Source of the DNA: a virus
Lineage: Duplodnaviria > Heunggongvirae > Uroviricota > Caudoviricetes
Reading direction: 5' to 3' (one strand)
Length of the DNA: 4,830 nucleotides
Virus record (IMG/VR): IMGVR_UViG_3300029107_000017
Part shown: in pieces, positions 1 to 4,830 of the stretch
Layout of the letters: every line of letters begins with the position of its first letter
How positions within the stretch are numbered: the first letter of the stretch is position 1
The notes under the pieces: generated by a model
Database searches by the model: none
Told to the model about the DNA's origin: nothing
The model's input: only the letters and a program-made list of their open reading frames with translations
Program-made: the position numbers and the translations under genes

Positions 1-298
1 TATGGTCAACCTGACAACCCGGTGTCCTCAACGGGGAAGGAATAACCCCGCCATACTTACCGCCGCGCCATTTCGCGGAGTGCCACAACCGGAAGCGCAC
101 GGTCGAAGAAAATTTAACGACAGACTATCTATGAACCAGCAACCTCGCCGTGCGCTTTCGCGTTATGCTCTGACTTTTTATGGAAATACCCTTTCAGTAA
201 ACTGTCAGTGCCGGATGCTCACCCGTGTCCGGCGCACGTACTCCACCTTACCCGTGGAGAACTCCTTAATTACCAACCTTAGCTTCGTTGGTTAGCTA
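1..298 (-). other. Hairpin-rich non-coding region downstream of the ydfC-like gene; no supported ORF
   Basis: Seen in sequence: inverted repeats at 32-50 (CGGGG/CCCCG), 63-78 (CCGCG/CGCGG), 208-237 (GTGCCGGA/TCCGGC-G-CAC), 241-259 (CTCCAC/GTGGAG), 272-292 (ACCAAC/GTTGGT). No ATG-initiated ORF with an RBS on the - strand. In Qin-type prophages a long untranslated spacer precedes the dicF sRNA, but I could not find a DicF-like sequence in the window. Confidence 0.4.
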
Positions 299-517
299 TT
301 AACGCGGGTATGTAATTATTCTGGCAATGCTTAATGCCGCTGCTTTTTCCAGCCTGGTGATATCCTGCTCCAGAGCGGACAGATTTTCAGCCTGCTTAGC
401 CCTGGCTTCATTGGCCCATTTCAGATCCTGCGCTGCATTAATTTTCTGGCGCATCCACTCATAAAGTTCATCATCGGTATAGTCTGGCGCGATGATGATG
501 GGTTCTCGTTTCTGCAT
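299..517 (-). CDS. ydfC: Small prophage protein, YdfC-like (72 aa), unknown function
   Basis: ORF track 299..517 (-). ATG at 517 preceded by GAGGA with a 6-nt spacer. Third gene downstream of the DicA-like repressor; size (72 aa) and position match ydfC of the Qin dicB operon as I recall it. Confidence 0.7.
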   Translation of the reverse strand: MQKREPIIIAPDYTDDELYEWMRQKINAAQDLKWANEARAKQAENLSALEQDITRLEKAAALSIARIITYPR

Positions 518-546
518 ACTGATTCCTCGCGGTGATGTTTCGCTTA

Positions 547-675
547 TCAGCCGTTATATTTTGCCGAACTGGAAAGCGCCTGTTTAAACTCACTGAAGCT
601 GAGAGCTTCTTCGCCTTCGGCAAGGCCTTCGAAGTATTCTTCGTAAGCCTTTTCCATGATTGCGTCGAAATCCAT
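547..675 (-). CDS. ydfB: Small prophage protein, YdfB-like (42 aa), unknown function
   Basis: Not in the ORF track (below its length cutoff). My translation of the - strand: ATG at 675, MDFDAIMEKAYEEYFEGLAEGEEALSFSEFKQALSSSAKYNG, TGA at 547-549. The ATG sits 1 nt after the ydfA-like stop (TGAtATG); AGGTGAG lies upstream. Size and position match ydfB as recalled. Confidence 0.6.
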   Translation of the reverse strand: MDFDAIMEKAYEEYFEGLAEGEEALSFSEFKQALSSSAKYNG

Positions 676-676
676 A

Positions 677-832
677 TCACTCACCTGAATTTCTTTCCAG
701 CCAGCGACGCGCGCCAGTTTCGGTTTTAAACGTTTTGCTTTTGGTATACGTCATCGCGGTGAACGTGCCGTCCTGGTTGGGAAACACGCCGCACACCAGA
801 GATTCGTTGTTGCTAAGATCGATAGTATCCAT
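677..832 (-). CDS. ydfA: Small prophage protein, YdfA-like (51 aa), unknown function
   Basis: Within track ORF 677..886 (-), whose listed start is a GTG at 886. The internal ATG at 832 has GAGG 5 nt upstream and gives 51 aa (MDTIDLSNNESLV...RWLERNSGE), the size I recall for YdfA. Confidence 0.7.
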   Translation of the reverse strand: MDTIDLSNNESLVCGVFPNQDGTFTAMTYTKSKTFKTETGARRWLERNSGE

Positions 833-904
833 GCTGACCTCATTTCCCCTTAACGCCGGGGTAGCGGAACTGTTTGCTGAGAACACCGTGCGGTGTCTTG
901 ATGA

Positions 905-965
905 GTAGAATTTAGAATAACCTAAGAATGATGGTCAAGCTTTTTGTGTAGAAAAACCTAAGTTT
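905..965 (-). promoter_or_regulatory. Putative leftward promoter for the ydfA-like operon, flanked by two operator-like palindromes
   Basis: Read on the - strand: TTGACC (rc of 933-938), 18-nt spacer, TAAATT (rc of 909-914). Palindromes TTTAG-aataac-CTAAG (911-926) and TGTAG-aaaaac-CTAAG (947-962) bracket the -35. No transcript data. Confidence 0.4.
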
Positions 966-973
966 CTTGATGT

Positions 974-1010
974 AAAAAACACAAGTATTTGAAAGTTTGT
1001 GCTTTTTATT
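974..1010. terminator. Weak bidirectional terminator-like hairpin
   Basis: A6 (974-979), stem CACAA (980-984) / TTGTG (997-1001) with a 12-nt loop, then CTTTTTATT (1002-1010). AT-rich 5-bp stem, so predicted stability is low. Confidence 0.25.
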
Positions 1011-1036
1011 ACAGAGAGTGGCGAAAAAAAGAGGGG

Positions 1037-1444
1037 TTATTTATTTGCGCTTCTTTTGCGAGCTTTGAGTAGTTCTTCAAAAAGTTTGTTGAAATTCTCA
1101 ACTCGAGCACGCATCTCTGACAACAGAGCCTTTTGCTCTGACTCAGGCAGTGCGTCGAACAGTTGAAGCAACTCTTTTTGATCTTCTGTCAGATTGACTG
1201 GCTGATTATCTGGGATCGGTTCGCCTGGTTGCTTATCTTCATCTCCAAAAAGAAGCCAGGTCGGCGAGCACTGAAGCGCCTGGCTCAGTGCGAATAATCT
1301 CTTCCCCGCTGGCTGTGTTTCATCTCTTTCCCATTGAGAAATTGTTACGTGAGCCACTTTGACCAGCTTACCTAATGCGGCCTGAGACAGTTTTAATTTT
1401 TTACGCCTGTATAAGAGGCGAGCACCGAAGGTTTCGTTTTTCAT
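1037..1444 (-). CDS. dicA: DicA-like prophage repressor (XRE-family HTH, 135 aa, no peptidase domain)
   Basis: ORF track 1037..1444 (-). Same length as E. coli DicA (135 aa) and shares long motifs with it as I recall the sequence: SQWER, LFALS..LQCSPTW.LFGDEDKQP, LPESEQ, EMRARV.NFNKLFEELLKAR. Divergent from a Cro-like gene. Confidence 0.85.
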   Translation of the reverse strand: MKNETFGARLLYRRKKLKLSQAALGKLVKVAHVTISQWERDETQPAGKRLFALSQALQCSPTWLLFGDEDKQPGEPIPDNQPVNLTEDQKELLQLFDALPESEQKALLSEMRARVENFNKLFEELLKARKRSANK

Positions 1445-1520
1445 ATTAGGTAATTCTAATTTCTCTTGACTTAGGTTTCTCTACAATCTAGTTTCCTTAG
1501 GAAAATCTAAGGAGTTCGAT
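1445..1520. promoter_or_regulatory. Divergent promoter/operator region between the repressor and the Cro-like gene
   Basis: Three YTTAG-N6-CTAAR sites: ATTAG-gtaatt-CTAAT (1445-1460), CTTAG-gtttct-CTACA (1470-1485), CTTAG-gaaaat-CTAAG (1496-1511), centres about 25 bp apart. Rightward elements: TTGACT (1466-1471), TACAAT (1482-1487), TAAGGAG (1508-1514). Leftward: TAGAAT (rc of 1453-1458) 8 nt before the repressor ATG. Confidence 0.55.
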
Positions 1521-1748
1521 ATGTTGAAAATTGATGCTATAGCGTTTTTTGGCAGCAAAACAAAGCTTGCCAATGTCGCAGGAGTTAGGCTGGCAAGCGT
1601 TGCAGCATGGGGGGAACTGGTTCCTGAAGGTCGCGCGATGCGCCTGCAAGAGGCATCCGGCGGGGAACTTCAGTACGACCCCAAAGTTTATGACGAATAT
1701 CGTAAGGCAAAGCGGGTGGGGCGGTTGAACAATGAAAATCACCCCTGA
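1521..1748 (+). CDS. dicC: Cro/DicC-like small HTH regulator (75 aa)
   Basis: ORF track 1521..1748 (+). TAAGGAG SD with a 6-nt spacer before the ATG. HTH-like segment GSKTKLANVAGVRLASVAAW. Divergent from the DicA-like repressor, as dicC is in Qin. Confidence 0.8.
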   Translation: MLKIDAIAFFGSKTKLANVAGVRLASVAAWGELVPEGRAMRLQEASGGELQYDPKVYDEYRKAKRVGRLNNENHP

Positions 1749-2283
1749 ACAGGTTTGTGAGGCTCTAGATGCCTGGGTATGCCGACCAGGAATGACACAG
1801 GAGCAGGCGACGATATTAATCACGGAAGCATTCTGGGCTCTGAAAGAACGCCCGAACATCGATGTTCAACGCGTCACGTTTAATGATGGCGAGGTTGATC
1901 AACGGGCGCTGGGCGTTAACCGGGTGAAGATATTCGAACGCTGGAAAGCTATCGACACCAGGGATAAGCGGGAAAAATTCACGGCGCTGATTCCGGCAAT
2001 TATGGAGGCTATCCGGATCAGCGATTTCAGGTTGTATTGTGAAATTACTGACGGAAAAAGCATTACGTACATGATCGCCGGGTTAAACAAAGAATATGGC
2101 GATGTGGTGGAGTCCGGGCTGCTTTTTGCGGATCCATCTGTTGTGGAACGTGAGACTGACGAGCTTATAGAAAAAGCTATTGCTTTCAAGCATGCGTATC
2201 GTCAGCAATATCAATATTACTTTGCAGATAAACAAATGTCTGCCAGGGGTTCGTATGAGTATCGATGCACTACGATGGGCTAA
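1732..2283 (+). CDS. YdaT-family protein (183 aa), CII-like regulator or putative toxin
   Basis: ORF track 1732..2283 (+). Overlaps the Cro-like gene's 3' end by 17 nt. MKI... N-terminus and the segment KREKFTALIPAIMEAI resemble Rac YdaT (QREKIQKLIPAILAIL) as I recall it. Confidence 0.7.
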   Translation: MKITPEQVCEALDAWVCRPGMTQEQATILITEAFWALKERPNIDVQRVTFNDGEVDQRALGVNRVKIFERWKAIDTRDKREKFTALIPAIMEAIRISDFRLYCEITDGKSITYMIAGLNKEYGDVVESGLLFADPSVVERETDELIEKAIAFKHAYRQQYQYYFADKQMSARGSYEYRCTTMG

Positions 2284-3295
2284 AAAGGTGAAAACCGGCA
2301 GTTCATCCAGTAAGTCAGTATTGACCTGGCTTGCTGATATGTGCGGTGCCGATTTGTGTGCATACCCGTCTGTATCTGCACTGGCAGAAGTAACGGAACT
2401 GAACAAAAAGACTGTGCAGGACAGCTTACGATACCTGATGGAGATTGGGTTAATTGTTGATACCGGTGAGAGAAAAGGCCGAACAAAGCAAATCGTGGTG
2501 TACCGACTTATCGGTGTAGAAGAAAGCGTTGCCGAGCCTGAATACACCCAAAAACGGGAGTCTTTAAAGGTGAGTAAAATTGGTGCTGTTAATAAAAACA
2601 GTACCGAAAATGGTTATGTTTCAGCACAAAACAGACCCAAAAACGGAACTCTTAGCTGCATGGAAAATAACCAAAGACACCCAAATTTTCCATCAAAGAC
2701 ACCCAAAAACGGATCACGGAACCCAAAGGAATCCAAAGATCTAAACCCCACACATAACGCACGCGAGAGTGCTCCGACCAGTGAGCAGGAAGTTTTGTCG
2801 TTACAGGCAGCACCCCTTGTATTCCTGGATGGCCTGAGCGAACCCATCGGAAAATTTCCGATGACCGATAGCTGGTATCCGTCACGGGATTTTCGACGAC
2901 GGGCTGCGTTGTGGGGGATGGCTTTGCCGGAGACAGAATTTACACCTGCTGAACTTGCCGCCTTCCGGGACTACTGGGCAGCGGAGGGGAAAGTGTTTAC
3001 GCAGATTCAGTGGGAGCAGAAATTCGCCCGTCACGTAAATCACGTCAGGGCGCAGGTTAAACCAGTCAGCAAGGGGGTAAACCATGCAGCAGCACCAGGT
3101 GGCACCGCATCACGGGCAGTTCAGGAAATTCGGGCAGCACGTGAGCAGTGGGAACGTGAAAACGGATTTATCAGCGACGGAAACAGCCTGGAAGCTGTGG
3201 GAACTCATGGGGGAGGTTTATTCGAACCGCTGGACCCAGAAGAACGGGGCCGCACCTTCGAAGCTCTGGATTGCACAGATTGGTGCGATGACTGA
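2255..3295 (+). CDS. Replication initiation protein: N-terminal HTH domain fused to a DnaT-like C-terminal domain (O-like)
   Basis: Track ORF 2180..3295 begins at a TTG. The in-frame ATG at 2255 has AGGGG 5 nt upstream and is the likely start (346 aa). N-terminus matches phage HTH initiator proteins. Residues around GKFPMTDSWYPSRDFRRRAALWGMALPE...YWAAEGKVFTQIQWEQKFAR closely parallel the E. coli DnaT C-terminal region as I recall it. Confidence 0.8.
   Translation: MSIDALRWAKKVKTGSSSSKSVLTWLADMCGADLCAYPSVSALAEVTELNKKTVQDSLRYLMEIGLIVDTGERKGRTKQIVVYRLIGVEESVAEPEYTQKRESLKVSKIGAVNKNSTENGYVSAQNRPKNGTLSCMENNQRHPNFPSKTPKNGSRNPKESKDLNPTHNARESAPTSEQEVLSLQAAPLVFLDGLSEPIGKFPMTDSWYPSRDFRRRAALWGMALPETEFTPAELAAFRDYWAAEGKVFTQIQWEQKFARHVNHVRAQVKPVSKGVNHAAAPGGTASRAVQEIRAAREQWERENGFISDGNSLEAVGTHGGGLFEPLDPEERGRTFEALDCTDWCDD
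2544..2730. repeat. Phased ACCCAAA(AACGG) direct repeats inside the initiator gene; candidate origin iterons
   Basis: ACCCAAA at 2546, 2635, 2679, 2701, 2721; three copies extend to (A/G)ACCCAAAAACGG(A/G). Spacings 89, 44, 22, 20 bp are near multiples of two helical turns. AT-rich stretch at about 2562-2632. The repeats also encode a Pro/Lys/Asn-rich interdomain linker. Confidence 0.4.
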
Positions 3296-3749
3296 GCAGC
3301 AAATCCGACAGGTCTGCCGCCAGTGCATGGACCGCTGCCGGGCGGGTGAAACATGGCCTCCGGACCTGGCTGAGTTTGTGGCGCTGATTTCTGAAAGCGG
3401 AGCCAATCCATTCGGTCTGACGGTGGATGCCGTGATGGAGGAGTACCGTCGCTGGCGCAACGAGTCCTGGCGATACGACGGGAGCGATAAATACCCGTGG
3501 TCTCAGCCTGTGCTGTATCACATTTGCCTCGAGATGCGTTCAAAGGGGATTGAGCGGCAGATGACCGAAGGGGAGTTAAAACGGCTTGCAGAACGGCAGC
3601 TGACGAAATGGGCAAAGCATGTTAGTAACGGCCTGAGTGTTCCGCCTATCCGGCGACAACTGGCAGCACCCAAACGTCCTGCGGGACCAACGCCAATTGA
3701 GTTGCTGAAACAGGAATATGAACGCCGGAAAGCGGCTGGGTTTGTCTGA
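3084..3749 (+). CDS. Lambda P-like replication protein (helicase loader), 221 aa
   Basis: ORF track 3084..3749 (+). ATG at 3084 preceded by AGGGGG (3072-3077) with a 6-nt spacer. Central and C-terminal segments (WPPDLAEFVAL; YPWSQPVLYHICLEMRSKGIERQMTEGELKRLAERQL) parallel lambda P (FLPSPGQFVAWC; YPWKSNAHYWLVTNLYQNMRANALTDAELRRKAADEL) as I recall it. Confidence 0.8.
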   Translation: MQQHQVAPHHGQFRKFGQHVSSGNVKTDLSATETAWKLWELMGEVYSNRWTQKNGAAPSKLWIAQIGAMTEQQIRQVCRQCMDRCRAGETWPPDLAEFVALISESGANPFGLTVDAVMEEYRRWRNESWRYDGSDKYPWSQPVLYHICLEMRSKGIERQMTEGELKRLAERQLTKWAKHVSNGLSVPPIRRQLAAPKRPAGPTPIELLKQEYERRKAAGFV

Positions 3750-3781
3750 TTTGAGAAGTAATTTTTACCGGGAGGAAATTT

Positions 3782-4543
3782 ATGGAGACTGTTTTTGACG
3801 CACTGAAAGCGATGGGAAAAGCCACGTCGGTAGAGCTGGCTGCGCGACTTGATATCAGTCGTGAAGAAGTGCTGAACGAGCTGTGGGAACTGAAAAAGGC
3901 TGGCTTCGTTGATAAAAGCGTATACACCTGGCGTGTGGCTTATAACAACGTTCAGCAGGAACAGCCAGCGCCGGCAGAACTGTCGGAAGAAACCACCACG
4001 GCAACAGTCGCTAAAATTTCGGAGAGCGATTTAACTGCGACGATTGAACAACGTGGACCACAAACGGCGGATGAACTGGCTACGCTGTCCGGTACCACAT
4101 CCCGCAAAGTGGCTTCAACGCTGGCAATGGCAATCAGCAAAGGTCGTCTGATTCGTGTAAACCAGAACGGTAAATTTCGTTACTGCATACCGGGTGATAA
4201 TTTACCAGCCGAGCCGAAAGTTGAATCGGTAGCGGAAACCGATGGTAAAGCCTTTCCTCAGCCAGCAGGTGTTGCGTTACCAGTACAGGAAGTTGCAACA
4301 CAGGAATATATTAAAACAGAAACTGTGGCTGATATTGTGCAATCGTTGCCATCGTTTACTGAAACGCGAGCGGATGACCTGGTTTTACCATCGCTGCATA
4401 TGGCAAACCGCGAATTGCGTCGGGCGAAAAATCATGTCCAGAAGTGGGAGCGTGTCTGCGCCGCGCTGCGGGAACTGAACAAGCACCGGGATATTGTCCG
4501 ACAGATTGTCGATTCCTCCAGTCGTATTGTGTCGGAAAAGTGA
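3782..4543 (+). CDS. Prophage protein of unknown function with two winged-helix-like modules and a charged helical C-terminus (253 aa)
   Basis: ORF track 3782..4543 (+). GGGAGG (3770-3775) with a 6-nt spacer before the ATG. Residues about 4-51 and 84-135 share a G.T..EL....(S/T)R..V...L.....G pattern, suggesting an internal duplication. Confidence 0.8.
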
Positions 4544-4830
4544 TTGCCGGGGGCGCTTATGGCAAAAGTATTTACACAAGAAGAGCGGGAAAAATTAAGG
4601 GGCAGGTTGTTGAACTCGTGCGCCAGAGTGGGCGCGAGACGTTACGACAACTGGAAGCCAAGACAGGTGCGACAAGATATCTGATGAGCATTCTTGCCAG
4701 AGAGTTGGTTGCCAGTGGCGATGTATACAACTCTGGCTATGGGTTATTTCCCTCTGAACAGGCTCGTAAGGATTGGCAAAACGCCCGCAAAAAACTATCC
4801 AGGGCAAAGGTGAAAAAAACGGTTGTGGTT
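4540..4830 (+). CDS. Winged-helix-like protein paralogous to the upstream gene; partial (runs off the window), start ambiguous, possible frameshift
   Basis: The frame with codon starts at 4603, 4606... is open from 4378 to the window end and encodes ...[49 protein letters not shown].... The only start in that frame near the upstream stop is GTG 4540 (GTGA overlap, weak SD). A better-supported ATG at 4559 (GGGGG SD, N-terminus MAKVF like the paralog's METVF) is in another frame and stops at 4682-4684. Confidence 0.5.

What the first reader, a model, noticed from the sequence alone, without database searches (positions are those of the whole stretch)
1..298. Hairpin-rich untranslated stretch after ydfC, with orphan SD-like motifs
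At least five stable inverted repeats fall in under 300 bp with no supported ORF. On the - strand TAAGGAG (rc of 264-270) and AAGGTGGAG are not followed by a credible ORF; the best is a 10-codon GTG frame. In Qin the equivalent spacer is processed by RNases to release the DicF sRNA, so a DicF-like element may lie just beyond the left edge.
Basis: partly seen in the sequence, partly recalled or inferred. Interest (0 to 1): 0.4.

Follow-up and report, generated by a model that had tools for sequence, protein, structure and literature searches.

The report
Leader of the DicF small RNA
This stretch is the well-known untranslated spacer between ydfC and the DicF small RNA in a Qin-like E. coli prophage, so it is mostly ordinary, but its left third is part of a conserved, knotted RNA domain, shared with phage P1, whose role has not been tested.

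Summary
Window 1-298 is 94% identical to the ydfC-dicF spacer of E. coli K-12 Qin and occurs in about 4,350 of 5,426 complete E. coli genomes.

In all 36 distinct relatives that match the whole stretch, DicF starts 43-44 nt beyond the left edge. The window itself has no Rfam hit.

On the - strand (the dicB operon sense) there are seven local hairpins and no promoter or terminator motif. The 97-codon + strand ORF, the 36-codon - strand ORF and the 10-codon GTG frame are not conserved as coding.

The long stem at 88-167 matches the published RNase III site. That cleavage makes the 5' end of the 190-nt pre-DicF, which maps to about window 90-95.

Window 89-1 is the 5' two-thirds of a roughly 115-nt structured domain supported by covariation: a closing helix, two hairpins and two crossing helices. 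The domain is absent from Rfam. It precedes DicF and at least eight other "seed + terminator" cassettes in lambdoid phages, and it lies behind the C1-controlled Pban promoter of P1/P7. Its function is inferred only; I favour a processing or stability guide.

Verdict: already known locus. The modest novelty lies in that domain.

The parts
299..517 (-). ydfC (72 aa). This is context: the gene whose stop codon opens the spacer.
   Evidence: ORF list. Annotated as YdfC in matching genomes.
272..296 (-). H1 hairpin directly after the ydfC stop.
   Evidence: Fold -7.4 kcal/mol, z -1.9. Present only in loci that keep ydfC; a mosaic breakpoint lies at window 278.
238..268 (-). H2 hairpin (CUCCAC/GUGGAG) together with the two orphan SD-like motifs: TAAGGAG at 262-268 and AAGGUGGAG at 241-249.
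   Evidence: the repeat finder I3. Fold -10.9, z -2.9. No start codon at a usable distance from TAAGGAG. The 5' arm and/or the motifs are missing in several mosaic variants.
205..237 (-). H3 hairpin (GCCGGA/UCCGGC) with a variable loop. The 10-codon GTG frame coincides with it.
   Evidence: The stem is nearly invariant and the loop variable across 42 distinct sequences. z is only -1.0. The SD-like motif upstream is absent in several variants.
170..208 (-). H4 hairpin. It is weak and variable. In some relatives it is replaced by a CCCUGA-AAAG-UCAGGG hairpin that is degenerate here.
   Evidence: Fold -9.5, z -1.9. Not kept in the RNAalifold consensus.
88..167 (-). H5, a long imperfect stem with arms at about 143-163 and 88-108 and a hypervariable apical loop. 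It is the RNase III substrate. The predicted 5' end of the 190-nt pre-DicF lies at about window 90-95.
   Evidence: the repeat finder I1. Fold -29.4, z -3.0. Stem conserved and loop hypervariable. Counting 190 nt back from the DicF 3' end in K-12 gives 1649245-1649250, which is window 95-90. RNase III dependence of that end is published, and the published sequence panel starts in this loop.
1..89 (-). The 5' two-thirds of a conserved structured domain ('module A', about 115 nt). Inside the window:
- P0 5' strand: 82-89.
- SL1: 63-78.
- helix a 5' strand: 51-61.
- SL2: 30-52.
- helix b 5' strand: 12-22.
- helix a 3' strand: 1-5.

The partners of helix b and P0, the RNase E linker and DicF all lie beyond the left edge.
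   Evidence: Covariance model R1 hits window 1-82 (-) at 90.1 bits, truncated at its 3' end. Covariation is documented.
909..938 (-). Promoter-like site TTGACC-18-TAAATT between the dicA-like repressor gene and ydfA, at the position of dicBp. This is context: the likely start of the transcript that carries the spacer.
   Evidence: Consensus scan only. The position matches the K-12 layout.

Best explanation
Window 1-298 is the untranslated ydfC-dicF spacer of a Qin-type dicBF operon. It is transcribed on the - strand as part of the polycistronic RNA from the DicA-repressed promoter upstream of ydfA.

Shown by homology and published experiments on the 94%-identical K-12 copy:
- RNase III cuts the long H5 stem (window 88-167) and creates the 5' end of a 190-nt intermediate at about window 90-95.
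- RNase E then cuts a single-stranded A/U-rich linker beyond the left edge and releases the 53-nt DicF. Its terminator hairpin forms its 3' end.

Shown here by comparison of sequences:
- The body of that 190-nt intermediate (window 89-1 plus about 38 nt) is a conserved, closed, multi-helix RNA domain.
- The domain has two crossing helices, so it is either a pseudoknot or a bistable fold.

Inferred:
- This domain is a biogenesis or stability cassette. It holds the upstream RNA in a nuclease-resistant fold, so that the linker just 3' of it is the accessible RNase E site. That would define the sRNA 5' end.
- The heavy structure of the whole spacer limits Rho loading and RNase E attack in a 567-nt untranslated gap.
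- After the RNase III cut, H1-H4 are left as a structured 3' end on the ydfABC mRNA.

The SD-like motifs are by-products of hairpin H2 and its flank, not translation starts.
For: Identity:
- ydfA/B/C and a DicA-like repressor are in the window. The gene order matches annotated genomes and K-12.
- The stretch is 94.3% identical to K-12 and up to 98.7% identical to other E. coli. It matches 4,356 of 5,426 complete genomes.

DicF:
- DicF lies 43-44 nt beyond the edge in L001, in L046 and in 36 of 36 distinct full-length relatives.

Processing:
- The 190-nt species is RNase III-dependent and the 53-nt species RNase E-dependent. No internal promoter was found (PMC10448788; PMC5069750).
- The arithmetic places the 190-nt 5' end in the 3' arm of H5.

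Not coding:
- The + strand ORF frame is broken in most relatives. Its protein identity (89.6%) is below its DNA identity (94.3%), and substitutions per codon position are 16/22/19. It has no Pfam or PHROG hit.
- The - strand 36-aa ORF is broken by a common 1-nt indel and by stops in P1/P7.

Structured domain:
- Helix a pair 28-87 is UA 28 / UG 5 / CG 7. Helix b pair 74-98 is UA 30 / CG 10. Overall, 89% of cells pair, against 35-49% when partners are slid.
- SL2 keeps a hairpin with at least 7 different stem sequences.
- P0 is kept through U.G->U-A, G.U->G-C and C-G->U-A changes.
- RNAalifold independently recovers helix a.
- The U.G intermediates fit only the - strand.
Against: - The window's own left flank cannot be read, and no identical genome is in the collection.
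- Cleavage sites were mapped in K-12, not in this copy, and the exact nucleotide is not readable from the held text.
- H3, H5 and SL1 show conservation but no change on both sides of a pair. H3 and SL1 are not thermodynamically unusual.
- H1, H2 and H4 are absent or altered in mosaic relatives, so they may be dispensable.
- The P0 shuffle control is not significant.
- Nothing here tests what the conserved domain does. The 'processing guide' role is inference.
- In P1/P7 the domain sits at the 5' end of a primary transcript with no RNase III stem. A pure 'RNase III/E relay' role cannot be the whole story.
Confidence: 0.9

Rival explanations
1. The conserved domain (window 89-1 plus about 38 nt) is a cis-acting read-through or antitermination RNA, working like HK022 put. 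The nascent fold would modify RNA polymerase so that part of it passes the sRNA terminator and reaches dicB/ydfD (or kil/exo, or the tRNAs and ban in P1).
For: - In every variant the domain lies 12-60 nt upstream of a strong intrinsic terminator that sits inside an operon with genes downstream.
- Qin-type and P1 operons have no N gene at this position.
- It is a compact multi-helix fold with conserved unpaired bases.
- K-12 makes both a terminated 1,146-nt transcript and a read-through 1,608-nt transcript.
Against: - It has no sequence or covariance-model similarity to HK022 putL/putR.
- Each phage has only one copy and no pR-side counterpart.
- The distance to the terminator is variable.
- It also occurs deep in the pL operon of Stx2c phages (match about 7 kb into the records). 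From general knowledge, not checked here, lambdoid Stx phages usually carry N-type antitermination.
- No experiment bears on it.
Confidence: 0.12
2. The 190-nt RNA is itself a regulator. The domain would be a protein-binding or base-pairing scaffold, and the pyrimidine-rich SL2 loop (UUCCUU / CUCCUU / CCUCC) would act as an anti-SD-like second seed or as a sponge.
For: - The 190-nt species accumulates stably in stationary phase.
- The SL2 loop stays pyrimidine-rich while its stem changes.
- The domain is conserved even where the downstream seed is swapped.
Against: - The loop sequence is not conserved in detail.
- No target is known.
- The stability of the 190-nt RNA is equally expected for a passive structured precursor.
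Confidence: 0.1
3. The stretch encodes a protein or peptide: the 97-aa + strand ORF (2-295), the 36-aa - strand ORF over the domain, or the 10-codon GTG frame behind AAGGUGGAG.
For: - The ORFs exist.
- Several phage records annotate 'hypothetical protein' here.
- phrog_8854 matches the 36-aa ORF.
- The GTG frame has an SD-like motif 3-6 nt upstream.
Against: - Frameshifts split the + strand ORF in most relatives. It shows no third-position bias and has no Pfam or PHROG hit.
- The 36-aa frame is broken by a frequent 1-nt indel and by stops in P1/P7.
- The GTG frame lies inside hairpin H3, and its SD is missing in several variants.
- The curated K-12 annotation has no gene here.
Confidence: 0.04
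4. The hairpins are chance products of a G+C-rich spacer and have no function.
For: H3 and SL1 fold no better than shuffles. The 89-nt piece inside the window has z +0.66.
Against: - The whole-stretch z is -2.8.
- Stems are conserved next to hypervariable loops.
- There are compensatory changes in four helices.
- RNase III dependence is shown experimentally in K-12.
Confidence: 0.03

Closest known systems
ydfC-dicF spacer / 190-nt pre-DicF of the E. coli K-12 Qin dicBF operon (Faubladier et al. 1990; Ragunathan et al. 2023, PMC10448788)
   Same: Same gene order, 94.3% identity over all 298 nt, and the same long stem where the RNase III-dependent 5' end maps. DicF sits at the same distance in all close relatives.
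   Different: It is a different prophage copy, with 17 substitutions and a different replication module to the right. Its own DicF is not visible in the window. The papers read here do not describe a fold for the 190-nt body.
'dicF-like region' of phages P1/P7, downstream of the C1-controlled Pban (Op72) promoters (annotation of NC_005856)
   Same: It shares SL1, helix a, SL2 and helix b at 77-82% identity, with compensatory changes, and is followed by an intrinsic terminator.
   Different: It lies at the 5' end of a primary transcript, with no ydfC, no RNase III stem and no clear P0 helix. The downstream cassette is not DicF by Rfam. tRNA genes and ban lie downstream.
HK022 putL/putR polymerase-utilization RNAs (PMC9378689)
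   Same: It is a cis-encoded, multi-helix RNA of about 70-115 nt in an early phage operon upstream of terminators. In HK022, read-through needs no phage antitermination protein.
   Different: No sequence or model similarity. There is one copy rather than two. The helices cross. No functional data exist.
3'UTR- or operon-derived sRNAs whose flanking stem-loops set the RNase E cut (for example MicL; Updegrove et al., listed in PMC9438474)
   Same: A structured element next to a single-stranded A/U-rich RNase E site, with a terminator hairpin as the sRNA 3' end.
   Different: Here the upstream element is a large, conserved, portable domain shared by many different seeds and by two phage groups. 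It is not a simple stem-loop.

Membership tests
Qin-type dicBF operon spacer (pre-DicF leader) | Lies directly downstream of ydfC in a ydfA-ydfB-ydfC operon next to a DicA-type repressor | tested here: met
   ORFs at 677-886, 547-684, 299-517 and 1037-1444, all on the - strand. The annotation of matching genomes agrees.
Qin-type dicBF operon spacer (pre-DicF leader) | Nucleotide homology to the K-12 ydfC-dicF spacer over its length | tested here: met
   94.3% identity over 298/298 nt to K-12 strains at 1649042-1649339.
Qin-type dicBF operon spacer (pre-DicF leader) | DicF (RF00039) follows about 340 nt after the ydfC stop | not testable with these tools
   The window ends 43 nt short of it. 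The feature is met in L001, in L046 and in 36 of 36 distinct full-length relatives.
Qin-type dicBF operon spacer (pre-DicF leader) | Long double-stranded stem at the RNase III-dependent 5' end of the 190-nt species | tested here: met
   The stem at 88-163 folds to -29.4 kcal/mol, z -3.0. The 190-nt arithmetic lands at window 90-95. Cleavage itself was not tested.
DicF RNA (Rfam RF00039) | Match to the covariance model inside the window | tested here: not met
   There is no Rfam match at E<=1 anywhere in the window.
HK022 put RNA | Sequence or structure similarity to putL/putR | tested here: not met
   blastn of the element against the HK022 genome gives only chance hits. Model R1 finds nothing in HK022 at E<=1.
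HK022 put RNA | Two copies per phage, one behind pL and one behind pR | tested here: not met
   There is one R1 hit per locus across 100 sources, and none on the pR side of the window.
HK022 put RNA | Suppresses termination by binding the RNA polymerase beta' zinc-binding domain | not testable with these tools
   This needs transcription assays.
Protein-coding gene | Reading frame kept in relatives, codon-position bias, family match | tested here: not met
   The only match, phrog_8854, covers a frame that common indels break.
Intrinsic terminator / sigma-70 promoter | Consensus motif within 1-298 | tested here: not met
   No site within 1-298 on either strand.

The most novel reading that the evidence does not exclude
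Window 89-1 plus about 38 nt beyond the edge is an uncatalogued structured RNA domain. It has a closing helix, two hairpins and two crossing helices that both covary, so it is either a pseudoknot or a two-state switch.

The domain acts as a portable 5' cassette for a family of phage small RNAs with interchangeable seeds: DicF and at least eight others, in lambdoid prophages and in P1/P7. Its role would be active: setting the RNase E cut, gating maturation, or controlling read-through of the sRNA terminator into dicB, kil, or the tRNA and ban genes.
Probability: 0.45. Interest if true: 0.6.

Novelty: already known. Interest (0 to 1): 0.33.

Why it matters
For the scan, this is a correct call on a known locus. 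The hairpin-rich gap is the precursor leader of DicF, one of the first bacterial small RNAs described. The prediction that DicF lies just off the window is borne out in every close relative.

The added value lies in the body of the 190-nt intermediate. The experimental papers read here report its ends but not a fold. Here it turns out to be a conserved fold, supported by covariation and not in Rfam.

The same fold precedes many different seed-plus-terminator cassettes, and it also sits behind the P1 Pban promoter. If it controls maturation or terminator read-through, it would explain how toxic products (DicF, DicB) are dosed from one transcript. It would also give a defined RNA element to test in both lambdoid and P1-type phages.

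Tried and rejected
- Rfam on the window gave nothing at E<=1, so DicF is not inside the window.
- HK022 put homology: blastn and covariance model R1 were both negative.
- The + strand 97-aa ORF, the - strand 36-aa ORF and the 10-codon GTG frame were all rejected as coding.
- No promoter or terminator motif occurs in 1-298.
- A genome-contig scan with a 16-mer (GCGGCGGYAAGTATGR) returned almost only chance matches, with E. albertii the only evident true hit among the rows shown.
- MAFFT (A1) and model-based (A2) alignments both mis-register SL2 variants with 6-bp stems, and A1 also mis-registers SL1 of P1/P7. The SL1 and SL2 rows therefore understate pairing. SL2 was instead judged by folding each variant.
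- I first read UCGUCA/UGACAG as a compensatory change in helix b. The pair counts show it is a C.A mismatch plus a U.G pair.
- The P0 shuffle control was not significant.
- Literature searches for 'dicF-like', 'DicF pseudoknot' and 'DicF / phage P1' found nothing on a structure or role of the leader.
- Faubladier and Bouche 1994 and the P1 genome paper are not held.
- No identical source genome is in the E. coli collection.

Full report
**What the window is.** The window is the immunity and early-left region of a lambdoid prophage.
- On the - strand it carries a 135-aa DicA-like repressor gene (1037-1444), ydfA, ydfB and ydfC (299-517).
- On the + strand it carries cro/dicC-like, ydaT-like and replication genes.
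- Megablast finds window 1-600 in 4,339 of 5,426 complete E. coli genomes, annotated ydfC/ydfB.
- In the best-matching genomes the order is repressor, ydfA, ydfB, ydfC, a 567-nt gap, then dicB, a DUF1482 gene, an exonuclease gene and int.
- K-12 Qin has the same order, with dicF annotated 340 nt after the ydfC stop.
- Window 1-298 aligns end to end with K-12 1649042-1649339 at 94.3% identity, and with other E. coli at up to 98.7%.
- No identical genome is in the collection; the best over the whole window is 97.3%.

**Is DicF just off the edge?** Yes, as far as relatives can show.
- Rfam finds nothing in the window itself.
- In locus L001 (window position 1 = L001 5001), Rfam finds DicF at 4906-4957 on the - strand with 76.7 bits. 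With the 53-nt K-12 annotation, DicF starts at the 43rd base beyond the left edge.
- The closest relative of the stretch, L046 (98.7%), also has DicF at 76.7 bits.
- Among 110 distinct sequences collected around the element, all 36 that match the full 298 nt carry the DicF seed at the expected distance. Other 3' cassettes occur only where just part of the spacer is shared.

**The observation.** On the - strand the 298 nt fold to -109.8 kcal/mol, z -2.8, with 1 of 200 shuffles as good. Local folding gives seven hairpins:

| Hairpin | Window coordinates | z-score |
|---|---|---|
| H1 | 272-296 | -1.9 |
| H2 | 238-262 | -2.9 |
| H3 | 210-233 | -1.0 |
| H4 | 170-208 | -1.9 |
| H5 | 88-163 | -3.0 |
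| SL1 | 63-78 | -0.65 |
| SL2 | 30-52 | -2.05 |

- No promoter or terminator motif falls in 1-298.
- The SD-like motifs exist. AAGGUGGAG is the 3' arm of H2.
- The 10-codon GTG frame (237->205) coincides with hairpin H3. In several mosaic relatives the SD-like motif upstream is gone while the hairpin stays.

**Coding potential.**
- A mechanical 97-aa ORF spans 2-295 on the + strand (111 aa in L001).
- Its frame is split by frameshifts in most relatives; only 26 of 105 keep one in-frame match.
- Its protein identity to K-12 (89.6%) is lower than its DNA identity. The 60 variable columns are spread 16/22/19 over codon positions. It has no Pfam or PHROG hit.
- A 36-aa - strand ORF over the left part matches phrog_8854, a family of unknown function. 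A common 1-nt indel (CCCCG versus CCCCCG) and stops in P1/P7 break that frame. That PHROG is probably a family of miscalled ORFs.
- The curated K-12 record has no gene here.

**Processing.**
- Ragunathan et al. 2023 (PMC10448788) show that DicF comes from the dicBp polycistronic RNA.
- A 190-nt species needs RNase III for its 5' end and accumulates when RNase E is inactivated. The 53-nt DicF needs RNase E. No internal promoter was found.
- Counting 190 nt back from the DicF 3' end in K-12 gives 1649245-1649250, which is window 95-90. That lies in the 3' arm of H5, the 13-nt inverted repeat 90-102/148-160.
- The sequence panel of their Fig. S1 starts in the H5 loop, which is consistent. The marked nucleotide is not readable in the held text.
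- Across 42 distinct sequences, the H5 stem is almost invariant and tolerates only wobble or single mismatches. Its apical loop is hypervariable in sequence and length.
- The spacer is mosaic, with recombination breakpoints at window 278, 256, 238, 167, 89 and 78. These lie at the boundaries of the hairpins.

**The left third is part of a larger conserved domain.**
- Window 1-89 is the most widely shared block. It recurs in the pL operon of phage cdtI and relatives, in Stx2c phages, in a Salmonella phage, and at 77-82% identity in P1/P7 and about 500 P1-like plasmids.
- In the P1 record it is annotated 'dicF-like region', just downstream of the C1-controlled Pban promoters and upstream of an intrinsic terminator, two tRNA genes and the rest of the operon.
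- A covariance model built from 40 variants (R1) finds exactly one copy per locus in 100 sources. It finds the window copy at 1-82 (-), truncated at its 3' end (90.1 bits), and nothing in HK022.

**Structure of the domain.** In RNA order the elements are:
- the P0 5' strand, GUUGUGGC (window 82-89);
- SL1;
- the helix a 5' strand, GG(U/C)AAGUAUGG (51-61);
- SL2;
- the helix b 5' strand, CCGGGUUGUCA (12-22);
- the helix a 3' strand, CCAUAC (5-1 plus one base beyond the edge);
- then, beyond the edge, the helix b 3' strand UGACAACCCCG and the P0 3' strand GCUGCAAC.

The evidence for these helices:
- Pair 28-87 of helix a is U-A in 28 sequences, U.G in 5 and C-G in 7. The C-G form occurs both in P1 and in a DicF-type locus.
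- Pair 74-98 of helix b is U-A in 30 sequences and C-G in 10.
- Overall, 89% of cells pair, against 35-49% when partners are slid. No shuffle reaches the observed covariation score.
- SL2 forms a hairpin at the same place with at least seven different stem sequences: CGGGG/CCCCG, CGGGGG/CCCCCG, GGGGU/ACCCC, CUGGGG/CUCCAG, CAGGGG/CUCCUG, CAGGUG/CACCUG and CUGGG/CCCAG.
- P0 is kept through U.G->U-A, G.U->G-C and C-G->U-A changes, but its shuffle control is not significant.
- RNAalifold on its own recovers helix a and extends it to 9 bp.
- Helices a and b cross, so the domain is either a pseudoknot or a two-state fold. I cannot tell which.
- The U.G intermediates fit only the - strand, which agrees with the operon sense.
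- MAFFT and the model both mis-register some SL1 and SL2 variants, so the SL1 and SL2 rows understate pairing.

**What follows the domain.**
- After P0 comes a single-stranded stretch. In DicF loci this is GCCCUCUGUUAUCAAU, followed by the RNase E-made 5' end UUUCUGG.
- Then comes a variable seed, and then a GGCGG...CCGCC terminator hairpin.
- At least nine cassette types follow the same domain.
- Rfam's DicF model accepts three of eleven tested types. It does not accept the cdtI, P1, L007, L026, L037, L058, L090, L257 or L370 types.
- The domain therefore travels with 'seed + terminator' cassettes, not with DicF as such.

**How it most likely works.**
- Shown, by homology plus published experiments: the stretch is the untranslated leader of DicF. 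RNase III cuts H5, and RNase E then cuts the linker.
- Inferred:
  - The conserved domain is a biogenesis or stability cassette. It leaves the linker as the accessible RNase E site and protects the intermediate.
  - Heavy structure across the 567-nt untranslated gap limits Rho and RNase E access.
  - H1-H4 remain as a structured 3' end on ydfABC after the RNase III cut. This would fit the loss of ydfA transcripts in the rnc mutant.
- Rivals: a put-like read-through element, a regulator in its own right, coding, or chance. These are listed with their tests.
- The P1/P7 context, a primary 5' leader without an RNase III stem, shows that the domain's role cannot depend on RNase III.

**Verdict.**
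- The finding is real and correctly interpreted, and it concerns an already known locus.
- What is possibly new is the fold of the 190-nt body and its portability. I found no description of either in Rfam or in the held literature.
- The two most relevant older papers could not be read.

Noticed in passing
L001 4699-4908 (-), the dicF-dicB spacer; L004 (P7) 1055-1170 (-): Sub-threshold matches to Rfam STnc100 (RF02076): 34.8 and 43 bits against a gathering score of 47. The conserved core is GGUGAAU...CACCUGGAGGCACCAGGCAC. The stretch after DicF may hold a second structured RNA that is also shared with P7.
   Followed up: no
L007, L058, L090, L114, L370 and others, 20-60 nt after the conserved domain: Alternative seeds such as CCCAUGUUGAUUACCUUUU read as the antisense of an SD-plus-AUG start region (AAAAGGUAAUCAACAUGGG). 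This suggests a family of phage antisense RNAs aimed at different translation starts. The targets were not searched.
   Followed up: no
window 162-167 and 84-89 (-): CAUAAC can pair with GUUGUG. That would lengthen the RNase III stem by 6 bp at the expense of the closing helix P0 of the conserved domain, giving a possible before/after-cleavage switch. Both strands are invariant, so there is no covariation to judge it.
   Followed up: partly
window 909-965 and 1470-1515: A promoter-like site TTGACC-18-TAAATT (938->909, - strand) lies at the position of dicBp. Repeated CCTAAG/CTTAGG motifs flank both ends of the repressor gene and look like DicA-type operators.
   Followed up: no
L090 1171-1359; L058 4732-4920; L005 4862-5050: isrK and C4 antisense RNA (Rfam, above gathering score) occur in these loci. 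In L090 and L058 they lie about 300-500 nt downstream of the DicF-like cassette. In cdtI (L005) they lie about 2.3 kb away, on the other side of the cI/cro immunity region. The regulatory RNA modules of P1 immI type and dicF type are therefore combined in some lambdoid phages.
   Followed up: no
L114 about 9741-9962 (and L025, L090, L108, L121): In these relatives ydfC, H1 and H2 are replaced by a small gene on the opposite strand, whose start (GGAGGATAAAATG) abuts H3. A same-sense 212-aa ORF lies further upstream, so the operon transcript would run antisense through it.
   Followed up: partly
PHROGs phrog_8854 versus L001 4990-5100 (-): A PHROG family of unknown function matches the 36-aa ORF that overlies the structured RNA domain. 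Indels and stops in relatives suggest the family consists of miscalled ORFs over a non-coding RNA.
   Followed up: partly
PP818812.1 (L370), 'Actinobacillus phage vB_Apl-pPE4': This record carries DicA, YdaT, Kil, an exonuclease VIII gene and the conserved domain, the last at 85.6% identity to E. coli. That is an unexpectedly Escherichia-like early region for a phage of a Pasteurellaceae host.
   Followed up: no

What the first reader, a model, noticed from the sequence alone, without database searches (positions are those of the whole stretch)
299..832. Three small tightly coupled genes (51/42/72 aa) of unknown function under repressor control
The ydfA-like stop and ydfB-like start are 1 nt apart and each gene has its own SD. 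The middle protein is strongly acidic (MDFDAIMEKAYEEYFEGLAEGEEAL...). This matches the start of the Qin dicB operon, whose known downstream products inhibit cell division. The three small proteins themselves are uncharacterised as far as I know.
Basis: partly seen in the sequence, partly recalled or inferred. Interest (0 to 1): 0.4.

Follow-up and report, generated by a model that had tools for sequence, protein, structure and literature searches.

The report
Known prophage genes ydfA, ydfB, ydfC
These are new alleles of three already named but still uncharacterised small prophage genes (ydfA, ydfB, ydfC) that head the repressor-controlled early operon carrying the DicF/DicB cell-division inhibitors, and one of them (YdfA) turns out to be a free-standing copy of a domain also built into large phage "defence against restriction" proteins.

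Summary
On the minus strand lie ydfA (832..677, 51 aa), ydfB (675..547, 42 aa) and ydfC (517..299, 72 aa). Each has its own Shine-Dalgarno sequence, and ydfA and ydfB are joined by TGA-T-ATG. They are 94-96% identical to E. coli K-12 YdfA/B/C.

They follow a DicA-family repressor that is only 62% identical to K-12 DicA, and a promoter flanked by the repressor's operator motif. The genes are therefore already known, and the literature up to 2024 still calls them functionless.

Added here:
- All three are under purifying selection in the annotated frame (pN/pS 0.16-0.27, below DicB's 0.44).
- Each gene also occurs without the others, in a variable slot just after the repressor, so they are independent cassettes and not one complex.
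- YdfA (DUF1391) is predicted to fold as three beta-strands plus a helix. The same domain sits inside large proteins that carry DarA_N, ddrB-ParB or ArdC-N anti-restriction domains.
- YdfC is a conserved N-terminal peptide followed by one long helix. YdfB is a very acidic mini-protein with a 29-aa conserved core.

Best reading: these are early accessory binding proteins, and YdfA plausibly acts in counter-restriction or early establishment. That role is inferred, not shown. Published operon induction without dicF and dicB is not toxic.

The parts
1037..1444 (-). DicA-family repressor gene (135 aa), upstream of the three genes and on the same strand.
   Evidence: NCBIfam NF007257 DicA at 1.6e-72 over the full length. 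Pfam HTH_3. Only 62% identical to K-12 DicA and 100% identical to the E. coli C8 copy.
1445..1511 (.). Three operator-like sites (1445-1458, 1470-1483, 1498-1511) in the intergenic region between the dicA-like and dicC-like genes.
   Evidence: Motif CTTAGGTTWYTCTA with up to 2 mismatches gives 5 sites in the window, against 0.07 expected by chance.
909..938 (-). Promoter-like site TTGACC-18 nt-TAAATT, the equivalent of dicBp and of a lambdoid pL.
   Evidence: Promoter scan. The -35 CTTGACC sits at the same place in K-12, whereas the surrounding operators differ. In K-12 this promoter is repressed 22-fold by DicA (PMC10448788).
913..962 (-). Two exact operator-like sites. 913-926 overlaps the -10 hexamer and 949-962 lies just upstream of the -35.
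   Evidence: The same motif occurs in the dicA-dicC intergenic region, so the local repressor is expected to occlude this promoter. This is an inference.
833..905 (-). Conserved 5' untranslated leader of ydfA, including the SD GAGG at 841-838. The mosaic joint with the immunity module lies at about 900-905.
   Evidence: Identical to K-12 from CATCAA.ACACCGCACGG down to the ATG, although the operators upstream are unrelated. The leader and SD are conserved in about 150 loci.
677..832 (-). ydfA, 51 aa, a free-standing DUF1391 domain.
   Evidence: Pfam PF07151 at 2.5e-28. 94% identical to K-12 YdfA. pN/pS 0.16. AlphaFold2 pLDDT 79, with strands at 15-18, 24-27 and 32-35 and a helix at 38-48. The same domain occurs inside proteins with DarA_N, ddrB-ParB or ArdC-N domains.
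547..675 (-). ydfB, 42 aa, an acidic mini-protein. Its start is 1 nt after the ydfA stop, and its SD AGGTGAG (686-680) lies inside ydfA.
   Evidence: 95% identical to K-12 YdfB. phrog_2061 at 3e-25. pI 4.05. pN/pS 0.26. A conserved 29-aa core is also found in Salmonella, Cronobacter and Citrobacter.
299..517 (-). ydfC, 72 aa, with SD GAGGA at 528-524.
   Evidence: 96% identical to K-12 YdfC. phrog_1744 at 2e-38. pN/pS 0.27. AlphaFold2 pLDDT 86 gives one helix over residues 15-69 and an extended N-terminus. The N-terminal motif IIAPDYTDDELYEWM is essentially invariant, while the helix diverges to 56% identity.
1..298 (-). Untranslated spacer between ydfC and DicF, the precursor region of the polycistronic RNA. 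DicF itself lies outside the window.
   Evidence: No Rfam match inside the window. The spacer is about 95-97% identical to K-12, C8 and HCP4S3, and in all three DicF begins 43 nt past window position 1.
1521..1748 (+). dicC-like (Cro-type) gene, divergent from the repressor. It completes the immunity module.
   Evidence: NCBIfam DicC at 3.6e-49. Pfam P22_Cro.

Best explanation
Shown. The three ORFs are genuine, separately conserved protein-coding genes: alleles of ydfA, ydfB and ydfC. They form the 5' end of the early-left (pL-type) operon of a DicA/DicC-immunity lambdoid prophage.

From sequence plus published K-12 work. In the lysogen, the DicA-family repressor sits on operators that bracket the promoter at 938-909 and keeps the operon silent. 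On derepression or fresh infection, one transcript is made that carries ydfA, ydfB (translationally coupled to ydfA), ydfC, a conserved spacer, DicF and then a division inhibitor (dicB or kil).

Inferred. The three products are small non-enzymatic binding proteins that act independently, as interchangeable early accessory cassettes.
- YdfA is a solo DUF1391 domain of three beta-strands and a helix, with invariant GNNE and SKxFKT motifs and a basic patch. The same domain is built into large phage proteins containing DarA_N and ddrB-ParB, and into ArdC-N/DUF3560 proteins from metagenomic contigs. It most likely serves the earliest phase of invasion, in counter-restriction or establishment, by binding incoming DNA or a host defence complex.
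- YdfB is a very acidic mini-protein with a conserved 29-aa core, read by eye as two amphipathic helices. It most likely blocks a basic, possibly nucleic-acid-binding, surface.
- YdfC presents an invariant N-terminal peptide on a long, probably coiled-coil, helix. It most likely acts as an oligomeric adaptor or inhibitor.

None of the three is a growth or division inhibitor at chromosomal expression levels.
For: Gene reality:
- Intact ORFs and pN/pS of 0.16, 0.26 and 0.27 in frame, against 0.7 or more out of frame and 0.44 for DicB.
- Conserved SDs and junctions.
- 94-96% identity to the K-12 proteins.

Operon and control:
- DicA and DicC families, promoter and the operator motif found 5 times against 0.07 expected.
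- K-12 data show DicA repression and a ydfABC-dicF(-dicB-ydfD) transcript (PMC10448788).
- The complete phage Tritos carries int-xis-exo-ydfD-dicB-DicF-ydfC-ydfB-ydfA-cI.

Independence of the cassettes:
- ydfA alone in Rac (as ydaF), mEp460, Serratia phage OS31 and others.
- ydfB without ydfA in Cronobacter phage phiES15.
- ydfC without ydfA or ydfB in the PPompW phages.
- The slot is filled by other small genes of unknown function in E. ruysiae and mEp460.
- The cargo is 94-96% conserved across heteroimmune repressors, with a joint at the transcription start.

DUF1391 link:
- A profile search of 1.84 billion representatives finds 330 clusters.
- 16 of the best 150 are true members longer than 200 aa. 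Five carry DarA_N (1e-30 to 1e-37) and two carry ArdC-N plus DUF3560.
- P0481 (1572 aa) has DarA_N + DUF1391 + ddrB-ParB and sits on an 85-kb contig.
- The DarA_N part is homologous to P1 DarA, annotated 'released from the phage upon host infection'.
- Iyer et al. 2017 argue that such polyvalent proteins, and solo forms of their domains, act in the earliest phase of invasion (PMC5512222).

Structure.

Not toxic: induction of the operon lacking dicF and dicB, with ydfABC and ydfD still present, gives wild-type growth, viability and shape (PMC5069750).
Against: - No experiment or homology links any of the three proteins to a defined target.
- The anti-restriction reading rests on domain co-occurrence alone. 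Only 7 of the 16 long DUF1391 proteins had a recognisable DarA_N or ArdC-N domain; an eighth looks like a fragment of one.
- P1 DarA itself shows no DUF1391.
- The E. coli and Providencia plasmid DUF3560 proteins that were checked lack DUF1391.
- PADLOC, NCBIfam and PDB sequence searches gave nothing for the three proteins.
- For YdfB and YdfC there is no functional clue beyond composition, predicted shape and position. No structure prediction was run for YdfB.
- Rac already has a dedicated restriction-alleviation gene as well as ydaF (my own knowledge, not tested here).
Confidence: 0.5

Rival explanations
1. The three proteins form one unit, either a stoichiometric complex or a toxin-antitoxin-like module, as the 1-nt translational coupling and a possible basic-acidic pairing of YdfA and YdfB might suggest.
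For: The TGA-T-ATG junction is kept in 148 of 151 loci. YdfA has a conserved basic patch (K31, K33, K36, R42, R43) and YdfB has a net charge of -7.5. The full trio is the commonest arrangement in the loci sampled, although those loci were fetched by similarity to ydfB or ydfC.
Against: - Each gene occurs without the others in live phages and prophages.
- In 12 of the 17 species-level loci found through YdfA, neither ydfB nor ydfC is present.
- There are no hits to TA or defence families.
- Induction of ydfABC without dicF and dicB is not toxic (PMC5069750).
Confidence: 0.12
2. The ORFs matter mainly as translated spacers. Ribosomes on ydfABC would protect the long precursor from Rho termination or RNase attack so that DicF and DicB are made, and the protein products would be incidental.
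For: DicF is processed from the polycistronic transcript that starts upstream of ydfA, and RNase E and RNase III affect the stability of the ydfA portion (PMC10448788). The ydfC-DicF spacer is extremely conserved.
Against: - There is clear amino-acid-level purifying selection, stronger than on DicB.
- DUF1391 is conserved as a protein domain across hundreds of clusters and inside unrelated large proteins.
- ydfB occurs in Cronobacter phage phiES15 and ydfA in Serratia phage OS31, whose annotated regions show no dicB and no annotated DicF; these loci were not scanned with Rfam.
Confidence: 0.08
3. YdfA is a small sequence-specific DNA-binding regulator of phage development with an AP2- or integrase-arm-binding-like fold. 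It would occupy the 'first gene after the repressor' position much as N or a Cro-like factor does.
For: - 1gcc has one of the higher TM-scores among the Foldseek PDB hits (0.56).
- Phage HNH endonucleases appear among the BFVD hits. HNH endonucleases often carry AP2 domains (my own knowledge).
- YdfA is the first gene after the repressor in Qin-type prophages and in Serratia phage OS31.
Against: - No structural match reaches significance.
- Profile-profile comparison of DUF1391 with AP2 domains gives 3% probability over only 18 columns.
- The protein is slightly acidic overall and lacks an arginine-rich motif.
- In Rac, ydaG precedes it.
- In other phages it lies among replication or small early genes.
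Confidence: 0.15
4. The three proteins contribute to the cell-division block or lysis caused by the operon, like DicB, DicF and YdfD.
For: They are co-transcribed with DicF and DicB. A filamentation-enrichment screen in UTI89 recovered a fragment spanning exoO to dicC that includes ydfABC (PMC6206680).
Against: The same operon induced without dicF and dicB gives normal growth, CFU counts and morphology (PMC5069750). The enriched UTI89 fragment also contains dicB and dicF, which are sufficient to explain it.
Confidence: 0.04

Closest known systems
E. coli K-12 Qin prophage ydfA-ydfB-ydfC (b1571-b1573), the promoter-proximal genes of the dicBF operon
   Same: - Same gene order, lengths (51, 42 and 72 aa), junctions and 5' leader.
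- 94%, 95% and 96% protein identity.
- Same position after a DicA-family repressor and before the DicF spacer.
   Different: - The repressor is only 62% identical and the operators differ, so the immunity is different.
- The window sits in an apparently more complete prophage with replication genes.
- DicF and dicB lie outside the window.
Rac prophage YdaF (DUF1391) with its neighbour YdaG
   Same: YdaF is a 51-aa DUF1391 protein about 88% identical to the window's YdfA. It lies just downstream of the prophage repressor on the same strand.
   Different: - The repressor is RacR, not DicA.
- YdaF is preceded by ydaG, a UBA-like protein of about 44 aa, and followed by sieB and kilR.
- There is no ydfB or ydfC.
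Phage P1 Dar (defence against restriction) proteins and the 'polyvalent proteins' of Iyer et al. 2017
   Same: DUF1391 is an internal domain of large proteins that carry DarA_N, ddrB-ParB or ArdC-N domains. Those proteins are proposed to act at the earliest moment of invasion, as early-operon genes also do (PMC5512222).
   Different: - YdfA is a free-standing 51-aa protein made after DNA entry. It is not a packaged or transferred multidomain protein.
- P1 DarA itself has no detectable DUF1391.
- DUF1391 is not mentioned in that paper.
- No anti-restriction activity has been tested.
Lambda and P22 early-left accessory genes (ral, cIII, kil, gam, sieB)
   Same: They are small non-essential proteins in the repressor-controlled leftward early operon, next to a division inhibitor. 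They are mosaic and interchangeable between phages. This comparison rests on established knowledge of lambdoid phages.
   Different: There is no sequence or family relationship. The functions of ydfABC are unknown.
AP2/ERF DNA-binding domain
   Same: Three antiparallel strands packed on a C-terminal helix. Superposition gives 1.2-1.7 A over 37 residues.

Membership tests
DUF1391 (Pfam PF07151) / YdfA-YdaF family | Match to the family HMM above the curated cut-off. | tested here: met
   97.9 bits against a cut-off of 27.3, covering profile positions 1-48 of 48. 94% identical to K-12 YdfA.
YdfB (K-12 b1572; phrog_2061) | Full-length similarity to the 42-aa YdfB protein. | tested here: met
   95% identity over 42 aa. 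phrog_2061 at 3.2e-25. Neither Pfam nor NCBIfam gave a match for this protein.
YdfC (K-12 b1573; phrog_1744) | Full-length similarity to the 72-aa YdfC protein. | tested here: met
   96% identity over 72 aa. phrog_1744 at 2e-38.
Qin-type dicBF operon | A DicA-family repressor upstream on the same strand, with a divergent DicC. | tested here: met
   NCBIfam DicA at 241.6 bits and DicC at 164.9 bits.
Qin-type dicBF operon | A repressible promoter with operators between dicA and ydfA. | tested here: met
   Promoter-like site at 938-909. Operator motif at 913-926 and 949-962, shared with the dicA-dicC region. The -35 element aligns with that of K-12. Actual repression was not tested.
Qin-type dicBF operon | DicF sRNA downstream of ydfC, followed by dicB and ydfD. 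| tested here: inconclusive
   No DicF inside the window. The spacer is 95-97% identical to three relatives in which DicF begins 43 nt beyond the window edge. The gene after DicF is dicB in K-12 and C8 but kil in HCP4S3.
Polyvalent-protein / Dar- or ArdC-type anti-restriction modules | The domain occurs within multidomain proteins alongside DarA_N, ddrB-ParB or ArdC-N. | tested here: met
   P0417, P0422, P0425, P0427, P0434 and P0481 have DarA_N plus DUF1391, and P0481 also has ddrB-ParB. P0428 and P0446 have ArdC-N plus DUF1391 plus DUF3560.
Polyvalent-protein / Dar- or ArdC-type anti-restriction modules | Protection of incoming DNA from restriction. | not testable with these tools
   This requires plating or transformation assays on restricting hosts.
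AP2/ERF (or integrase arm-binding) DNA-binding domain | Significant structural or profile similarity to AP2 domains. | tested here: not met
Toxin-antitoxin module | A toxic component with a cognate neutraliser, and membership of known TA families. | tested here: not met
   No TA family in Pfam, NCBIfam or PADLOC. Induction of the operon without dicF and dicB is non-toxic (PMC5069750). The genes occur singly.
Lambda N-type antiterminator (first gene of pL operon) | An arginine-rich RNA-binding motif at the N-terminus, in a basic protein. | tested here: not met
   The YdfA N-terminus is MDTIDLSNNES, and the protein has net charge -1.5 and pI 5.2.
Phage head decoration protein D/SHP (label found on ydfA in some phage records) | Homology to gpD/SHP. 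| tested here: not met
   There is only a 20-residue match to 1td0. It scores E 0.012 with a narrow profile and weakens to 0.83 with a diverse family profile.

The most novel reading that the evidence does not exclude
DUF1391 (YdfA/YdaF) would be an unrecognised counter-restriction or early-establishment effector domain that mobile elements deploy in two formats:
- fused into injected Dar-type or transferred ArdC-type polyvalent proteins;
- as a free 50-aa protein encoded at the very start of the early operon of temperate phages.

On this reading, ydfB and ydfC are further counter-defence cassettes in the same hypervariable slot just after the repressor.
Probability: 0.3. Interest if true: 0.65.

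Novelty: already known. Interest (0 to 1): 0.35.

Why it matters
ydfA, ydfB and ydfC are among the uncharacterised 'y-ome' genes of E. coli K-12. Parts of a 1.5-kb query spanning this region match 4370 of 5426 complete E. coli genomes. The genes ride on the same transcript as DicF and DicB, two well-studied prophage products that alter host division, metabolism and phage susceptibility.

This work shows three things:
- all three are under purifying selection;
- they are independent cassettes;
- YdfA shares a domain with DarA-, DdrB- and ArdC-type proteins.

Together these turn 'unknown function' into a specific, cheap experiment: restriction-alleviation and defence-evasion assays. If the lead holds, it would add a widespread mini-domain to the anti-defence repertoire and explain why cryptic prophages retain this operon head. 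If it fails, the genes remain ordinary conserved phage ORFs of unknown function.

Tried and rejected
- Rfam scan of the window found no RNA family, so DicF is not inside it.
- NCBIfam and PADLOC gave no family for the three proteins. The AbiEi hit at E 0.034 is noise.
- PDB sequence searches with profiles of each protein gave nothing significant.
- The 20-aa match of YdfA to head decoration protein SHP/gpD explains a misleading label in phage records. It weakens with a broader profile, so I treat it as chance.
- The AP2-like idea was tested by profile-profile comparison and not supported. It was also absent from a Pfam scan at E up to 10.
- No fold search was run for YdfC, because a single long helix is uninformative.
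- The coiled-coil neighbour of ydfB in phiES15 (gp10) is not related to YdfC.
- Alternative cargo genes in the same slot all fall in PHROGs of unknown function, so they give no clue.
- DUF3560 proteins on E. coli and Providencia plasmids lack DUF1391.
- The 'ydfA' of the IncI-type plasmid in PMC12111858 appears to be only a shared name. I did not follow it up by sequence.
- An evolved YdfC-GFP variant acts as a transcription factor in yeast, but the wild type was inactive, so this says nothing about native function.
- ASKA-screen hits of ydfA and ydfB for oxidant resistance, and induction of the ydfA promoter by an ionic liquid, are noted but are not mechanistic.
Full report
**What is there.** The window is the immunity and early region of a lambdoid prophage of Escherichia. 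Over its full length it is 97.3% identical to prophages in E. coli CFSAN018748 and HCP4S3_I4. Parts of its first 1.5 kb match 4370 of 5426 complete E. coli genomes.

On the minus strand, in order:
- a 135-aa repressor gene (1444..1037);
- a promoter-like site, TTGACC-18-TAAATT (938..909);
- ydfA (832..677, 51 aa);
- ydfB (675..547, 42 aa);
- ydfC (517..299, 72 aa);
- 298 nt without a credible ORF.

On the plus strand lie a Cro-type dicC-like gene, a YdaT/CII-like gene, replication O- and P-like genes and a DUF1627 gene.

**Check of the observation.**
- The lengths are 51, 42 and 72 aa.
- The ydfA stop and the ydfB start are separated by one base (TGA T ATG).
- Each gene has a Shine-Dalgarno sequence: GAGG 5 nt before the ydfA ATG, AGGTGAG inside the end of ydfA for ydfB, and GAGGA 6 nt before ydfC.
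- YdfB is strongly acidic, with pI 4.05 and net charge about -7.5.
- The proteins are 94%, 95% and 96% identical to K-12 YdfA, YdfB and YdfC.
- YdfA matches Pfam DUF1391 at 97.9 bits, and all three match PHROGs of unknown function.

**Are they real genes?** I collected 179 related loci from species-representative genomes and from IMG/VR.
- The ORFs are intact at full length in 155/164, 151/153 and 156/162 copies.
- Among 50, 29 and 54 distinct alleles, pN/pS in the annotated frame is 0.16 for ydfA, 0.26 for ydfB and 0.27 for ydfC. The two other frames give 0.7-6.1, and the characterised DicB protein gives 0.44.
- The 1-nt ydfA/ydfB junction is kept in 148 of 151 loci and the 29-nt ydfB/ydfC spacer in 142 of 147.

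One caveat applies: the alleles are related and the pairwise sums are not independent, so these ratios are descriptive.

**Repressor control.**
- The upstream gene is a DicA-family repressor (NCBIfam 241.6 bits) and its divergent neighbour is DicC-like.
- The motif CTTAGGTTWYTCTA occurs five times in the window against 0.07 expected. Two copies bracket the ydfA promoter, one of them overlapping the -10. Three lie between the repressor gene and the cro-like gene.
- The repressor is only 62% identical to K-12 DicA and the K-12 operators are unrelated. Even so, the -35 CTTGACC aligns, and from about position 900 down to the ydfA ATG the two sequences are virtually identical.

So a heteroimmune control module has been swapped onto the same cargo, with the joint at the start of the transcript. 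In K-12, deletion of dicA derepresses this promoter 22-fold, and probes detect ydfABC-dicF and ydfABC-dicFB-ydfD transcripts (PMC10448788).

**The rest of the operon.** DicF is not in the window. The 298-nt spacer after ydfC is 95-97% identical to those of K-12, C8 and HCP4S3, and in all three DicF begins 43 nt beyond window position 1. After DicF come dicB and ydfD in K-12 and C8, but a Rac-type kil gene in HCP4S3. Escherichia phage Tritos, deposited as a complete 46-kb genome, carries int-xis-exonuclease-ydfD-dicB-DicF-ydfC-ydfB-ydfA-cI. The 'dicBF operon' is therefore the early-left operon of what appear to be complete lambdoid phages, not a peculiarity of a decayed prophage.

**What is already known.** Papers from 2016 to 2024 name ydfA, ydfB and ydfC as the promoter-proximal genes of this operon and state that their function is unknown (PMC5069750, PMC10448788, PMC11430063; y-ome review PMC11551758). 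When the chromosomal operon is driven from Plac with dicF and dicB deleted, and ydfABC and ydfD still present, growth, viability and cell shape are normal (PMC5069750). The three proteins are therefore not division inhibitors or toxins at that expression level. The term DUF1391 occurs in only one paper of the library, a Shigella/EIEC genome-wide association study that I did not open.

**Independent cassettes, not a trio.** Each gene is found without the others.
- ydfA-type genes alone follow the repressor in Rac (racR-ydaG-ydaF), in mEp460, in Serratia phage OS31 and in several Escherichia species.
- ydfB, without ydfA, is the first conserved ORF after the DicA-like repressor of Cronobacter phage phiES15, where it is coupled to an unrelated 95-aa helical protein.
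- ydfC sits between two other small genes in the PPompW phages.
- In E. ruysiae and mEp460, a protein of 121-125 aa (phrog_33007) replaces ydfB and ydfC; E. ruysiae also has an opposite-strand 95-aa ORF there.
- One variant protein shows ydfB directly behind the ydfA leader (P0222).

The region between the repressor and DicF is thus a variable slot that holds interchangeable small genes, all of unknown function.

**Anatomy of the proteins.**
- YdfA: AlphaFold2 gives pLDDT 79, with three short strands (15-18, 24-27, 32-35) and a C-terminal helix (38-48).
- YdfC: pLDDT 86, with an extended N-terminus and a single helix over residues 15-69. Its N-terminal motif IIAPDYTDDELYEWM is essentially invariant, while the helix diverges to 56% identity yet keeps a hydrophobic heptad stripe. 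This suggests a conserved binding peptide on an oligomerising helix.
- YdfB: it has a 29-residue conserved core, M.KAYE.YF..L.EGEEALSFSEF.QA.S, and is found in Escherichia, Salmonella, Cronobacter and Citrobacter, with 29-aa short forms as well. By eye it reads as two amphipathic helices. No structure prediction was run for it.
- YdfC homologues are confined almost entirely to Escherichia.

**The new lead.** I searched 1.84 billion representative proteins with a DUF1391 profile.
- The search found 330 clusters at E of 1e-3 or better, and 111 at 1e-10 or better.
- Most are solo proteins of 45-150 aa. Sixteen true members among the best 150 are 200-935 aa long, with the domain internal.
- Pfam scans show DarA_N ('defence against restriction A, N-terminal', E 1e-30 to 1e-37) in five of these. 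Two have ArdC-N plus DUF3560 flanking DUF1391.
- A 1572-aa cluster member has DarA_N + DUF1391 + ddrB-ParB and lies on an 85-kb contig.
- One protein has two DUF1391 copies.
- The DarA_N part is homologous to phage P1 DarA, which is annotated as released from the virion on infection. P1 DarA itself shows no DUF1391.
- Across the family, the nearly invariant positions spell D.GNNE...G....DG.F.A.T..SK.FKT..GA..W.

Iyer et al. 2017 describe such 'polyvalent proteins' as effectors delivered with the invading DNA. They note that solo forms of their domains probably also facilitate the early phase of invasion (PMC5512222). They do not mention DUF1391. Solo DUF1391 genes in other phages also lie in early regions.

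**How far this goes.** The link is guilt by domain association.
- Only 7 of the 16 long proteins had a recognisable anti-restriction-type domain; an eighth looks like a fragment of one.
- Fold searches gave no significant match.
- The label 'head-DNA stabilization protein D' attached to ydfA in some phage records comes from a 20-residue chance match.

**Verdict.** The finding is an accurate re-identification of known but uncharacterised genes. My best-supported mechanism is this: three independent early accessory binding proteins, made only when the DicA-type repressor is lifted or on infection, with YdfA most plausibly acting in counter-restriction or establishment.
- Gene reality and operon membership are shown.
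- Independence of the three genes is well supported.
- The counter-defence role is inferred, at roughly 30%.
- The roles of YdfB and YdfC remain guesses from composition and shape.

Noticed in passing
window 4559-4830 (+): A DUF977-family gene appears frameshifted in an A-run near 4590. The ORF from 4559 stops at 4684, while the rest of the protein continues in another frame to the window end. The same gene is annotated 'DUF977 family protein, frameshifted' in the nearest relative (L184 6057-6474).
   Followed up: partly
protein P0064 (JGI metagenome), relating window 4559-4625 to window 299-445: This is a chimeric protein. The N-terminus of the DUF977-type gene ([11 protein letters not shown]...VELVRQ) is joined to YdfC residues 25-72. 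By my reading of the window sequence, both genes carry the 9-nt string TGCGCCAGA at the joint, which suggests microhomology-mediated recombination between the two ends of this region.
   Followed up: no
window 1-298 (-), and beyond the left edge: The untranslated ydfC-DicF spacer is 95-97% identical across K-12, C8 and HCP4S3, at least as conserved as the coding genes. It contains two hairpins right after ydfC (about 250-295). DicF would start 43 nt beyond the window.
   Followed up: partly
L184 993-1217 (E. coli HCP4S3_I4, the closest full-length relative): In this relative, the gene after DicF is a Rac-type kil gene and not dicB-ydfD. The division-inhibitor cargo downstream of ydfABC-DicF is therefore itself interchangeable.
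   Followed up: no
window about 900-905: There is a sharp mosaic joint. Downstream of it, covering the ydfA leader and ydfABC, the window is near-identical to K-12. Upstream, the operators and repressor are unrelated or only 62% identical, although the -35 CTTGACC is kept.
   Followed up: yes
phage records ON470580.1, PV340562.1, ON470583.1 and others: ydfA is annotated 'head-DNA stabilization protein D' in these records. The label traces to a 20-residue similarity with SHP/gpD (1td0). That match weakens from E 0.012 to 0.83 with a broader family profile, so the annotation is spurious.
   Followed up: yes
L008 3859-3990 (Rac prophage ydaG): The small protein that precedes ydaF in Rac matches a UBA-like domain (Pfam UBA_4, E 2.8e-5, above its cut-off), which is unexpected for a prophage mini-protein.
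   Followed up: no
L001 5754-5894 (between DicF and dicB in E. coli C8): There is a sub-threshold Rfam match to the sRNA family STnc100 (38.8 bits against a gathering score of 47, E 2.7e-6).
   Followed up: no
window 677-886 (-): Gene callers often extend ydfA to upstream GTG or other starts, giving proteins of 65-86 aa. The 51-aa form starting at ATG 832 is supported by three things: the SD, homologues in other genera that begin at the equivalent residue, and a ydfA-deleted variant in which the same 'extension' is fused to ydfB.
   Followed up: partly

What the first reader, a model, noticed from the sequence alone, without database searches (positions are those of the whole stretch)
905..965. 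Second operator pair about 540 bp away, bracketing the putative ydfA-operon promoter
Two further copies of the palindrome (911-926, 947-962) flank a TTGACC -35. The site at 947-962 read on the - strand (CTTAGgtttttCTACA) is nearly identical to the middle site of the intergenic operator (CTTAGgtttctCTACA). This suggests the same repressor controls the downstream small-gene operon, possibly with looping between the two operator clusters.
Basis: partly seen in the sequence, partly recalled or inferred. Interest (0 to 1): 0.5.

Follow-up and report, generated by a model that had tools for sequence, protein, structure and literature searches.

The report
Left operator-promoter of DicA-type prophage
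The two palindromes are real and are almost certainly the left-hand operator sites through which a DicA-type prophage repressor shuts off the early-left (ydfA) promoter, the counterpart of the known dicBp promoter of E. coli K-12 prophage Qin, so the finding is correct but ordinary.

Summary
The sites at 911-926 and 947-962 match the CTTAG-N6-CTAAG palindrome of the dicA-dicC intergenic operators. A matrix trained only on those three sites scores them 19.2 and 16.9 bits; the next best site in the window scores 6.1.

They bracket a minus-strand sigma-70 promoter: TTGACC at 938-933, an 18-nt spacer, TAAATT at 914-909. The upstream site lies at about -60 to -45. The downstream site fills the spacer and overlaps the -10.

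The window is the immunity region of a Qin/DicA-type lambdoid prophage. It carries dicA-like, dicC-like, ydaT-like and replication genes, with ydfABC to the left. This immunity type occurs in 751 of 5426 complete E. coli genomes, including O157:H7.

K-12 Qin has the same layout at dicBp, which DicA represses 22-fold (PMC10448788). In nine sequences of this immunity type the operator arms never vary, while 30 of 105 other intergenic positions do. Across 14 DicA-family loci with other operator sequences, the left sites change together with the right ones (permutation p = 2e-5).

Looping between the two clusters is untested. This is the PL/OL analogue of a known system: a new allele, low novelty.

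The parts
947..962 (-). Promoter-distal left operator (OL2-like), CTTAGGTTTTTCTACA on the minus strand, about -60 to -45 relative to the predicted start
   Evidence: 16.9 bits. All 16 bases are invariant in 9 same-immunity sequences. The equivalent site is present in K-12 and in heteroimmune loci.
911..926 (-). Promoter-proximal left operator (OL1-like), CTTAGGTTATTCTAAA on the minus strand, about -24 to -9. It fills the spacer and overlaps the -10.
   Evidence: 19.2 bits. The arms are invariant and only two spacer positions vary. The K-12 equivalent is GTTAGTCATGGCTAAT.
933..938 (-). -35 hexamer TTGACC of the PL-like (dicBp-homologous) promoter
   Evidence: It is identical in K-12, and TTG is kept in almost all DicA-family loci. 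One relative, PPompW_132418, has TTAACC.
909..914 (-). -10 hexamer TAAATT with an 18-nt spacer. The alternative is CTAAAT at 910-915 with a 17-nt spacer. The predicted start is near A902.
   Evidence: Invariant in 9 sequences. The start site is inferred from spacing and has not been mapped.
1037..1444 (-). dicA-like repressor gene (135 aa, helix-turn-helix N-terminal domain), the CI analogue
   Evidence: NCBIfam NF007257 DicA at 241.6 bits, cut-off 101. Pfam HTH_3. 63% identical to K-12 DicA. The N-terminal domain resembles that of the P22 C2 repressor, E = 1e-21.
1445..1511 (.). Right operator cluster between dicA and dicC: 1445-1460, 1470-1485 and 1496-1511
   Evidence: Nearly invariant in 9 sequences. 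1496-1511 corresponds to K-12 Oc, the site shown to bind DicA in vivo (PMC3441716).
1521..1748 (+). dicC-like (Cro analogue) gene
   Evidence: NF007282 DicC at 164.9 bits, cut-off 130. Pfam P22_Cro. 81% identical to K-12 DicC.
833..902 (-). Predicted 70-nt 5' leader of the ydfA transcript, with hairpins at 882-897 and 846-861 and the conserved box GTTCCGCTA at 862-870
   Evidence: fold. Nearly identical in K-12 and other loci even though the operators differ.
677..832 (-). ydfA (DUF1391), first gene of the controlled operon
   Evidence: Pfam PF07151, E = 2.5e-28. Annotated in the 97%-identical locus L001.
547..675 (-). ydfB
   Evidence: Annotation of L001; ORF list.
299..517 (-). ydfC
   Evidence: Annotation of L001 and PPompW; ORF list.
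973..1008 (-). A/U-rich hairpin followed by a U run, between the dicA stop codon and the distal operator. It is terminator-like and would insulate the PL-like promoter from dicA read-through.
   Evidence: pair I10.: -11.2 kcal/mol, z = -3.7. The stem is kept in same-immunity relatives and the element is absent from K-12. The function is inferred.

Best explanation
The two palindromes are the left operator (the OL analogue) of a Qin/DicA-type lambdoid prophage.

In a lysogen, dimers of the DicA-like repressor encoded just upstream (1037-1444, minus strand) bind both sites. The proximal site (911-926) occupies the spacer and the upstream part of the -10 of a minus-strand sigma-70 promoter (TTGACC, 18 nt, TAAATT). 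The distal site (947-962) lies just upstream of the -35. Occupancy keeps RNA polymerase off the promoter and silences the early-left operon. That operon starts with ydfA-ydfB-ydfC and, in close relatives, continues into kil or dicB, exonuclease, excisionase and integrase.

The same repressor acts at the three-site cluster between dicA and dicC (1445-1511), so both early promoters obey one protein. Derepression most likely comes through a Rem-type antirepressor rather than RecA-mediated cleavage, because the protein lacks a cleavable C-terminal domain. The Cro-like DicC probably recognises the same sites.

Shown here: the sites, their statistical significance, the promoter consensus, conservation, and co-variation with the right operator. 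Taken from the literature on homologues: DicA-dependent repression. Inferred: binding to these exact sites, the transcription start, and the occlusion mechanism.
For: Motif statistics come, and the promoter.

The repressor and Cro analogue pass the curated DicA and DicC family cut-offs. The N-terminal domain is homologous to that of P22 C2.

K-12 Qin has the same order downstream of dicA: site, 8 nt, TTGACC, 5 nt, then a site overlapping the -10. It uses half-site GTTAG where the window uses CTTAG, at both the left and the right cluster.

Among 9 same-immunity sequences, 0 of 20 arm positions vary against 30 of 105 other intergenic positions, Fisher p = 0.0035. The six bases between the -35 and the proximal site are highly variable.

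Among 14 DicA-family loci, each locus's left sites match its own right sites better than those of other loci, permutation p = 2e-5. Examples are TTGAG/CTCAA in L010-L012 and TAAC-N4-GTTA in L015 and L019. The two left sites are 32-37 bp apart start to start (34-37 in all loci but L010) and flank a TTGnnn hexamer in the loci where they are clear.

From the literature: dicBp is induced 22-fold by deleting dicA and 165-fold by the antirepressor Rem (PMC10448788). DicA binds Oc in vivo (PMC3441716). In O157:H7, whose dicA, dicC and right operator match the window, DicA overproduction lowers dicB and DicC overproduction lowers dicA and raises dicB (PMC6915034). A rem gene lies in the 97%-identical prophage L001.
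Against: There is no binding or transcription data for these exact sites, and the transcription start is not mapped.

The -10 is only a 4-of-6 match and the spacer is 18 nt. The distal site has two mismatches to the perfect palindrome. In K-12, two of the three right-hand sequence-predicted sites (Om and Oa) did not bind DicA in an in vivo assay (PMC3441716), so a weak site may be unoccupied on its own.

The O157:H7 evidence is qPCR after overexpression and is indirect. The 9 sequences used for conservation are related to one another, so the Fisher test overstates independence.
Confidence: 0.87

Rival explanations
1. The two clusters work as one unit. DicA bound at 911-962 and at 1445-1511 bridges the roughly 500-590 bp between them into a DNA loop, as lambda CI does between OL and OR. 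The loop would be needed for full repression or for autoregulation of dicA. This is an addition to the best explanation rather than an alternative.
For: There are two clusters of the same motif on either side of the repressor gene, and this layout is kept across the family. There is precedent in lambda CI and in the octameric PaaR2 with its OL-like sites in CP-933P (PMC8630535).
Against: Nothing here bears on DicA oligomerisation. The protein is 135 aa and lacks the CI-type C-terminal domain. The distance between clusters differs by tens of bp between relatives because of an inserted hairpin. The K-12 dicBp-lacZ reporter placed outside its locus is still repressed 22-fold (PMC10448788), although the fragment limits could not be checked in the text.
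Confidence: 0.2
2. The sites are used mainly by the Cro-like DicC, not by DicA, to turn down early-left transcription during lytic growth.
For: DicC belongs to the P22_Cro/DicC family. In lambdoid phages Cro binds the same operators as CI. In CP-933P both PaaR2 and YdaS repress the PL-like promoter about 100-fold (PMC8630535).
Against: In K-12, deleting dicC did not change dicBp activity whereas deleting dicA raised it 22-fold (PMC10448788). In O157:H7, DicC overproduction raised dicB rather than lowering it (PMC6915034).
Confidence: 0.05
3. The sites are a relic. The motif copies survive by descent in a decaying prophage, but the promoter is dead or no longer regulated.
For: Many carriers are defective prophages. 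One relative has a weakened -35, TTAACC. The -10 is imperfect.
Against: The arms are invariant while neighbouring bases vary freely. The left and right sites co-vary across genera. The same region is found in 751 complete E. coli genomes. The K-12 copy, in a very decayed prophage, is still active and regulated (PMC10448788).
Confidence: 0.05
4. The resemblance arose by chance in AT-rich intergenic DNA.
For: The region is AT-rich and the motif arms are short.
Against: None of 200 shuffles reaches the observed count. Shuffles give 0.003 hits per window at the score of the weaker site. Conservation and co-variation also argue against chance.
Confidence: 0.01

Closest known systems
dicBp promoter and its DicA operators in cryptic prophage Qin of E. 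coli K-12 (Bejar et al. 1988 as cited in PMC10448788; Ragunathan et al. 2023)
   Same: It sits in the same position, between the dicA stop codon and ydfA. The order is the same: distal site, 8 nt, TTGACC, 5-6 nt, then a proximal site overlapping the -10. The transcribed leader and ydfABC are nearly identical. The repressor family is the same.
   Different: The repressor is only 63% identical and the half-site is CTTAG instead of GTTAG at both clusters, so this is probably a different immunity specificity. The window has an extra roughly 40-bp hairpin after dicA. Its prophage is more complete, with replication genes to the right and kil, exonuclease and integrase to the left in close relatives. 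No dicF was found in the window. PMC10448788 speaks of three operators at dicBp; I find two clear ones in both K-12 and the window.
OL/PL of phage lambda and of P22 (CI or C2 repressor; textbook knowledge, also summarised in PMC10448788 and PMC8630535)
   Same: A second operator cluster with the same motif as OR lies on the far side of the repressor gene and overlaps the early-left promoter. The N-terminal domain of the repressor is homologous to that of P22 C2, E = 1e-21. From my own knowledge, the 16-bp palindrome with TTA-containing arms resembles P22 operators.
   Different: There are two sites 36 bp apart instead of three sites about 23-24 bp apart. The clusters are about 0.5 kb apart, not 2.4 kb, because no rex-like genes intervene. 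The repressor lacks the RecA-cleavable C-terminal domain. No N gene follows the promoter.
PL933P with OL1-3 in cryptic prophage CP-933P of E. coli O157:H7 (PaaR2, YdaS, YdaT; PMC8630535)
   Same: It has a lambdoid immunity region with a repressor, a Cro-like protein and a YdaT-type CII analogue (the window has a YdaT homologue). A sequence-predicted left promoter carries copies of the right-hand operators, and reporter assays showed that both regulators repress it.
   Different: PaaR2 is unrelated in sequence to DicA. A toxin-antitoxin pair lies between the repressor gene and PL. Three operators are reported, and the repressor is known to form octamers.
Gifsy prophage repressors GfoR, GfhR and GtgR with LexA-controlled antirepressors (PMC3121763)
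   Same: They are short, non-cleavable repressors of the same broad group as DicA, inactivated by small antirepressors. A rem gene is present in the closest relative of the window.
   Different: The operator sequences differ. Operator layout at the left promoter was not compared here.

Membership tests
Qin/DicA-type prophage immunity region (dicC - dicA - dicBp - ydfABC) | Repressor belongs to the DicA family | tested here: met
   NF007257 at 241.6 bits against a cut-off of 101, full length 1-135. 63% identity to K-12 DicA.
Qin/DicA-type prophage immunity region (dicC - dicA - dicBp - ydfABC) | Divergent DicC (Cro-like) gene across a short operator-bearing intergenic region | tested here: met
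   NF007282 at 164.9 bits against a cut-off of 130. The intergenic region is 76 bp with three motif copies.
Qin/DicA-type prophage immunity region (dicC - dicA - dicBp - ydfABC) | Promoter between dicA and ydfA on the dicA strand, with DicA-type palindromes around the -35 and over the -10 | tested here: met
   The alignment with K-12 shows the same order and near-identical spacing.
Qin/DicA-type prophage immunity region (dicC - dicA - dicBp - ydfABC) | ydfA, ydfB and ydfC follow the promoter | tested here: met
   Pfam DUF1391 for ydfA. RefSeq annotation of the 97%-identical locus L001.
Qin/DicA-type prophage immunity region (dicC - dicA - dicBp - ydfABC) | dicF and dicB lie further down the operon | tested here: not met
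   No Rfam match in the window at E up to 1. The window ends 298 bp after ydfC. Close relatives carry kil (L001) or a dicB-like division inhibitor (PPompW) further left, so this feature varies among members.
Qin/DicA-type prophage immunity region (dicC - dicA - dicBp - ydfABC) | The promoter is repressed by DicA and relieved by an antirepressor (Rem) | not testable with these tools
   Shown for K-12 (PMC10448788) and indirectly for this allele in O157:H7 (PMC6915034; primer matches). rem is present in L001.
Lambdoid OL/PL operator-promoter | The left operators share the recognition sequence of the right operators | tested here: met
   A matrix trained on the right sites alone scores the left sites 19.2 and 16.9 bits against a background maximum of 6.1. 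Left and right sites co-vary across 14 loci, p = 2e-5.
Lambdoid OL/PL operator-promoter | The operators overlap the core elements of a promoter that fires away from the immunity region | tested here: met
   The proximal site overlaps the spacer and the -10. The promoter is on the minus strand, pointing to ydfA.
Lambdoid OL/PL operator-promoter | Three adjacent operators | tested here: not met
   Only two sites score above background between 830 and 1036. The same is true of K-12 and other family members.
Lambdoid OL/PL operator-promoter | Long-range OL-OR looping through repressor oligomers | not testable with these tools
   No data on DicA oligomeric state. See the rival explanation.
Lambdoid OL/PL operator-promoter | nutL site and N antiterminator gene directly downstream | tested here: inconclusive
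   A conserved box plus hairpin sits in the leader. No N-like arginine-rich protein is among YdfA, YdfB and YdfC. There is no Rfam hit and no twin element after dicC.

The most novel reading that the evidence does not exclude
DicA-type repressors are short, non-cleavable and controlled by an antirepressor. They may nevertheless bridge the conserved two-site left operator and the three-site right operator, about 0.5 kb apart, into a loop that sets the stability of the Qin-type switch. The family-wide geometry of two sites about 35 bp apart straddling the -35 would then reflect a repression complex unlike lambda's three-site OL. Nothing here excludes this and nothing directly supports it.
Probability: 0.2. 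Interest if true: 0.4.

Novelty: new member of a known kind. Interest (0 to 1): 0.15.

Why it matters
This settles what the sites are: the left operator and promoter of a DicA-type immunity region found in about 14% of complete E. coli genomes, including O157:H7 and O111.

In related prophages that promoter drives cell-division inhibitors (kil, dicB, dicF) and recombination and excision genes. Knowing its operators helps predict which co-resident prophages share immunity, and how DicA, DicC and Rem-type antirepressors control toxic prophage genes.

The comparative table of operator half-sites (CTTAG, GTTAG, TTGAG, TAAC-type and others), paired with their repressor alleles, is a small ready-made data set for studying the specificity of P22 C2-like recognition helices. 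None of this changes the current understanding of the system.

Tried and rejected
1. A first co-variation test compared whole 14-mers between the left and right regions. It had too much AT-rich background to be useful: diagonal 23.4 against 21.6 off-diagonal.

2. A second test chose the best right-hand palindrome automatically. In several loci it picked spurious palindromes in the dicC coding start. The arms-only test restricted to the true intergenic region replaced both.

3. I looked for a third left operator, because PMC10448788 mentions three. Nothing above background was found in the window, and K-12 has only a chance-level 3-mismatch hit.

4. An Rfam search of the whole window for dicF or any leader RNA family found nothing at E up to 1.

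5. The nutL idea for the leader did not hold up well. RNAalifold on a MAFFT alignment gave only 3 weak pairs. No second copy follows dicC. A literature search found nothing on nut sites in Qin.

6. Bejar et al. 1986 and Cam et al. 1988 are not held in the library. The original operator description is therefore cited second-hand.

7. The motif hit at 802-817 inside ydfA was rejected as chance (4.5 bits).

Full report
**Observation**

The window has TTTAGAATAACCTAAG at 911-926 and TGTAGAAAAACCTAAG at 947-962. These differ from the perfect palindrome CTTAG-N6-CTAAG by one and two bases.

A search allowing two mismatches finds six matches in 4830 bases against 1.3 expected, and none of 200 dinucleotide-preserving shuffles reaches six. 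Three matches are the sites between the divergent regulator genes (1445-1460, 1470-1485, 1496-1511). Two are the sites of the finding. The sixth, 802-817 inside ydfA, is weak.

To avoid circularity I built a weight matrix from the three intergenic sites only. It scores 911-926 at 19.2 bits and 947-962 at 16.9 bits, in the same range as the training sites (16.9-20.5). The next best position in the window scores 6.1, and shuffled windows give 0.003 hits at the lower score.

The promoter scan finds TTGACC (938-933), an 18-nt spacer and TAAATT (914-909) on the minus strand. It is one of only two promoter-like sites in 600-1800. The one refinement is that the proximal site lies in the spacer and overlaps the -10, while the distal site lies upstream of the -35.

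**What the locus is**

| Coordinates (strand) | Gene | Evidence |
|---|---|---|
| 1037-1444 (-) | 135-aa DicA-family repressor | NF007257, 241.6 bits, cut-off 101; 63% identical to K-12 DicA; N-terminal domain homologous to P22 C2, E = 1e-21 |
| 1521-1748 (+) | DicC, the Cro analogue | NF007282, 164.9 bits, cut-off 130; Pfam P22_Cro |
| 1732-2283 (+) | YdaT-type protein | Pfam YdaT_toxin; a homologue acts as the CII analogue in CP-933P (PMC8630535) |
| right of 2283 (+) | replication genes | |
| 677-832, 547-675, 299-517 (-) | ydfA, ydfB, ydfC | |

The whole window is 94-97% identical to prophages in hundreds of E. coli chromosomes and to PPompW prophages of Shiga-toxin-producing E. coli.

In the closest relative, the genes beyond ydfC on the same strand are kil, an exonuclease and the integrase. 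In PPompW they are a dicB-like division inhibitor, exonuclease, xis and int. The promoter at 909-938 is therefore the early-left promoter of a lambdoid prophage, the counterpart of lambda PL.

**Comparison with K-12 Qin**

In K-12 the stretch between dicA and ydfA reads GTTAGCTATAGCATAC, 8 nt, TTGACC, 5 nt, GTTAGTCATGGCTAAT. The window reads CTTAGGTTTTTCTACA, 8 nt, TTGACC, 6 nt, CTTAGGTTATTCTAAA.

From about the predicted start onwards, the leader and ydfA are almost identical in the two. The operators and the repressor differ. K-12 uses GTTAG arms at both the left sites and at Oc (TTGTTAGTCATAACTAACAA, PMC3441716), while the window uses CTTAG arms at both clusters. This is the pattern expected of two immunity alleles of one system.

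The K-12 promoter is dicBp. Deleting dicA raises a dicBp-lacZ reporter placed outside the locus 22-fold. The Qin antirepressor Rem raises the in-locus fusion 165-fold. Deleting dicC has no effect (PMC10448788). That paper, citing Bejar et al. 1988, states that the region between dicA and dicBp carries operators like those of lambda PL.

**Conservation within this immunity type**

The segment 880-1520 is found in 751 of 5426 complete E. coli genomes at 94-98% identity, including O157:H7 EDL933 and O111.

In an alignment of nine such sequences, the 20 arm positions of the two left sites never vary. By contrast, 30 of the 105 other positions between the dicA stop and the predicted start do vary (Fisher p = 0.0035). 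The six bases between the -35 and the proximal site take seven different forms. The -10 is invariant. The -35 varies only in one PPompW copy (TTAACC). The right operator cluster is likewise almost invariant. The sequences are related, so the p value is indicative only.

**Co-variation across immunity types**

A scan of one genome per species returned 19 loci with DicA relatives at 50-84% identity, from Escherichia, Citrobacter, Buttiauxella, Rahnella, Symbiopectobacterium and others.

Their right-hand palindromes differ:

| Loci | Half-site |
|---|---|
| L003, L004, L007 | GTTAG |
| L010-L012 | TTGAG/CTCAA |
| L015, L019 | TAAC-N4-GTTA |
| L009, L014 | GTTGA-type |

In each locus where the sites are clear, two copies of that locus's own motif lie downstream of dicA. 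They are 32-37 bp apart start to start (34-37 in all but L010). The first lies upstream of a TTGnnn hexamer and the second over the -10.

I scored only the 6+6 arm positions and excluded the dicA-proximal element. Each locus's two best left sites match its own right region better than the right regions of other loci (mean 21.3 against 19.5 of 24). The permutation p is 2e-5 over 14 non-redundant loci. Two cruder versions of the test were noisier. This co-variation is the strongest sequence-only evidence that one protein reads both clusters.

**Direct evidence for this allele**

Pan et al. 2019 studied dicA and dicC in O157:H7 (PMC6915034). Their cloning primers match the window's dicA ends exactly, and their deletion primer matches 1471-1512 with one mismatch. 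They studied this immunity type.

They report that DicA overproduction lowers dicB mRNA, and that DicC overproduction lowers dicA and raises dicB. The evidence is indirect (qPCR after overexpression), but it points the same way.

**Mechanism**

With the start predicted near A902, the proximal site covers about -24 to -9 and the distal site about -60 to -45. A repressor dimer on the proximal site would block RNA polymerase from the spacer and the -10. The distal site may add affinity by cooperative binding, or block contacts upstream of the -35.

The following points are inferred and not shown:
- binding to these exact sites;
- the transcription start;
- any cooperativity;
- the role of DicC at these sites.

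In K-12, two of the three sequence-predicted right-hand sites did not bind DicA in an in vivo assay (PMC3441716). A weaker site such as 947-962 may therefore need its neighbour.

**Looping**

The clusters are 498-585 bp apart, depending on which sites are paired. Lambda CI and the unrelated PaaR2 of CP-933P form octamers, and loops are known or proposed for them (PMC8630535).

For DicA I have no information on oligomeric state. The protein lacks a CI-type C-terminal domain. The spacing between clusters is not conserved, because a roughly 40-bp hairpin is present here and absent in K-12. The K-12 promoter remains well repressed away from its locus (PMC10448788). Looping remains an open possibility at about 0.2.

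**Comparison with known systems, and novelty**

The element works like lambda or P22 OL/PL and is a member of the Qin/DicA-type immunity region. Every defining feature I could test is met except the presence of dicF and dicB, which varies among members and lies outside the window.

It differs from lambda in three ways: two left sites rather than three, a short inter-cluster distance, and a non-cleavable repressor controlled by an antirepressor.

It differs from K-12 Qin in operator half-site and repressor allele, and in belonging to a more complete prophage.

The kind is known, and the K-12 representative is experimentally characterised. The operators of this allele have not, to my knowledge, been mapped. 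I rate it a new member of a known kind, interest 0.15.

**Side observations**

- The leader carries a conserved box (GTTCCGCTA, 862-870) followed by a hairpin (846-861). Heteroimmune loci keep the box and a hairpin with different but still pairing stems, some with a GAAAGA loop. The position recalls nutL, but I found no N-like protein, no Rfam family and no twin after dicC.
- The dicA-proximal site 1445-1460 contains TAGAAT eight bases before the dicA ATG. It is conserved even where the operator specificity differs. It is probably the -10 of a leaderless-type dicA promoter as much as an operator.
- An A/U-rich terminator-like hairpin (973-1008, z = -3.7) separates dicA from the left promoter.

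Noticed in passing
window 846-870 and 882-897 (minus strand); L007, L013-L019 downstream of their dicA genes: The predicted ydfA leader has a hairpin at 882-897, a conserved box GTTCCGCTA at 862-870, and a second hairpin at 846-861. Heteroimmune DicA-type loci keep GTTC[C/T]G followed by a hairpin whose stem sequence differs but still pairs (CCCUG/CAGGG, GCCU/AGGC, GCCG-GAAAGA-CGGC and others). The position and form recall nutL. However, there is no N-like protein, no Rfam hit and no second copy after dicC.
   Followed up: partly
window 1445-1460, with TAGAAT at 1458-1453 on the minus strand: The dicA-proximal operator carries a good -10 hexamer eight bases before the dicA ATG, which implies a leaderless or nearly leaderless dicA mRNA, as for lambda cI and paaR2. 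The element is conserved in loci whose operators have other sequences, and K-12 Oa and Om did not bind DicA in vivo (PMC3441716). It may be mainly a promoter element.
   Followed up: partly
window 973-1008 (minus strand): An A/U-rich 12-bp hairpin followed by a U run lies just after dicA (-11.2 kcal/mol, z = -3.7). It is terminator-like in both directions. It is present in same-immunity relatives but absent from K-12 Qin, where the dicA-ydfA spacer is about 40 bp shorter.
   Followed up: partly
L023 (PPompW_132418), aligned to window 933-938: This prophage copy has TTAACC instead of TTGACC at the -35 of the left promoter. EDL933 and the other relatives keep TTGACC. It may be a down-mutation of the promoter in one lineage.
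   Followed up: no
L026 (EDL933), L029 and L023, aligned to window 830-845: In O157:H7 and PPompW copies the sequence diverges from the window right after the leader hairpin, and a different first gene replaces ydfA and ydfB (a 118-aa ORF in PPompW). The mosaic joint therefore lies at the end of the leader.
   Followed up: no
L005, L011, L012: Contigs filed under Collinsella, Bacillota and Veillonella parvula metagenome-assembled genomes carry Qin-type dicA-ydfA sequence. One is nearly identical to E. coli K-12. This is most likely binning contamination.
   Followed up: no
window 1732-2283 (plus strand): The gene after dicC is a YdaT-family protein that overlaps the dicC stop codon. RefSeq annotates it as a toxin, but a homologue in CP-933P was shown to act as the CII analogue (PMC8630535). 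A PRE-like promoter may therefore lie near the dicC-ydaT junction.
   Followed up: no
window 802-817: A sixth two-mismatch match to the palindrome lies inside the ydfA coding sequence. It scores only 4.5 bits with the operator matrix and is probably chance.
   Followed up: yes

What the first reader, a model, noticed from the sequence alone, without database searches (positions are those of the whole stretch)
1442..1460. Repressor gene appears leaderless, like lambda cI from PRM
No SD precedes the repressor ATG at 1444. A TAGAAT -10 (rc of 1453-1458) sits 8 nt upstream, which would put the transcription start at or next to the A of the ATG. The -35 is poor, consistent with a promoter needing activation, and the -10 lies inside the first operator palindrome, implying autoregulation.
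Basis: inference. Interest (0 to 1): 0.45.

Follow-up and report, generated by a model that had tools for sequence, protein, structure and literature searches.

The report
Near-leaderless DicA-type prophage repressor gene
The repressor gene of this E. coli prophage almost certainly makes an mRNA that starts at or within 2-3 bases of its ATG and has no ribosome-binding leader, which is a known trait of its E. coli K-12 homologue dicA and of lambda cI, so it is real but ordinary.

Summary
The 135-aa repressor (1037-1444, minus strand) starts at the only possible ATG. It has no Shine-Dalgarno sequence (anti-SD duplex +0.2 kcal/mol, against -6 to -12 for neighbouring genes). A TAGAAT hexamer (1458->1453) lies 8 nt upstream, inside a TTAG-N6-CTAA operator.

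The window is a DicA/DicC-type (Qin-like) lambdoid immunity region of E. coli. It is 98% identical to the PPompW prophages of STEC. The repressor is 63% identical to K-12 DicA and the cro-like protein is 81% identical to DicC.

K-12 dicA is a published leaderless mRNA, with its transcription start about 3 nt before the ATG, confirmed by RLM-RT-PCR and Rend-seq. That start lies about 7 nt after the aligned hexamer TAGCAT. By analogy the start here is A1446 or A1447, giving a 2-3 nt leader, or possibly A1444.

In 48 distinct relatives (17 lineages, several operator types), a TAnnnT hexamer always lies 6-9 nt before an ATG. There is no SD and the -35 is never better than 3/6. The divergent PR -35 sits exactly 7 bp away in 46 of 48.

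It is a new member of a known kind, of low interest.

The parts
1037..1444 (-). Repressor CDS: 135 aa, a DicA homologue with an N-terminal HTH_3 domain and no S24 peptidase domain
   Evidence: ORF. Pfam HTH_3, E = 4e-14. 63% identical to K-12 DicA over 131 aa. PGAP annotates the same CDS in strain NE92.
1442..1444 (-). ATG start codon of the repressor
   Evidence: First start codon after the upstream stop, with no alternative nearby. An ATG is present at this position in all 48 distinct relatives.
1444..1447 (-). Predicted transcription start zone: A1447 or A1446 by register with K-12 dicA, possibly A1444. The leader would be 0-3 nt.
   Evidence: Inferred. The K-12 start lies about 7 nt after the aligned hexamer. 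Here the 6th, 7th and 9th nt after TAGAAT are A.
1453..1458 (-). -10 hexamer TAGAAT of the repressor promoter (PRM analogue, equivalent to dicAp)
   Evidence: TAnnnT is conserved 6-9 nt before the ATG in 48 of 48 relatives.
1476..1481 (-). Position of the repressor promoter's -35: GAGAAA, 3/6 match, i.e. effectively no -35
   Evidence: The best -35 in the family is never above 3/6.
1446..1459 (.). Repressor-proximal operator (Oa equivalent), TTAGGTAATTCTAA. It covers the -10 and the start of the repressor promoter.
   Evidence: It aligns with K-12 TTAGCATTAGCTAA.
1471..1484 (.). Middle operator (Om equivalent), TTAGGTTTCTCTAC
1495..1512 (.). cro-proximal operator (Oc equivalent), CCTTAG-GAAAAT-CTAAGG. 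It covers the PR start and part of the cro-like SD.
   Evidence: K-12 Oc, TTGTTAGTCATAACTAACAA, is the site shown to bind DicA (PMC3441716).
1466..1494 (+). PR analogue (dicCp equivalent): TTGACT (1466-1471), a 17-nt spacer, then TAGTTT (1489-1494). It lies back-to-back with the repressor promoter and overlaps it.
   Evidence: TTGAC is invariant in 17 lineages and lies exactly 7 bp from the repressor -10 in 46 of 48 sequences.
1509..1748 (+). SD AAGGAG (1509-1514) and the cro/DicC-like CDS (1521-1748)
   Evidence: P22_Cro, E = 3e-13. 81% identical to K-12 DicC. Anti-SD duplex -8.6 kcal/mol.
973..1008 (-). Hairpin with a 12-bp stem and U-run after the repressor stop codon. Probable terminator of the monocistronic repressor mRNA.
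   Evidence: repeat I9. MFE -11.2 kcal/mol, z = -3.4.
909..961 (-). PL analogue (dicBp equivalent): TTGACC, an 18-nt spacer, then TAAATT (938->909), with two OL operators at 912-925 and 948-961

Best explanation
The window holds the immunity switch of a Qin-like (DicA/DicC-type) lambdoid prophage.

The repressor gene is transcribed leftward from a weak sigma-70 promoter. This promoter consists essentially of a good -10 (TAGAAT, 1458->1453) with no usable -35. Transcription starts at A1446 or A1447, and possibly A1444. The mRNA therefore begins 5'-(A)AUAUG or 5'-AUG and has no Shine-Dalgarno leader. Translation uses the leaderless (5'-proximal AUG) route, which is inefficient for 1-4 nt leaders and so keeps repressor levels low.

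The promoter lies back-to-back with the strong rightward promoter PR (TTGACT, 17-nt spacer, TAGTTT) and overlaps it. The PR -35 sits 7 bp from the repressor -10, and the two starts are about 55 bp apart. RNA polymerase at PR should therefore exclude polymerase from the repressor promoter. Repressor bound at the cro-proximal operator (1495-1512) shuts PR and thereby permits its own transcription.

The operator at 1446-1459 covers the repressor promoter's -10 and start. It shuts the promoter when occupied, either by the Cro-like protein or by excess repressor.

What is shown and what is inferred:
- Shown here: the sequence anatomy, the homology and the family-wide conservation.
- Shown in the literature for the K-12 homologue: the start site about 3 nt before the ATG, DicA binding at Oc, and DicA-dependent dicA transcription.
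- Inferred: the exact start in this phage, the occlusion mechanism, and which protein occupies the proximal operator.
For: - Anatomy at the stated coordinates.
- No SD: +0.2 kcal/mol, against -6 to -12 for neighbouring genes.
- The first 10 nt of the predicted mRNA are unpaired.
- The window is 98% identical to PPompW prophages annotated dicA/dicC and is present in 1416 of 5426 E. coli genomes.
- The repressor is 63% identical to K-12 DicA and the cro-like protein is 81% identical to DicC.
- K-12 dicA is one of five leaderless mRNAs found by dRNA-seq, with its start 3 nt before the ATG. TAP-dependent RLM-RT-PCR confirmed a primary 5' end (PMC4681348).
- dicA is also called leaderless (5'UTR of 5 nt or less) from Rend-seq data (PMC8794815).
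- The K-12 hexamer TAGCAT aligns with TAGAAT here, and the mapped start is about the 7th nt after it.
- All 48 distinct relatives have an ATG, a TAnnnT 6-9 nt upstream and no SD. The -35 is at most 3/6. The PR -35 is exactly 7 bp from the repressor -10 in 46 of 48.
- In K-12, DicA binds Oc, represses dicC and is needed for dicA promoter activity, and those authors saw no consensus dicA promoter (PMC3441716).
- DicA is present at about 20-25 copies per cell (table reprinted in PMC7567609).
- Short leaders depress leaderless initiation (PMC8459731).
Against: - No start site has been mapped on this sequence. The inference rests on a homologue with 63% protein identity, whose hexamer-to-ATG gap is 9 nt against 8 nt here.
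- The coordinate convention in the K-12 table leaves the start uncertain by 1 nt.
- TAGAAT overlaps an operator half-site (TTAG). Part of its conservation could therefore reflect protein binding rather than promoter function.
- Two other weak -10-like hexamers exist upstream on the same strand (TAGATT at 1490->1485 and 1509->1504). They could give minor leadered transcripts, as racR has several promoters (PMC9638921).
- Reg-Seq found no active RNA polymerase site in the K-12 dicA promoter window (PMC7567609).
- Occlusion relief and direct activation were not distinguished.
Confidence: 0.8

Rival explanations
1. The repressor mRNA is exactly leaderless. Transcription starts at A1444, giving 5'-AUG as in lambda cI, racR and ymfK, rather than at A1446 or A1447.
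For: A1444 is a purine preceded by a pyrimidine (T1445) and is the 9th nt after the hexamer, which is within the range polymerase can use (my own knowledge of start-site selection). An exact 5'-AUG is the best substrate for leaderless initiation (PMC8459731). Family members with 6-7 nt gaps (L013, L018, L015) would start on or next to the A.
Against: In K-12 the mapped start is about the 7th nt after the hexamer, not at the ATG. The same register here gives A1446. A 9-nt distance is less favoured than 6-8 nt.
Confidence: 0.2
2. The main repressor transcript is leadered. It starts from an upstream promoter: either one of the TAGATT hexamers at 1490->1485 or 1509->1504, or a PRE-like promoter inside or beyond the cro-like gene. 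It is translated without an SD through its AU-rich leader (S1-dependent). On this reading TAGAAT is only operator sequence.
For: Two 4/6 -10-like hexamers lie upstream on the minus strand. racR uses three promoters (PMC9638921). Lambda has PRE for establishment (textbook knowledge). The region upstream of the ATG is AU-rich.
Against: The homologue's only detected primary start is about 3 nt from the ATG. The hexamer at 1490->1485 is TAGATC in most close relatives, so it is not conserved. Both hexamers have poor -35 elements. By contrast, TAnnnT next to the ATG is kept in all 17 lineages despite changes in the operators.
Confidence: 0.1
3. The repressor activates its own promoter by direct contact with RNA polymerase, as lambda cI does at OR2 or a class I activator does, rather than by removing competition from PR.
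For: DicA is needed for dicA promoter activity in K-12, and the authors proposed activation (PMC3441716). The -35 is poor, as at lambda PRM. The Oc equivalent is centred near -57.5 relative to A1446, roughly a class I-like position (computed).
Against: The operators are about one helical turn closer to the repressor promoter than in lambda. Om is centred at -31.5, over the -35 position, and no operator is centred at -42. The PR -35 lies inside the repressor promoter's spacer at an invariant 7-bp distance, which predicts mutually exclusive polymerase binding. This was reported for phage 434 (Xu and Koudelka 2000, cited in PMC4848623; the content is from my own knowledge).
Confidence: 0.3

Closest known systems
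dicA of the Qin (Kim) cryptic prophage, E. coli K-12 (dicA-dicC immunity region)
   Same: It is a homologous 135-aa repressor (63% identity) with a homologous divergent DicC (81%). Both have three TTAG-N6-CTAA operators, a PR of the form TTGACT-17-TAnnnT, and a repressor -10 (TAGCAT there, TAGAAT here) embedded in the proximal operator, exactly 7 bp from the PR -35. Neither has an SD. The K-12 mRNA is documented as leaderless, with a leader of about 3 nt.
   Different: The hexamer-to-ATG gap is 8 nt here and 9 nt in K-12. The hexamer here is closer to consensus (5/6 against 4/6). The operator spacer sequences differ, and the N-terminus is two residues shorter. The phage here appears intact and widespread (PPompW type in STEC), whereas Qin is a cryptic remnant. 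No experimental mapping exists for this variant.
Lambda cI transcribed from PRM
   Same: Both are divergent repressor/cro switches with three operators. Both repressor promoters have a weak -35 and depend on repressor. Both repressor mRNAs lack an SD leader. In both, the proximal operator overlaps the repressor promoter.
   Different: There is no sequence homology beyond the HTH. Lambda starts exactly on the A of the ATG, with 6 nt after TAGATT. Lambda's two starts are about 83 bp apart and OR2 is centred at -42, which allows sigma contact. Here the starts are about 55 bp apart, the promoters overlap, and no operator lies at -42. The repressor here lacks the RecA-cleavable C-terminal domain.
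Other leaderless prophage repressors of E. coli: racR (Rac), ymfK/cohE (e14) and paaR2 (CP-933P)
   Same: All are HTH repressors at the cI position of lambdoid prophages, divergent from a cro/ydaS-like gene. For each, the start site was mapped at the start codon (PMC4681348; PMC9638921; PMC8630535).
   Different: They belong to different protein families, with low similarity to DicA. Their mapped leaders are 0 nt. racR has additional upstream promoters.
Phage 434 OR (mutually exclusive use of PR and PRM)
   Same: It provides a proposed mechanism in which polymerase at PR prevents use of PRM, so that repression of PR contributes to apparent activation of PRM.
   Different: The comparison rests on my recollection of Xu and Koudelka 2000; only the citation was seen here. 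The proteins and operators are different. The mechanism has not been tested for any DicA-type switch.

Membership tests
Leaderless or near-leaderless bacterial mRNA | The primary 5' end lies at, or within about 5 nt of, the start codon | not testable with these tools
   No transcript data exist for this sequence. The K-12 homologue dicA was mapped at about -3 (PMC4681348; PMC8794815). The register of the conserved -10 predicts -2 or -3 here.
Leaderless or near-leaderless bacterial mRNA | No Shine-Dalgarno sequence upstream of the start codon | tested here: met
   The anti-SD duplex is +0.2 kcal/mol, against -6 to -12 for neighbouring genes. In 47 of 48 relatives it is no stronger than -2.2.
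Leaderless or near-leaderless bacterial mRNA | An AUG (not GUG or UUG) start codon and an unstructured 5' end | tested here: met
   ATG is found here and in all 48 relatives. The first 10 nt are unpaired in both the MFE and centroid structures.
Leaderless or near-leaderless bacterial mRNA | A -10 element placed so that initiation falls at or next to the AUG | tested here: met
   TAGAAT lies 8 nt before the ATG. Only 2.9% of shuffles give this by chance. It is conserved in 48 of 48 relatives at 6-9 nt.
DicA/DicC-type (Qin-like) lambdoid immunity region | A DicA-homologous short HTH repressor without an S24 peptidase domain | tested here: met
   63% identity over 131 of 135 aa. Pfam finds only HTH families.
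DicA/DicC-type (Qin-like) lambdoid immunity region | A divergent DicC (P22_Cro family) gene, followed by a YdaT/YdfX-like gene | tested here: met
   81% identity to DicC. Pfam P22_Cro and YdaT_toxin hits.
DicA/DicC-type (Qin-like) lambdoid immunity region | Three inverted-repeat operators between the two genes, and further copies at the leftward promoter | tested here: met
   TTAG-N6-CTAA at 1446, 1471 and 1497, and at 912 and 948. Six sites are found against 1.36 expected. They align with K-12 Oa, Om and Oc.
DicA/DicC-type (Qin-like) lambdoid immunity region | The repressor binds the operators and represses the dicC and dicB promoters | not testable with these tools
   This is shown only for K-12 DicA at Oc (PMC3441716; bioRxiv 10.1101/2023.04.14.536235).
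Lambda-PRM-type contact activation | An operator centred near -42 of the repressor promoter, from which bound repressor touches sigma region 4 | tested here: not met
   Relative to A1446, the operator centres lie at -6.5, -31.5 and -57.5 (computed). The PR -35 lies within the repressor promoter's spacer.

The most novel reading that the evidence does not exclude
DicA-type prophage switches may form a hard-wired, ultra-compact back-to-back promoter module, kept across at least 17 lineages and several operator specificities. In this module the PR -35 lies exactly 7 bp from the repressor -10, and the repressor promoter has no -35. The promoter would be unlocked purely by steric exclusion of RNA polymerase from PR, not by activator contact. 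The 0-4 nt leader length, set by a 6-9 nt hexamer-to-ATG gap, would act as an evolvable dial. It would set repressor translation, and hence lysogen stability, at a few tens of molecules per cell.
Probability: 0.35. Interest if true: 0.35.

Novelty: new member of a known kind. Interest (0 to 1): 0.17.

Why it matters
Leaderless mRNAs are rare in E. coli: five were found in K-12 by dRNA-seq, three of them prophage repressors. This adds a widespread STEC prophage repressor (PPompW type, related sequence in about a quarter of complete E. coli genomes) to that small class. It also shows that the leaderless layout is a conserved property of the whole DicA family, not a quirk of the decayed Qin prophage.

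In practice, it tells annotators that the ATG at 1444 is correct despite the missing RBS. It also predicts low, kasugamycin-tolerant or stress-tolerant repressor synthesis, which may bear on prophage stability in Shiga-toxin strains. It does not change any concept.

Tried and rejected
- The generic sigma-70 scan did not report the repressor promoter or PR, because neither reaches its 9/12 threshold. It was useful only for the PL-like site.
- Rfam, run on the whole window, found nothing. No known RNA element explains the region.
- Reg-Seq (PMC7567609) was consulted for an RNA polymerase footprint at dicA. It reported no active start in its window, so it neither helps nor contradicts.
- I looked for start-site maps of O157 strains that carry this prophage type. 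None covers this gene.
- I tried to read Xu and Koudelka 2000 (PMC94503), but it is not held. The 434 comparison therefore rests on my own knowledge plus the citation.
- TACAAT (1482-1487, plus strand) was considered as the PR -10. It was rejected because it lies only 10 bp from TTGACT and reads TACGAT in most relatives.
- TAGAGA was considered as a lambda-like -35 for the repressor promoter. It was rejected because the spacer would be 19 nt.
- Five fetched loci (L019, L020, L076, L077, L085) had no assignable ATG, being truncated or degraded, and were left out.

Full report
**What is in the window**

The 4830-bp window is the immunity and early replication region of a lambdoid prophage of E. 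coli.
- The stretch 880-1760 is 98.3% identical to PPompW prophages of Shiga-toxin E. coli, where the two central genes are annotated dicA and dicC.
- Similar sequence occurs in 1416 of 5426 complete E. coli genomes, 751 of them with a match covering at least 80% of the query.
- Leftward genes: a 135-aa HTH_3 repressor (1037-1444), followed by YdfA-, YdfB- and YdfC-like small genes.
- Rightward genes: a P22_Cro-family gene (1521-1748), a YdaT-like gene, a gene with a DnaT-like domain at the lambda O position, a lambda-P-like gene and a DUF1627 gene.
- The repressor is 63% identical to K-12 DicA, and the Cro-like protein is 81% identical to DicC.

**Checking the observation**

The minus strand reads ...AAGTCAAGAGAAAT-TAGAAT-TACCTAAT-ATG.
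- The ATG (1444->1442) is the first start codon after the upstream stop and has no nearby alternative. PGAP uses the same start in strain NE92.
- TAGAAT (1458->1453) matches the -10 consensus at 5/6 and lies 8 nt from the A of the ATG.
- The 20 nt upstream of the ATG cannot pair with the 16S 3' end (+0.2 kcal/mol). The other genes in the window give -5.9 to -11.8.
- At a 17-nt spacer the -35 is GAGAAA, a 3/6 match.
- The hexamer lies inside TTAG-GTAATT-CTAA (1446-1459). Six such sites occur in the window against 1.36 expected by chance. Three lie between the divergent genes (1446, 1471, 1497) and two lie at a PL-like promoter (912, 948).
- In isolation, a hexamer this good at this distance arises in 2.9% of shuffles. 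The single-sequence evidence is therefore moderate.

**Comparative evidence**

I fetched 99 loci that encode relatives of the repressor, from isolate genomes and viral contigs. They yielded 48 distinct upstream regions, falling into 17 lineages at 50-100% protein identity and with several different operator sequences.
- All 48 have an ATG at the aligned start.
- All have a TAnnnT hexamer 6-9 nt upstream: TAGAAT, TAGCAT, TAGTAT, TAAGAT or TATATT.
- None has a usable SD. The one apparent exception, L018, has GAGG directly abutting the ATG.
- None has a -35 better than 3/6.
- The reverse complement of a TTGAC(T/A/C) hexamer, the -35 of the rightward promoter, is invariant. It lies exactly 7 bp from the repressor -10 in 46 of 48 sequences.

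The hexamer persists where the operator half-sites have changed. That argues it is constrained as a promoter element and not only as an operator.

**Experimental evidence from the homologue**

- K-12 dicA is one of only five leaderless mRNAs (leader under 10 nt) found by differential RNA-seq. Its start site lies 3 nt before the ATG. TAP-dependent RLM-RT-PCR confirmed it as a primary end (PMC4681348). The coordinate convention of that table leaves an uncertainty of 1 nt.
- An independent Rend-seq-based analysis lists dicA among leaderless genes, with a 5'UTR of 5 nt or less (PMC8794815).
- In K-12 the sequence is TAGCAT-TAGCTA-A-CT-ATG. The start is therefore about the 7th nt after the hexamer that aligns with TAGAAT here.
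- Applying the same register to the window gives A1446, or A1447. That is a 2-3 nt leader, 5'-(A)AUAUG. A1444 is the 9th nt after the hexamer and remains possible.
- The predicted 5' end is unpaired.
- Other prophage repressors at the cI position, namely racR, ymfK and paaR2, are also experimentally leaderless.

**How it most likely works**

The repressor promoter and PR (TTGACT 1466-1471, 17-nt spacer, TAGTTT 1489-1494) lie back-to-back and overlap.
- The two predicted starts are about 55 bp apart, against about 83 bp in lambda.
- The PR -35 sits inside the repressor promoter's spacer.
- Relative to A1446, the operator centres lie at -6.5, -31.5 and -57.5. None lies at the lambda OR2 position of -42.

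In K-12, DicA binds the dicC-proximal operator Oc. It represses dicC and is required for dicA promoter activity, and the authors saw no consensus dicA promoter. Oa and Om alone did not bind DicA in their in vivo assay (PMC3441716). DicC overexpression lowers dicA expression (PMC6915034).

My best reading has three parts:
1. Repressor bound at the Oc equivalent (1495-1512, covering the PR start and the cro-like SD) removes polymerase from PR. This frees the overlapping, -35-less repressor promoter.
2. The proximal operator (1446-1459) covers the repressor promoter's -10 and start, and shuts it when occupied by the Cro-like protein or by excess repressor.
3. The SD-less, very short leader gives inefficient translation. 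This is consistent with about 20-25 DicA molecules per cell and with the known penalty of 1-4 nt leaders (PMC8459731).

Occlusion relief and direct activation could not be separated here.

A 12-bp hairpin with a U-run (973-1008, z = -3.4) probably terminates the monocistronic repressor mRNA of about 470 nt, ahead of PL.

**Comparison and novelty**

By membership it is a DicA/DicC (Qin-type) switch, whose K-12 representative is already documented as leaderless. It fails the one lambda-specific feature tested, an operator at -42.

It is therefore a new member of a known kind. The additions are modest:
- The leaderless layout and a rigid 7-bp PR/PRM geometry are conserved family-wide.
- The likely leader here is 2-3 nt rather than 0.
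- Self-repression at the proximal operator is not supported by the K-12 data.

Interest is low.

Noticed in passing
window 1453-1471, and loci L002-L100: The -35 of the rightward promoter (TTGACT, 1466-1471) lies exactly 7 bp from the repressor -10 in 46 of 48 distinct family sequences, across 17 lineages. The two divergent promoters overlap and their starts are only about 55 bp apart. This suggests mutually exclusive RNA polymerase binding.
   Followed up: partly
window 973-1008 (minus strand): A 12-bp AT-rich hairpin followed by U residues lies just after the repressor stop codon (MFE -11.2 kcal/mol, z = -3.4). It is probably a terminator separating the repressor transcript from the PL-like promoter. 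The generic terminator scan did not call it.
   Followed up: partly
window 909-961: A PL-like promoter (TTGACC, 18-nt spacer, TAAATT; minus strand, 938->909) is overlapped by two further operator copies (912-925 and 948-961). This is the counterpart of dicBp in Qin. In the related O157:H7 NE92 prophage a dicB gene lies further downstream.
   Followed up: partly
window 1507-1514: The Shine-Dalgarno sequence of the cro-like gene (AAGGAG, 1509-1514) overlaps the right half-site of the cro-proximal operator (CTAAGG, 1507-1512). The operator sequence and the ribosome-binding site are therefore mutually constrained.
   Followed up: no
window 3084-3749: The mechanical ORF for the lambda-P-like protein starts at 3084. 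PGAP in a 98%-identical prophage starts it at the position equivalent to ATG 3288, which overlaps the stop of the upstream gene with the DnaT-like domain (ATGACTGA). The longer ORF is probably not real.
   Followed up: partly
window 1037-1444: The repressor has no S24 (LexA-like) autocleavage domain. Induction probably depends on an antirepressor, as reported for Qin DicA and the Gifsy repressors (bioRxiv 10.1101/2023.04.14.536235). No antirepressor gene lies in this window.
   Followed up: no
window 1482-1487: The window has TACAAT where most close relatives have TACGAT (T at 1486 in place of C). This creates a 5/6 -10-like hexamer on the plus strand and TAGATT on the minus strand. Neither has a properly spaced -35.
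   Followed up: partly
window 474-886, against L101 2595-2894: The small leftward genes here resemble K-12 ydfA and ydfB, including a DUF1391 ORF whose likely start is ATG 832 with a good SD. The 98%-identical NE92 prophage is instead annotated with a single 99-aa hypothetical protein over part of this stretch. This suggests a frameshift or an annotation difference between the relatives.
   Followed up: no

What the first reader, a model, noticed from the sequence alone, without database searches (positions are those of the whole stretch)
1445..1520. Tripartite operator between the divergent repressor and Cro-like genes
Three YTTAG-N6-CTAAR palindromes at about 25-bp spacing overlap both candidate promoters, and the rightmost overlaps the Cro-like gene's SD. 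This mirrors the lambda OR1-OR2-OR3 logic but with a different half-site, consistent with a DicA-type bistable switch.
Basis: seen in the sequence. Interest (0 to 1): 0.5.

Follow-up and report, generated by a model that had tools for sequence, protein, structure and literature searches.

The report
DicA/DicC prophage switch operators
The three short palindromes between the divergent repressor and Cro-like genes are real and are the right-hand operator of a Qin/P22-type prophage immunity switch, a known kind of element present here as a slightly different specificity variant.

Summary
Observation confirmed. Three TTAG-N6-CTAA dyads lie at 1445-1460, 1470-1485 and 1496-1511, with centres 25 and 26 bp apart. 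Two are perfect; the middle one has one core mismatch (CTAC). Chance expects 0.12 such sites in this 76-nt spacer (3 or more in 1 of 5000 shuffles).

Interpretation supported. The flanking genes score as full-length DicA and DicC. The repressor N-domain resembles the P22 C2 N-domain and the Cro-like protein resembles P22 Cro. The three sites sit in the same register from the repressor ATG as P22 OR3/OR2/OR1 and K-12 Qin Oa/Om/Oc. The genetically defined K-12 DicA site Oc has the same TTAG-N6-CTAA core.

Across 14 cross-genus homologues and 31 distinct viral-contig variants, the half-site cores are the best-conserved intergenic positions. Two more sites (911-926, 947-962) flank a leftward promoter downstream of the repressor gene.

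What differs here is the outer half-site: CCTTAG rather than K-12's TGTTAG. That change tracks the repressor clade, not the Cro-like protein.

Verdict: an ordinary new member of a known kind, low interest. No binding was tested.

The parts
1037..1444 (-). DicA-family repressor gene (135 aa). It has an N-terminal HTH like the P22 C2 N-domain, a short helical C-terminal part and no S24 peptidase domain.
   Evidence: NCBIfam DicA 241.6 bits, full length. Pfam shows HTH_3 only. PDB match to the P22 C2 N-domain, E=1e-21. 63% identical to K-12 DicA.
1445..1460 (.). Site 1 (equivalent to K-12 Oa and P22 OR3): ATTAG-GTAATT-CTAAT. It directly abuts the repressor start codon and contains the predicted -10 of the repressor promoter.
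   Evidence: Exact core match. Core is conserved or nearly so in the 14 cross-genus homologues and invariant at 7 of 8 core positions in the clade. Same register as P22 OR3.
1453..1458 (-). Predicted -10 hexamer TAGAAT of the repressor (PRM-like) promoter. It would give an mRNA with a leader of about 0-3 nt.
   Evidence: Read from the sequence. Conserved in all homologues except K-12, which has TAGCAT. The K-12 dicA mRNA has a leader shorter than 10 nt (PMC4681348). The P22 record annotates the 5' nt of the RM transcript 4 nt before the c2 ATG. Inferred by homology, not mapped here.
1466..1471 (+). -35 hexamer TTGACT of the rightward (dicCp / PR-like) promoter.
   Evidence: At offset +21 from the repressor ATG, against +22 in both K-12 and P22. 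Conserved as TTGACT or TTTACT in all homologues.
1470..1485 (.). Site 2 (equivalent to Om and OR2): CTTAG-GTTTCT-CTACA. The left arm is good and the right arm is degenerate (CTAC). It lies between the -35 and -10 of the rightward promoter.
   Evidence: One mismatch to the core. Conserved within the window's clade, with mean majority fraction 0.965 at core positions. The right arm is not conserved in the K-12/BL21/Citrobacter clade. Its reverse complement matches the OL2 site in 15 of 16 positions (pair I3).
1489..1494 (+). -10 hexamer TAGTTT of the rightward promoter (TAnnnT, 17-nt spacer).
   Evidence: Positional homologue of K-12 TATCTT. The K-12 dicC start site was mapped by 5' RACE and Oc overlaps its -10 (PMC3441716). 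Not called by the generic promoter scan.
1494..1513 (.). Site 3 (equivalent to Oc and OR1): 20-bp palindrome TCCTTAG-GAAAAT-CTAAGGA, core at 1496-1511. It covers the predicted rightward start site and the first bases of the ribosome-binding site.
   Evidence: Exact match. Core conserved in all homologues. Homologous to the K-12 Oc site, where a single-base change abolished DicA binding in vivo (PMC3441716).
1509..1514 (+). Shine-Dalgarno AAGGAG of the DicC-like gene.
   Evidence: Read from the sequence. It lies 6 nt before the ATG at 1521.
1521..1748 (+). DicC / P22-Cro-family gene (75 aa).
   Evidence: NCBIfam DicC 164.9 bits. Pfam P22_Cro 49.7 bits. PDB 1rzs (P22 Cro), E=6e-7. 81% identical to K-12 DicC.
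911..926 (.). OL1-like site TTTAG-AATAAC-CTAAG. It lies between the -35 and -10 of the leftward promoter and overlaps the -10.
   Evidence: Exact match. Conserved in all homologues.
909..938 (-). Leftward promoter (dicBp / PL analogue): -35 TTGACC at 938-933 and -10 TAAATT at 914-909. It drives the ydfA/ydfB/ydfC-like genes.
   Evidence: Promoter scan, 9 of 12 matches. P22 PL has the same TTGACC between OL1 and OL2. DUF1391 (YdfA) lies downstream. dicB is annotated further on in the 98.5%-identical O157:H7 locus.
947..962 (.). OL2-like site TGTAG-AAAAAC-CTAAG, upstream of the leftward -35. Its left arm GTAG is a conserved deviation from the core.
   Evidence: One mismatch. Conserved across the clade, including the GTAG arm.
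973..1008 (-). A/U-rich hairpin followed by a U run, between the repressor stop codon and OL2. Probably the repressor gene's terminator.
   Evidence: Inverted repeat I10. Fold of -11.2 kcal/mol, z = -3.4.

Best explanation
The 76-bp spacer is the right operator (OR) of a Qin/P22-type lambdoid prophage immunity region.

The 135-aa DicA-family repressor binds as a dimer, through a P22-C2-like helix-turn-helix, to 16-20-bp dyads with core TTAG-N6-CTAA.

Site 3 (1494-1513) is the strongest dyad. It covers the -10/+1 region of the rightward promoter (TTGACT-17-TAGTTT). It is the primary repressor site and shuts off the DicC/Cro-like gene and the replication genes behind it. As shown for K-12 Oc, occupancy there also raises transcription of the repressor gene. 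This may be a direct effect, or it may work by removing RNA polymerase from the overlapping rightward promoter.

Site 1 (1445-1460) abuts the repressor ATG and contains the -10 (TAGAAT) of a weak promoter that makes a leaderless or nearly leaderless repressor mRNA. Occupancy there, by the Cro-like DicC protein first or by excess repressor, turns the repressor gene off. This is the OR3 role.

Site 2 (1470-1485) is a half-strength site over the two -35 regions. It is probably filled only cooperatively.

The same proteins act on two further sites (911-926, 947-962) around the leftward promoter of the ydfA-ydfB-ydfC(-dicB) operon, which is the OL/PL counterpart.

Mutual repression gives a two-state switch. 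The repressor has no autocleavage domain, so induction should need an antirepressor (as Rem does in Qin) or stochastic switching, not RecA.

Shown here: the sites, their significance, their conservation, their register, and the protein family memberships.
Taken from K-12 and P22 literature and annotation: the roles of Oc, OR1 and OR3, leaderless dicA, the antirepressor, and bistability.
Inferred: which protein fills which site in this variant, and cooperativity.
For: - The sites exist and are non-random.
- Protein families: DicA and DicC above curated cut-offs; P22 C2 N-domain E=1e-21 and P22 Cro E=6e-7; Pfam P22_Cro.
- Register: site centres, measured from the repressor ATG, are 8.5/33.5/59.5 here, 9.5/34.5/59.5 in K-12 and 9.5/34.5/57.5 for the annotated P22 OR3/OR2/OR1. 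TTGACT lies at +21/+22/+22.
- Phylogenetic footprint: in 14 homologues from Escherichia, Citrobacter, Buttiauxella, Enterobacter, Pantoea, Erwinia and Yersinia, the consensus keeps TTAg..aATtCTAA, TTgACT and TTAg......CTAA.
- In 31 distinct IMG/VR variants (repressor 69-100% identical), core half-site columns have majority fraction 0.97-1.00, against 0.92 for spacers and 0.81 for the rest.
- OL pair conserved likewise.
- K-12 data: Oc (TTGTTAG-N6-CTAACAA) binds DicA in vivo, one base change abolishes binding, DicA at Oc represses dicC and is needed for dicA expression, and the dicC start site was mapped (PMC3441716).
- dicA mRNA is leaderless (PMC4681348).
- DicA represses dicBp, the Rem antirepressor relieves it, and there is DicC-dependent spontaneous switching (PMC10448788).
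- No Peptidase_S24 hit in the repressor.
Against: - No binding experiment exists for this variant.
- In K-12, DicA did not bind Oa or Om when each was placed alone in an in vivo reporter (PMC3441716, data not shown there). Sites 1 and 2 may therefore not be DicA sites, or may need cooperativity.
- Conservation of site 1 is partly explained by the -10 inside it. Conservation of the left arm of site 2 is partly explained by the adjacent -35.
- The right arm of site 2 is not conserved outside this clade.
- The rightward -10 is a poor match (3 of 6) and neither start site was mapped here.
- DicC binding to these sites has not, as far as I found, been shown directly even in K-12.
Confidence: 0.85

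Rival explanations
1. Only site 3 is a true repressor operator. Sites 1 and 2 are conserved because they are promoter DNA, not because any protein other than RNA polymerase binds them: the -10 of the leaderless repressor promoter lies in site 1, and the -35 elements of both promoters lie around site 2. The switch would then be a single-operator device.
For: - K-12 DicA bound Oc but neither Om nor Oa in the in vivo assay (PMC3441716).
- TAGAAT lies inside site 1 and TTGACT overlaps site 2.
- The right arm of site 2 is not conserved in the other clade.
Against: - The left arm of site 1 (TTAG, 1446-1449) lies at about +1 to -5 of the repressor promoter. No promoter element explains its near-invariance or the perfect dyad.
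- P22 has proven repressor/Cro sites at exactly these positions.
- Site 2 recurs, almost base for base and inverted, as OL2 at another promoter in a different position relative to -35. This argues for a protein site rather than promoter sequence.
- The K-12 assay tested isolated sites, so cooperative binding and DicC binding were not examined.
Confidence: 0.12
2. The dyads are chance palindromes in A+T-rich intergenic DNA and have no regulatory meaning.
For: The spacer is 68% A+T and the motif is short and A+T-rich.
Against: - Shuffles that keep dinucleotide content reach the observed count in 1 of 5000 (spacer) and 0 of 1000 (window).
- Five of the six best matches in the window fall in the two promoter regions that flank the repressor gene.
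- The cores are conserved across genera while spacers vary.
- The same core is the genetically defined K-12 operator (PMC3441716).
Confidence: 0.01

Closest known systems
E. coli K-12 Qin prophage dicA-dicC operators Oa, Om and Oc, plus the dicBp operators (Bejar et al. 1986/1988, as cited in PMC3441716 and PMC10448788)
   Same: - Orthologous genes: DicA 63% and DicC 81% identical.
- Same divergent layout, and the same three positions from the repressor ATG.
- Same TTAG-N6-CTAA core.
- Same second operator pair around a leftward TTGACC promoter ahead of ydfA/B/C.
- Repressor without a cleavage domain.
   Different: - The outer half-site is CCTTAG here against TGTTAG in K-12, at Oc and at both OL sites.
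- The spacer is 76 bp against 83 bp.
- In this clade site 3 runs into the ribosome-binding site (CTAAGGAG).
- The middle site has its good arm on the left here and on the right in K-12.
- The gene after dicC is a 183-aa YdaT-like protein followed by replication genes, whereas K-12 Qin is truncated there (ydfX, ydfW).
Salmonella phage P22 OR3-OR2-OR1 / OL with the C2 repressor and Cro
   Same: - The repressor N-domain is similar over about 67 residues (E=1e-21).
- The Cro fold family is the same.
- Three dyads lie in the same register, with TTGACT at the same offset, and the -10 of the repressor promoter lies inside the ATG-proximal site.
- In P22 the RM transcript starts 4 nt before the ATG.
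- OL1 and OL2 are about 35-36 bp apart, flanking TTGACC.
   Different: - The half-site is TTAGG here against TTAAG in P22, one base different at position -4 from the dyad centre.
- P22 C2 is 216 aa with a RecA-cleavable C-domain. This repressor is 135 aa with no Peptidase_S24 hit.
- OR2-OR1 spacing is 23 bp in P22 and 26 bp here.
CP-933P (E. coli O157:H7) PaaR2 / YdaS / YdaT switch (PMC8630535, PMC9986795)
   Same: A cryptic lambdoid immunity region with a leaderless repressor gene, a divergent Cro-like gene followed by a YdaT (CII-equivalent) gene, footprinted OR and OL operator sets, and demonstrated bistability.
   Different: - The repressor (PaaR2) is unrelated and the repeat consensus is different (GTTTAGTAA; four 18-bp palindromes).
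- The repressor operon carries a toxin-antitoxin pair.
- The CP-933P YdaT motif TTGATT-N6-AATCAA is not enriched in this window.
Phage lambda OR1-OR2-OR3 with CI and Cro
   Same: The logic is shared: divergent repressor and Cro genes, three dyads about 23-26 bp apart overlapping PR and PRM, a leaderless repressor mRNA, and a second operator set at PL.
   Different: - There is no sequence relationship between the operators, or between the repressor C-domains.
- The geometry is shifted. Here, as in P22, the ATG-proximal site covers the -10/+1 of the repressor promoter rather than lying between its -10 and -35.
- Induction is not by RecA cleavage.

Membership tests
Qin-type DicA/DicC immunity switch | The repressor is a DicA-family protein (about 135 aa, N-terminal HTH, no peptidase domain). 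| tested here: met
   NCBIfam NF007257, 241.6 bits against cut-off 101, residues 1-135 of 135. 63% identity to K-12 DicA. Pfam shows HTH_3 only.
Qin-type DicA/DicC immunity switch | A divergently transcribed DicC (P22-Cro-like) gene. | tested here: met
   NF007282, 164.9 bits against cut-off 130. 81% identity to K-12 DicC.
Qin-type DicA/DicC immunity switch | Operator dyads with the core of the experimentally defined Oc (TTAG-N6-CTAA), at the Oa/Om/Oc positions. | tested here: met
   Oc sequence from PMC3441716. The outer flank differs (CCTTAG against TGTTAG).
Qin-type DicA/DicC immunity switch | A second operator set at a leftward promoter (dicBp) driving ydfA-ydfB-ydfC-dicF-dicB. | tested here: met
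   Sites at 911-926 and 947-962 around TTGACC/TAAATT. YdfA/DUF1391 downstream. ydfC and dicB are annotated in the 98.5%-identical O157:H7 locus. dicB lies outside the window, and DicF was not detected by Rfam in that locus.
Qin-type DicA/DicC immunity switch | Sequence-specific binding of DicA (and DicC) to the sites, and two stable expression states. | not testable with these tools
   Known only for K-12 (PMC3441716, PMC10448788).
Qin-type DicA/DicC immunity switch | Leaderless repressor mRNA. | not testable with these tools
   Inferred. There is no ribosome-binding site, since the ATG abuts site 1, and a conserved TAGAAT ends 8 nt upstream of the ATG. K-12 dicA is leaderless (PMC4681348).
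P22-type immunity region (C2/Cro) | The repressor DNA-binding domain is homologous to the C2 N-domain, and the Cro is homologous to P22 Cro. | tested here: met
   Pfam P22_Cro, 49.7 bits against 30.2.
P22-type immunity region (C2/Cro) | Three operators in the P22 OR3/OR2/OR1 register. | tested here: met
P22-type immunity region (C2/Cro) | P22 immunity specificity (half-site TTAAG, 18-bp operators ANTNAAG-N4-CTTNANT). | tested here: not met
   All good arms here read TTAG(G/A). The region is therefore P22-like in design but not of P22 immunity.
P22-type immunity region (C2/Cro) | LexA-like (S24) C-terminal domain allowing RecA-mediated cleavage. | tested here: not met
   The protein is 135 aa with no Peptidase_S24 hit. 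PDB similarity ends at residue 69.

The most novel reading that the evidence does not exclude
The outer operator positions (CCTTAG here, TGTTAG in the K-12/BL21/Citrobacter type) define a separate immunity specificity that is read by the repressor and not by the Cro-like protein.

The flank type follows the repressor clade. This includes a helix-2 change next to the conserved Gln: Ala22 here against Arg in the TGTTAG type. Meanwhile the window's DicC is 91-93% identical to the DicC of loci whose repressor is only 67% identical and whose operators are of the other type.

If DicC reads only the shared TTAG core, a Cro-like protein made by one Qin-like prophage could shut off the repressor gene of a co-resident, heteroimmune one. 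That would couple the induction of cell-division inhibitors or Stx-phage neighbours across prophages in pathogenic E. coli.
Probability: 0.2. Interest if true: 0.45.

Novelty: new member of a known kind. Interest (0 to 1): 0.15.

Why it matters
It matters little for discovery. The element belongs to a class described since 1986-88 and revisited in 2012 and 2023.

Its practical value is annotation. This immunity type occurs in about 750 of 5,426 complete E. coli genomes, including O157:H7 and other Shiga-toxin strains, usually labelled only 'helix-turn-helix protein'. Its operators, promoters and OL pair can now be placed to the base.

The repressor-specific outer half-site and the near-identical Cro-like proteins across immunity types give a cheap, testable handle on cross-talk between co-resident cryptic prophages that control dicB-type division inhibitors.

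Tried and rejected
1. A third OL site. I looked promoter-distal of 962, where P22 has OL3, and promoter-proximal of 911. Nothing within two mismatches of the core was found between 880 and 1036 other than the two reported sites. The terminator-like hairpin occupies the P22-OL3 position.
2. The YdaT (CII-equivalent) recognition motif of CP-933P, TTGATT-N6-AATCAA. There were 3 hits at three mismatches against 2.75 expected, which is chance level.
3. Rfam scan of the window and of the O157:H7 locus. Nothing was found in the window, and only sok in the neighbour; DicF was not detected at gathering score.
4. The generic sigma-70 scan did not call either spacer promoter. Promoter assignment rests on homology to mapped K-12 and P22 promoters.
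5. RNA structure in the 5' UTR of the leftward operon. Overall folding energy was no better than shuffles (z = -0.02).
6. Family membership was already unambiguous from curated HMMs and PDB matches.

Full report
WHAT IS IN THE WINDOW

The 4.8-kb window is the early-control region of a Qin-like lambdoid prophage.

Leftward genes:
- a YdfC-like ORF (299-517);
- a YdfB-like ORF (547-684);
- a YdfA/DUF1391 gene (677-832);
- a 135-aa repressor gene (1037-1444).

Rightward genes:
- a 75-aa Cro-like gene (1521-1748);
- a YdaT-like gene (1732-2283);
- a DnaT-domain protein, a lambda-P-like protein and a DUF1627 protein.

The region is 98.5% identical to prophages of E. coli O157:H7 and other Shiga-toxin strains. 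GenBank phage records for 'PPompW' label the two regulators dicA and dicC. In the O157:H7 copy the leftward operon continues to ydfC and dicB. A copy covering at least 80% of the repressor-operator region is present in 751 of 5,426 complete E. coli genomes.

CHECKING THE OBSERVATION

The three dyads are at the stated coordinates:
- site 1, 1445-1460: ATTAG-GTAATT-CTAAT;
- site 2, 1470-1485: CTTAG-GTTTCT-CTACA;
- site 3, 1496-1511: CTTAG-GAAAAT-CTAAG.

Centres are 25 and 26 bp apart. The pattern as written (YTTAG-N6-CTAAR) fits only site 3 exactly. The common core is TTAG-N6-CTAA, exact in sites 1 and 3 and with one mismatch in site 2. Site 3 extends to a 20-bp palindrome with 7-nt arms, TCCTTAG/CTAAGGA.

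Chance is excluded. There are three exact core matches in the window against 0.046 expected, and 0 of 1000 dinucleotide-preserving shuffles reached three. In the 76-nt, 68% A+T spacer there are three sites with at most one mismatch against 0.12 expected, reached in 1 of 5000 shuffles.

The same scan finds TTTAG-AATAAC-CTAAG at 911-926 and TGTAG-AAAAAC-CTAAG at 947-962, just downstream of the repressor gene. They flank a leftward promoter-like site, with -35 TTGACC at 938-933 and -10 TAAATT at 914-909.

This is the position of dicBp in Qin and of PL/OL in P22 and lambda. The P22 record shows the same TTGACC between OL1 and OL2, which lie about 35 bp apart. The spacing here is 36 bp.

Five of the six best core matches in the whole window therefore fall in the two promoter regions on either side of the repressor gene. 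The reverse complement of site 2 (TGTAGAGAAACCTAAG) matches the 947-962 site in 15 of 16 positions (pair I3).

WHAT THE PROTEINS ARE

- The repressor matches NCBIfam 'transcriptional repressor DicA' over its full length: 241.6 bits against a cut-off of 101.
- The Cro-like protein matches 'DicC': 164.9 bits against a cut-off of 130.
- They are 63% and 81% identical to K-12 DicA and DicC.
- Residues 2-69 of the repressor match the solved P22 C2 N-terminal domain (E=1e-21), including entries solved with operator DNA.
- The Cro-like protein matches P22 Cro (PDB 1rzs, E=6e-7; Pfam P22_Cro).
- No Peptidase_S24 domain is detected, and the PDB similarity stops at residue 69.

COMPARISON WITH CHARACTERISED OPERATORS

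In K-12 the site called Oc, TTGTTAGTCATAACTAACAA, was shown genetically to bind DicA. Single-base changes arose spontaneously when the region was cloned in high copy, and one A-to-C change abolished binding in an in vivo repression assay. DicA at Oc represses dicC and is required for dicA expression. The dicC start site was mapped, and Oc overlaps its -10. Two further sites, Om and Oa, were defined from sequence only and did not bind DicA when tested alone (PMC3441716). Oc has the same TTAG-N6-CTAA core as the window's sites.

I aligned three spacers from the repressor start codon:

| Spacer | Site centres | TTGACT offset |
|---|---|---|
| P22 (annotated OR3/OR2/OR1) | 9.5 / 34.5 / 57.5 | +22 |
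| K-12 (Oa/Om/Oc) | 9.5 / 34.5 / 59.5 | +22 |
| Window | 8.5 / 33.5 / 59.5 | +21 |

In the same register the P22 half-site reads TTAAG and the window's reads TTAGG, one base different. So site 1 corresponds to Oa and OR3, site 2 to Om and OR2, and site 3 to Oc and OR1.

PHYLOGENETIC FOOTPRINT

Fourteen homologous loci were aligned, from Escherichia, Citrobacter, Buttiauxella, Enterobacter, Pantoea, Erwinia and Yersinia, with repressors 53-96% identical. The spacer consensus retains TTAg..aATtCTAA (site 1), TTgACT plus tag, and TTAg......CTAA (site 3). The right arm of site 2 is conserved only in the window's own clade.

Within that clade there are 31 distinct spacer variants from viral contigs, with repressors 69-100% identical. 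Mean majority fractions are:
- core half-site columns of sites 1, 2 and 3: 0.996, 0.965 and 0.969;
- the 6-nt spacers: 0.92;
- the remaining intergenic columns: 0.81.

The two OL sites are conserved in the same way, while the DNA between them varies. The deviant GTAG arm of the 947-962 site is itself conserved.

PROMOTERS AND GEOMETRY

The rightward promoter is TTGACT (1466-1471), a 17-nt spacer, then TAGTTT (1489-1494). This is the positional equivalent of K-12 TTGACT-17-TATCTT. The start site should fall near 1501, inside site 3.

The repressor ATG directly abuts site 1 and has no ribosome-binding site. The minus strand reads ATTAGAATTACCTAAT-ATG, with a conserved TAGAAT (1458-1453) ending 8 nt before the ATG.

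K-12 dicA is one of only five E. coli mRNAs found with a leader shorter than 10 nt (PMC4681348). The P22 record places the 5' end of the RM transcript 4 nt before the c2 ATG. I therefore infer a leaderless or nearly leaderless repressor mRNA whose -10 lies inside site 1 and whose weak -35 (GAGAAA, 1481-1476) lies inside site 2.

A protein on site 1 would thus block the repressor promoter. A protein on site 3 would block the rightward promoter.

The two promoters overlap back to back. The 'activation' of dicA by DicA at Oc could therefore be relief of polymerase competition rather than direct contact. That point is open.

MECHANISM

The best reading is a P22-style two-repressor switch.
- The repressor fills site 3 first and, together with the OL sites, silences the Cro/replication and ydfA-dicB operons while sustaining its own synthesis.
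- DicC, once made, fills site 1 and shuts off the repressor gene.
- Site 2 is a weak site, probably filled cooperatively.
- Induction should be by an antirepressor or by noise rather than by RecA cleavage. This is shown for Qin, where Rem relieves repression and DicC-dependent spontaneous switching occurs (PMC10448788).

The assignment of proteins to sites, and cooperativity, are inferences for this variant.

WHAT IS PARTICULAR TO THIS VARIANT

The strong sites here carry CCTTAG/CTAAGG. The K-12, BL21, E. albertii, Citrobacter and Buttiauxella loci carry TGTTAG/CTAACA at Oc and at both OL sites.

The flank type follows the repressor clade. Helix 2 reads S-Q-A-A-L-G-K here, as in P22 C2, and T-Q-R-E/S in the other type. 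It does not follow the Cro-like protein:
- the window's DicC is 91-93% identical to the DicC of loci whose repressor is 67% identical and whose operators are of the other type;
- Pantoea and Enterobacter loci share the repressor and operator type but have a DicC only about 65% identical.

This suggests that the repressor reads the outer positions and DicC reads the shared core. That would allow Cro-type cross-talk between heteroimmune co-resident prophages. It rests on essentially two clades and is only a hypothesis.

VERDICT

The element is the OR of a DicA/DicC (P22-like) immunity region, a long-known kind. It is present here as a distinct specificity variant that has not, to my knowledge, been footprinted. 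Interest is low.

Noticed in passing
window 911-926 and 947-962, with promoter-like site 938-909 (minus strand): Two further TTAG-N6-CTAA-type dyads flank a leftward TTGACC/TAAATT promoter downstream of the repressor gene. This is the OL/PL (dicBp) counterpart of the reported operator. The sites are 36 bp apart and about 500-590 bp from the OR sites.
   Followed up: yes
window 1444-1458 (minus strand): The repressor ATG has no ribosome-binding site and abuts site 1. A conserved TAGAAT ends 8 nt upstream, implying a leaderless or nearly leaderless repressor mRNA, as reported for K-12 dicA and as annotated for P22 c2.
   Followed up: partly
window 973-1008 (minus strand): A 12-bp A/U-rich hairpin followed by a U run lies between the repressor stop codon and the OL sites (-11.2 kcal/mol, z = -3.4). 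It is probably the repressor gene's terminator. Other clade members have different sequences at the same place that also look like hairpins.
   Followed up: partly
window 883-896: The dyad ACACCGTGCGGTGT lies just downstream of the predicted leftward start site. It is conserved as (T/A)CAC(T/C)G..(C/G)GTG(A/T) from Citrobacter and Enterobacter to E. coli loci. It could be a small 5'-UTR hairpin or a protein site. The overall fold of the UTR is no better than shuffles.
   Followed up: partly
window 893-903 and 962-972: The direct repeat GT(G/T)TCTTGATG brackets the two OL sites. No explanation was found.
   Followed up: no
window 1732-2283: A 183-aa YdaT-like (CII-equivalent) gene overlaps the end of the DicC-like gene by 17 nt. 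It matches Pfam YdaT_toxin at E=9e-6 (26.5 bits against a cut-off of 21). The DNA motif recognised by CP-933P YdaT is not enriched in the window.
   Followed up: partly
cross-locus comparison (window against L006, L007, L016 and L003-L005): The region is a mosaic. The Cro-like gene is 91-93% identical between loci whose repressors are only 67% identical. Loci sharing the repressor and operator type can have Cro-like proteins only about 65% identical. This suggests a recombination junction within or near the operator spacer.
   Followed up: partly
L001 (O157:H7 NE92), about 3945-4700: dicB is annotated, but Rfam did not detect DicF upstream of it at gathering score.
   Followed up: no

What the first reader, a model, noticed from the sequence alone, without database searches (positions are those of the whole stretch)
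1521..2283. Cro-like and YdaT-family genes are translationally linked: CII analog or toxin-antitoxin pair
The YdaT-family gene starts 17 nt inside the Cro-like gene and has only a weak SD, suggesting coupled translation. Rac YdaS/YdaT has been described both as a toxin-antitoxin pair and as Cro/CII analogs. At 183 aa this protein is longer than Rac YdaT (about 140 aa as I recall), so the C-terminal extension may add function.
Basis: partly seen in the sequence, partly recalled or inferred. Interest (0 to 1): 0.4.

Follow-up and report, generated by a model that had tools for sequence, protein, structure and literature searches.

The report
Prophage cro and cII-like regulator pair
These two overlapping genes are the ordinary Cro-like (DicC-type) and CII-like (YdaT-family) switch regulators of a common E. 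coli lambdoid prophage and not a toxin-antitoxin pair, and the protein's extra length comes mostly from internal insertions plus a poorly conserved tail created where two phage modules were joined.

Summary

The pair lies between a DicA-type repressor and O/P-like replication genes, the cro-cII position. This holds in every related locus examined. Published work on Rac and CP-933P shows that YdaT is a DNA-binding CII analogue and not a toxin.

The ydaT start codon sits inside a TGA-N10-TCA dyad (1725-1742). That dyad is conserved in 13 of 15 independent junctions and matches the footprinted YdaT-box.

The "C-terminal extension" idea is mostly wrong. Of the 43 extra residues, 13 are in the DNA-binding domain, about 21 in the helical C-terminal half and 9 in the tail. 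Residues 162-183 begin exactly at a mosaic breakpoint (2214/2215), have low model confidence (pLDDT about 59 falling below 50) and vary.

Translational coupling is plausible from geometry only. An SD-like G-tract exists, and no significant RNA structure does.

Verdict: ordinary, essentially known biology, low interest.

The parts
1037..1444 (-). DicA-type CI-like repressor gene (135 aa), divergent from cro
   Evidence: NCBIfam NF007257 'transcriptional repressor DicA' 241.6 bits (cutoff 101), full length 1-135/135. Pfam HTH_3 E 4e-14.
1446..1510 (.). OR-like operator region: three copies of a TAGAAnAACCTAAG-type motif (1446-1464, 1469-1490, 1496-1510) between the divergent repressor and cro genes
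   Evidence: Inverted repeats I2, I3, I4, I7 and I14 pair these with the sites at 906-963. Their operator role is inferred from position.
906..963 (.). OL-like operator pair (913-926, 949-962) next to a minus-strand promoter-like site (938..909) upstream of the ydfA/B/C-like genes
   Evidence: Direct repeat D7, 93% identical. Promoter-like TTGACC-18-TAAATT. Function inferred.
1521..1748 (+). DicC-subfamily Cro analogue (75 aa), with a strong SD (AAGGAG) 6 nt upstream
   Evidence: NCBIfam NF007282 DicC 164.9 bits (cutoff 130), 1-75/75. Pfam P22_Cro E 3e-13; YdaS_toxin below cutoff. phrog_409 transcriptional regulator.
1714..1724 (+). G-rich SD-like tract GGGTGGGGCGG upstream of the ydaT start, inside the cro coding sequence
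   Evidence: RNAduplex with the 16S 3' end -10 kcal/mol, top 4% of window positions.
1725..1742 (.). YdaT-box-like dyad TTGAAC-AATGAA-AATCAC (core TGA-N10-TCA) with the ydaT ATG in the spacer. It also lies within the last eight codons of cro.
   Evidence: Same register as the DNase-footprinted Rac YdaT-box ATGATT-CATGAA-AATCAA (PMC11879457) and the CP-933P box TTGATT-N6-AATCAA (PMC9986795). Exact TGA-N10-TCA is found at the ydaT start in 13 of 15 distinct junctions, against a background of 5.3e-4 per nt. It is retained when the ATG shifts by 3 nt in L099-L101. Binding here is inferred, not shown.
1732..2016 (+). YdaT-family protein, residues 1-95: POU-like helix-turn-helix DNA-binding domain. 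The predicted recognition helix is residues 57-73 (nt 1900-1950), with invariant R70 and W71.
2017..2214 (+). YdaT-family protein, residues 96-161: helical C-terminal half (predicted helices 99-106, 111-130 and 135-172), presumed oligomerisation region, ending in the conserved motif YRQQYQ
2215..2283 (+). Variable tail, residues 162-183, encoded by sequence that belongs to the downstream replication module. Its last 29 nt overlap the O-like gene.
   Evidence: Base-by-base identity to E. albertii L005 is near-complete through 2214 and random after it. Nucleotide matches to other phages stop at 2214. Relatives end QKAGWNYEPSFC (173 aa) or RCDQ (165 aa). pLDDT is 59 for residues 161-170 and 41/34 after that. 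There are 6 nonsynonymous and 3 synonymous variant codons in 162-174 against 38 and 71 in the core.
2255..3295 (+). O-like replication initiator with a DnaT DNA-binding domain
   Evidence: Pfam DnaT E 6e-17. phrog_1032 replication initiation protein E 5e-89. RefSeq model WP_000020556.1.
3288..3749 (+). Lambda P-like helicase loader
   Evidence: Pfam Phage_lambda_P E 1e-16. phrog_109. The RefSeq start corresponds to window 3288.

Best explanation
The region is the rightward early operon of a lambdoid E. coli prophage immunity module. A DicA-type repressor (1037-1444, minus strand) faces a DicC-type Cro analogue (1521-1748). A YdaT-family protein (1732-2283) follows and plays the role that CII plays in phage lambda. 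O- and P-like replication genes come next.

The YdaT-family protein is a transcription factor with an N-terminal POU-like helix-turn-helix domain and a helical C-terminal oligomerisation part.

By analogy with its two studied homologues, it most likely binds the dyad that surrounds its own start codon (1725-1742). From there it would stimulate a leftward promoter that raises repressor synthesis, favouring or stabilising lysogeny.

Shown here: gene models, family membership by sequence and fold, synteny, conservation of the dyad, and the mosaic origin of the tail.

Inferred from homologues: DNA binding at the dyad, promoter activation and oligomerisation.

The 17-nt overlap reflects dense packing. 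The cro C-terminus, the ydaT ribosome site, the ydaT start and the dyad all share about 30 bp. Some translational coupling is plausible but unproven.

Any toxicity on overexpression would be a side effect of a DNA-binding regulator, as reported for Rac YdaT and lambda CII. It would not be a toxin-antitoxin function.
For: Family membership. Pfam YdaT_toxin PF06254 scores 26.5 bits against a cutoff of 21. phrog_163 'CII-like transcriptional activator' gives E 8e-42. An independent profile-profile match to Rac-type YdaT gives 96.8%, E 2.7e-10. The profile hits PDB 8bt1 and 3c4r.

Synteny. The order repressor / cro / ydaT / replication genes is found in E. coli, Klebsiella and Salmonella loci, in a metagenomic contig, and in viable phages. 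Two phage records annotate this same protein type as cII.

Dyad. It is conserved at the ydaT start in 13 of 15 junctions, independently of the ATG register.

Literature. YdaS/YdaT of CP-933P are Cro/CII analogues and not a TA system, and YdaT activates PRE933P (PMC8630535). YdaT is a tetrameric POU-like DNA binder of TTGATT-N6-AATCAA (PMC9986795). Rac YdaT binds a box overlapping its own ATG and activates the reverse promoter PracR4 29-fold (PMC11879457).
Against: The match to the full 12-base published box has 3 mismatches and is not significant by count alone: 3 matches found against 2.75 expected in the window. Only its position and cross-lineage conservation support it.

No leftward sigma-70-like promoter with at least 8 of 12 matches was found between 1500 and 1800, so the target promoter is unlocated.

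Identity to the characterised homologues is only 22-25%, and the C-terminal half does not align significantly with them. Oligomeric state and regulatory output may therefore differ.

Nothing in this subfamily has been tested experimentally, as far as the searchable literature shows.
Confidence: 0.85

Rival explanations
1. The two genes form a type II toxin-antitoxin pair. The YdaT-family protein would be a toxin and the Cro-like protein its antitoxin and autorepressor, or the reverse.
For: The legacy Pfam names are 'YdaT_toxin' and 'YdaS_toxin', and the RefSeq product name is 'toxin YdaT family protein'. There is a small overlapping two-gene arrangement. Ectopic expression of Rac ydaS/ydaT is toxic (PMC5700377, PMC5700373, PMC11879457).
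Against: The fold is a helix-turn-helix transcription factor and not a toxin fold. There are no PADLOC hits.

The Cro-like partner is DicC-type and fails the YdaS_toxin cutoff. The same ydaT type is found behind unrelated cro types, and the same cro type is found in front of at least three other ydaT types (Rac-type, CP-933P-type, Klebsiella). That is not expected of a co-evolving toxin-antitoxin pair.

The pair is always embedded between a repressor and replication genes. The literature reports no toxicity for CP-933P YdaT and explicitly rejects TA status (PMC8630535, PMC5917428).
Confidence: 0.03
2. ydaT translation depends obligatorily on translation of cro. This strict translational coupling, by termination-reinitiation or by unfolding of an inhibitory mRNA structure, would fix the Cro:YdaT ratio.
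For: There is a 17-nt stop/start overlap. 11 of 15 distinct junctions in the family overlap by +4 to +17 nt. There is no canonical AGGAGG in front of ydaT.
Against: An SD-like G-tract is present at suitable spacing.

The local hairpin that would mask it is no more stable than shuffled sequence (z -0.82, with 38 of 200 shuffles at least as stable) and is not conserved in other lineages.

Serratia and K-12 Rac homologues have gaps of 10-22 nt with their own SD, so coupling is not a family requirement. The recurrence of exactly 17 nt is explained by the cro stop TGA being formed by ydaT codons 5-6 (xxT GAA, with E6 invariant).
Confidence: 0.3
3. The 22-residue tail (162-183) is a functional addition, for example a protease-recognition tag or a partner-binding peptide tuned to this replication module. 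It would not be a neutral by-product.
For: All 81 CDS of the 183-aa type keep the full reading frame. This form is abundant: cluster P0001 has 1504 members, and the module occurs in 908 of 5426 complete E. coli genomes. A disordered C-terminal tail that controls proteolysis is known for lambda CII (my own knowledge, not tested here).
Against: The tail starts exactly at a mosaic breakpoint and is replaced by unrelated 12-aa or 4-aa tails in relatives. pLDDT is 59 falling to 34. Codons 162-174 have 6 nonsynonymous and 3 synonymous variant codons, against 38 and 71 in the core (small numbers). Its last 9 codons are constrained by the overlapping O-like gene and not necessarily by ydaT.
Confidence: 0.15

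Closest known systems
YdaT of cryptic prophage CP-933P, E. coli O157:H7 (PDB 8bt1; PMC9986795, PMC8630535)
   Different: About 25% identity. The window protein is 183 aa against 141 aa. It has a longer alpha2-alpha3 loop and a C-terminal half predicted as two helices (111-130 and 135-172), where 8bt1 has one 29-residue helix. The dyad is TTGAAC-N6-AATCAC, 3 mismatches from the published box. The partner repressor is DicA-type, not PaaR2, and no paaA2-parE2 module is present.
YdaT of the Rac prophage, E. coli K-12 (b1358; PMC11879457)
   Same: Same family: hhalign 96.8% over residues 1-95. The R-W pair of the recognition helix is conserved. The box overlaps the gene's own start codon in the same register.
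   Different: 22% identity and 140 aa. In K-12 a 22-nt gap with its own SD separates ydaS and ydaT, so there is no overlap. The upstream gene is YdaS (98 aa), unrelated to the DicC-type cro here. Rac YdaT's host target (rcsA) and its control by OxyR cannot be assumed here.
Lambda CII (Pfam Phage_CII)
   Same: Same position in the immunity region, immediately after cro and before O. It is likewise a helix-turn-helix activator expected to drive repressor synthesis from a leftward promoter near its own 5' end. This is analogy, as argued in PMC5917428, PMC8630535 and PMC11879457.
   Different: No sequence-family membership: there is no Phage_CII hit. Lambda CII recognises direct repeats TTGC-N6-TTGC. 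These are not enriched here and are absent from 1500-1800. This family uses an inverted repeat.
DicA/DicC switch of the Qin prophage, E. coli K-12
   Same: The repressor and the Cro analogue are full-length members of the DicA and DicC NCBIfam subfamilies. ydfA/ydfB/ydfC-like genes follow the repressor, as in Qin.
   Different: Here the module is complete, with ydaT, O-like and P-like genes downstream of dicC. No DicF RNA lies within the window.

Membership tests
YdaT family (Pfam PF06254) | Sequence match above the curated threshold | tested here: met
   26.5 bits against a gathering cutoff of 21, residues 59-131. An independent profile-profile match to Rac-type YdaT gives 96.8%, E 2.7e-10. 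The profile hits PDB 8bt1 at E 5e-4.
YdaT family (Pfam PF06254) | N-terminal POU-like helix-turn-helix domain, as in PDB 8bt1 and 3c4r | tested here: met
YdaT family (Pfam PF06254) | Conserved Arg-Trp in the recognition helix (Rac R57/W58) | tested here: met
   R70 and W71 are invariant in 44 aligned family members and align with Rac H-R-W. The role of these residues is taken from PMC11879457.
YdaT family (Pfam PF06254) | Single long C-terminal helix that forms a tetrameric four-helix bundle | tested here: inconclusive
YdaT family (Pfam PF06254) | Inverted-repeat YdaT-box at the cro/ydaT junction | tested here: met
   A TGA-N10-TCA core lies at 1726-1741 with the ATG in the spacer. The same is seen in 13 of 15 distinct junctions, against a background of 5.3e-4 per nt. 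The full box has 3 mismatches to TTGATT-N6-AATCAA. Actual binding is not testable here.
YdaT family (Pfam PF06254) | Gene lies between a cro analogue and replication genes, divergent from a repressor | tested here: met
   Seen in the window and in all related loci examined.
Lambda CII family (Pfam Phage_CII) | Sequence membership, and TTGC-N6-TTGC direct-repeat target | tested here: not met
   No Phage_CII hit at E 0.01 or better. TTGC-N6-TTGC is not enriched (5 found against 7.6 expected) and none lies in 1500-1800. This is a functional analogue only.
Type II toxin-antitoxin system | Toxin with a recognised toxin fold or activity; autonomous, co-evolving two-gene module | tested here: not met
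   The fold is that of a transcription factor. There are no PADLOC hits. cro and ydaT types assort independently across loci. The pair is always embedded in an immunity region. Neutralisation by protein-protein binding is not testable here.
DicC subfamily (NCBIfam NF007282), for the 75-aa protein | Full-length match above the curated cutoff | tested here: met
   164.9 bits against a cutoff of 130, 1-75/75. Pfam P22_Cro E 3e-13.
YdaS family (Pfam PF15943), for the 75-aa protein | Match above the curated cutoff | tested here: not met
   18.8 bits against a cutoff of 30.
Translationally coupled gene pair | Stop/start overlap, no independent ribosome-binding site, and dependence on upstream translation | tested here: inconclusive
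   The overlap is present. An SD-like G-tract is also present. The masking hairpin is not significant or conserved. Dependence on upstream translation needs an experiment.

The most novel reading that the evidence does not exclude
This 165-183-aa branch of the YdaT family may have replaced the single tetramerising helix of Rac and CP-933P YdaT with a ROP-like helical hairpin. It would then assemble differently, for example as a dimer through a two-hairpin four-helix bundle. In that case it would bind only the single dyad at its own start codon and would not bridge two operators. That would be a CII analogue with a different oligomeric logic.

In addition, the family-wide placement of the binding dyad over the gene's own start codon would mean that each YdaT protein marks and regulates from its own 5' end. 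This would explain why the box and the gene travel together through mosaic recombination.
Probability: 0.25. Interest if true: 0.3.

Novelty: new member of a known kind. Interest (0 to 1): 0.15.

Why it matters
It matters little beyond correct annotation. The 'toxin YdaT family protein' label carried by this gene in hundreds of E. coli genomes is misleading, and this copy should be read as a CII-like lysogeny regulator paired with a DicC-type Cro. About 750 of 5426 complete genomes carry the immunity module, and 908 carry this replication module.

Two small points may be useful to people working on lambdoid switches. First, the YdaT-box dyad sits over the ydaT start codon throughout the family, from Serratia to E. 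coli. Second, this branch has a longer, probably hairpin-shaped C-terminal oligomerisation region that has never been characterised.

The prophage type (PPompW) is a landing site for Stx2a phages in STEC. Its immunity switch therefore has some indirect relevance to Shiga-toxin phage biology.

Tried and rejected
1. RNA-structure-mediated coupling. The hairpin 1718-1745, which places the AUG in its loop, is no better than shuffles (z -0.82) and is absent in other lineages. Rejected as evidence.

2. Counting matches to the published box TTGATT-N6-AATCAA. There were 3 matches with 3 or fewer mismatches against 2.75 expected. This is uninformative on its own, so I used positional conservation across lineages instead.

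3. Search for a leftward PRE-like promoter at 1500-1800. Nothing reached 8 of 12. A weak TACGAT at 1704-1699 (minus strand) would put the dyad centre near -41.5. It lies in conserved cro coding sequence and was picked after the fact, so it is not claimed.

4. Rfam scan of the window for DicF or other RNAs: no hits at E up to 1.

5. Single-sequence PDB search: only weak hits, E 0.06-0.09. A profile and a fold search were needed.

6. BFVD viral fold search: nothing significant.

7. Viral-contig scan for diversity: it returned only near-identical 183-aa forms. These were used for tail variation only.

8. Lambda-type TTGC-N6-TTGC repeats: not enriched.

9. Programmed frameshift producing a Cro-YdaT fusion. 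Two single-member database fusions exist (P0026, P0033). ydaT is in the +1 frame with no slippery heptamer, so these are most likely sequencing errors. Not pursued.

Full report
**1. What is in the window**

The 4830-base window is the immunity and replication module of a lambdoid E. coli prophage. From left to right it contains:

- ydfC-, ydfB- and ydfA(DUF1391)-like small genes on the minus strand (299-517, 547-684, 677-886).
- A 135-aa DicA-type repressor on the minus strand (1037-1444).
- A 75-aa Cro analogue on the plus strand (1521-1748).
- A 183-aa YdaT-family gene (1732-2283).
- An O-like initiator with a DnaT domain (2255-3295).
- A lambda P-like loader (3288-3749).
- A DUF1627 gene (3782-4543).

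Positions 1000-2400 are 98.6% identical to the 'PPompW' prophages of Shiga-toxin-producing E. coli. They are found at 80% coverage or more in 749 of 5426 complete E. coli genomes. RefSeq annotates the same two gene models, as 'Cro/CI family transcriptional regulator' and 'toxin YdaT family protein'.

**2. The observation**

The coordinates, the 17-nt overlap (1732-1748) and the 183-aa length are correct. K-12 Rac YdaT is indeed 140 aa.

The statement that ydaT has only a weak Shine-Dalgarno sequence is only partly right. There is no AGGAGG, but a G-rich tract (GGGTGGGGCGG, 1714-1724) can pair with the 16S 3' end. The RNAduplex energy is -10 kcal/mol, which is in the top 4% of positions in the window.

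**3. Family membership**

That test is not met, because similarity is found at every level:

- Pfam YdaT_toxin is above its gathering score, 26.5 against 21 bits.
- PHROGs places the protein in phrog_163, 'CII-like transcriptional activator', at E 8e-42.
- A profile built only from window-type sequences matches a profile of Rac-type YdaT at 96.8% probability, E 2.7e-10.
- The same profile hits the solved YdaT structures 8bt1 and 3c4r.
- An AlphaFold2 model from a 44-sequence alignment has mean pLDDT 84.
- R70 and W71 in the predicted recognition helix are invariant across the family. They correspond to Rac R57 and W58. R57 is needed for DNA binding (tested as the H56A R57A double mutant) and W58 maintains the fold (PMC11879457).

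The sequence-level homology covers residues 1-95 only. The C-terminal half does not align significantly with Rac-type proteins.

The 75-aa partner is a full-length DicC-subfamily protein, NF007282 at 164.9 bits against a cutoff of 130. It is not a YdaS orthologue, since YdaS_toxin scores 18.8 bits against a cutoff of 30.

**4. CII analogue or toxin-antitoxin pair**

The published record has already addressed this for two homologues.

- Jobling argued from genetic context that Rac ydaS/ydaT are cro/cII equivalents (PMC5917428).
- Jurenas et al. showed in vivo that CP-933P YdaS and YdaT behave as Cro and CII analogues. YdaT activates a leftward promoter, PRE933P, and is not toxic (PMC8630535).
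- Prolic-Kalinsek et al. solved the structure. They showed a tetramer that binds TTGATT-N6-AATCAA at the ydaS/ydaT junction (PMC9986795).
- Wons et al. showed that Rac YdaT binds ATGATT-CATGAA-AATCAA, whose spacer holds the ydaT start codon. It activates the reverse promoter PracR4 29-fold and so raises racR expression. They linked toxicity on overexpression to YdaT's activity as a transcription factor, which includes raising the host regulator RcsA (PMC11879457).

My results place the window's gene in this frame:

- It has a transcription-factor fold.
- It has no hit to defence or TA models.
- The order repressor / cro / ydaT / replication genes is found in E. coli, Klebsiella and Salmonella loci, in a metagenomic contig, and in viable phages.
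- Cro types and YdaT types assort independently. The DicC-type cro precedes window-type, Rac-type, CP-933P-type and Klebsiella-type ydaT. Window-type relatives follow unrelated HTH_3- or YdaS-like cro genes. This is expected for mosaic phage regulators and not for a co-evolving toxin-antitoxin pair.

**5. A conserved dyad over the start codon**

I compared 15 distinct cro/ydaT junctions. In 13 of them the ydaT start codon lies in the spacer of an exact TGA-N10-TCA dyad. The background density of that pattern in the same loci is 5.3e-4 per nt.

| Locus | Dyad |
|---|---|
| Window (1725-1742) | TTGAAC-AATGAA-AATCAC |
| Serratia L015 | TTGATA-TATGGA-AATCAA |
| Serratia L016 | ATGATT-TATGGA-AATCAA |
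| Phage Tritos (L105) | TTGATT-CATGAA-AATCAA, exactly the published CP-933P box |
| Citrobacter L012 | GTGAAC-AATGAT-GATCAG |
| Soil MAG L013 | CTGAAC-AATGGT-GATCAG |

In three Salmonella loci the protein is one codon shorter and the ATG has moved 3 nt, yet the dyad GTGAAC-AACCAT-GATCAC is intact. The dyad therefore keeps its own register and is a DNA-level element. It is not just a consequence of coding for Met-Lys-Ile. It also helps to explain why Ile3 (always the codon ATC) is invariant and why codon 4 always begins with A.

By count alone, the window's match to the 12-base published box is not significant. The argument rests on position and conservation. Binding was not tested.

I could not locate the target promoter. 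Nothing reaches 8 of 12 sigma-70 matches on the minus strand between 1500 and 1800. That is unsurprising for an activator-dependent promoter, but it leaves this step inferred.

**6. The overlap and coupling**

The 17-nt overlap recurs wherever a DicC-type cro is present, with four different YdaT types. The reason is that the cro stop codon TGA is formed by ydaT codons 5-6 (xxT GAA), and Glu6 is invariant.

Other lineages overlap by 14, 7 or 4 nt. Serratia has a gap of 10-11 nt and K-12 Rac a gap of 22 nt, each with its own SD.

The small hairpin that would hide the G-tract is no more stable than shuffled sequence (z -0.82) and is not conserved.

Coupling is therefore plausible from geometry and common in the family. 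It is not required by the family and is not demonstrated here.

**7. The extra length**

Against Rac YdaT, the 43 additional residues are distributed as follows:

- 13 in the DNA-binding domain, 10 of them in the alpha2-alpha3 loop. The crystallographers already described this loop as varying from 9 to 23 residues (PMC9986795).
- About 21 inserted in the helical C-terminal half.
- 9 in the tail.

The alignment of the C-terminal half is not statistically supported, so the positions of the insertions there are approximate.

**8. The tail is a mosaic junction product**

Close relatives are mostly 173 aa and end QKAGWNYEPSFC. More distant relatives are 165 aa and end RCDQ. All share the sequence up to YRQQYQ at residue 161.

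At the nucleotide level, identity to an E. albertii locus is 97-100% in 30-nt bins from about 1622. The base-by-base alignment shows near-identity through 2214 and random-level identity after it. Matches to phages mEp460, HannyBb and PhiR42_1 also stop at 2214.

The 183-aa form accompanies this particular O-like/DnaT module in every record sampled among 908 genomes.

The tail has low model confidence, with pLDDT 59 for residues 161-170 and 41 and 34 after that. Among 81 coding sequences of the 183-aa type, codons 162-174 carry 6 nonsynonymous and 3 synonymous variant codons, against 38 and 71 in the core. The numbers are small, so this is only suggestive. The last 29 nt also encode the start of the O-like gene.

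The simplest reading is that the tail is whatever the ydaT frame runs into after the recombination joint. A role in protein stability, as for the tail of lambda CII (my own knowledge), is not excluded.

**9. Verdict**

This is a standard cro/cII-type regulator pair of a very common prophage. It is correctly recognised by PHROGs and by some phage annotators as cII-like, and it is labelled 'toxin' in RefSeq only for historical reasons.

Its preferred alternative, the Cro/CII analogue, is right, and the TA alternative is not supported. The 'C-terminal extension' idea is largely explained away.

The subfamily itself has not been studied experimentally as far as I could find. It is therefore a new member of a known kind, with a possibly different oligomerisation region. 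Interest is low.

Noticed in passing
window 906-963 and 1446-1510: Repeated TAGAAnAACCTAAG-type motif. Two copies lie next to a minus-strand promoter-like site upstream of the ydfA/B/C-like genes. Three inverted copies lie between the divergent dicA-like and dicC-like genes. This looks like an OL/OR operator set for the DicA-type repressor.
   Followed up: partly
window ~1610-1625 (inside the cro-like gene): A second mosaic breakpoint. In several relatives (L003, L009) identity is low over the 5' half of cro, which encodes the HTH, and rises to about 90% from about 1622 onward. The operator-specifying half of cro therefore travels with the repressor, and the 3' half travels with ydaT.
   Followed up: partly
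window 1746-1748 / ydaT codons 5-6: The cro stop codon TGA is created by ydaT codons CCT GAA. Glu6 is invariant in the family. This explains why exactly 17 nt of overlap recurs with four different ydaT types behind DicC-type cro genes.
   Followed up: yes
proteins P0044, P0045, P0049; loci L010 (E. coli) and L011 (Shigella flexneri): Many database entries are YdaT N-terminal domains truncated or fused after about residue 93 to unrelated downstream proteins such as DUF968. This is consistent with deletions in decaying prophages. Single-member Cro-YdaT fusions (P0026, P0033) look like frameshift errors.
   Followed up: no
loci L007, L008, L009; protein P0055: Contigs 91-92% identical to this E. 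coli prophage gene are filed under Collinsella, Bacillota and Veillonella MAGs, and one protein is filed under Rhodococcus. These are probably mis-binned or contaminating Enterobacteriaceae phage DNA.
   Followed up: no
window 1-298: In Qin-like prophages dicF and dicB follow ydfC. Rfam finds no DicF or any other RNA family in the window at E up to 1. The 97-aa plus-strand ORF at 2-295 was not tested against any library.
   Followed up: partly
window 3782-4543: The DUF1627 gene is intact here (253 aa, Pfam E 3e-96). It is annotated as frameshifted in the 98.6%-identical E. coli E2865 prophage. It has an N-terminal winged-helix-like region with weak TrmB/MarR-type hits.
   Followed up: no

What the first reader, a model, noticed from the sequence alone, without database searches (positions are those of the whole stretch)
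2255..3295. Initiator is a fusion of an HTH origin-binding domain and a DnaT-like domain
The C-terminal half parallels the primosomal protein DnaT closely, while the N-terminus is a phage-type HTH initiator. Paired with a P-like helicase loader, this suggests the phage recruits host replication restart or helicase-loading machinery through the DnaT-like domain.
Basis: partly seen in the sequence, partly recalled or inferred. Interest (0 to 1): 0.4.

Follow-up and report, generated by a model that had tools for sequence, protein, structure and literature searches.

The report
Prophage replication initiator with DnaT-type domain
This is the ordinary replication-initiator gene of a lambda-like E. 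coli prophage, a DNA-binding head joined to a domain also found in the host protein DnaT; databases already annotate this architecture and a 2017 paper describes it, so the finding is correct but not new.

Summary
Window 2255-3295 (+) encodes a 346-aa protein with an N-terminal winged helix (aa ~16-88), a ~100-aa disordered linker, a three-helix bundle (aa 194-270) and an acidic tail. The bundle is 51% identical to E. coli DnaT residues 82-157 (Pfam DnaT E=6e-17; PDB 6aep/4ou6 E~1e-18 to 1e-19; modelled fold 0.8-1.0 A from 4ou6). The next gene is lambda-P-like.

Only DnaT's C-terminal ssDNA-binding domain is shared, about 77 residues and not the whole C-terminal half. DnaT's oligomerising N-domain and its PriB-binding acidic linker are absent.

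The architecture is already known:
- RefSeq calls it "DnaT-like ssDNA-binding domain-containing protein", and it occurs in 1254 of 5426 complete E. coli genomes.
- PHROG 1032 calls it a replication initiation protein.
- Brezellec et al. 2017 described HTH_36 + DnaT_C next to a P-like gene (DopC/DopE).

I add two points. The linker DNA carries conserved iterons (CCRAAAACGG), a likely origin inside the gene as in lambda O. The P gene really starts at 3084 and overlaps the initiator's last 212 nt.

The likely mechanism is lambda-O-like origin binding, a DnaT-type ssDNA filament on melted origin DNA, and P-mediated DnaB loading. Recruitment of the host restart machinery is not supported.

The parts
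2255..3295 (+). O-type replication initiator CDS (346 aa)
   Evidence: ORF; annotated identically in GenBank LC567818 and RefSeq; phrog_1032 'replication initiation protein' full length, E=5e-89.
2255..2530 (+). N-terminal winged-helix (HTH_36-type) domain, aa 1-92; the presumed iteron-binding head
   Evidence: AlphaFold: H17-30, H40-47, H51-64, wing strands 67-74 and 80-85. Foldseek winged-helix hits at E~2e-3. Pfam HTH_36 is weak. Most conserved part of the family.
2531..2833 (+). Disordered linker, aa 93-193; its DNA carries the candidate origin
   Evidence: pLDDT 27-38 over aa 89-195. Variable length and PKNG/PENG repeat number among homologues.
2546..2557 (+). Iteron copy 1, ACCCAAAAACGG (read as T-Q-K-R, a different codon phase from copies 2 and 3)
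2635..2646 (+). Iteron copy 2, ACCCAAAAACGG (read as P-K-N-G)
2701..2712 (+). Iteron copy 3, ACCCAAAAACGG (read as P-K-N-G)
   Evidence: No Markov-1 simulated window (0 of 2000) has a 12-mer three times within 200 bp.
2672..2685 (+). Partial iteron-like repeat CAAAGACACCCAAA (second copy at 2694-2707, overlapping iteron 3)
   Evidence: family D7
2560..2620 (.). AT-rich stretch (68-70% AT) between iterons 1 and 2; candidate unwinding element
2735..2735 (.). Mosaic junction (codons for K-D-L-N-P-T-H-N). Downstream DNA is ~90% identical in prophages whose initiators have unrelated N-domains.
   Evidence: Megablast hits cover only query nt 481-1041 in Rac-SA53, an Actinobacillus phage and many E. 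coli genomes. Protein junction LNPTHNA.
2834..3064 (+). DnaT-C-terminal-domain-like three-helix bundle, aa 194-270
   Evidence: Seven of 10 ssDNA-contact residues and 10 of 14 filament-interface residues of DnaT are identical.
3065..3292 (+). C-terminal tail, aa 271-346 (helix 287-302, then an acidic disordered end); aa 277-346 are encoded by the DNA that also encodes the P N-terminus in another frame
   Evidence: The tail is also present in the Vibrio phage D77 O-like protein, which has no DnaT domain.
3071..3077 (+). Shine-Dalgarno-like AAGGGGG, 6 nt upstream of the ATG at 3084
   Evidence: An equivalent purine-rich motif and ATG occur in E. coli Rac-SA53, Klebsiella and Enterobacter loci.
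3084..3749 (+). P-type DnaB helicase loader CDS, 221 aa (RefSeq annotates only 3288-3749)
   Evidence: Pfam Phage_lambda_P aligns from aa 56 and phrog_109 from aa 19. Aa 18-221 align with the non-overlapping P of phage PAS61. The frame is open and ATG+SD are conserved in the three enterobacterial lineages above; Vibrio phage D77 has an ATG-initiated open frame at the same distance (212 nt).
3084..3295 (+). 212-nt dual-coding overlap: initiator tail in one frame, P N-terminus in the +1 frame

Best explanation
This is the O-type replication initiator of a lambdoid (Qin/Rac-like, dicA-dicC immunity) E. coli prophage. It is built from exchangeable cassettes.

Proposed mechanism:
1. The N-terminal winged helix binds direct repeats (core CCRAAAACGG, three copies at 2546-2712). 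These lie in the DNA that encodes the protein's own disordered linker, so the origin sits inside the gene, as ori-lambda sits inside O.
2. Binding of several initiator molecules destabilises the adjacent AT-rich stretch (2560-2620).
3. The C-terminal DnaT-type three-helix bundles are tethered by ~100-residue flexible linkers. They polymerise on the exposed single strand as the DnaT C-terminal domain does (two nucleotides per protomer). This holds the origin open and marks the helicase-loading site.
4. The P-type loader, whose gene overlaps the initiator's last 212 nt, delivers host DnaB to this complex through the initiator's C-terminal cassette (bundle and/or tail).

What is shown and what is inferred:
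- Shown by sequence or structure comparison: the domain architecture, the repeats and their conservation, the conservation of DnaT ssDNA-binding and filament residues, the P gene and the overlap, and the cassette boundaries.
- Inferred by analogy with lambda O/P and with DnaT: actual iteron binding, origin melting, filament formation at the origin, and which surface contacts P.
For: Gene order: dicA-like repressor, dicC/Cro, CII/YdaT-like, this gene, P-like. This is the lambdoid early-right layout.

Architecture: winged helix, disordered linker, DnaT-type bundle and tail.

Iterons:
- The exact 12-mer ACCCAAAAACGG occurs three times within 170 bp and nowhere else in the window, even at two mismatches; 0 of 2000 simulated sequences match this.
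- The core recurs 4-5 times, always on the + strand and always in the linker, in initiator genes with the same head from Klebsiella, Enterobacter and phage PAS61.
- It is absent from genes with other heads: Rac-SA53 (DUF1376) and Vibrio phage D77, which has its own different palindromic repeats in the same place.
- Copy 1 is read in a different codon phase (TQKR) from copies 2 and 3 (PKNG). The conserved thing is therefore the DNA, not the peptide.
- Lambda's annotated iterons lie at a similar relative position within O.

Cassette boundary: it falls ~20 nt after the last iteron, so head and iterons travel together, and bundle, tail and P travel together.

DnaT-type function: ssDNA-contact residues F124, Y127, W128, K133, F135, K143 and R146 of DnaT (PMC4132743) are identical here as F237, Y240, W241, K246, F248, K256 and R259. 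Five are invariant and two nearly invariant (K246, with R in 2; R259, with N in 1) across 23 family members. Ten of 14 filament-interface residues are identical.

Recent structural work: the DnaT C-terminal domain filaments on lagging-strand ssDNA, and the authors propose that this marks the helicase-loading site in a DnaA-like arrangement (PMC13377028).

P-like loader.
Against: - No experiment was found for this family in the searched literature.
- The iterons are only three strong copies with irregular spacing (89 and 66 bp), unlike lambda's four tightly spaced ones.
- The AT-rich stretch lies between the repeats rather than beside them.
- Three ssDNA-contact positions differ from DnaT (S147 to H, I150 to H, G151 to V), as do some filament-interface positions (A126 to D, H136 to T in this protein). 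Filament geometry may therefore differ.
- The whole-protein model has low confidence (mean pLDDT 52), although the two domains reach 70-86.
- Lambda O manages without any DnaT-like domain, so an ssDNA filament is not obligatory for this kind of initiation.
- This copy sits in a prophage whose ability to replicate is unknown.
Confidence: 0.7

Rival explanations
1. First reader's reading. The DnaT-like domain plugs the phage initiator into the host replication-restart primosome (PriA, PriB, PriC), and this pathway brings in DnaB.
For: In the 2026 preprimosome structures the DnaT C-terminal domain itself docks on PriA (HD2 and CTD surfaces) (PMC13377028). The phage domain is 51% identical to it with a near-identical modelled fold.
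Against: The PriB-binding acidic linker (Asp66/Asp70) and the N-terminal oligomerisation domain of DnaT have no counterpart, since homology starts at DnaT residue 82. A P-type DnaB loader is encoded in the same cassette with overlapping genes. In lambda such a loader takes DnaB directly and needs no Pri proteins (established knowledge). The same domain is paired with P-like genes in three separate contexts: this family, phage PAS61, and DopC/DopE (PMC5509034). The PriA-contact residues are not listed in the accessible text, so their conservation could not be tested.
Confidence: 0.12
2. The DnaT-like bundle is mainly the protein-protein docking site for the P loader, the role of lambda O's C-terminal domain. 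ssDNA binding would then be incidental or lost.
For: The bundle occupies the position of lambda O's P-interacting C-terminal domain. It is always inherited with the P gene across the mosaic junction. DnaT-like domains pair with P-like genes repeatedly (PMC5509034).
Against: All three base-stacking aromatics and the three phosphate-binding basic residues of DnaT are kept, and they are invariant or nearly so in the family. That is hard to explain if ssDNA binding were irrelevant. P-type loaders with a homologous N-terminus also pair with a non-DnaT C-domain that shares only the tail (Vibrio phage D77). The tail is therefore at least as good a candidate for the P contact. The two roles are not exclusive.
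Confidence: 0.15
3. The gene is not an initiator but a prophage-borne DnaT paralogue or accessory primosomal protein, or a decaying remnant, and the origin lies elsewhere.
For: Some GenBank records call homologues 'primosomal protein I'. Pseudogenised copies exist in decayed prophages.
Against: There is no match to the DnaT N-domain, and the NCBIfam score is far below the DnaT equivalog cut-off. The gene has the canonical O position, an origin-type winged helix and conserved in-gene iterons. The ORF is intact and 96-99% identical to thousands of database copies.
Confidence: 0.03

Closest known systems
RefSeq/PGAP 'DnaT-like ssDNA-binding domain-containing protein' of E. coli lambdoid prophages (e.g. 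WP_000020541.1); PHROG 1032 / 3992
   Same: Same protein at 98-99% DNA identity, with the same neighbours: YdaT-family/CII-like upstream, replication protein P downstream, then DUF1627. It is found in 1254 of 5426 complete E. coli genomes, including O157:H7 and O111:H8. It also occurs in PPompW prophages of Stx2a-phage-carrying strains.
   Different: Nothing of substance differs. The databases name the domain but do not annotate the iterons, and they start the P gene 204 nt too late.
DopC/DopE of Cellvibrionales and Oceanospirillales (Brezellec et al. 2017, PMC5509034)
   Same: Identical architecture as published: HTH_36 N-terminus plus the DnaT C-terminal motif (PDB 2ru8), directly upstream of a lambda-P-like gene. 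The authors derive the pair from lambdoid phage O/P genes.
   Different: DopCE are resident chromosomal genes without iterons (as stated in the paper). Here the pair is phage-borne and the gene carries conserved iterons, which makes it the presumed ancestral, origin-bearing form. Direct sequence comparison with DopC was not done.
Bacteriophage lambda O protein and ori-lambda, with lambda P
   Same: Same position in the early-right operon. A DNA-binding N-domain, iterons inside the linker-coding part of its own gene (lambda at 39-48% of the gene, here at 28-44%), a C-terminal module inherited with P, and a P-type DnaB loader downstream.
   Different: No detectable sequence homology to lambda O (hhalign probability 1.5%). 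Lambda's C-terminal domain (PF09524 type, per PMC5509034) is replaced by a DnaT-type bundle plus tail. Lambda O and P overlap by 4 nt, whereas here the overlap is 212 nt. P is only ~25% identical to lambda P, over 113 residues.
E. coli primosomal protein DnaT (PDB 4ou6, 2ru8, 6aep, 9zbt)
   Same: The C-terminal three-helix ssDNA-binding and filament domain: 51% identity, 0.8-1.0 A rmsd, and key ssDNA contacts conserved.
   Different: No DnaT N-terminal oligomerisation domain and no acidic PriB-binding linker. It is partnered with a P-type rather than a DnaC-type loader, carries an origin-binding head, and is about twice as long.
'Primosomal protein I' of Escherichia phage vB_EcoP_PAS61 (Uetakevirus)
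   Same: HTH_36 head, five or six CCCAAAAACGG iterons in the linker, a DnaT domain, and a P gene next door; 38% identity.
   Different: It ends just after the DnaT domain, with no tail. Its P gene overlaps by only 4 nt and is a closer relative of lambda P (Pfam E=1.5e-56).

Membership tests
DnaT (primosomal protein I, NCBIfam NF002770 equivalog) | C-terminal three-helix ssDNA-binding domain (Pfam PF17948; DnaT 84-153) | tested here: met
   PF17948 61.5 bits against cut-off 25. PDB DnaT domains E~1e-18 to 1e-19. Fold rmsd 0.8-1.0 A. Seven of 10 ssDNA contacts identical.
DnaT (primosomal protein I, NCBIfam NF002770 equivalog) | N-terminal oligomerisation domain (DnaT 1-~60) and full-length match above the equivalog cut-off | tested here: not met
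   The NCBIfam match covers only profile positions 82-166. The score of 93.9 bits is below the 201-bit cut-off. The N-terminus is a winged helix instead.
DnaT (primosomal protein I, NCBIfam NF002770 equivalog) | Acidic linker (Asp66/Asp70) that docks in the PriB groove | tested here: not met
   No alignment upstream of DnaT residue 82. The feature is as described in PMC13377028. The 98-aa linker here is net basic, 14 K/R against 10 D/E.
DnaT (primosomal protein I, NCBIfam NF002770 equivalog) | Docking of the C-terminal domain on PriA | not testable with these tools
   The interface residues are shown only in a figure of PMC13377028, and no complex prediction tool was available.
DnaT (primosomal protein I, NCBIfam NF002770 equivalog) | dnaT-dnaC operon context | tested here: not met
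   The downstream gene is P-type (PF06992), not DnaC/IstB-type.
Lambdoid O-type initiator (functional class) | Located between the cII-like gene and the helicase-loader gene in the early-right operon of a lambdoid prophage | tested here: met
Lambdoid O-type initiator (functional class) | N-terminal sequence-specific DNA-binding domain | tested here: inconclusive
   A winged-helix fold and O-like PHROG matches are present. DNA binding itself was not tested.
Lambdoid O-type initiator (functional class) | Iterons (origin) within its own coding sequence, co-varying with the N-domain | tested here: met
   Three exact 12-mers here. The same core occurs 4-5 times in the linker of same-head genes from three other lineages. 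It is absent, or replaced by different repeats, in genes with other heads, and its conservation is independent of reading frame. Origin activity itself is untested.
Lambdoid O-type initiator (functional class) | Sequence homology to lambda O (PF04492 N-domain / PF09524 C-domain) | tested here: not met
   No Pfam hit to either family. hhalign of the family profile against lambda O gives probability 1.5%.
DopC-type architecture (HTH_36 + DnaT_C, next to a P-like gene; PMC5509034) | HTH_36 N-terminus, DnaT C-terminal motif, P-like gene immediately downstream | tested here: met
   HTH_36 is below the Pfam cut-off in this protein but above it in homologues.
DopC-type architecture (HTH_36 + DnaT_C, next to a P-like gene; PMC5509034) | Resident chromosomal gene without iterons, in dciA- and dnaC-lacking bacteria | tested here: not met
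   This gene lies in a prophage context in E. coli and contains iterons.
Lambda P helicase loader (PF06992), for the neighbouring gene | Pfam match above cut-off and full-length alignment to P-type loaders | tested here: met
   61.3 bits against cut-off 26. phrog_109 E=5.6e-63 over aa 19-220. 27% identity to PAS61 P over aa 18-221.

The most novel reading that the evidence does not exclude
The phage initiator's DnaT-type domain does more than bind ssDNA. Like DnaT's C-terminal domain it docks on host PriA, so the phage would couple origin firing to, or compete with, the host restart primosome. Conversely, cellular DnaT would be a domesticated fragment of this phage initiator family. That direction is hinted at because 58 of 129 sequence clusters carrying the domain are long initiator-type proteins and only 18 are DnaT-sized.
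Probability: 0.12. Interest if true: 0.55.

Novelty: already known. Interest (0 to 1): 0.2.

Why it matters
The domain combination itself adds nothing new. It is named in RefSeq and PHROGs and was published for DopC.

Its modest value is as a natural test of the 2026 proposal that a DnaT C-terminal-domain filament on ssDNA marks the helicase-loading site in a DnaA-like way. Here the same domain is tethered to an origin-binding head and paired with a P-type loader, in a small, genetically tractable replicon present in about a quarter of complete E. coli genomes.

Two practical by-products:
- A candidate origin (iterons) that could be used to type or build replicons from these prophages.
- A systematic mis-annotation of the P gene start, which cuts 68 residues off the loader in RefSeq.

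Tried and rejected
- Homology of the family to lambda O by profile comparison: none (hhalign probability 1.5%). The resemblance to O is one of organisation, not sequence.
- Testing PriA-contact residue conservation: the residues are not given in the text of PMC13377028.
- Literature on 'DnaT-like' phage proteins: no papers.
- The Stx-phage replication-region paper PMC8044961 does not mention DnaT, iterons or HTH.
- Rfam scan of the window: nothing.
- Promoter and terminator scan of 900-3900: nothing above shuffled expectation and nothing between the two genes.
- DnaA boxes (TTWTNCACA): none.
- In-gene iterons in the DUF1376-headed Rac-SA53 initiator: none convincing, so 'origin in the linker' is not shown for every head type.
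- The short E. coli hit H28, examined as a possible separate tail+P cassette: it is a truncated pseudogene in a decayed prophage and is uninformative.
- The upstream TTG at 2180 as a start codon: rejected, because all homologues begin at the MSIDA methionine.
Full report
**Context.** The window is the immunity and replication region of a lambdoid E. coli prophage. It is 98.5% identical over the finding to PPompW prophages of Stx2a-phage-carrying strains, and 98-99% identical to many RefSeq E. coli chromosomes. The gene order is:
- a DicA-like repressor, 1037-1444 (-);
- DicC/Cro, 1521-1748 (+);
- a CII-like/YdaT-family gene, 1732-2283 (+);
- the gene in question, 2255-3295 (+);
- a lambda-P-like gene ending at 3749;
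- a DUF1627 gene, 3782-4543.

**Check of the observation.** The 346-aa product has a significant and specific match to the C-terminal domain of DnaT.
- Pfam PF17948, E=6.4e-17, above its cut-off.
- NCBIfam DnaT, E=8.7e-27, aligned to DnaT 82-166 only and below the equivalog cut-off.
- Solved DnaT domains 6aep, 9zbt, 4ou6, 4ou7 and 2ru8, E=1e-16 to 2e-19.
- Identity to E. coli DnaT 82-157 is 39 of 76 residues.

An AlphaFold2 model built on a 23-sequence family alignment has low overall confidence (pLDDT 52) because half the chain is disordered. It still gives two confident domains:
- a winged helix, aa ~16-88;
- a three-helix bundle, aa 200-268 (pLDDT 73-86).

A disordered linker (aa 89-195) separates the two. 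After the bundle come one further helix (287-302) and a disordered acidic tail.

Foldseek places the bundle on 4ou6 and 6aeq at 0.8-1.0 A over 70 residues. It places the head among MarR/ArsR/TFE-type winged helices.

The HTH_36 Pfam match is below threshold in this protein. It passes in 38-55%-identical homologues. PHROG 'replication initiation protein' and 'O-like' families match the head and the whole protein.

Only aa 194-270 are DnaT-like, and only DnaT's C-terminal domain is represented.

**Is it known?** Yes.
- PGAP names this exact protein 'DnaT-like ssDNA-binding domain-containing protein', next to 'replication protein P'. It is present in 1254 of 5426 complete E. coli genomes.
- PHROGs classes it as a replication initiation or primosomal protein.
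- Brezellec et al. 2017 (PMC5509034) described HTH_36 + DnaT_C (2ru8) immediately upstream of a lambda-P-like gene as DopC/DopE. They derived the pair from lambdoid O/P genes and drew the parallel with dnaT-dnaC.

**A combinatorial family.** An exhaustive search with the 77-aa domain finds only 129 clusters at 50% identity.
- 58 carry N-terminal extensions of 140 aa or more (initiator type).
- 18 are DnaT-sized.

I scanned 57 of the 58 long ones against Pfam, leaving out one 1403-aa outlier. All 57 hit Pfam DnaT. Their heads are HTH_36 (12), DUF1376 (5), RP-C (2) and lambda-type Phage_rep_O (1); the rest are unclassified.

In E. coli the DNA downstream of a junction at about window 2735 (codons KDLNPTHN) is ~90% identical between prophages whose initiators have unrelated heads.

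**Candidate origin inside the gene.** The linker-coding DNA contains the exact 12-mer ACCCAAAAACGG three times (2546, 2635, 2701), plus partial copies. No Markov-simulated window, 0 of 2000, shows a 12-mer three times within 200 bp.

The 10-nt core CCRAAAACGG recurs 4-5 times in initiator genes with the same head from Klebsiella, Enterobacter and phage PAS61. In every case it lies on the coding strand and in the linker. It is absent from Rac-SA53 (DUF1376 head) and from Vibrio phage D77. The Vibrio gene has three different, palindromic 21-nt repeats in the same place.

In the window, copy 1 is read as TQKR and copies 2 and 3 as PKNG. The Klebsiella gene likewise has copies in two phases. What is conserved is therefore the DNA motif, not a peptide repeat.

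A 68-70% AT stretch lies between copies 1 and 2. Lambda's annotated iterons occupy a similar relative position in O. The mosaic junction lies ~20 nt after the last iteron. Head plus iterons thus form one cassette, and bundle, tail and P form another. This is the classical lambdoid specificity arrangement (established knowledge from lambda/phi80/P22 hybrids, recalled and not re-read here).

**The P gene and the overlap.** RefSeq starts P at 3288 (153 aa). The frame is in fact open from 3081, with an ATG at 3084 preceded by AAGGGGG-N6. Three lines of evidence support the earlier start:
- An ATG with a purine-rich SD lies 212-215 nt upstream of the initiator's stop in E. coli Rac-SA53, Klebsiella and Enterobacter. 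Vibrio phage D77 has an ATG-initiated open frame at the same 212-nt distance; its upstream sequence was not examined.
- Pfam's P model aligns from residue 56, PHROG 109 from residue 19, and the non-overlapping P of phage PAS61 from residue 18 of the long form.
- In the +1 frame, the other 275 codons of the initiator gene contain 15 stops and the last 71 contain none.

Both frames show protein-level conservation, even between E. coli and Vibrio. Conservation is stronger in the P frame in the distal half.

The Vibrio O-like protein has the tail but no DnaT domain. PAS61 has the DnaT domain but no tail and no long overlap. The tail therefore travels with this P subfamily, and the DnaT-type bundle is an independent cassette.

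**What the DnaT-type domain probably does.** Liu et al. 2014 (PMC4132743) list the ssDNA contacts and filament-interface residues of DnaT 84-153.
- Of the ssDNA contacts, 7 of 10 are identical here. These include all three base-stacking aromatics (F237, Y240, W241) and the three basic phosphate contacts (K246, K256, R259).
- Five of those seven are invariant and two nearly invariant across the 23-member family.
- Of the interface residues, 10 of 14 are identical.

Ducos et al. 2026 (PMC13377028) assign the parts of DnaT as follows. The C-terminal domain docks on PriA and then filaments on lagging-strand ssDNA. The acidic linker (D66/D70) binds PriB. The N-domain oligomerises and may recruit DnaB/DnaC. 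They liken this arrangement to DnaA.

The phage protein has only the filament-forming part, on a long flexible tether behind an origin-binding head. My best reading is that the heads bind the iterons and the tethered bundles coat the melted strand. P, encoded in the same cassette, then delivers DnaB.

Recruitment of PriB or PriC, or of DnaB/DnaC through DnaT-like surfaces, has no sequence support, because those DnaT parts are missing. PriA docking cannot be tested here.

**Verdict.** The functional gloss is only partly supported. The architecture is already annotated and published, so interest is low. The in-gene iterons and the conserved 212-nt initiator/loader overlap, with a mis-annotated P start, are small additions worth recording.

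Noticed in passing
window 3084-3295 (P-like CDS 3084-3749): The P-type loader gene starts at 3084 (ATG with AAGGGGG SD), not at 3288 as in RefSeq or 3327 as in GenBank LC567818. It overlaps the initiator's last 212 nt in the +1 frame. The ATG+SD are conserved 212-215 nt upstream of the initiator stop in E. coli Rac-SA53, Klebsiella and Enterobacter prophages. Vibrio phage D77 has an ATG-initiated open frame at the same distance. Both reading frames are conserved.
   Followed up: yes
window 2546-2712: Three exact ACCCAAAAACGG repeats in the linker-coding DNA. They are conserved in related initiator genes regardless of codon phase, which makes this a candidate origin inside the gene. It is not annotated in any record examined.
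   Followed up: yes
L008 (Vibrio phage D77) 2116-2181 and 2501-3160: The Vibrio O-like gene has its own palindromic 21-nt repeats (CCTAGTGAY-N4-TGTCACC, three copies) in its linker. A 219-aa P-like ORF overlaps it by 212 nt but is annotated only from 2834 as a hypothetical protein. It may relate to the phage-derived VdhL loaders of Vibrionaceae (PMC11087808); this was not tested.
   Followed up: partly
window 2735-3749, PHROG phrog_15931: One PHROG profile of 482 positions matches both the initiator (aa 161-345, E=6e-106) and the P-like protein (aa 4-221, E=1e-103). This suggests that some phage records carry fused or frameshifted O-P ORFs across the overlap.
   Followed up: no
proteins P0121-P0248: Among 129 clusters at 50% identity with the DnaT-type domain, 58 are long initiator-type proteins and only 18 are DnaT-sized. 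Heads include HTH_36, DUF1376, RP-C and one lambda-type Phage_rep_O (P0138). This hints that cellular DnaT is the derived, domesticated form.
   Followed up: partly
proteins P0025, P0030, P0052, P0091 (E. coli homologues): Some DUF1376-headed initiators with the same DnaT-type cassette carry an inserted T5orf172/MUG113 (GIY-YIG-like) domain between head and linker.
   Followed up: no
window 1732-2283: The gene upstream of the initiator is named 'toxin YdaT family protein' by PGAP, but PHROG 163 calls it a CII-like transcriptional activator (E=8e-42). It overlaps the initiator start by 29 nt.
   Followed up: no
window 3782-4543: The DUF1627 protein downstream of P has an N-terminal winged-helix signature (weak TrmB, HTH_20 and ArsR-type hits) and a faint Ren-like PHROG hit. 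It sits where lambda has ren. Its function is unknown.
   Followed up: no

What the first reader, a model, noticed from the sequence alone, without database searches (positions are those of the whole stretch)
3084..3295. 212-bp out-of-frame overlap between the initiator (O/DnaT-like) gene and the P-like gene
Both frames are open across 3084-3295. The P-like ATG at 3084, with a strong AGGGGG SD, lies well inside the initiator ORF, which does not stop until 3293-3295. The P frame here encodes a W/L-rich segment (TAWKLWEL...KLWIAQIGAMTEQQIRQV) that loosely resembles the N-terminal region of lambda P as I recall it, and its third-position GC is high (about 70% by my hand count against about 45% in the initiator frame). 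The initiator's last ~70 aa lie beyond where my recalled DnaT homology ends. So this is either genuine dual coding or a lost upstream stop in the initiator.
Basis: partly seen in the sequence, partly recalled or inferred. Interest (0 to 1): 0.6.

Follow-up and report, generated by a model that had tools for sequence, protein, structure and literature searches.

The report
Two replication genes share 212 bases
In this prophage, the last 70 codons of the replication initiator gene and the first 70 codons of the helicase-loader (lambda P-like) gene use the same 212 bases in two reading frames; the arrangement is conserved from E. coli prophages to Vibrio phages, and reference annotation hides it by starting the loader gene too late.

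Summary
Both frames are open over 3084-3295. The initiator (2255-3295) stops at TGA 3293-3295, and a Shine-Dalgarno (SD) site AAGGGGG (3071-3077) precedes ATG 3084.

The window alone is not significant: the P frame stays open by chance about 40% of the time. Comparison with relatives decides it.

- **Layout conserved:** 28 of 31 loci from other Enterobacterales genera, and 3 of 3 Vibrio phages checked, keep the P frame at initiator +1, an SD-ATG inside the initiator gene, and an overlap of 149-227 nt.
- **Loader start:** P residues 37-68, upstream of the RefSeq start (ATG 3288), are strongly conserved and form the first helices of the lambda-P-like fold. Only ATG 3084 has a strong SD.
- **Initiator tail:** the tail is conserved on initiators with at least five different N-terminal architectures. 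It is replaced when the loader is DnaC-like.
- **Selection on both frames:** codon-position patterns and forced synonymous choices (Lys53 is AAG in 24 of 26 loci) show it.

Verdict: genuine, ancient dual coding. RefSeq's 153-aa P is truncated. That the tail is the loader-specific adaptor is inferred, not shown.

The parts
2255..3295 (+). Replication initiator gene (346 aa). It has an N-terminal winged-helix/HTH domain, a disordered linker, a DnaT-type domain (aa 201-267) and a 79-aa C-terminal tail.
   Evidence: Pfam DnaT PF17948 scores 61.5 bits against a cut-off of 25. HTH_36 scores 20.6 bits, below its cut-off. The RefSeq relatives annotate the same start and stop. AF2 model.
3071..3077 (+). 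Shine-Dalgarno site (AAGGGGG) for the loader gene, lying inside the initiator ORF.
   Evidence: The anti-SD duplex energy is -11.8 kcal/mol here. The mean over 27 loci is -9.4 against a background of -2.6, and 24 of 27 loci fall beyond the 5th percentile of background.
3084..3749 (+). Lambda P-type helicase loader gene, long form (221 aa).
   Evidence: PF06992 scores 61.3 bits against a cut-off of 26. phrog_109 'P-like helicase loader' aligns residues 19-220 to profile positions 22-235 of 236. Foldseek finds lambda P chain 9oa1_Z with 217 aligned columns and E=1.5e-5. ATG 3084 equivalents are present in all 28 intact loci.
3084..3295 (+). Dual-coding segment. Initiator aa 277-346 are read in frame 0 and loader aa 1-70 in frame +1.
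3113..3160 (+). Block A core. It codes the initiator tail helix aa 287-302 (SRAVQEIRAAREQWER) and, in the other frame, the disordered loader N-terminus (aa 10-26).
   Evidence: AF2 predicts helix 287-302 in the initiator. Loader residues 1-27 have pLDDT below 50. The codon-position pattern follows the initiator frame over nt 3084-3155.
3192..3295 (+). Block B. It codes loader aa 37-70 (AWxLW...MGEIYSNRWTQKNG...LWIAQIG, the first helices of domain II) and, in the other frame, the low-confidence acidic end of the initiator.
   Evidence: The codon-position pattern follows the P frame. W39, W50, K53, N54, G55, P58 and W62 are invariant. AF2 predicts helices 26-46, 48-54 and 60-67 with pLDDT about 83. 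Initiator aa 307-346 have low pLDDT.
3221..3247 (+). Initiator tail motif F-E-P-L-D-P-E-E-R (aa 323-331). It is written on the third positions of loader codons 46-54.
   Evidence: Loader Lys53 is AAG in 24 of 26 loci against a background of 40% (p=3e-8). Position 3 of residue 47 is G in 22 of 26 loci (p=6e-8). These choices keep Glu in the initiator frame.
3207..3209 (+). In-frame ATG (loader Met42). RefSeq uses it as the start in other genera, giving 180-181 aa.
   Evidence: Met42 is nearly invariant but lies in the middle of predicted helix 26-46. Its SD is weak (-4.2 kcal/mol). L030 and L032 have CTG here.
3288..3290 (+). In-frame ATG (loader Met69). RefSeq uses it as the start in E. coli, giving 153 aa and an 8-nt ATGACTGA overlap.
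   Evidence: There is no SD (-2.1 kcal/mol, equal to background). Four loci have no ATG here. This start would remove 27 conserved residues.
2541..2719 (+). Three 24-nt iterons (core ACCCAAAAACGG) inside the initiator gene, a candidate origin.
   Evidence: the repeat finder family D1. They lie in the stretch coding the disordered linker aa 91-195. Lambda and phi80 carry their iterons inside O and gene 15.

Best explanation
Bases 3084-3295 are real, selectively maintained dual-coding DNA.

**What is shown.** One message is read in two frames. Frame 0 finishes the replication initiator. It gives a short helix (aa 287-302) and then a low-confidence, probably flexible acidic end carrying the motif F-E-P-L-D-x-E-E-R/W. 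Frame +1 starts the lambda-P-type helicase loader at ATG 3084, from its own SD inside the initiator gene. It gives a disordered N-terminal segment (aa 1-27; lambda P domain I, the 'lasso', is residues 1-29) and then the first three helices of its compact second domain.

The two proteins share the load. Where one is ordered and conserved, the other is predicted disordered and tolerant.

**What is inferred.** The initiator tail is the loader-specific adaptor, the counterpart of the P-binding C-terminal part of lambda O. Because the tail and the start of its partner gene share the same bases, recombination between mosaic phages cannot separate them. The module can then be attached to unrelated origin-binding domains.
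For: **(1) The layout is conserved.** In 28 of 31 loci found by a tblastn-confirmed scan of one genome per species, the arrangement is the same. P identity to the window runs from 44% to 93%. In each, the P frame is initiator +1, the first ATG gives a 208-224 aa loader, and the overlap is 149-227 nt. Three Vibrio phages with about 31% identity have overlaps of 194-212 nt and the same tail motifs.

**(2) The start is at 3084.**
- A GGAGG- or GGGGG-type SD lies 6-10 nt upstream in nearly all loci.
- Mean anti-SD energy is -9.4 kcal/mol at this ATG, -5.3 at Met42 and -2.6 at the RefSeq start, which equals background.
- The initiator residue over the ATG varies among His, Asn, Asp and Tyr, but is always an NAT codon followed by G.
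- Residues 37-68 are conserved, with W39, W50, K53, N54, G55, P58 and W62 invariant.
- PF06992 aligns from residue 56 and phrog_109 from residue 19.
- AF2 helix 26-46 spans Met42, and Foldseek aligns 217 columns to full-length lambda P.

**(3) The tail is real.** It is conserved on initiators carrying HTH_36+DnaT, DUF1376+DnaT, Phage_rep_O, HTH_36/DnaD_N, DUF1376 alone, or no Pfam domain.

**(4) Both frames are under selection.**
- Over 3084-3155 the most variable position is initiator position 3. Over 3192-3295 it is P position 3.
- Synonymous difference in the initiator frame falls from 0.52 to 0.39-0.45 and then to 0.12-0.15. In the P frame it is 0.57 outside the overlap, 0.53 in block B and 0.39 in block A.
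- Lys53 is AAG in 24 of 26 loci and position 3 of residue 47 is G in 22 of 26 (p about 1e-8 each).
- The chance per locus of an open frame is 0.31 (P frame given the initiator protein) and 0.054 (initiator frame given the P protein).

**(5) Adaptor inference.**
- The L045 initiator is 53% identical to L033 up to ..QGLF. It pairs with a DnaC-like loader, ends in a DnaT-type peptide and has no overlap.
- The L027 initiator is the lambda O C-terminal domain (50% identity) plus the extra tail.
- The domain layout of lambda P is taken from PMC12661323.
Against: - There is no direct evidence of translation from ATG 3084. No ribosome profiling or N-terminal peptides were available.
- Loader residues 1-36 are poorly conserved (30% pairwise identity). 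In that stretch the P frame would stay open by chance in about 72% of resamplings per locus. The case for the first 36 codons therefore rests on the SD-ATG, on L030 and L032 lacking Met42, and on homology to lambda P.
- In block B the extra constraint on P third positions is small overall (0.53 against 0.57). It is concentrated in a few codons.
- The loci are related, so the per-locus probabilities are not fully independent.
- The AF2 confidence for the initiator tail is low (pLDDT 37-67). 'Disordered' is therefore a prediction.
- Binding of the tail to the loader was not tested.
Confidence: 0.82

Rival explanations
1. The loader starts at ATG 3207 (Met42), as RefSeq annotates in other genera. 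The overlap is then 89 nt, and the P frame upstream of 3207 is open only as a by-product of the initiator sequence.
For: - Met42 is nearly invariant.
- Residues 1-36 are poorly conserved, and 3084-3155 shows the initiator-frame substitution pattern.
- The P frame in that stretch is open by chance in about 72% of resamplings per locus.
- Met42 has a weak SD-like signal, with a mean of -5.3 kcal/mol.
- Use of both starts, giving two isoforms, is not excluded.
Against: - The AWxLW motif (aa 35-39, W39 invariant) lies upstream of Met42 and shows the P-frame pattern.
- Predicted helix 26-46 would be cut in half.
- L030 and L032 have CTG at this position.
- The SD-ATG at the 3084 position is conserved and much stronger, -9.4 against -5.3 kcal/mol.
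- phrog_109 and lambda P align further upstream.
- The product of the chance-open probabilities over 21 lineages is about 3e-4. This is my own arithmetic on the values.
Confidence: 0.1
2. The loader starts at ATG 3288 (RefSeq E. coli, 153 aa) or ATG 3327 (LC567818, 140 aa). The long overlap would then be an artefact of an accidentally open frame.
For: PGAP annotates 153 aa in all six E. coli genomes inspected. LC567818 annotates 140 aa. A survey of prokaryotic genomes found every co-directional overlap above 60 bp to be a misannotation (PMC2478687).
Against: - 27 conserved residues lie upstream of Met69 and include invariant W39, W50, K53, N54, G55, P58 and W62.
- The Pfam match starts at residue 56.
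- The SD energy at 3288 equals background, and four loci have no ATG there.
- This start would remove three predicted helices of the domain.
- RefSeq itself uses the 3207 equivalent in other genera.
Confidence: 0.02
3. The initiator tail beyond about 3190 is unselected read-through after an ancient loss of a stop codon. Only the loader frame is functional in 3192-3295.
For: P-frame synonymous variation is nearly normal in block B (0.53 against 0.57). The AF2 confidence for initiator aa 307-346 is low. The position of the initiator stop varies, giving overlaps of 149-227 nt.
Against: - Given the P protein, the initiator frame would reach the observed stop in only about 28% of resamplings per locus. 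The median simulated first stop is at about 10 codons, against about 33 observed.
- Forced synonymous choices preserve E-[PS]-[LVM]-D-x-E-E-[RW].
- The motif is kept in Vibrio phages.
Confidence: 0.05
4. The overlap serves programmed +1 frameshifting that makes an initiator-loader fusion protein.
For: The loader frame is +1 to the initiator frame. Fused ORFs exist in databases: P0108, and phrog_15931, which matches both proteins.
Against: - An independent SD-ATG is conserved, often directly after a P-frame stop.
- P0081 is a deletion fusion.
- L037 and L041 are frameshifted within this region. L041 is broken into many short ORFs and looks decayed.
- I saw no shift-prone site on reading the sequence. 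No systematic search was run.
Confidence: 0.01

Closest known systems
Phage lambda O-P (and phi80 gene 15-gene 14) replication module
   Same: The initiator gene carries origin iterons and is followed directly by a P-type helicase loader gene. The loader has the lambda P fold and four-part layout. The C-terminal part of the initiator is the part that goes with the loader. The loader C-terminal half (query aa 93-221) is 48% identical to phi80 gp14.
   Different: Lambda and phi80 overlap by only 4 nt (ATGA). Here 212 nt are shared. The window initiator is not a Phage_rep_O member; it has HTH_36-like and DnaT domains. After its last domain it carries an extra tail of about 80 aa. Lambda O has no counterpart to that tail.
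Rac (E. coli K-12 type) ydaU-ydaV module
   Same: The neighbourhood is the same: dicA/racR-like repressor, cro-like gene, ydaT, initiator, loader, then the DUF1627 gene. The initiator N-terminal families are related.
   Different: The K-12 type loader is DnaC-like (AAA+). Its initiator ends in a DnaT-type peptide, and the two genes do not overlap (6-nt gap).
Long same-strand overlapping genes of phages (own knowledge: lambda Rz/Rz1, phiX174 genes)
   Same: Two proteins are read from one stretch of DNA in different frames on the same strand. One frame tends to be disordered where the other is constrained.
   Different: This is a terminal overlap between two partner replication proteins, not an embedded gene. 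Dominance switches from one frame to the other within the overlap. I found no description of it.
E. coli primosomal protein DnaT
   Same: Initiator aa 194-278 align to DnaT positions 82-166 of 179. Pfam DnaT domain hit.
   Different: The score is 93.9 bits against the equivalog cut-off of 201. The DnaT C-terminal peptide is replaced by the overlapped tail. There is an added N-terminal DNA-binding domain and a linker containing iterons.

Membership tests
Lambda P-type helicase loader (Pfam PF06992, phrog_109) | Sequence match above the family threshold | tested here: met
   PF06992 scores 61.3 bits against a gathering score of 26. phrog_109 'P-like helicase loader' has E=5.6e-63, aligning residues 19-220 to profile 22-235 of 236.
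Lambda P-type helicase loader (Pfam PF06992, phrog_109) | Full-length fold and layout of lambda P: flexible N-terminal segment, two compact helical domains, C-terminal segment | tested here: met
   AF2 mean pLDDT is 73.8, with residues 1-27 disordered and helices from residue 26. Foldseek top hits are lambda P chains of 9oa1, with 217 aligned columns, E=1.5e-5 and TM 0.49. Domain limits come from PMC12661323.
Lambda P-type helicase loader (Pfam PF06992, phrog_109) | Binds and loads host DnaB; recruited by the initiator | not testable with these tools
   This needs biochemistry or genetics.
Lambda O family initiator (Pfam PF04492 Phage_rep_O) | N-terminal Phage_rep_O domain | tested here: not met
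   The window initiator has no PF04492 hit. Lambda O and the L026 initiator do have one. The window protein plays the O role but is not an O-family member.
DnaT-domain phage initiators ('replisome organizer' / 'primosomal protein') | DnaT DNA-binding domain PF17948 | tested here: met
   61.5 bits against a cut-off of 25, at aa 201-267. AF2 pLDDT is 85-90 over the domain.
DnaT-domain phage initiators ('replisome organizer' / 'primosomal protein') | Origin iterons bound by the N-terminal HTH | tested here: inconclusive
   Three 24-nt direct repeats lie inside the gene. HTH_36 is below threshold, 20.6 bits against 25. Binding was not tested.
E. coli DnaT (NCBIfam NF002770 equivalog) | Whole-protein score above the equivalog cut-off | tested here: not met
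   93.9 bits against a cut-off of 201. Only positions 82-166 of 179 align.
Genuine dual-coding (overlapping) gene pair | Both frames stay open across diverged relatives, beyond chance | tested here: met
   28 of 31 loci and 3 of 3 Vibrio phages checked. The chance per locus is 0.31 and 0.054. Block B alone gives 0.28.
Genuine dual-coding (overlapping) gene pair | The downstream gene has its own conserved start signal inside the upstream gene | tested here: met
   SD plus ATG.
Genuine dual-coding (overlapping) gene pair | Purifying selection acts on both frames | tested here: met
   The codon-position pattern switches frame within the overlap. Synonymous variation is suppressed. Forced codon choices are seen. 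No formal dN/dS model for overlapping genes was run.
Genuine dual-coding (overlapping) gene pair | Both products are translated from the shared bases | not testable with these tools
   No ribosome profiling or proteomics data were available.

The most novel reading that the evidence does not exclude
The shared stretch of about 200 bases may encode, in two frames, the two surfaces that bind each other: the loader-recruiting tail of the initiator and the initiator-binding N-terminal part of the loader. The overlap would then act as a physical lock. Matched partners would stay together during phage mosaic recombination, and the module could be grafted onto any origin-binding domain. It would also be a clear, ancient exception to the rule that co-directional overlaps above 60 bp in prokaryotic genomes are annotation errors.
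Probability: 0.3. Interest if true: 0.75.

Novelty: new variant of a known kind. Interest (0 to 1): 0.55.

Why it matters
- **Annotation.** The loader gene of a very common prophage replication module is annotated with a truncated N-terminus in RefSeq. A 1-kb probe matched 1332 of 5426 complete E. coli genomes. RefSeq gives 153 aa in all six E. coli genomes inspected and 180-181 aa in other genera, against about 221 aa. Anyone cloning or modelling the annotated protein would lack three conserved helices.
- **Overlap rule.** This is a well-supported case of a long (about 200 nt) same-strand overlap kept for a long evolutionary time. A systematic survey found no real example of that class among chromosomal genes (PMC2478687).
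- **Testable model.** It suggests how phages keep an initiator and its helicase loader matched while swapping origin-binding domains freely. Two single-base changes, each silent in one frame, can separate the two functions.

Tried and rejected
- **Tail-only homolog search.** A search with the 79-aa tail alone returned only nine short E. coli fragments and added nothing. The full-length search was needed.
- **Literature.** Searches for an overlap between replication protein P and an initiator, for ydaU/ydaV, and for DnaT-type lambdoid modules found no description of this overlap.
- **Other elements in the segment.** Rfam found nothing in the window. There is no promoter-like or terminator-like site in 2800-3800. 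A separate transcript or an RNA element is therefore not indicated.
- **GC3 argument.** It was checked and set aside. P-frame GC3 of 0.71 is simply initiator GC1.
- **Open frame as evidence.** Openness of the P frame in 3084-3191 is weak evidence on its own, at 0.72 per locus by chance.
- **Programmed frameshifting.** Considered and judged unlikely. The fused ORFs seen are a deletion fusion, a fused ORF of unclear origin (P0108) and frameshifted copies.
- **Lambda O end motif.** A resemblance between the end of lambda O (LDLTNTDW) and the end of the tail (LDCTDW) was noticed. BLASTP did not align it, so it is not used.
- **Complex prediction.** A predicted structure of the tail-loader complex was not attempted. 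The tool folds single chains and accepts only window or search-hit sequences.
Full report
**1. What is in the window**

The window is the immunity and replication region of a Rac-like lambdoid prophage of E. coli. The genes, are:
- a dicA-like repressor (1037-1444, minus strand);
- a cro-like gene (1521-1748);
- a YdaT-family gene (1732-2283);
- an initiator (2255-3295) with a DnaT domain at aa 201-267;
- a lambda-P-family gene whose frame is open from 3084 to 3749;
- a DUF1627 gene (3782-4543).

The finding's description is accurate. Both frames are open over 3084-3295. AAGGGGG sits 6 nt before ATG 3084. Further in-frame ATGs lie at 3207, 3288 and 3327, and the loader frame is the initiator frame +1. 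They are uninformative, because the loader's third position is the initiator's first.

**2. Is the overlap more than chance?**

For this window alone it is not. If the initiator protein is kept and its synonymous codons are resampled, the loader frame stays open in 40% of trials. The reverse test gives 7%. Public annotation also disagrees with the finding and with itself:
- RefSeq starts the loader at ATG 3288 in all six E. coli genomes inspected (153 aa, 8-nt overlap).
- One phage record starts it at 3327.
- RefSeq uses the equivalent of 3207 in other genera (180-181 aa).
- Older GenBank entries carry the 221-223 aa form.

**3. Where the loader starts**

The protein evidence points upstream of both RefSeq starts.
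- In an alignment of homologs from many genera, residues 37-68 are among the best conserved in the protein. They lie upstream of the E. coli RefSeq start. W39, W50, K53, N54, G55, P58 and W62 are invariant.
- The Pfam match begins at residue 56. The PHROG 'P-like helicase loader' profile aligns residue 19 to its position 22.
- An AlphaFold model built on 28 sequences has residues 1-27 disordered. Helices follow at 26-46, 48-54 and 60-67 with pLDDT about 83.
- The published lambda P layout fits: domain I is residues 1-29, a disordered 'lasso', and domain II starts near residue 30 (PMC12661323).
- Starting at 3288 would remove three helices. Starting at 3207 would cut the first helix.

The DNA evidence agrees. 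I scanned one genome per species with patterns from the alignment. This gave 31 loci, and all were confirmed by tblastn independently of any gene call.
- In 28 of the 31, the first ATG of the loader frame gives a 208-224 aa protein. It often follows directly after a stop in that frame, and it lies inside the upstream gene.
- Nearly all have a GGAGG- or GGGGG-type site 6-10 nt upstream.
- The predicted pairing energy with the 16S rRNA 3' end is below the 5th percentile of background in 24 of 27 loci. The energies are:

| Candidate start | Mean over 27 loci (kcal/mol) | This window (kcal/mol) |
|---|---|---|
| ATG 3084 equivalent | -9.4 | -11.8 |
| Met42 position (3207) | -5.3 | -4.2 |
| RefSeq E. 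coli start (3288) | -2.6 (equals background) | -2.1 |

- The initiator residue lying across the ATG varies among His, Asn, Asp and Tyr. It is always an NAT codon followed by G. That is the pattern expected if the ATG, not the amino acid, is what is kept.
- Two loci have CTG instead of Met42, and four lack an ATG at the RefSeq position.

**4. Where the initiator ends**

In the same 28 loci the upstream ORF runs 149-227 nt past the loader ATG. The commonest overlaps are 212 and 215 nt. Its last 80 residues or so are recognisably conserved..GG.NHA...SRAVQQIRAAREQWERE..G...VG.HGGNLFEPLD.EE[RW]G...acidic end.

This tail sits on initiators whose remaining parts are unrelated:
- HTH_36 plus DnaT;
- DUF1376 plus DnaT;
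- a true lambda-O-type N-terminal domain;
- HTH_36/DnaD_N;
- DUF1376 alone;
- several with no Pfam domain.

Three natural controls help.
- An initiator 53% identical to that of L033 up to the sequence ..QGLF pairs with a DnaC-like loader. It ends instead in a DnaT-type peptide and does not overlap its loader.
- The L027 initiator contains the lambda O C-terminal domain at 50% identity and then continues with the tail. Lambda O stops 31 residues after that domain.
- Lambda and phi80 overlap their loader genes by only 4 nt.

Three Vibrio phages, with loaders about 31% identical, have the same frame relation, overlaps of 194-212 nt and the same tail motifs. The arrangement is therefore old.

**5. 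Are both frames under selection?**

Codon-position diversity across 27 loci switches within the overlap.
- From 3084 to 3155, the most variable position is the initiator's third (0.53-0.57, against 0.41-0.46 for the other two).
- From 3192 to 3295, it is the loader's third (0.45-0.52, against 0.23-0.36).

The share of identical-residue codon pairs that use different codons behaves the same way:

| Frame | Outside the overlap | Block A (3084-3191) | Block B (3192-3295) |
|---|---|---|---|
| Initiator | 0.52 (DnaT domain) | 0.39-0.45 | 0.12-0.15 |
| Loader | 0.57 | 0.39 | 0.53 |

The weak overall effect on the loader in block B hides strong local effects.
- Lys53 is AAG in 24 of 26 loci, against 40% AAG elsewhere in the same genes (p=3e-8).
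- The third base of codon 47 is G in 22 of 26 loci (p=6e-8).
- The third base of codon 52 is G in 24 of 26 loci.
- Together these keep Glu-x-x-Asp-x-Glu-Glu in the initiator frame.

Given the loader protein, the initiator frame in block B would reach its observed stop in only about 28% of resamplings per locus. The median simulated stop comes after about 10 codons, against about 33 observed.

Among 11 E. coli and E. albertii copies, nucleotide diversity is lowest at 3100-3324. It is 0.026-0.040 there, against 0.07-0.155 in the flanks. That sample is small, and recombination could contribute.

**6. Structure**

The initiator model has these parts:
- a confident N-terminal winged-helix region;
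- a disordered linker (aa 91-195), whose DNA carries three iterons;
- a confident DnaT domain;
- a helix at aa 287-302 with moderate confidence;
- low confidence to the end.

Set against the loader model, the ordered and disordered parts interleave. The initiator helix lies over the loader's disordered N-terminus. The loader's first helices lie over the initiator's low-confidence acidic end. This fits the switch in frame dominance, and it is a plausible reason why the overlap is tolerated. The disorder is predicted, not measured.

**7. Mechanism**

- **Shown:** two conserved frames, a conserved internal SD-ATG, and selection on both frames.
- **Inferred from the lambda system:** the C-terminal part of O recruits P. 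By analogy, the tail here is the loader-specific adaptor.
- **Inferred from the recombination junctions:** tail and loader move as one unit. The junction lies a few codons upstream of the loader's SD.
- **Not addressed by any evidence here:** whether the tail binds the very part of the loader that is encoded on the same bases.

**8. Exceptions and caveats**

- Two loci are orphan loader genes with no initiator (L034, L039). Two are frameshifted within this region; L041 in particular is broken into short ORFs and looks decayed (L037, L041).
- The loci share ancestry, so per-locus probabilities cannot simply be multiplied. Synonymous sites outside the overlap are, however, close to saturation among them.
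- No overlap-aware dN/dS model was run.
- No translation data exist for this module in the sources I could search.

**9. Novelty**

Overlapping genes in phages and the lambda O-P module are both well known. Some database entries already contain the long loader ORF. I found no description of a conserved dual-coding junction of about 200 nt between initiator and loader. A systematic study concluded that all co-directional overlaps above 60 bp in prokaryotic genomes were annotation errors (PMC2478687). I rate this a new variant of a known kind, of moderate interest, with an immediate practical consequence for annotation.

Noticed in passing
window 2541-2564, 2630-2653, 2696-2719 (partial copies at 2595-2613 and 2672-2685): Three 24-nt direct repeats with the core ACCCAAAAACGG lie inside the initiator gene, in the stretch coding its predicted disordered linker (aa 91-195). 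This is probably the replication origin, as in lambda and phi80, where the iterons lie inside O and gene 15.
   Followed up: partly
window 3288 and 3207; RefSeq loci L004-L009: RefSeq start sites for this loader family are inconsistent: 153 aa in E. coli and 180-181 aa in other genera. One phage record gives 140 aa, and older GenBank records give 221-223 aa. The E. coli RefSeq start has no Shine-Dalgarno signal.
   Followed up: yes
phrog_15931; proteins P0108 and P0081; L037 2474-2689; L041: One PHROG profile (482 positions) matches both the initiator C-terminus and the whole loader, so it was built on fused ORFs. P0108 reads from the initiator tail frame into the loader frame. P0081 is a deletion fusion. 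The Leclercia (L037) and Symbiopectobacterium (L041) copies are frameshifted.
   Followed up: partly
L045 1473-3014 (E. coli AMSCJX02, Rac K-12 type): An initiator of the same N-terminal family as L033 and L035 pairs with a DnaC-like loader. It ends in a peptide matching the last 19 positions of the DnaT model (..VNTVSFPDSAIPPGFRG), with no gene overlap. The initiator's C-terminal peptide appears to be swapped together with the type of loader.
   Followed up: partly
L034 2492-3118 and L039 2474-3043 (Erwinia spp.): Loader-like genes stand alone between apparently chromosomal genes, with no initiator upstream. They could be remnants or domesticated copies. L039 keeps only 13 residues before the conserved tryptophan motif.
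   Followed up: no
window 1732-1748 and 2255-2283: Two shorter same-strand overlaps lie upstream in the same operon: cro-like/YdaT (17 nt) and YdaT/initiator (29 nt). Both are annotated the same way in the RefSeq relatives whose locus covers that stretch (L004-L006).
   Followed up: no
L010 (lambda O C-terminus) against window 3263-3292: Lambda O ends ..KLDLTNTDWIYGVDL. The tail here ends ..EALDCTDWCDD, and the Vibrio phage D75 tail ends ..IDLDNGDWSSK. This could be a shared terminal motif, but BLASTP did not align it and it may be chance.
   Followed up: partly
window 3100-3324: Among 11 E. coli and E. albertii copies of the module, nucleotide diversity is lowest over the overlap (0.026-0.040). 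It rises to 0.07-0.155 on both sides.
   Followed up: partly

What the first reader, a model, noticed from the sequence alone, without database searches (positions are those of the whole stretch)
2544..2730. Phased iteron-like repeats within the initiator gene: candidate replication origin
Five ACCCAAA cores fall at spacings that are near multiples of 22 bp, next to an AT-rich stretch, inside the segment encoding the linker between the HTH and DnaT-like domains. Lambda's origin lies in the equivalent position inside gene O. If real, the origin and its initiator are co-encoded here.
Basis: partly seen in the sequence, partly recalled or inferred. Interest (0 to 1): 0.55.

Follow-up and report, generated by a model that had tools for sequence, protein, structure and literature searches.

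The report
Replication origin inside a prophage initiator gene
The repeats are real DNA-level binding-site repeats (iterons) written into the disordered-linker coding part of a prophage replication initiator gene. They very probably form a lambda-style replication origin for an initiator family that is not lambda O and whose origin I could not find described.

Summary
The window is the immunity/replication region of an E. coli lambdoid prophage (98.5% identical to PPompW phages). The N-terminal-domain-plus-repeat segment occurs in 908 of 5426 complete E. coli genomes.

The family consensus is AACAGTCCCAAAAACGGGACTGTT. The core at 2679 is a variant element. The core at 2721 belongs to a second short repeat (GAAYCYA).

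The iterons encode residues 96-166, inside a predicted disordered linker (91-197) between an HTH_36 winged helix and a DnaT-like domain.

In 51 homologous loci from many genera:
- the core is 52-fold enriched in this linker;
- it occurs in all three codon phases;
- its synonymous sites are fixed (QKR = CAA AAA CGG in 15 of 16 cases).

Selection therefore acts on the DNA, not the peptide. Genes with the same C-terminal half but a different N-terminal domain lack these iterons. The 22-bp phasing is not conserved.

Verdict: a lambda-like intragenic origin, inferred rather than shown, in a non-O initiator family. New variant of a known kind; moderate interest.

The parts
2255..3295 (+). Initiator gene (346 aa): N-terminal HTH_36 winged helix, disordered linker, DnaT-like ssDNA-binding domain, acidic tail.
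   Evidence: Pfam DnaT 61.5 bits (residues 201-267) and HTH_36 20.6 bits (residues 36-67). All 47 homologues scanned match HTH_36. AF2 model. Annotated as 'phage replication protein' in LC567818.
2255..2524 (+). Coding region of the winged-helix DNA-binding domain (residues 1-90), the presumed iteron reader.
   Evidence: pLDDT 79-95 with helices 3-11, 17-29, 40-47, 51-64 and a beta hairpin 67-85. Foldseek matches ArsR/MarR-type winged helices. Weak sub-threshold matches to Phage_rep_O, RP-C and DnaD_N.
2541..2564 (+). Iteron 1, AATACACCCAAAAACGGGAGTCTT. Positionally conserved first iteron.
   Evidence: 29.4 bits against the homologue-only matrix. Arms 7 of 9 complementary. Aligned in all 9 Enterobacterales sequences.
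2564..2603 (.). A+T-rich tract (72% A+T), the least stable 40-mer of the ORF. Candidate unwinding element in this allele.
   Evidence: Nearest-neighbour dG -45.9 kcal/mol against a window mean of -55.2. Least stable 40-mer within 2255-3295.
2597..2620 (+). Iteron 2, degenerate: AACAGTACCGAAAATGGTTATGTT.
   Evidence: 20.8 bits. Arms 7 of 9. Detected as repeat D3.
2630..2653 (+). Iteron 3, AACAGACCCAAAAACGGAACTCTT.
   Evidence: 33.2 bits, the best in the window. Arms 6 of 9.
2660..2695 (.). Variant element: CAAAGACACCCAAATTTTCC flanked by a perfect 9-bp inverted repeat, ATGGAAAAT/ATTTTCCAT. Relatives carry an inverted core (ACCGTTTTTCCC) or CCCAATTTTGG at this position.
   Evidence: Inverted repeat I7. 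Alignment columns 175-200. Below the matrix threshold.
2696..2719 (+). Iteron 4, AAGACACCCAAAAACGGATCACGG. Positionally conserved terminal iteron.
   Evidence: 22.8 bits. CCCAAAAACGG plus CGGAA is invariant in 9 Enterobacterales sequences.
2718..2749 (+). Second repeat type (GAAYCYA units in 10-nt tandem) plus the conserved AAAGATCTAAA with a GATC at 2738-2741. It corresponds to the 12-mer tandem and A-rich tract that lies right of the iterons in relatives. Candidate unwinding element.
   Evidence: TRF period 10, 2.1 copies. GAAYCYA is 19-fold enriched at 330-560 nt from the start codon of homologues. In 26 of 34 loci the least stable 40-mer lies just right of the last iteron.
2735..2760 (.). 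Mosaic junction. To the left is the cassette specific to this N-terminal domain. To the right is the C-terminal module shared at about 90% identity with Rac-SA53 ydaU and phage pPE4.
   Evidence: Megablast matches begin at query positions 481-485. Protein alignment. DNA alignment diverges after column 260.
2855..3055 (+). DnaT-like ssDNA-binding domain (residues 201-267).
   Evidence: Pfam PF17948. Foldseek match to E. coli DnaT 84-153 bound to dT10 (4ou6): 54% identity, rmsd 1.2, E = 8e-6.
3288..3749 (+). Lambda-P-family helicase-loader gene. Its ATG overlaps the last codons of the initiator gene.
   Evidence: PF06992 59.4 bits. Same length as Rac-SA53 ydaV. 12 of 40 downstream genes in homologous loci are P family.
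1037..2283 (.). Upstream control region: DicA/CI-like repressor (1037-1444, - strand), Cro-like gene (1521-1748, +) and YdaT-like gene (1732-2283, +). Rightward transcription runs through the origin, as from lambda pR.
   Evidence: Pfam HTH_3, P22_Cro and YdaT_toxin. Annotations.

Best explanation
The segment 2541-2749 is the prophage's replication origin, written inside its own initiator gene.

Proposed mechanism:
1. Four 24-bp iterons (core CC[A/G]AAAA[C/T]GG with partly dyad-symmetric arms) are bound by the N-terminal winged helix of the protein they help encode, probably as dimers. Together with the A-tracts this gives a bent nucleoprotein complex like the lambda O-some.
2. Melting occurs at the adjacent weak DNA. 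In this allele that is 2564-2603. In most relatives it is the GAAYCYA repeats and A-rich tract just right of the last iteron.
3. The DnaT-like domain holds the single strand, and/or the C-terminal part recruits the lambda-P-like loader (3288-3749), which delivers host DnaB.
4. Rightward transcription from the Cro-side promoter passes through the site.

Shown here:
- the repeats exist and are under DNA-level selection;
- they sit in a disordered-linker coding segment;
- they co-vary with the N-terminal domain;
- they have lambda-like layout and gene neighbours.

Inferred: binding by the N-terminal domain, melting site, ssDNA capture, loader recruitment and origin activity.
For: Existence and excess in the window.

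DNA-level rather than peptide-level selection:
- The window copies lie in codon phases 0, 2, 1, 2, 1.
- Across homologues, the 114 cores lie in phases 1, 2 and 0 in 73, 28 and 13 cases.
- When linker peptides are chosen by amino-acid sequence, their codons are almost fixed. KNG = AAA AAC GGN in 28 of 29 cases. QKR = CAA AAA CGG in 15 of 16. ENG = GAA AAC GGN in 24 of 25. Background expectations are 0.35, 0.05 and 0.31. Binomial p values are 3e-12, 1e-18 and 1e-11.

Positional conservation:
- CCAAAAACGG with at most one mismatch gives 116 hits within 240-520 nt of the start codon in 52 sources (the 51 homologous loci plus this window). There are 37 hits in the other 240 kb, a 52-fold enrichment.
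- The matrix gives 151 hits inside and 6 outside.
- In a motif-free test, the linker is the most repeat-rich 281-nt window in 40 of 51 loci.

Independent phages not used to build the matrix: phiV10 has 6 hits, Vibrio phage Her 7, Bcep176 3 and AP22 1, all in the same gene position.

Specificity cassette:
- Rac-SA53 ydaU and pPE4 share the C-terminal half at about 90% identity, have unrelated N-terminal domains, and give no matrix hit.
- Conversely, 47 of 47 proteins with this N-terminal domain carry varied C-termini. Only 6 have DnaT and 5 have Phg_2220_C.
- Distant subfamilies carry different but still dyad-symmetric repeats at the same place.

Lambda parallel:
- The annotated lambda iterons lie 348-432 nt into gene O, in three codon phases, have the form TCCCTCAAAACGAGGGA, and are followed by an A+T-rich tract.
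- Published description of this layout: PMC7466680.

Weak DNA:
- The least stable 40-mer of the ORF falls at 230-520 nt in 46 of 48 loci, against about 16 expected.
- It lies just right of the last iteron in 26 of 34 loci.

Protein architecture. P-family loader downstream.
Against: - There is no experimental evidence of binding or origin activity for any member of this family. I found none in the literature I could search.
- In this window the right flank of the last iteron is only moderately A+T-rich (2720-2759, 83rd percentile of instability). The weakest DNA lies inside the array, unlike lambda.
- The window's iterons are poorer palindromes (7, 7, 6 and 4 of 9) than the family consensus. 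One internal iteron is deleted relative to Scandinavium and Enterobacter. This prophage allele could therefore be partly decayed.
- No helical phasing is conserved.
- The initiator is not a Phage_rep_O member (13.3 bits against a cut-off of 28.7), so the lambda analogy is by architecture and not by descent.
- The phylogenetic non-independence of the loci inflates the nominal p values.
Confidence: 0.72

Rival explanations
1. The iterons are genuine binding sites for the initiator but are regulatory rather than the origin. They could serve autorepression, act as a transcription roadblock within the operon, or provide handcuffing/copy control. Initiation would then occur elsewhere, for example in an intergenic A+T-rich region.
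For: The least stable DNA of the window is intergenic (1439-1478, 973-1012). The right flank of the array is not strongly A+T-rich in this allele. Iterons in plasmids also serve copy control (established knowledge of iteron plasmids, reviewed in PMC4980987, listed).
Against: The layout copies lambda's proven origin: position in the gene, A-tract cores, weak DNA next to the array in 26 of 34 relatives, and a P-type loader next door. The short GAAYCYA/12-mer tandem repeats next to the array look like an unwinding element rather than an operator. No second repeat cluster was seen elsewhere in the flanks held for each locus, up to 2.5 kb on either side.
Confidence: 0.12
2. The repeats are bound by another protein: a host factor, or another phage DNA-binder such as the YdaT-like or DUF1627 winged-helix proteins. 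They would then have a function unrelated to the initiator's N-terminal domain.
For: Binding has not been tested. The neighbouring genes also encode HTH proteins.
Against: The repeats co-occur with the HTH_36 N-terminal domain in 51 loci and four phages whose neighbouring genes differ. They are absent where only the N-terminal domain is replaced. Repeat sequence changes between subfamilies of the N-terminal domain.
Confidence: 0.07
3. The dyad-symmetric units act as single-stranded nucleic-acid structures. They could be hairpins in the mRNA that regulate translation, or hairpins in ssDNA acting as a primosome-assembly or ssi signal for the DnaT-like domain.
For: Segment 2535-2760 folds better than shuffles (DNA z = -2.9, RNA z = -4.3). 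The family consensus is a palindrome.
Against: The predicted folds pair arms of different iterons, not the two arms of one unit. Complementarity of an iteron's own arms (3.07 of 6) is no higher than with arms of other iterons in the same locus (3.19 of 6, p = 0.71). So there is no hairpin-type compensation, only a shared half-site. The best conserved part is the unpaired, asymmetric core. There is no Rfam match. The same repeats accompany C-termini without a DnaT-like domain.
Confidence: 0.05
4. The repeats are only a by-product of a repetitive, low-complexity peptide linker (PKNG/QKR/ENG motifs) generated by slippage or duplication, with no function at the DNA level.
For: The linker is predicted disordered and rich in K, N, P and Q. 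Copy number varies by indels.
Against: The same DNA word is read in three frames, giving different peptides. Synonymous positions are nearly invariant across genera with different codon usage. Flanking dyad symmetry has no peptide meaning.
Confidence: 0.03

Closest known systems
ori-lambda, inside gene O of phage lambda and Stx phages (4-6 iterons plus an A+T-rich tract; O-some; P-DnaB recruitment)
   Same: - An array of about 20-bp, dyad-symmetric, A-tract-centred iterons lies about 300-450 nt into the initiator ORF, between the DNA-binding and the recruiting halves.
- The iterons are read in different codon phases.
- Weak DNA lies beside the array.
- A lambda-P-family loader gene comes next.
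- The site sits in the rightward early operon behind a Cro-like gene.
- The N-terminal half plus iterons behaves as one specificity cassette.
   Different: - The initiator is not an O-family protein. BLASTP finds nothing and Phage_rep_O scores 13.3 bits against a 28.7-bit cut-off.
- The C-terminal half carries a DnaT-like ssDNA-binding domain.
- The iteron geometry differs: CCC and GGG are 9 nt apart, not 12.
- A second short tandem repeat (GAAYCYA, or 12-mers) follows the array.
- In this allele the weakest DNA is inside the array.
Iteron plasmids (RK2 TrfA, pPS10 RepA, R6K pi): iterons plus a DUE of short tandem 13-mers, with Rep binding both dsDNA and ssDNA
   Same: - A winged-helix initiator binds directly repeated sites.
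- Short tandem repeats beside the iterons look like a DUE.
- The initiator has a separate ssDNA-binding capacity, here the DnaT-like domain.
- This compares with the loop-back model paper listed (PMC10602881, abstract only read).
   Different: - Plasmid iterons lie outside the rep gene.
- No Rep_3 match, though there is a weak RP-C match.
- No DnaA boxes were sought or seen.
- The helicase is delivered by a phage P-type loader.
repABC plasmids, whose origin lies inside repC
   Same: The origin is embedded in the initiator's coding sequence (title and abstract of PMC3155836). There is weak similarity of the N-terminal domain to RP-C (PF03428) in 9 of 15 family members.
   Different: The similarity is sub-threshold, the replicon type and partners differ, and no iteron array of this kind was compared.
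E. coli DnaT (primosomal protein I), the source of the database name 'primosomal protein' for this gene
   Same: Residues 201-267 are 54% identical to the DnaT 84-153 ssDNA-binding domain and superpose at 1.2 A.
   Different: The N-terminal part is an HTH_36 winged helix followed by a 100-residue disordered linker that carries iterons. The protein is a phage origin-binding initiator by architecture, not a restart-primosome subunit.
'Eru' replication modules of Stx phages with HTH_36 proteins and YdaT homologues (Eru8/Eru11/Eru13; PMC8951638)
   Same: The gene order is the same: CI-like repressor, YdaT-like gene, HTH_36 protein. This module is common in EHEC genomes.
   Different: That paper classifies genes only. 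It mentions no iterons, and its four uses of 'origin' that the search showed are not about replication origins. I did not test identity of this window to a particular Eru type.

Membership tests
Lambda-type intragenic origin (ori-lambda kind) | An array of four or more directly repeated initiator sites of about 18-24 bp, each with internal dyad symmetry | tested here: met
   Four matrix hits of 20.8-33.2 bits against a shuffle 95th percentile of 12.1. Arms are 7, 7, 6 and 4 of 9 complementary. The family consensus AACAGTCCCAAAAACGGGACTGTT is a perfect 9-bp-arm palindrome.
Lambda-type intragenic origin (ori-lambda kind) | The array lies inside the initiator ORF, between the DNA-binding N-terminal half and the C-terminal half | tested here: met
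   The iterons encode residues 96-155, and residues 96-166 counting the short repeats to 2749. These fall inside the disordered segment 91-197, between the winged helix (1-90) and the DnaT-like domain (201-267). Lambda's iterons lie at 348-432 nt of gene O.
Lambda-type intragenic origin (ori-lambda kind) | An A+T-rich, easily melted tract directly flanks the array | tested here: inconclusive
   In the family, the least stable 40-mer lies just right of the last iteron in 26 of 34 loci. In this window the weakest 40-mer (2564-2603) lies between iterons 1 and 2, and the right flank is only at the 83rd percentile of instability.
Lambda-type intragenic origin (ori-lambda kind) | The initiator belongs to the Phage_rep_O family (PF04492) | tested here: not met
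   13.3 bits against a cut-off of 28.7. BLASTP against lambda O finds nothing. All members match HTH_36 instead.
Lambda-type intragenic origin (ori-lambda kind) | A lambda-P-family helicase loader is encoded immediately downstream | tested here: met
   PF06992 scores 59-61 bits against a cut-off of 26, and the start overlaps the end of the initiator gene.
Lambda-type intragenic origin (ori-lambda kind) | The initiator binds the iterons and the fragment supports replication | not testable with these tools
   Needs EMSA or footprinting and an ori-cloning assay. No published data were found.
Iteron-plasmid origin (Rep_3/RepA type) | The iterons lie outside the rep gene, and the initiator has Rep_3-type tandem winged helices | tested here: not met
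   The iterons are intragenic. There is no Rep_3 match, and only one winged helix is predicted.
Iteron-plasmid origin (Rep_3/RepA type) | An unwinding element made of short tandem repeats lies beside the iterons | tested here: inconclusive
   A 10-nt tandem at 2718-2738 has 2.1 copies. Relatives carry 12-mer tandems in 2-4 copies. Function is unknown.
DnaT (primosomal protein I) | A DnaT ssDNA-binding domain is present | tested here: met
   PF17948 scores 61.5 bits. 54% identity to 4ou6 at rmsd 1.2.
DnaT (primosomal protein I) | Full-length DnaT architecture (DnaT N-terminal domain, about 180 aa, no sequence-specific DNA-binding domain) | tested here: not met
   The protein has 346 aa with an HTH_36 winged helix and a 100-residue linker in front. 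Only 6 of 47 family members have the DnaT domain at all.

The most novel reading that the evidence does not exclude
The winged helix, its iterons and the short tandem repeats form a portable, self-contained origin-specificity cassette. Its binding sites are dual-coded inside an intrinsically disordered linker. The cassette has spread across Gamma- and Betaproteobacterial phages, including virulent ones such as AP22, and has been fused to interchangeable recruiting modules.

In the DnaT-fused version present here, initiation would be a hybrid of the lambda O-some and the restart primosome. The initiator's own DnaT-like domain would capture the melted strand and hand DnaB over through a P-type loader. 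This would make origin firing independent of host DnaA, PriA and DnaT.
Probability: 0.3. Interest if true: 0.65.

Novelty: new variant of a known kind. Interest (0 to 1): 0.5.

Why it matters
This replication module is very common. The N-terminal-domain-plus-iteron segment occurs at 95% identity or more in 908 of 5426 complete E. coli genomes, including O157:H7 and other EHEC strains. Yet its gene is annotated only as 'DnaT-like' or 'primosomal protein' and no origin is marked.

Three practical gains follow from knowing the origin and its cognate binding domain:
- It gives a testable handle on prophage induction and replication in EHEC, which governs copy number of neighbouring virulence cargo.
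- It provides a ready-made family of orthogonal initiator/iteron pairs with different specificities for building replicons.
- It corrects a misleading functional name.

It is also an unusually clean natural example of dual coding. A protein-binding DNA array is maintained in three reading frames inside a disordered linker, and the synonymous-site signature can be used to find other hidden origins.

Conceptually it is an extension of the lambda paradigm, not a new principle.

Tried and rejected
- A collection scan with the 15-sequence alignment A2 failed because no stretch was conserved enough. It was repeated with a closer six-sequence N-terminal alignment.
- Helical phasing: Rayleigh tests at 10, 10.5, 11, 11.5 and 12 bp on 80 spacings gave nothing convincing. 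Only the trivial 3-nt period was significant. The 22-bp phasing idea was dropped as a family property. In this window the refined spacings of 56, 33 and 66 are multiples of about 11, but this is not conserved.
- Hairpin or ssi-signal reading: tested by own-arm against cross-arm complementarity, with a negative result. The good fold z-scores are explained by arms of different iterons pairing.
- Programmed -1 frameshift at the A-rich word CCCAAAAAC: considered and rejected without a test. The conserved CGG, the dyad-symmetric flanks and the occurrence in all three frames do not fit a slippery site.
- Homology to lambda O: BLASTP found nothing, and the Pfam match is sub-threshold. This gives an architectural analogy only.
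- Rac oriJ literature: only two papers in the library mention it, and neither gives coordinates. The Rac-SA53 ydaU N-terminal domain is unrelated in any case.
- Rfam: no match at E up to 1.
- Promoter and terminator scans around the region were at chance level.
- First local-shuffle test: counts of 'any 7-mer at least 5 times' and 'any 12-mer at least 3 times' were probably inflated by homopolymer A runs (not checked). Only the motif-specific count (0 of 5000) was used.
Full report
CONTEXT
The window is the immunity/replication region of an E. coli lambdoid prophage. The initiator gene 2255-3295 is 98.5% identical to 'phage replication protein' genes of PPompW prophages, some deposited together with Stx2a phages.

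The gene order is as follows (Pfam results):
- a DicA/CI-like repressor (1037-1444, minus strand);
- a P22-Cro-like gene (1521-1748);
- a YdaT-like gene (1732-2283);
- the initiator (2255-3295);
- a lambda-P-family gene;
- a DUF1627 gene (3782-4543).

The P-family gene most likely starts at the ATG at 3288, which overlaps the initiator's last codons. It is then the same length as ydaV of Rac-SA53. The N-terminal-domain-plus-repeat segment 2255-2760 is present at 95% identity or more in 908 of 5426 complete E. coli genomes, almost always on the chromosome.

THE OBSERVATION
ACCCAAA occurs at 2546, 2635, 2679, 2701 and 2721, exactly as reported, plus one unrelated copy at 3668. Shuffles of the whole window give 0.92 copies on average. 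None of 5000 dinucleotide-preserving shuffles of 2540-2745 alone reached five copies. Three copies extend to the exact 12-mer ACCCAAAAACGG and to 24-nt repeats.

The five cores lie in codon phases 0, 2, 1, 2, 1. The same DNA word is therefore translated as TQKR, PKNG, HPN, PKNG and NPK. That already argues for a DNA repeat rather than a peptide repeat.

The stated A+T-rich stretch is real. 2564-2603 (72% A+T) is the least stable 40-mer of the ORF.

The 'linker' placement is also right. The Pfam domains are at residues 36-67 (HTH_36) and 201-267 (DnaT). AlphaFold2 gives a confident winged helix for residues 1-90, pLDDT below 50 for 91-197, and a folded domain from about residue 200.

RELATIVES
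A search with the first 165 residues found homologues at 30-67% identity in Klebsiella, Edwardsiella, Yersinia, Ralstonia and many metagenomes. Their linkers show recurring PKNG, QKR, ENG and PFF peptides. A scan of one genome per species returned 51 loci from Enterobacterales, Acinetobacter, Methylobacter, Neptuniibacter, Sulfuricella, Desulfovibrio and others.

In the window plus these 51 loci (52 sources), the core CCAAAAACGG with at most one mismatch gives:
- 116 hits within 240-520 nt of the initiator's start codon;
- 37 hits in the remaining 240 kb, a 52-fold enrichment.

The 114 plus-strand cores lie in all three codon phases: 73, 28 and 13.

The aligned sites give the consensus AACAGTCCCAAAAACGGGACTGTT. 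This has two 9-nt arms that are exact reverse complements around an A-tract.

A position weight matrix built from the homologues only, without the window, finds four sites in the window and nothing comparable elsewhere in it:
- 2541-2564 (29.4 bits);
- 2597-2620 (20.8 bits);
- 2630-2653 (33.2 bits);
- 2696-2719 (22.8 bits).

The 95th percentile of shuffle maxima is 12.1 bits.

Three are full iterons and a fourth, degenerate iteron was missed. The core at 2679 sits in a variant element, CCCAAATTTTCC. At that position relatives carry an inverted core (ACCGTTTTTCCC) or CCCAATTTTGG. The core at 2721 belongs to a different repeat, described below.

DNA-LEVEL SELECTION
To avoid circularity I selected linker tripeptides by amino-acid sequence and then looked at their codons in 50 dereplicated genes.

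| Peptide | Codons | Observed | Expected from codon usage in the rest of the same genes | Nominal binomial p |
|---|---|---|---|---|
| KNG | AAA AAC GGN | 28 of 29 | 0.35 | 3e-12 |
| QKR | CAA AAA CGG | 15 of 16 | 0.05 | 1e-18 |
| ENG | GAA AAC GGN | 24 of 25 | 0.31 | 1e-11 |

Relatedness of the loci inflates these p values, but the effect is far too large to be explained that way. In a motif-free test, the linker is the most repeat-rich 281-nt window in 40 of 51 loci.

COUPLING TO THE N-TERMINAL DOMAIN
Rac-SA53 ydaU and the initiator of phage pPE4 match the window at about 90% nucleotide identity only from window position 2735 onward. Their N-terminal domains are unrelated to the one here. 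The matrix finds no site in either locus, nor in lambda. pPE4 has its own, different repeats at the equivalent place.

Conversely, all 47 proteins with this N-terminal domain match HTH_36, but only 6 carry a DnaT domain and 5 carry Phg_2220_C. Distant subfamilies keep an array at the same position with changed, still dyad-symmetric units. Examples are GTCCCAACAATGGGAC in Acinetobacter, AGTGCCAAAAGTGGCACT in L046, and an unrelated 17-mer repeated eight times in L048.

Four isolated phages that were not used to build the matrix show the same arrangement in the same gene position:
- phiV10: 6 sites, then three 12-mers, then a lambda-P-family gene;
- Vibrio phage Her: 7 sites at a 24-bp period;
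- Burkholderia phage Bcep176: 3 strong sites out of about 8 copies;
- Acinetobacter phage AP22: 1 strong site.

The domain and its repeats therefore behave as one specificity cassette, as the N-terminal half of lambda O and its iterons do.

SECOND ELEMENT AND WEAK DNA
Right of the terminal iteron, relatives carry 2-4 tandem units of GAAYCTAYCAxx. The period is usually 12, and units are read in different frames. An A-rich run often follows. GAAYCYA is 19-fold enriched at 330-560 nt from the start codon.

The window has the short version GGAACCCAAA GGAATCCAAA GATCTAAAC at 2718-2746 (TRF period 10). It includes the block AAAGATCTAAA, which is conserved in Enterobacterales.

The least stable 40-mer of the ORF lies at 230-520 nt in 46 of 48 loci, against about 16 expected. 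Among 34 loci with two or more iterons it lies just right of the last iteron in 26, inside the array in 5 (this window included) and elsewhere in 3.

COMPARISON WITH LAMBDA
The annotated lambda iterons lie 348-432 nt into gene O, in codon phases 0, 2, 2 and 1. They are spaced 20, 24 and 23 bp, have the form TCCCTCAAAACGAGGGA, and are followed by the A+T-rich tract. This is the published layout of lambdoid origins (PMC7466680). The layout matches the one found here.

The proteins are not demonstrably homologous. BLASTP finds nothing and Phage_rep_O scores 13.3 bits against a cut-off of 28.7.

The C-terminal domain is a close relative of the E. coli DnaT ssDNA-binding domain (54% identity to 4ou6, rmsd 1.2). 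That suggests a direct role on the melted strand. Because most family members lack this domain, it cannot be what reads the repeats.

ALTERNATIVES
- A pure peptide-repeat explanation is excluded by the frame and codon data.
- A hairpin (RNA or ssDNA) reading was tested. The segment folds better than shuffles (z = -2.9 for DNA and -4.3 for RNA). However, the folds pair arms of different iterons. An iteron's own arms are no more complementary to each other than to arms of other iterons in the same locus (3.07 against 3.19 of 6, p = 0.71). This is what a shared half-site for a dimeric duplex binder predicts.
- No Rfam family matches.
- The repeats could be initiator-binding sites with a purely regulatory role, or could be bound by another protein. 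Neither can be excluded without experiments, and I give them 0.12 and 0.07.

LITERATURE
Two papers on non-lambdoid Stx-phage replication modules name HTH_36 and YdaT genes at this position (Eru8, Eru11, Eru13) but do not mention iterons or origins. Searches for HTH_36, DnaT-like initiators, phiV10/epsilon15 and oriJ found no description of this origin. The library lacks most subscription journals, so an older description, for example in phage genome papers, cannot be ruled out.

VERDICT
The repeats are real, functional at the DNA level, and best explained as the iteron array of a lambda-style intragenic origin belonging to an HTH_36-type initiator. In this window the initiator is fused to a DnaT-like domain and paired with a P-type loader.
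- Shown: existence, DNA-level constraint, conservation of position, coupling to the N-terminal domain, protein architecture and gene context.
- Inferred: binding, melting site, loader recruitment and origin activity.

Confidence is 0.72. This is a new variant of a known kind. Interest is moderate (0.5), raised by the module's abundance in E. coli and by the clean dual-coding signature, and limited because the principle is textbook lambda biology.

Noticed in passing
window 2845-2863: A perfect 9-bp-arm palindrome, CATCGGAAA-A-TTTCCGATG, lies about 100 bp right of the iteron array, inside the shared C-terminal module (peptide EPIGKFPMTD). Rac-SA53 has it with one mismatch. From memory (not checked here), lambda's origin also has an inverted repeat right of its A+T-rich tract. 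This could be chance: roughly 0.1 such palindromes are expected in a window of this size.
   Followed up: partly
window 2738-2741, and L005, L007, L011, L013 at the aligned position: A GATC (Dam site) sits in the block AAAGATCTAAA just right of the terminal iteron. The block is conserved in most of the nine aligned Enterobacterales sequences. GATCT also begins the oriC 13-mers. A possible SeqA/Dam link was not examined.
   Followed up: no
window 921-962 and 1470-1501: CCTAAG occurs four times, twice on each side of the repressor gene and pointing inward (8 of 200 shuffles reach four). A 23-nt repeat with 2.2 copies lies at 936-986. These are candidate operators of the DicA/Cro-like switch.
   Followed up: partly
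window 1037-1444 (- strand): The CI-like repressor has only 135 aa, with an HTH_3 domain and no S24 peptidase domain. Induction cannot work by RecA-stimulated self-cleavage. This resembles the atypical 'Clade VIII' CI proteins mentioned in PMC8951638.
   Followed up: no
window 2255-2283 and 3288-3295: Gene overlaps suggest translational coupling along the operon. The YdaT-like ORF ends 29 nt inside the initiator ORF. The P-like ATG (3288) overlaps the initiator's last codons. The database annotation of the P-like gene in LC567818 starts later (equivalent to 3327) and probably truncates it.
   Followed up: partly
L003 (PP818812.1, 'Actinobacillus phage vB_Apl-pPE4'): A phage recorded from Actinobacillus pleuropneumoniae is 91% identical at the DNA level to E. 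coli prophage replication genes and has DicA/YdaT-type neighbours. Its host assignment looks doubtful. Its initiator has a third, unrelated N-terminal domain with its own repeats (GATAAGGCNNNCNCTTTG three times, GCCTAAGGATAA twice).
   Followed up: partly
L048:2780-2930 (Methylococcaceae MAG); also L036, L039, L046: Distant members of the family keep an array in the same linker position but with entirely different units. L048 has eight copies of a 17-18-mer, CATACCGGTAGGGAAAAG. This is good material for reading a recognition code.
   Followed up: partly
window 2672-2695 compared with L055:579-596: The penultimate element of the array has an A/T-swapped centre (CCCAAATTTTCC here, CCCAATTTTGG in Edwardsiella and Serratia). 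Lambda's third iteron likewise has CAAATTGG instead of CAAAACGA. This may be coincidence, or it may be a shared functional asymmetry within the array.
   Followed up: no
window 2535-2760: The segment folds markedly better than shuffles as RNA (z = -4.3). I attribute this to complementary arms of different iterons. An effect on translation of the initiator mRNA was not excluded.
   Followed up: partly
L023, L025-L027 (Acinetobacter and Pseudomonadaceae loci), downstream of the initiator gene: In four loci the gene after the initiator is a GmrSD_N/HNH nuclease-like protein of about 540-560 aa rather than a helicase loader. This may be a defence or anti-defence insertion in the replication module.
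   Followed up: no

What the first reader, a model, noticed from the sequence alone, without database searches (positions are those of the whole stretch)
4540..4690. Frame break at a homopolymer in the last gene: pseudogene, sequencing error or alternative GTG start
A well-supported ATG at 4559 opens a frame that stops after 41 codons, while the protein-like body sits in the -1 frame. The switch point coincides with an A5 run (4590-4594) and a G4 run (4599-4602). Adding one base in either run gives a single [15 protein letters not shown](I/L)(K/R)GQVVELVRQ..., whose N-terminus resembles the upstream paralog. There is no canonical X-XXY-YYZ slippery heptamer, so programmed frameshifting is not indicated.
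Basis: seen in the sequence. Interest (0 to 1): 0.5.

Follow-up and report, generated by a model that had tools for sequence, protein, structure and literature searches.

The report
One-base deletion breaks prophage Ren-like gene
The last gene of this E. coli prophage fragment has lost one A from a run of six, which breaks its reading frame; this is an ordinary, real slippage mutation in a dispensable accessory gene, not a programmed recoding signal.

Summary
ATG 4559 opens a 41-codon frame that ends at TGA 4682-4684. The rest of the protein lies in the -1 frame from about 4595. The gene is a DUF977 / "LygF" / Ren-like winged-helix protein of a Rac/Qin-like lambdoid prophage. It follows the replication genes and a DUF1627 gene.

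All 132 other copies retrieved start at the 4559-equivalent codon, and most form a single ORF of 140-141 aa. All have A6 where the window has A5 (4590-4594). The G-run length never varies, so the missing base is an A. A sister contig differs from the window's source contig over 12.7 kb by one SNP plus this A.

The A5 allele recurs in an NCBI assembly, ENA metagenome contigs and a mosaic metagenome contig, so a random sequencing error is unlikely. The same deletion occurs in three other allele backgrounds. A second A6 run in the gene carries frameshifts about as often, which fits plain homopolymer slippage in a dispensable gene.

There is no slippery heptamer and the frameshift is not conserved. 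GTG 4540, which overlaps the upstream stop as GTGA, could give a 146-aa product with an altered N-terminus. That start is not conserved and has a weak Shine-Dalgarno match. The finding is of low interest.

The parts
3782..4543 (+). Upstream DUF1627 gene (253 aa, with an N-terminal winged-helix-like region). Its stop is TGA 4541-4543.
   Evidence: ORF. Pfam PF07789 at 320 bits. Annotated as a DUF1627 domain-containing protein in orthologous loci.
4540..4542 (+). GTG in the body frame, overlapping the DUF1627 stop as GTGA. In the A5 allele it opens a 146-aa ORF ([18 protein letters not shown] + IKGQVV...). It is a possible accidental rescue start, not the native start.
   Evidence: A gene caller called this ORF in ENA contig L008/L015, and the ORF translates as stated. 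The Shine-Dalgarno duplex is weak, -3.5 kcal/mol. The codon is GTA in about a third of orthologous loci, and in A6 alleles the frame closes after 19 codons or earlier.
4549..4553 (+). GGGGG Shine-Dalgarno-like element for the native start.
   Evidence: Predicted duplex with the 16S rRNA 3' end is -8.6 kcal/mol, with 5-nt spacing to ATG 4559.
4559..4684 (+). Native start codon of the DUF977 gene and the truncated 41-codon frame it now opens. Codons 1-12 are authentic and codons 13-41 are out of frame. The stop is TGA 4682-4684.
   Evidence: RefSeq orthologs start at the equivalent codon. The N-terminal peptide is conserved across 31 unique 5' segments.
4590..4594 (+). A5 run, the site of the 1-nt deletion. 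All intact orthologs have A6 here.
   Evidence: Alignments. The indel is listed. Among retrieved loci, 132 are A6 and 7 are A5.
4595..4830 (+). Body of the DUF977 / Ren-like gene in the -1 frame (residues 13-91 of 140). It is cut by the window end. On the source contig it continues to a stop at window-equivalent 4978-4980.
   Evidence: Translation. Pfam PF06163 scores 54.4 bits on the restored 91 aa. The full ORF is present in L007/L008.
4605..4652 (+). Local RNA hairpin about 10 nt downstream of the A run. It is probably incidental.
   Evidence: MFE -28.3 kcal/mol, z-score -2.84. It is not conserved: alifold gives -5.6 over 40 unique alleles, and per-allele MFEs range from -13 to -30.
4789..4794 (+). 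Second A6 run in the same gene (codons R-K-K), intact here. Used as a control site for homopolymer frameshifts.
   Evidence: Sequence. IMG/VR holds one A5 and two A7 alleles at this run, in three allele backgrounds.

Best explanation
The window is the immunity and replication region of a Rac/Qin-like lambdoid prophage of E. coli. Its last gene belongs to the DUF977 family (also annotated LygF or Ren-like). The protein is 140 aa, with an N-terminal winged-helix domain and a C-terminal motif shared with lambda Ren. It sits where lambda carries ren.

In this lineage, replication slippage removed one A from an A6 run in codons 11-13. Ribosomes starting at the native ATG 4559 therefore leave the frame inside helix 1 and terminate after 41 codons.

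This is a real, heritable and recent mutation. The most likely result is a null or strongly reduced allele of a dispensable accessory gene, that is an incipient pseudogene.

**Shown:** the deletion, its site, the intact state in orthologs and its presence in several assemblies.

**Inferred:** loss of function and the slippage mechanism.
For: **The gene and its native frame**
- 132 retrieved copies start at the 4559-equivalent codon and have A6. Most are single ORFs: 104 loci give 140-141 aa from that codon. RefSeq annotates the 140-aa CDS.
- The N-terminal peptide is conserved through synonymous changes (GTA/GTT, CAA/CAG, CGG/CGA/CGT), so the ATG frame is the selected one.
- The first 12 residues add about 19 bits to the Pfam score: 103.3 bits for the intact protein against 84.1 without them.

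**The mutation is real and recent**
- Sister contig L012 differs from the window's source contig L007 over 12,762 bp by one SNP plus this A.
- All other genes in the window are intact, and no other indel separates L007 from L012, so the assembly is not error-prone.
- The A5 allele is 100% identical to the window in NCBI GCA_022135225.1 and in ENA metagenome scaffold ERZ28566405, which differ from each other by a 25-SNP patch downstream.
- It is also on three ENA contigs in all and in metagenome contig OBUY01001884.1, which has a very different upstream gene and C-terminus.

**Frameshifts and other hits recur in this gene**
- The same deletion is in three further allele backgrounds in IMG/VR.
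- A second A6 run in the gene has one -1 and two +1 alleles.
- The three closest complete-genome relatives carry other lesions in this gene: a +T frameshift, an IS2 insertion and a nonsense codon.

**Where the break falls in the protein**
- The structure model places the break inside helix 1, residues 7-24, with pLDDT 80-96 over residues 1-80.
Against: - No read-level data were available, so a systematic error shared by several assemblies cannot be formally excluded.
- Some of the IMG/VR frameshift alleles come from one batch of genomes (IMG ids 2778261xxx) and could be sequencing errors, which would weaken the recurrence argument.
- Loss of function is inferred. The body frame remains fully open to the normal stop in every A5 allele, and a GTG start is available upstream, so residual or altered function is possible.
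Confidence: 0.75

Rival explanations
1. The mutation is real, but the gene stays functional. In the A5 allele the body frame is open back to GTG 4540, which overlaps the DUF1627 stop codon (GTGA). Termination-reinitiation coupling would then make a 146-aa protein in which residues 1-12 are replaced by 18 unrelated residues, while most of the winged helix and the Ren-like C-terminus are kept.
For: - The ORF exists and was called by a gene finder.
- It still scores 85.1 bits on Pfam DUF977, covering profile positions 12-134.
- All four independent A5 backgrounds carry the GTG and lack the early TGA, and all keep the body open to its normal stop.
- The allele is found on recombinant flanks, so it has persisted for some time.
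Against: - The Shine-Dalgarno match is weak, -3.5 against -8.6 kcal/mol for the native start.
- The lost residues are the best-conserved part of the family, about 1.6 bits per residue, and include the start of helix 1.
- About 62% of all alleles are 'rescuable' anyway, so four of four has p of about 0.15.
- Frameshifts at the second A6 run cannot be rescued yet are about as common, 3 contigs against 4. This indicates the gene is simply dispensable.
Confidence: 0.17
2. Sequencing or assembly error: the true sequence has A6 and the gene is intact.
For: - The break is a 1-nt length change in a homopolymer, the classic error type for 454, Ion Torrent and nanopore data.
- An otherwise identical A6 contig exists.
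Against: - The same A5 appears in an NCBI assembly, three ENA metagenome contigs and a further metagenome contig, all with differing flanks.
- No other homopolymer discrepancy occurs in 12.7 kb.
- All other genes in the window are intact.
- More than 130 other assemblies read A6 correctly.
Confidence: 0.05
3. Recoding. Full-length protein is restored from ATG 4559 either by a -1 ribosomal slip of tRNA-Lys on A_AAA (4591-4594), helped by the downstream hairpin, or by transcriptional slippage on the A run.
For: - A -1 slip at AAA would re-pair perfectly and give exactly the wild-type sequence ...EREK-IKGQ....
- A stable hairpin starts about 10 nt downstream, -28.3 kcal/mol, z-score -2.84.
Against: - There is no X_XXY_YYZ heptamer; the P-site codon GAA would mispair in the -1 frame.
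- Orthologs are single ORFs with A6, so nothing has selected for frameshifting.
- The hairpin is not conserved.
- From general knowledge of bacterial RNA polymerase, A5 is far below the run length needed for efficient slippage.
- At best this would be low-level leakiness.
Confidence: 0.03

Closest known systems
DUF977 family (Pfam PF06163), annotated 'LygF' or 'DUF977 family protein' in E. coli, Shigella and Salmonella prophages
   Same: The restored window protein and its full-length sister allele match the profile from position 1 (54.4 and 103.3 bits against a cut-off of 22.1). It has the same position after the replication genes and the DUF1627 gene. It is 90-95% identical to LygF of Rac-type phages. 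Kinch et al. 2009 (PMC2686095) predicted a winged helix for the family, and the model here agrees.
   Different: This copy is frameshifted at codons 11-13. The function of the family has not been tested.
Lambda Ren (PHROG 142, 'Ren-like exclusion protein')
   Same: The PHROG 142 profile hit is E 1.5e-47. A C-terminal motif ECRQSxxMxRVLAxY is shared with lambda Ren, BLASTP E 8e-7. The gene also occupies an equivalent position downstream of the replication genes.
   Different: Lambda Ren is 96 aa, and only the C-terminal ~20 residues align by BLASTP. tblastn of the DUF977 protein does not reach lambda. Protection from Rex exclusion is known only for lambda Ren (my own knowledge of the older lambda literature) and is not shown for DUF977.
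Frameshifted prophage pseudogenes as flagged by NCBI PGAP
   Same: The closest complete-genome relative, HCP4S3_I4, has the orthologous gene annotated 'DUF977 family protein, frameshifted'. Others are annotated 'internal stop' or are split by IS2.
   Different: Those lesions lie at other positions. The A-run deletion seen here is a separate event.
Programmed -1 frameshift sites such as dnaX A_AAA_AAG
   Same: An A-rich tract read by tRNA-Lys, with a hairpin downstream.
   Different: There is no tandem slippery heptamer, the shift is not conserved, and orthologs need no shift.

Membership tests
DUF977 (PF06163) | Match to the Pfam profile above the gathering score | tested here: met
   The restored 91 aa from the window score 54.4 bits and the full sister allele 103.3 bits, against a cut-off of 22.1.
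DUF977 (PF06163) | Single ORF of about 140 aa starting at the MAKVF... codon | tested here: not met
   The window copy is split by a 1-nt deletion at 4590-4594. Orthologs are intact. It is therefore a disrupted member of the family.
Lambda Ren-like proteins (PHROG 142) | Profile match and shared C-terminal motif with lambda Ren | tested here: met
   PHROG 142 at E 1.5e-47. BLASTP against lambda Ren gives E 8e-7 over ECRQSxxMxRVLAxY. The motif lies beyond the window end, on source contig L007.
Lambda Ren-like proteins (PHROG 142) | Confers resistance to Rex exclusion | not testable with these tools
   This needs a phage plating assay on a Rex+ lysogen.
Programmed -1 ribosomal frameshift site | X_XXY_YYZ slippery heptamer in the zero frame | tested here: not met
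   The zero-frame codons are CGG GAA AAA TTA.
Programmed -1 ribosomal frameshift site | The two-frame arrangement is conserved in homologs | tested here: not met
   132 of 139 retrieved loci have A6, which leaves the frame unbroken at this site. The A5 alleles are rare and scattered.
Programmed -1 ribosomal frameshift site | Conserved downstream stimulatory structure | tested here: inconclusive
   The window has a hairpin with z-score -2.84. No consensus structure emerges across 40 alleles.
Transcriptional slippage site | Long homopolymeric A or T run (efficient slippage needs roughly 8-9 or more; established knowledge) | tested here: not met
   The run is A5.
Phase-variable contingency locus | Hypermutable tract with ON and OFF lengths both common in populations | tested here: not met
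No A5 was found in the GTDB species representatives.

The most novel reading that the evidence does not exclude
The one-base deletion does not kill the gene but rewires its start. It fuses the DUF977 body to a GTG that overlaps the upstream stop codon (GTGA). A separately initiated gene thereby becomes a translationally coupled one encoding an N-terminally remodelled Ren-like winged-helix protein. Recurrent A5 alleles persist because this form is tolerated or useful.
Probability: 0.12. Interest if true: 0.25.

Novelty: already known. Interest (0 to 1): 0.08.

Why it matters
It matters mainly for annotation. The locus should be labelled a frameshifted DUF977/Ren-like pseudogene whose native start is 4559. 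It should not be called as two small ORFs, as a 146-aa GTG-start protein (one gene caller did this), or as a recoding site.

There is one minor population-level point. This accessory gene picks up independent inactivating lesions in resident prophages: homopolymer frameshifts at two A6 runs, an IS2 insertion and a nonsense codon. That pattern fits a gene that is dispensable in the lysogen.

Tried and rejected
- **Native GTG 4540 start.** Rejected. The GTG is GTA in about a third of loci, the GTG frame closes after 19 codons or fewer in A6 alleles, and the ATG-frame peptide is conserved.
- **GTG 4618 (Val21) as a restart.** The resulting 120-aa product is not in the protein collection, and it would remove almost all of helix 1. 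Not pursued further.
- **Base lost from the G4 run.** Rejected, because the G-run length is constant in all alignments.
- **Run 1 as a special hot spot or rescue-biased site.** The control at the second A6 run shows a similar frequency, 3 contigs against 4. All A5 alleles carrying codon CGG is not informative, because 79% of A6 loci do too.
- **Apparent break in phage vB_EcoS-689R5.** This is an N-run assembly gap, not a frameshift.
- **BLASTP paralogy between DUF1627 and DUF977.** Nothing found.
- **Sequence search of the PDB.** No significant hit. Foldseek against the PDB gave only weak matches, E 0.04 or worse, though all were to winged-helix domains.
- **Rfam scan of the window.** No family matched.
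- **Literature.** One paper mentions DUF977. The search for 'ren gene' returned only human renin papers.
- **GTDB representatives.** No A5 allele found.

Full report
**Observation**

The window (4830 bp) was read in full and its ORFs listed.
- ATG 4559-4561 follows a GGGGG Shine-Dalgarno-like run (4549-4553). It opens [18 protein letters not shown]..., which ends at TGA 4682-4684 after 41 codons.
- The -1 frame reads ...[52 protein letters not shown]... to the window end without a stop.
- The A5 run is at 4590-4594 and the G4 run at 4599-4602.
- The zero-frame codons there are CGG GAA AAA TTA, so there is no X_XXY_YYZ heptamer.

**Context**

The window is the immunity and replication region of a Rac/Qin-like lambdoid prophage of E. 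coli.
- On the minus strand it carries ydfC, ydfB, ydfA and a cI-like HTH repressor.
- On the plus strand it carries a P22-Cro-like gene, a YdaT-family gene, a DnaT-like O-type replication gene, a lambda-P-like gene, a DUF1627 gene (3782-4543) and the gene in question.
- All genes except the last have the same lengths as in annotated relatives.

**What the gene is**

The restored product matches Pfam DUF977 (PF06163) from profile position 1. Orthologs in RefSeq are 140-aa "DUF977 family proteins" that begin exactly at the 4559-equivalent codon. In phage records the gene is called LygF or "Ren-like exclusion protein".

It hits PHROG 142 (Ren-like) at E 1.5e-47. It shares the C-terminal motif ECRQSxxMxRVLAxY with lambda Ren (BLASTP E 8e-7), and lambda ren occupies the equivalent slot after P.

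A single-sequence AlphaFold model of the intact sister allele is confident over residues 1-80 (pLDDT 80-96). It shows a winged helix: H1 7-24, H2 29-36, H3 40-53, a beta wing and H4 67-82. A low-confidence linker and C-terminal helices follow. Foldseek matches are weak (E 0.04 or worse) but are uniformly winged-helix domains. This agrees with the profile-based prediction of Kinch et al. 2009 (PMC2686095). The frame break falls inside H1.

**Which base is missing**

In alignments with six E. coli relatives and across all retrieved loci, intact copies read GAGCGNGAAAAAATTAARGRG. That is A6, with no length change in the G run. The window has A5, so one A was lost. The restored sequence ...EREKIKGQVV... 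equals the intact allele.

**Real mutation or error**

An exact look-up of the upstream DUF1627 protein found the window 100% identical in two places: NCBI GCA_022135225.1 (contig JAKNHB010000029.1, locus L007) and ENA metagenome scaffold ERZ28566405 scaffold_81 (L008). Both are A5.
- The two contigs differ from each other by a 25-SNP patch and an indel downstream, so they are separate assemblies.
- The 146-aa product that a gene caller derived from the A5 allele is on three ENA contigs.
- A further metagenome contig (OBUY01001884.1, L143) carries the same A5-bearing 5' segment. There it is joined to a very different DUF1627 allele and a different C-terminus.
- Contig L012 (GCA_004380735.1) differs from L007 over 12,762 bp by one SNP and this single A. 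The intact parent allele therefore exists, and no other homopolymer discrepancy is present.

A random sequencing error is unlikely. The deletion is recent but has circulated or recombined.

**Is the site special**

The A5 form occurs in four contigs representing three further allele backgrounds, and A7 occurs in none. No A5 occurs in the GTDB species representatives.

As a control, the second, invariant A6 run of the same gene (4789-4794) has one A5 and two A7 alleles in three backgrounds. The two runs therefore break at similar rates, and frameshifts at the second run cannot be rescued by any upstream start.

In addition, the three closest complete-genome relatives of this prophage carry other lesions in DUF977: a +T frameshift, an IS2 insertion and a nonsense codon. 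Together these results indicate ordinary slippage mutations accumulating in a dispensable accessory gene. One caveat applies: several IMG/VR frameshift alleles come from one genome batch (ids 2778261xxx) and could be sequencing errors.

**The GTG alternative**

GTG 4540-4542 overlaps the DUF1627 stop (GTGA). In the A5 allele it is in frame with the whole body and gives a 146-aa ORF. It is not the native start.
- Across 31 unique 5' segments the peptide MAKVFT(Q/P)EEREKIK is essentially invariant while the DNA varies synonymously (GTA/GTT, CAA/CAG, CGG/CGA/CGT).
- The GTG is GTA in about a third of loci. Those loci use a GTG at the 4559 position behind an AGGAGG.
- The GTG frame closes after 19 codons in A6 alleles, and earlier in CGT alleles.
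- The first 12 residues contribute about 19 of the 103 Pfam bits.
- The Shine-Dalgarno duplex is -3.5 kcal/mol for GTG 4540 against -8.6 for ATG 4559.

Coupled reinitiation at GTGA could still make some N-terminally altered protein. I give this about 0.17.

**Recoding**

A -1 slip of tRNA-Lys on A_AAA would regenerate the wild-type sequence exactly. A hairpin (4605-4652, -28.3 kcal/mol, z-score -2.84) lies about 10 nt downstream.

Against this, the P-site codon GAA cannot re-pair, and the two-frame state is not conserved. The hairpin has no consensus across alleles. A5 is also too short for efficient transcriptional slippage, which is established knowledge. At most there is low-level leakiness.

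**Verdict**

This is a genuine one-base deletion (A6 to A5) that frameshifts a Ren-like DUF977 gene in a resident prophage. It is an incipient pseudogene and an already well-known kind of event, so interest is low.
- the site is the A run;
- sequencing error is unlikely;
- the GTG is not the native start.

Noticed in passing
window 2541-2719: There are three to five copies of an ACCCAAAAACGG-type repeat inside the DnaT-like, O-type replication gene (24-nt copies at 2541, 2630 and 2696; CAAAGACACCCAAA at 2672 and 2694). They look like origin iterons embedded in the initiator gene, as in lambda O.
   Followed up: partly
L004 6057-6474; L005 6647-8400; L006 6062-6484: The three closest complete-genome relatives of this prophage each have DUF977 disrupted in a different way: a +T frameshift, an IS2 insertion and a nonsense codon. 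This suggests relaxed or negative selection on the gene in lysogens.
   Followed up: partly
window 3782-3990: The N-terminal ~70 residues of the DUF1627 protein give weak winged-helix hits (TrmB, HTH_20) and a weak hit to the same PHROG 142 'Ren-like' profile as DUF977 (E 1.5e-5). The two adjacent genes may therefore be distant paralogs, although BLASTP sees nothing.
   Followed up: partly
IMG/VR loci such as L016, L017, L045 (5' end of DUF977): A second allele class uses GTG rather than ATG at the 4559-equivalent start. It has a strong AGGAGG Shine-Dalgarno element and an unrelated upstream junction, GTAATTTTCAGGAGG.
   Followed up: no
L143 (OBUY01001884.1) against L007: The A5-bearing DUF977 5' segment (window ~4416-4930) sits in a mosaic prophage with a divergent DUF1627 allele and an EcPF15-like C-terminus. 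This is an example of recombination breakpoints within and beside this small gene.
   Followed up: partly
window 1732-2283: A YdaT_toxin-family gene (PF06254) occupies the cII position and overlaps the end of the cro-like gene by 17 nt.
   Followed up: no
L012 7197-7200 (window-equivalent ~4978): On the source contigs the next ORF starts 4 nt before the DUF977 stop. The frameshift could therefore also lower expression of the downstream gene by loss of translational coupling. This is inference only.
   Followed up: no
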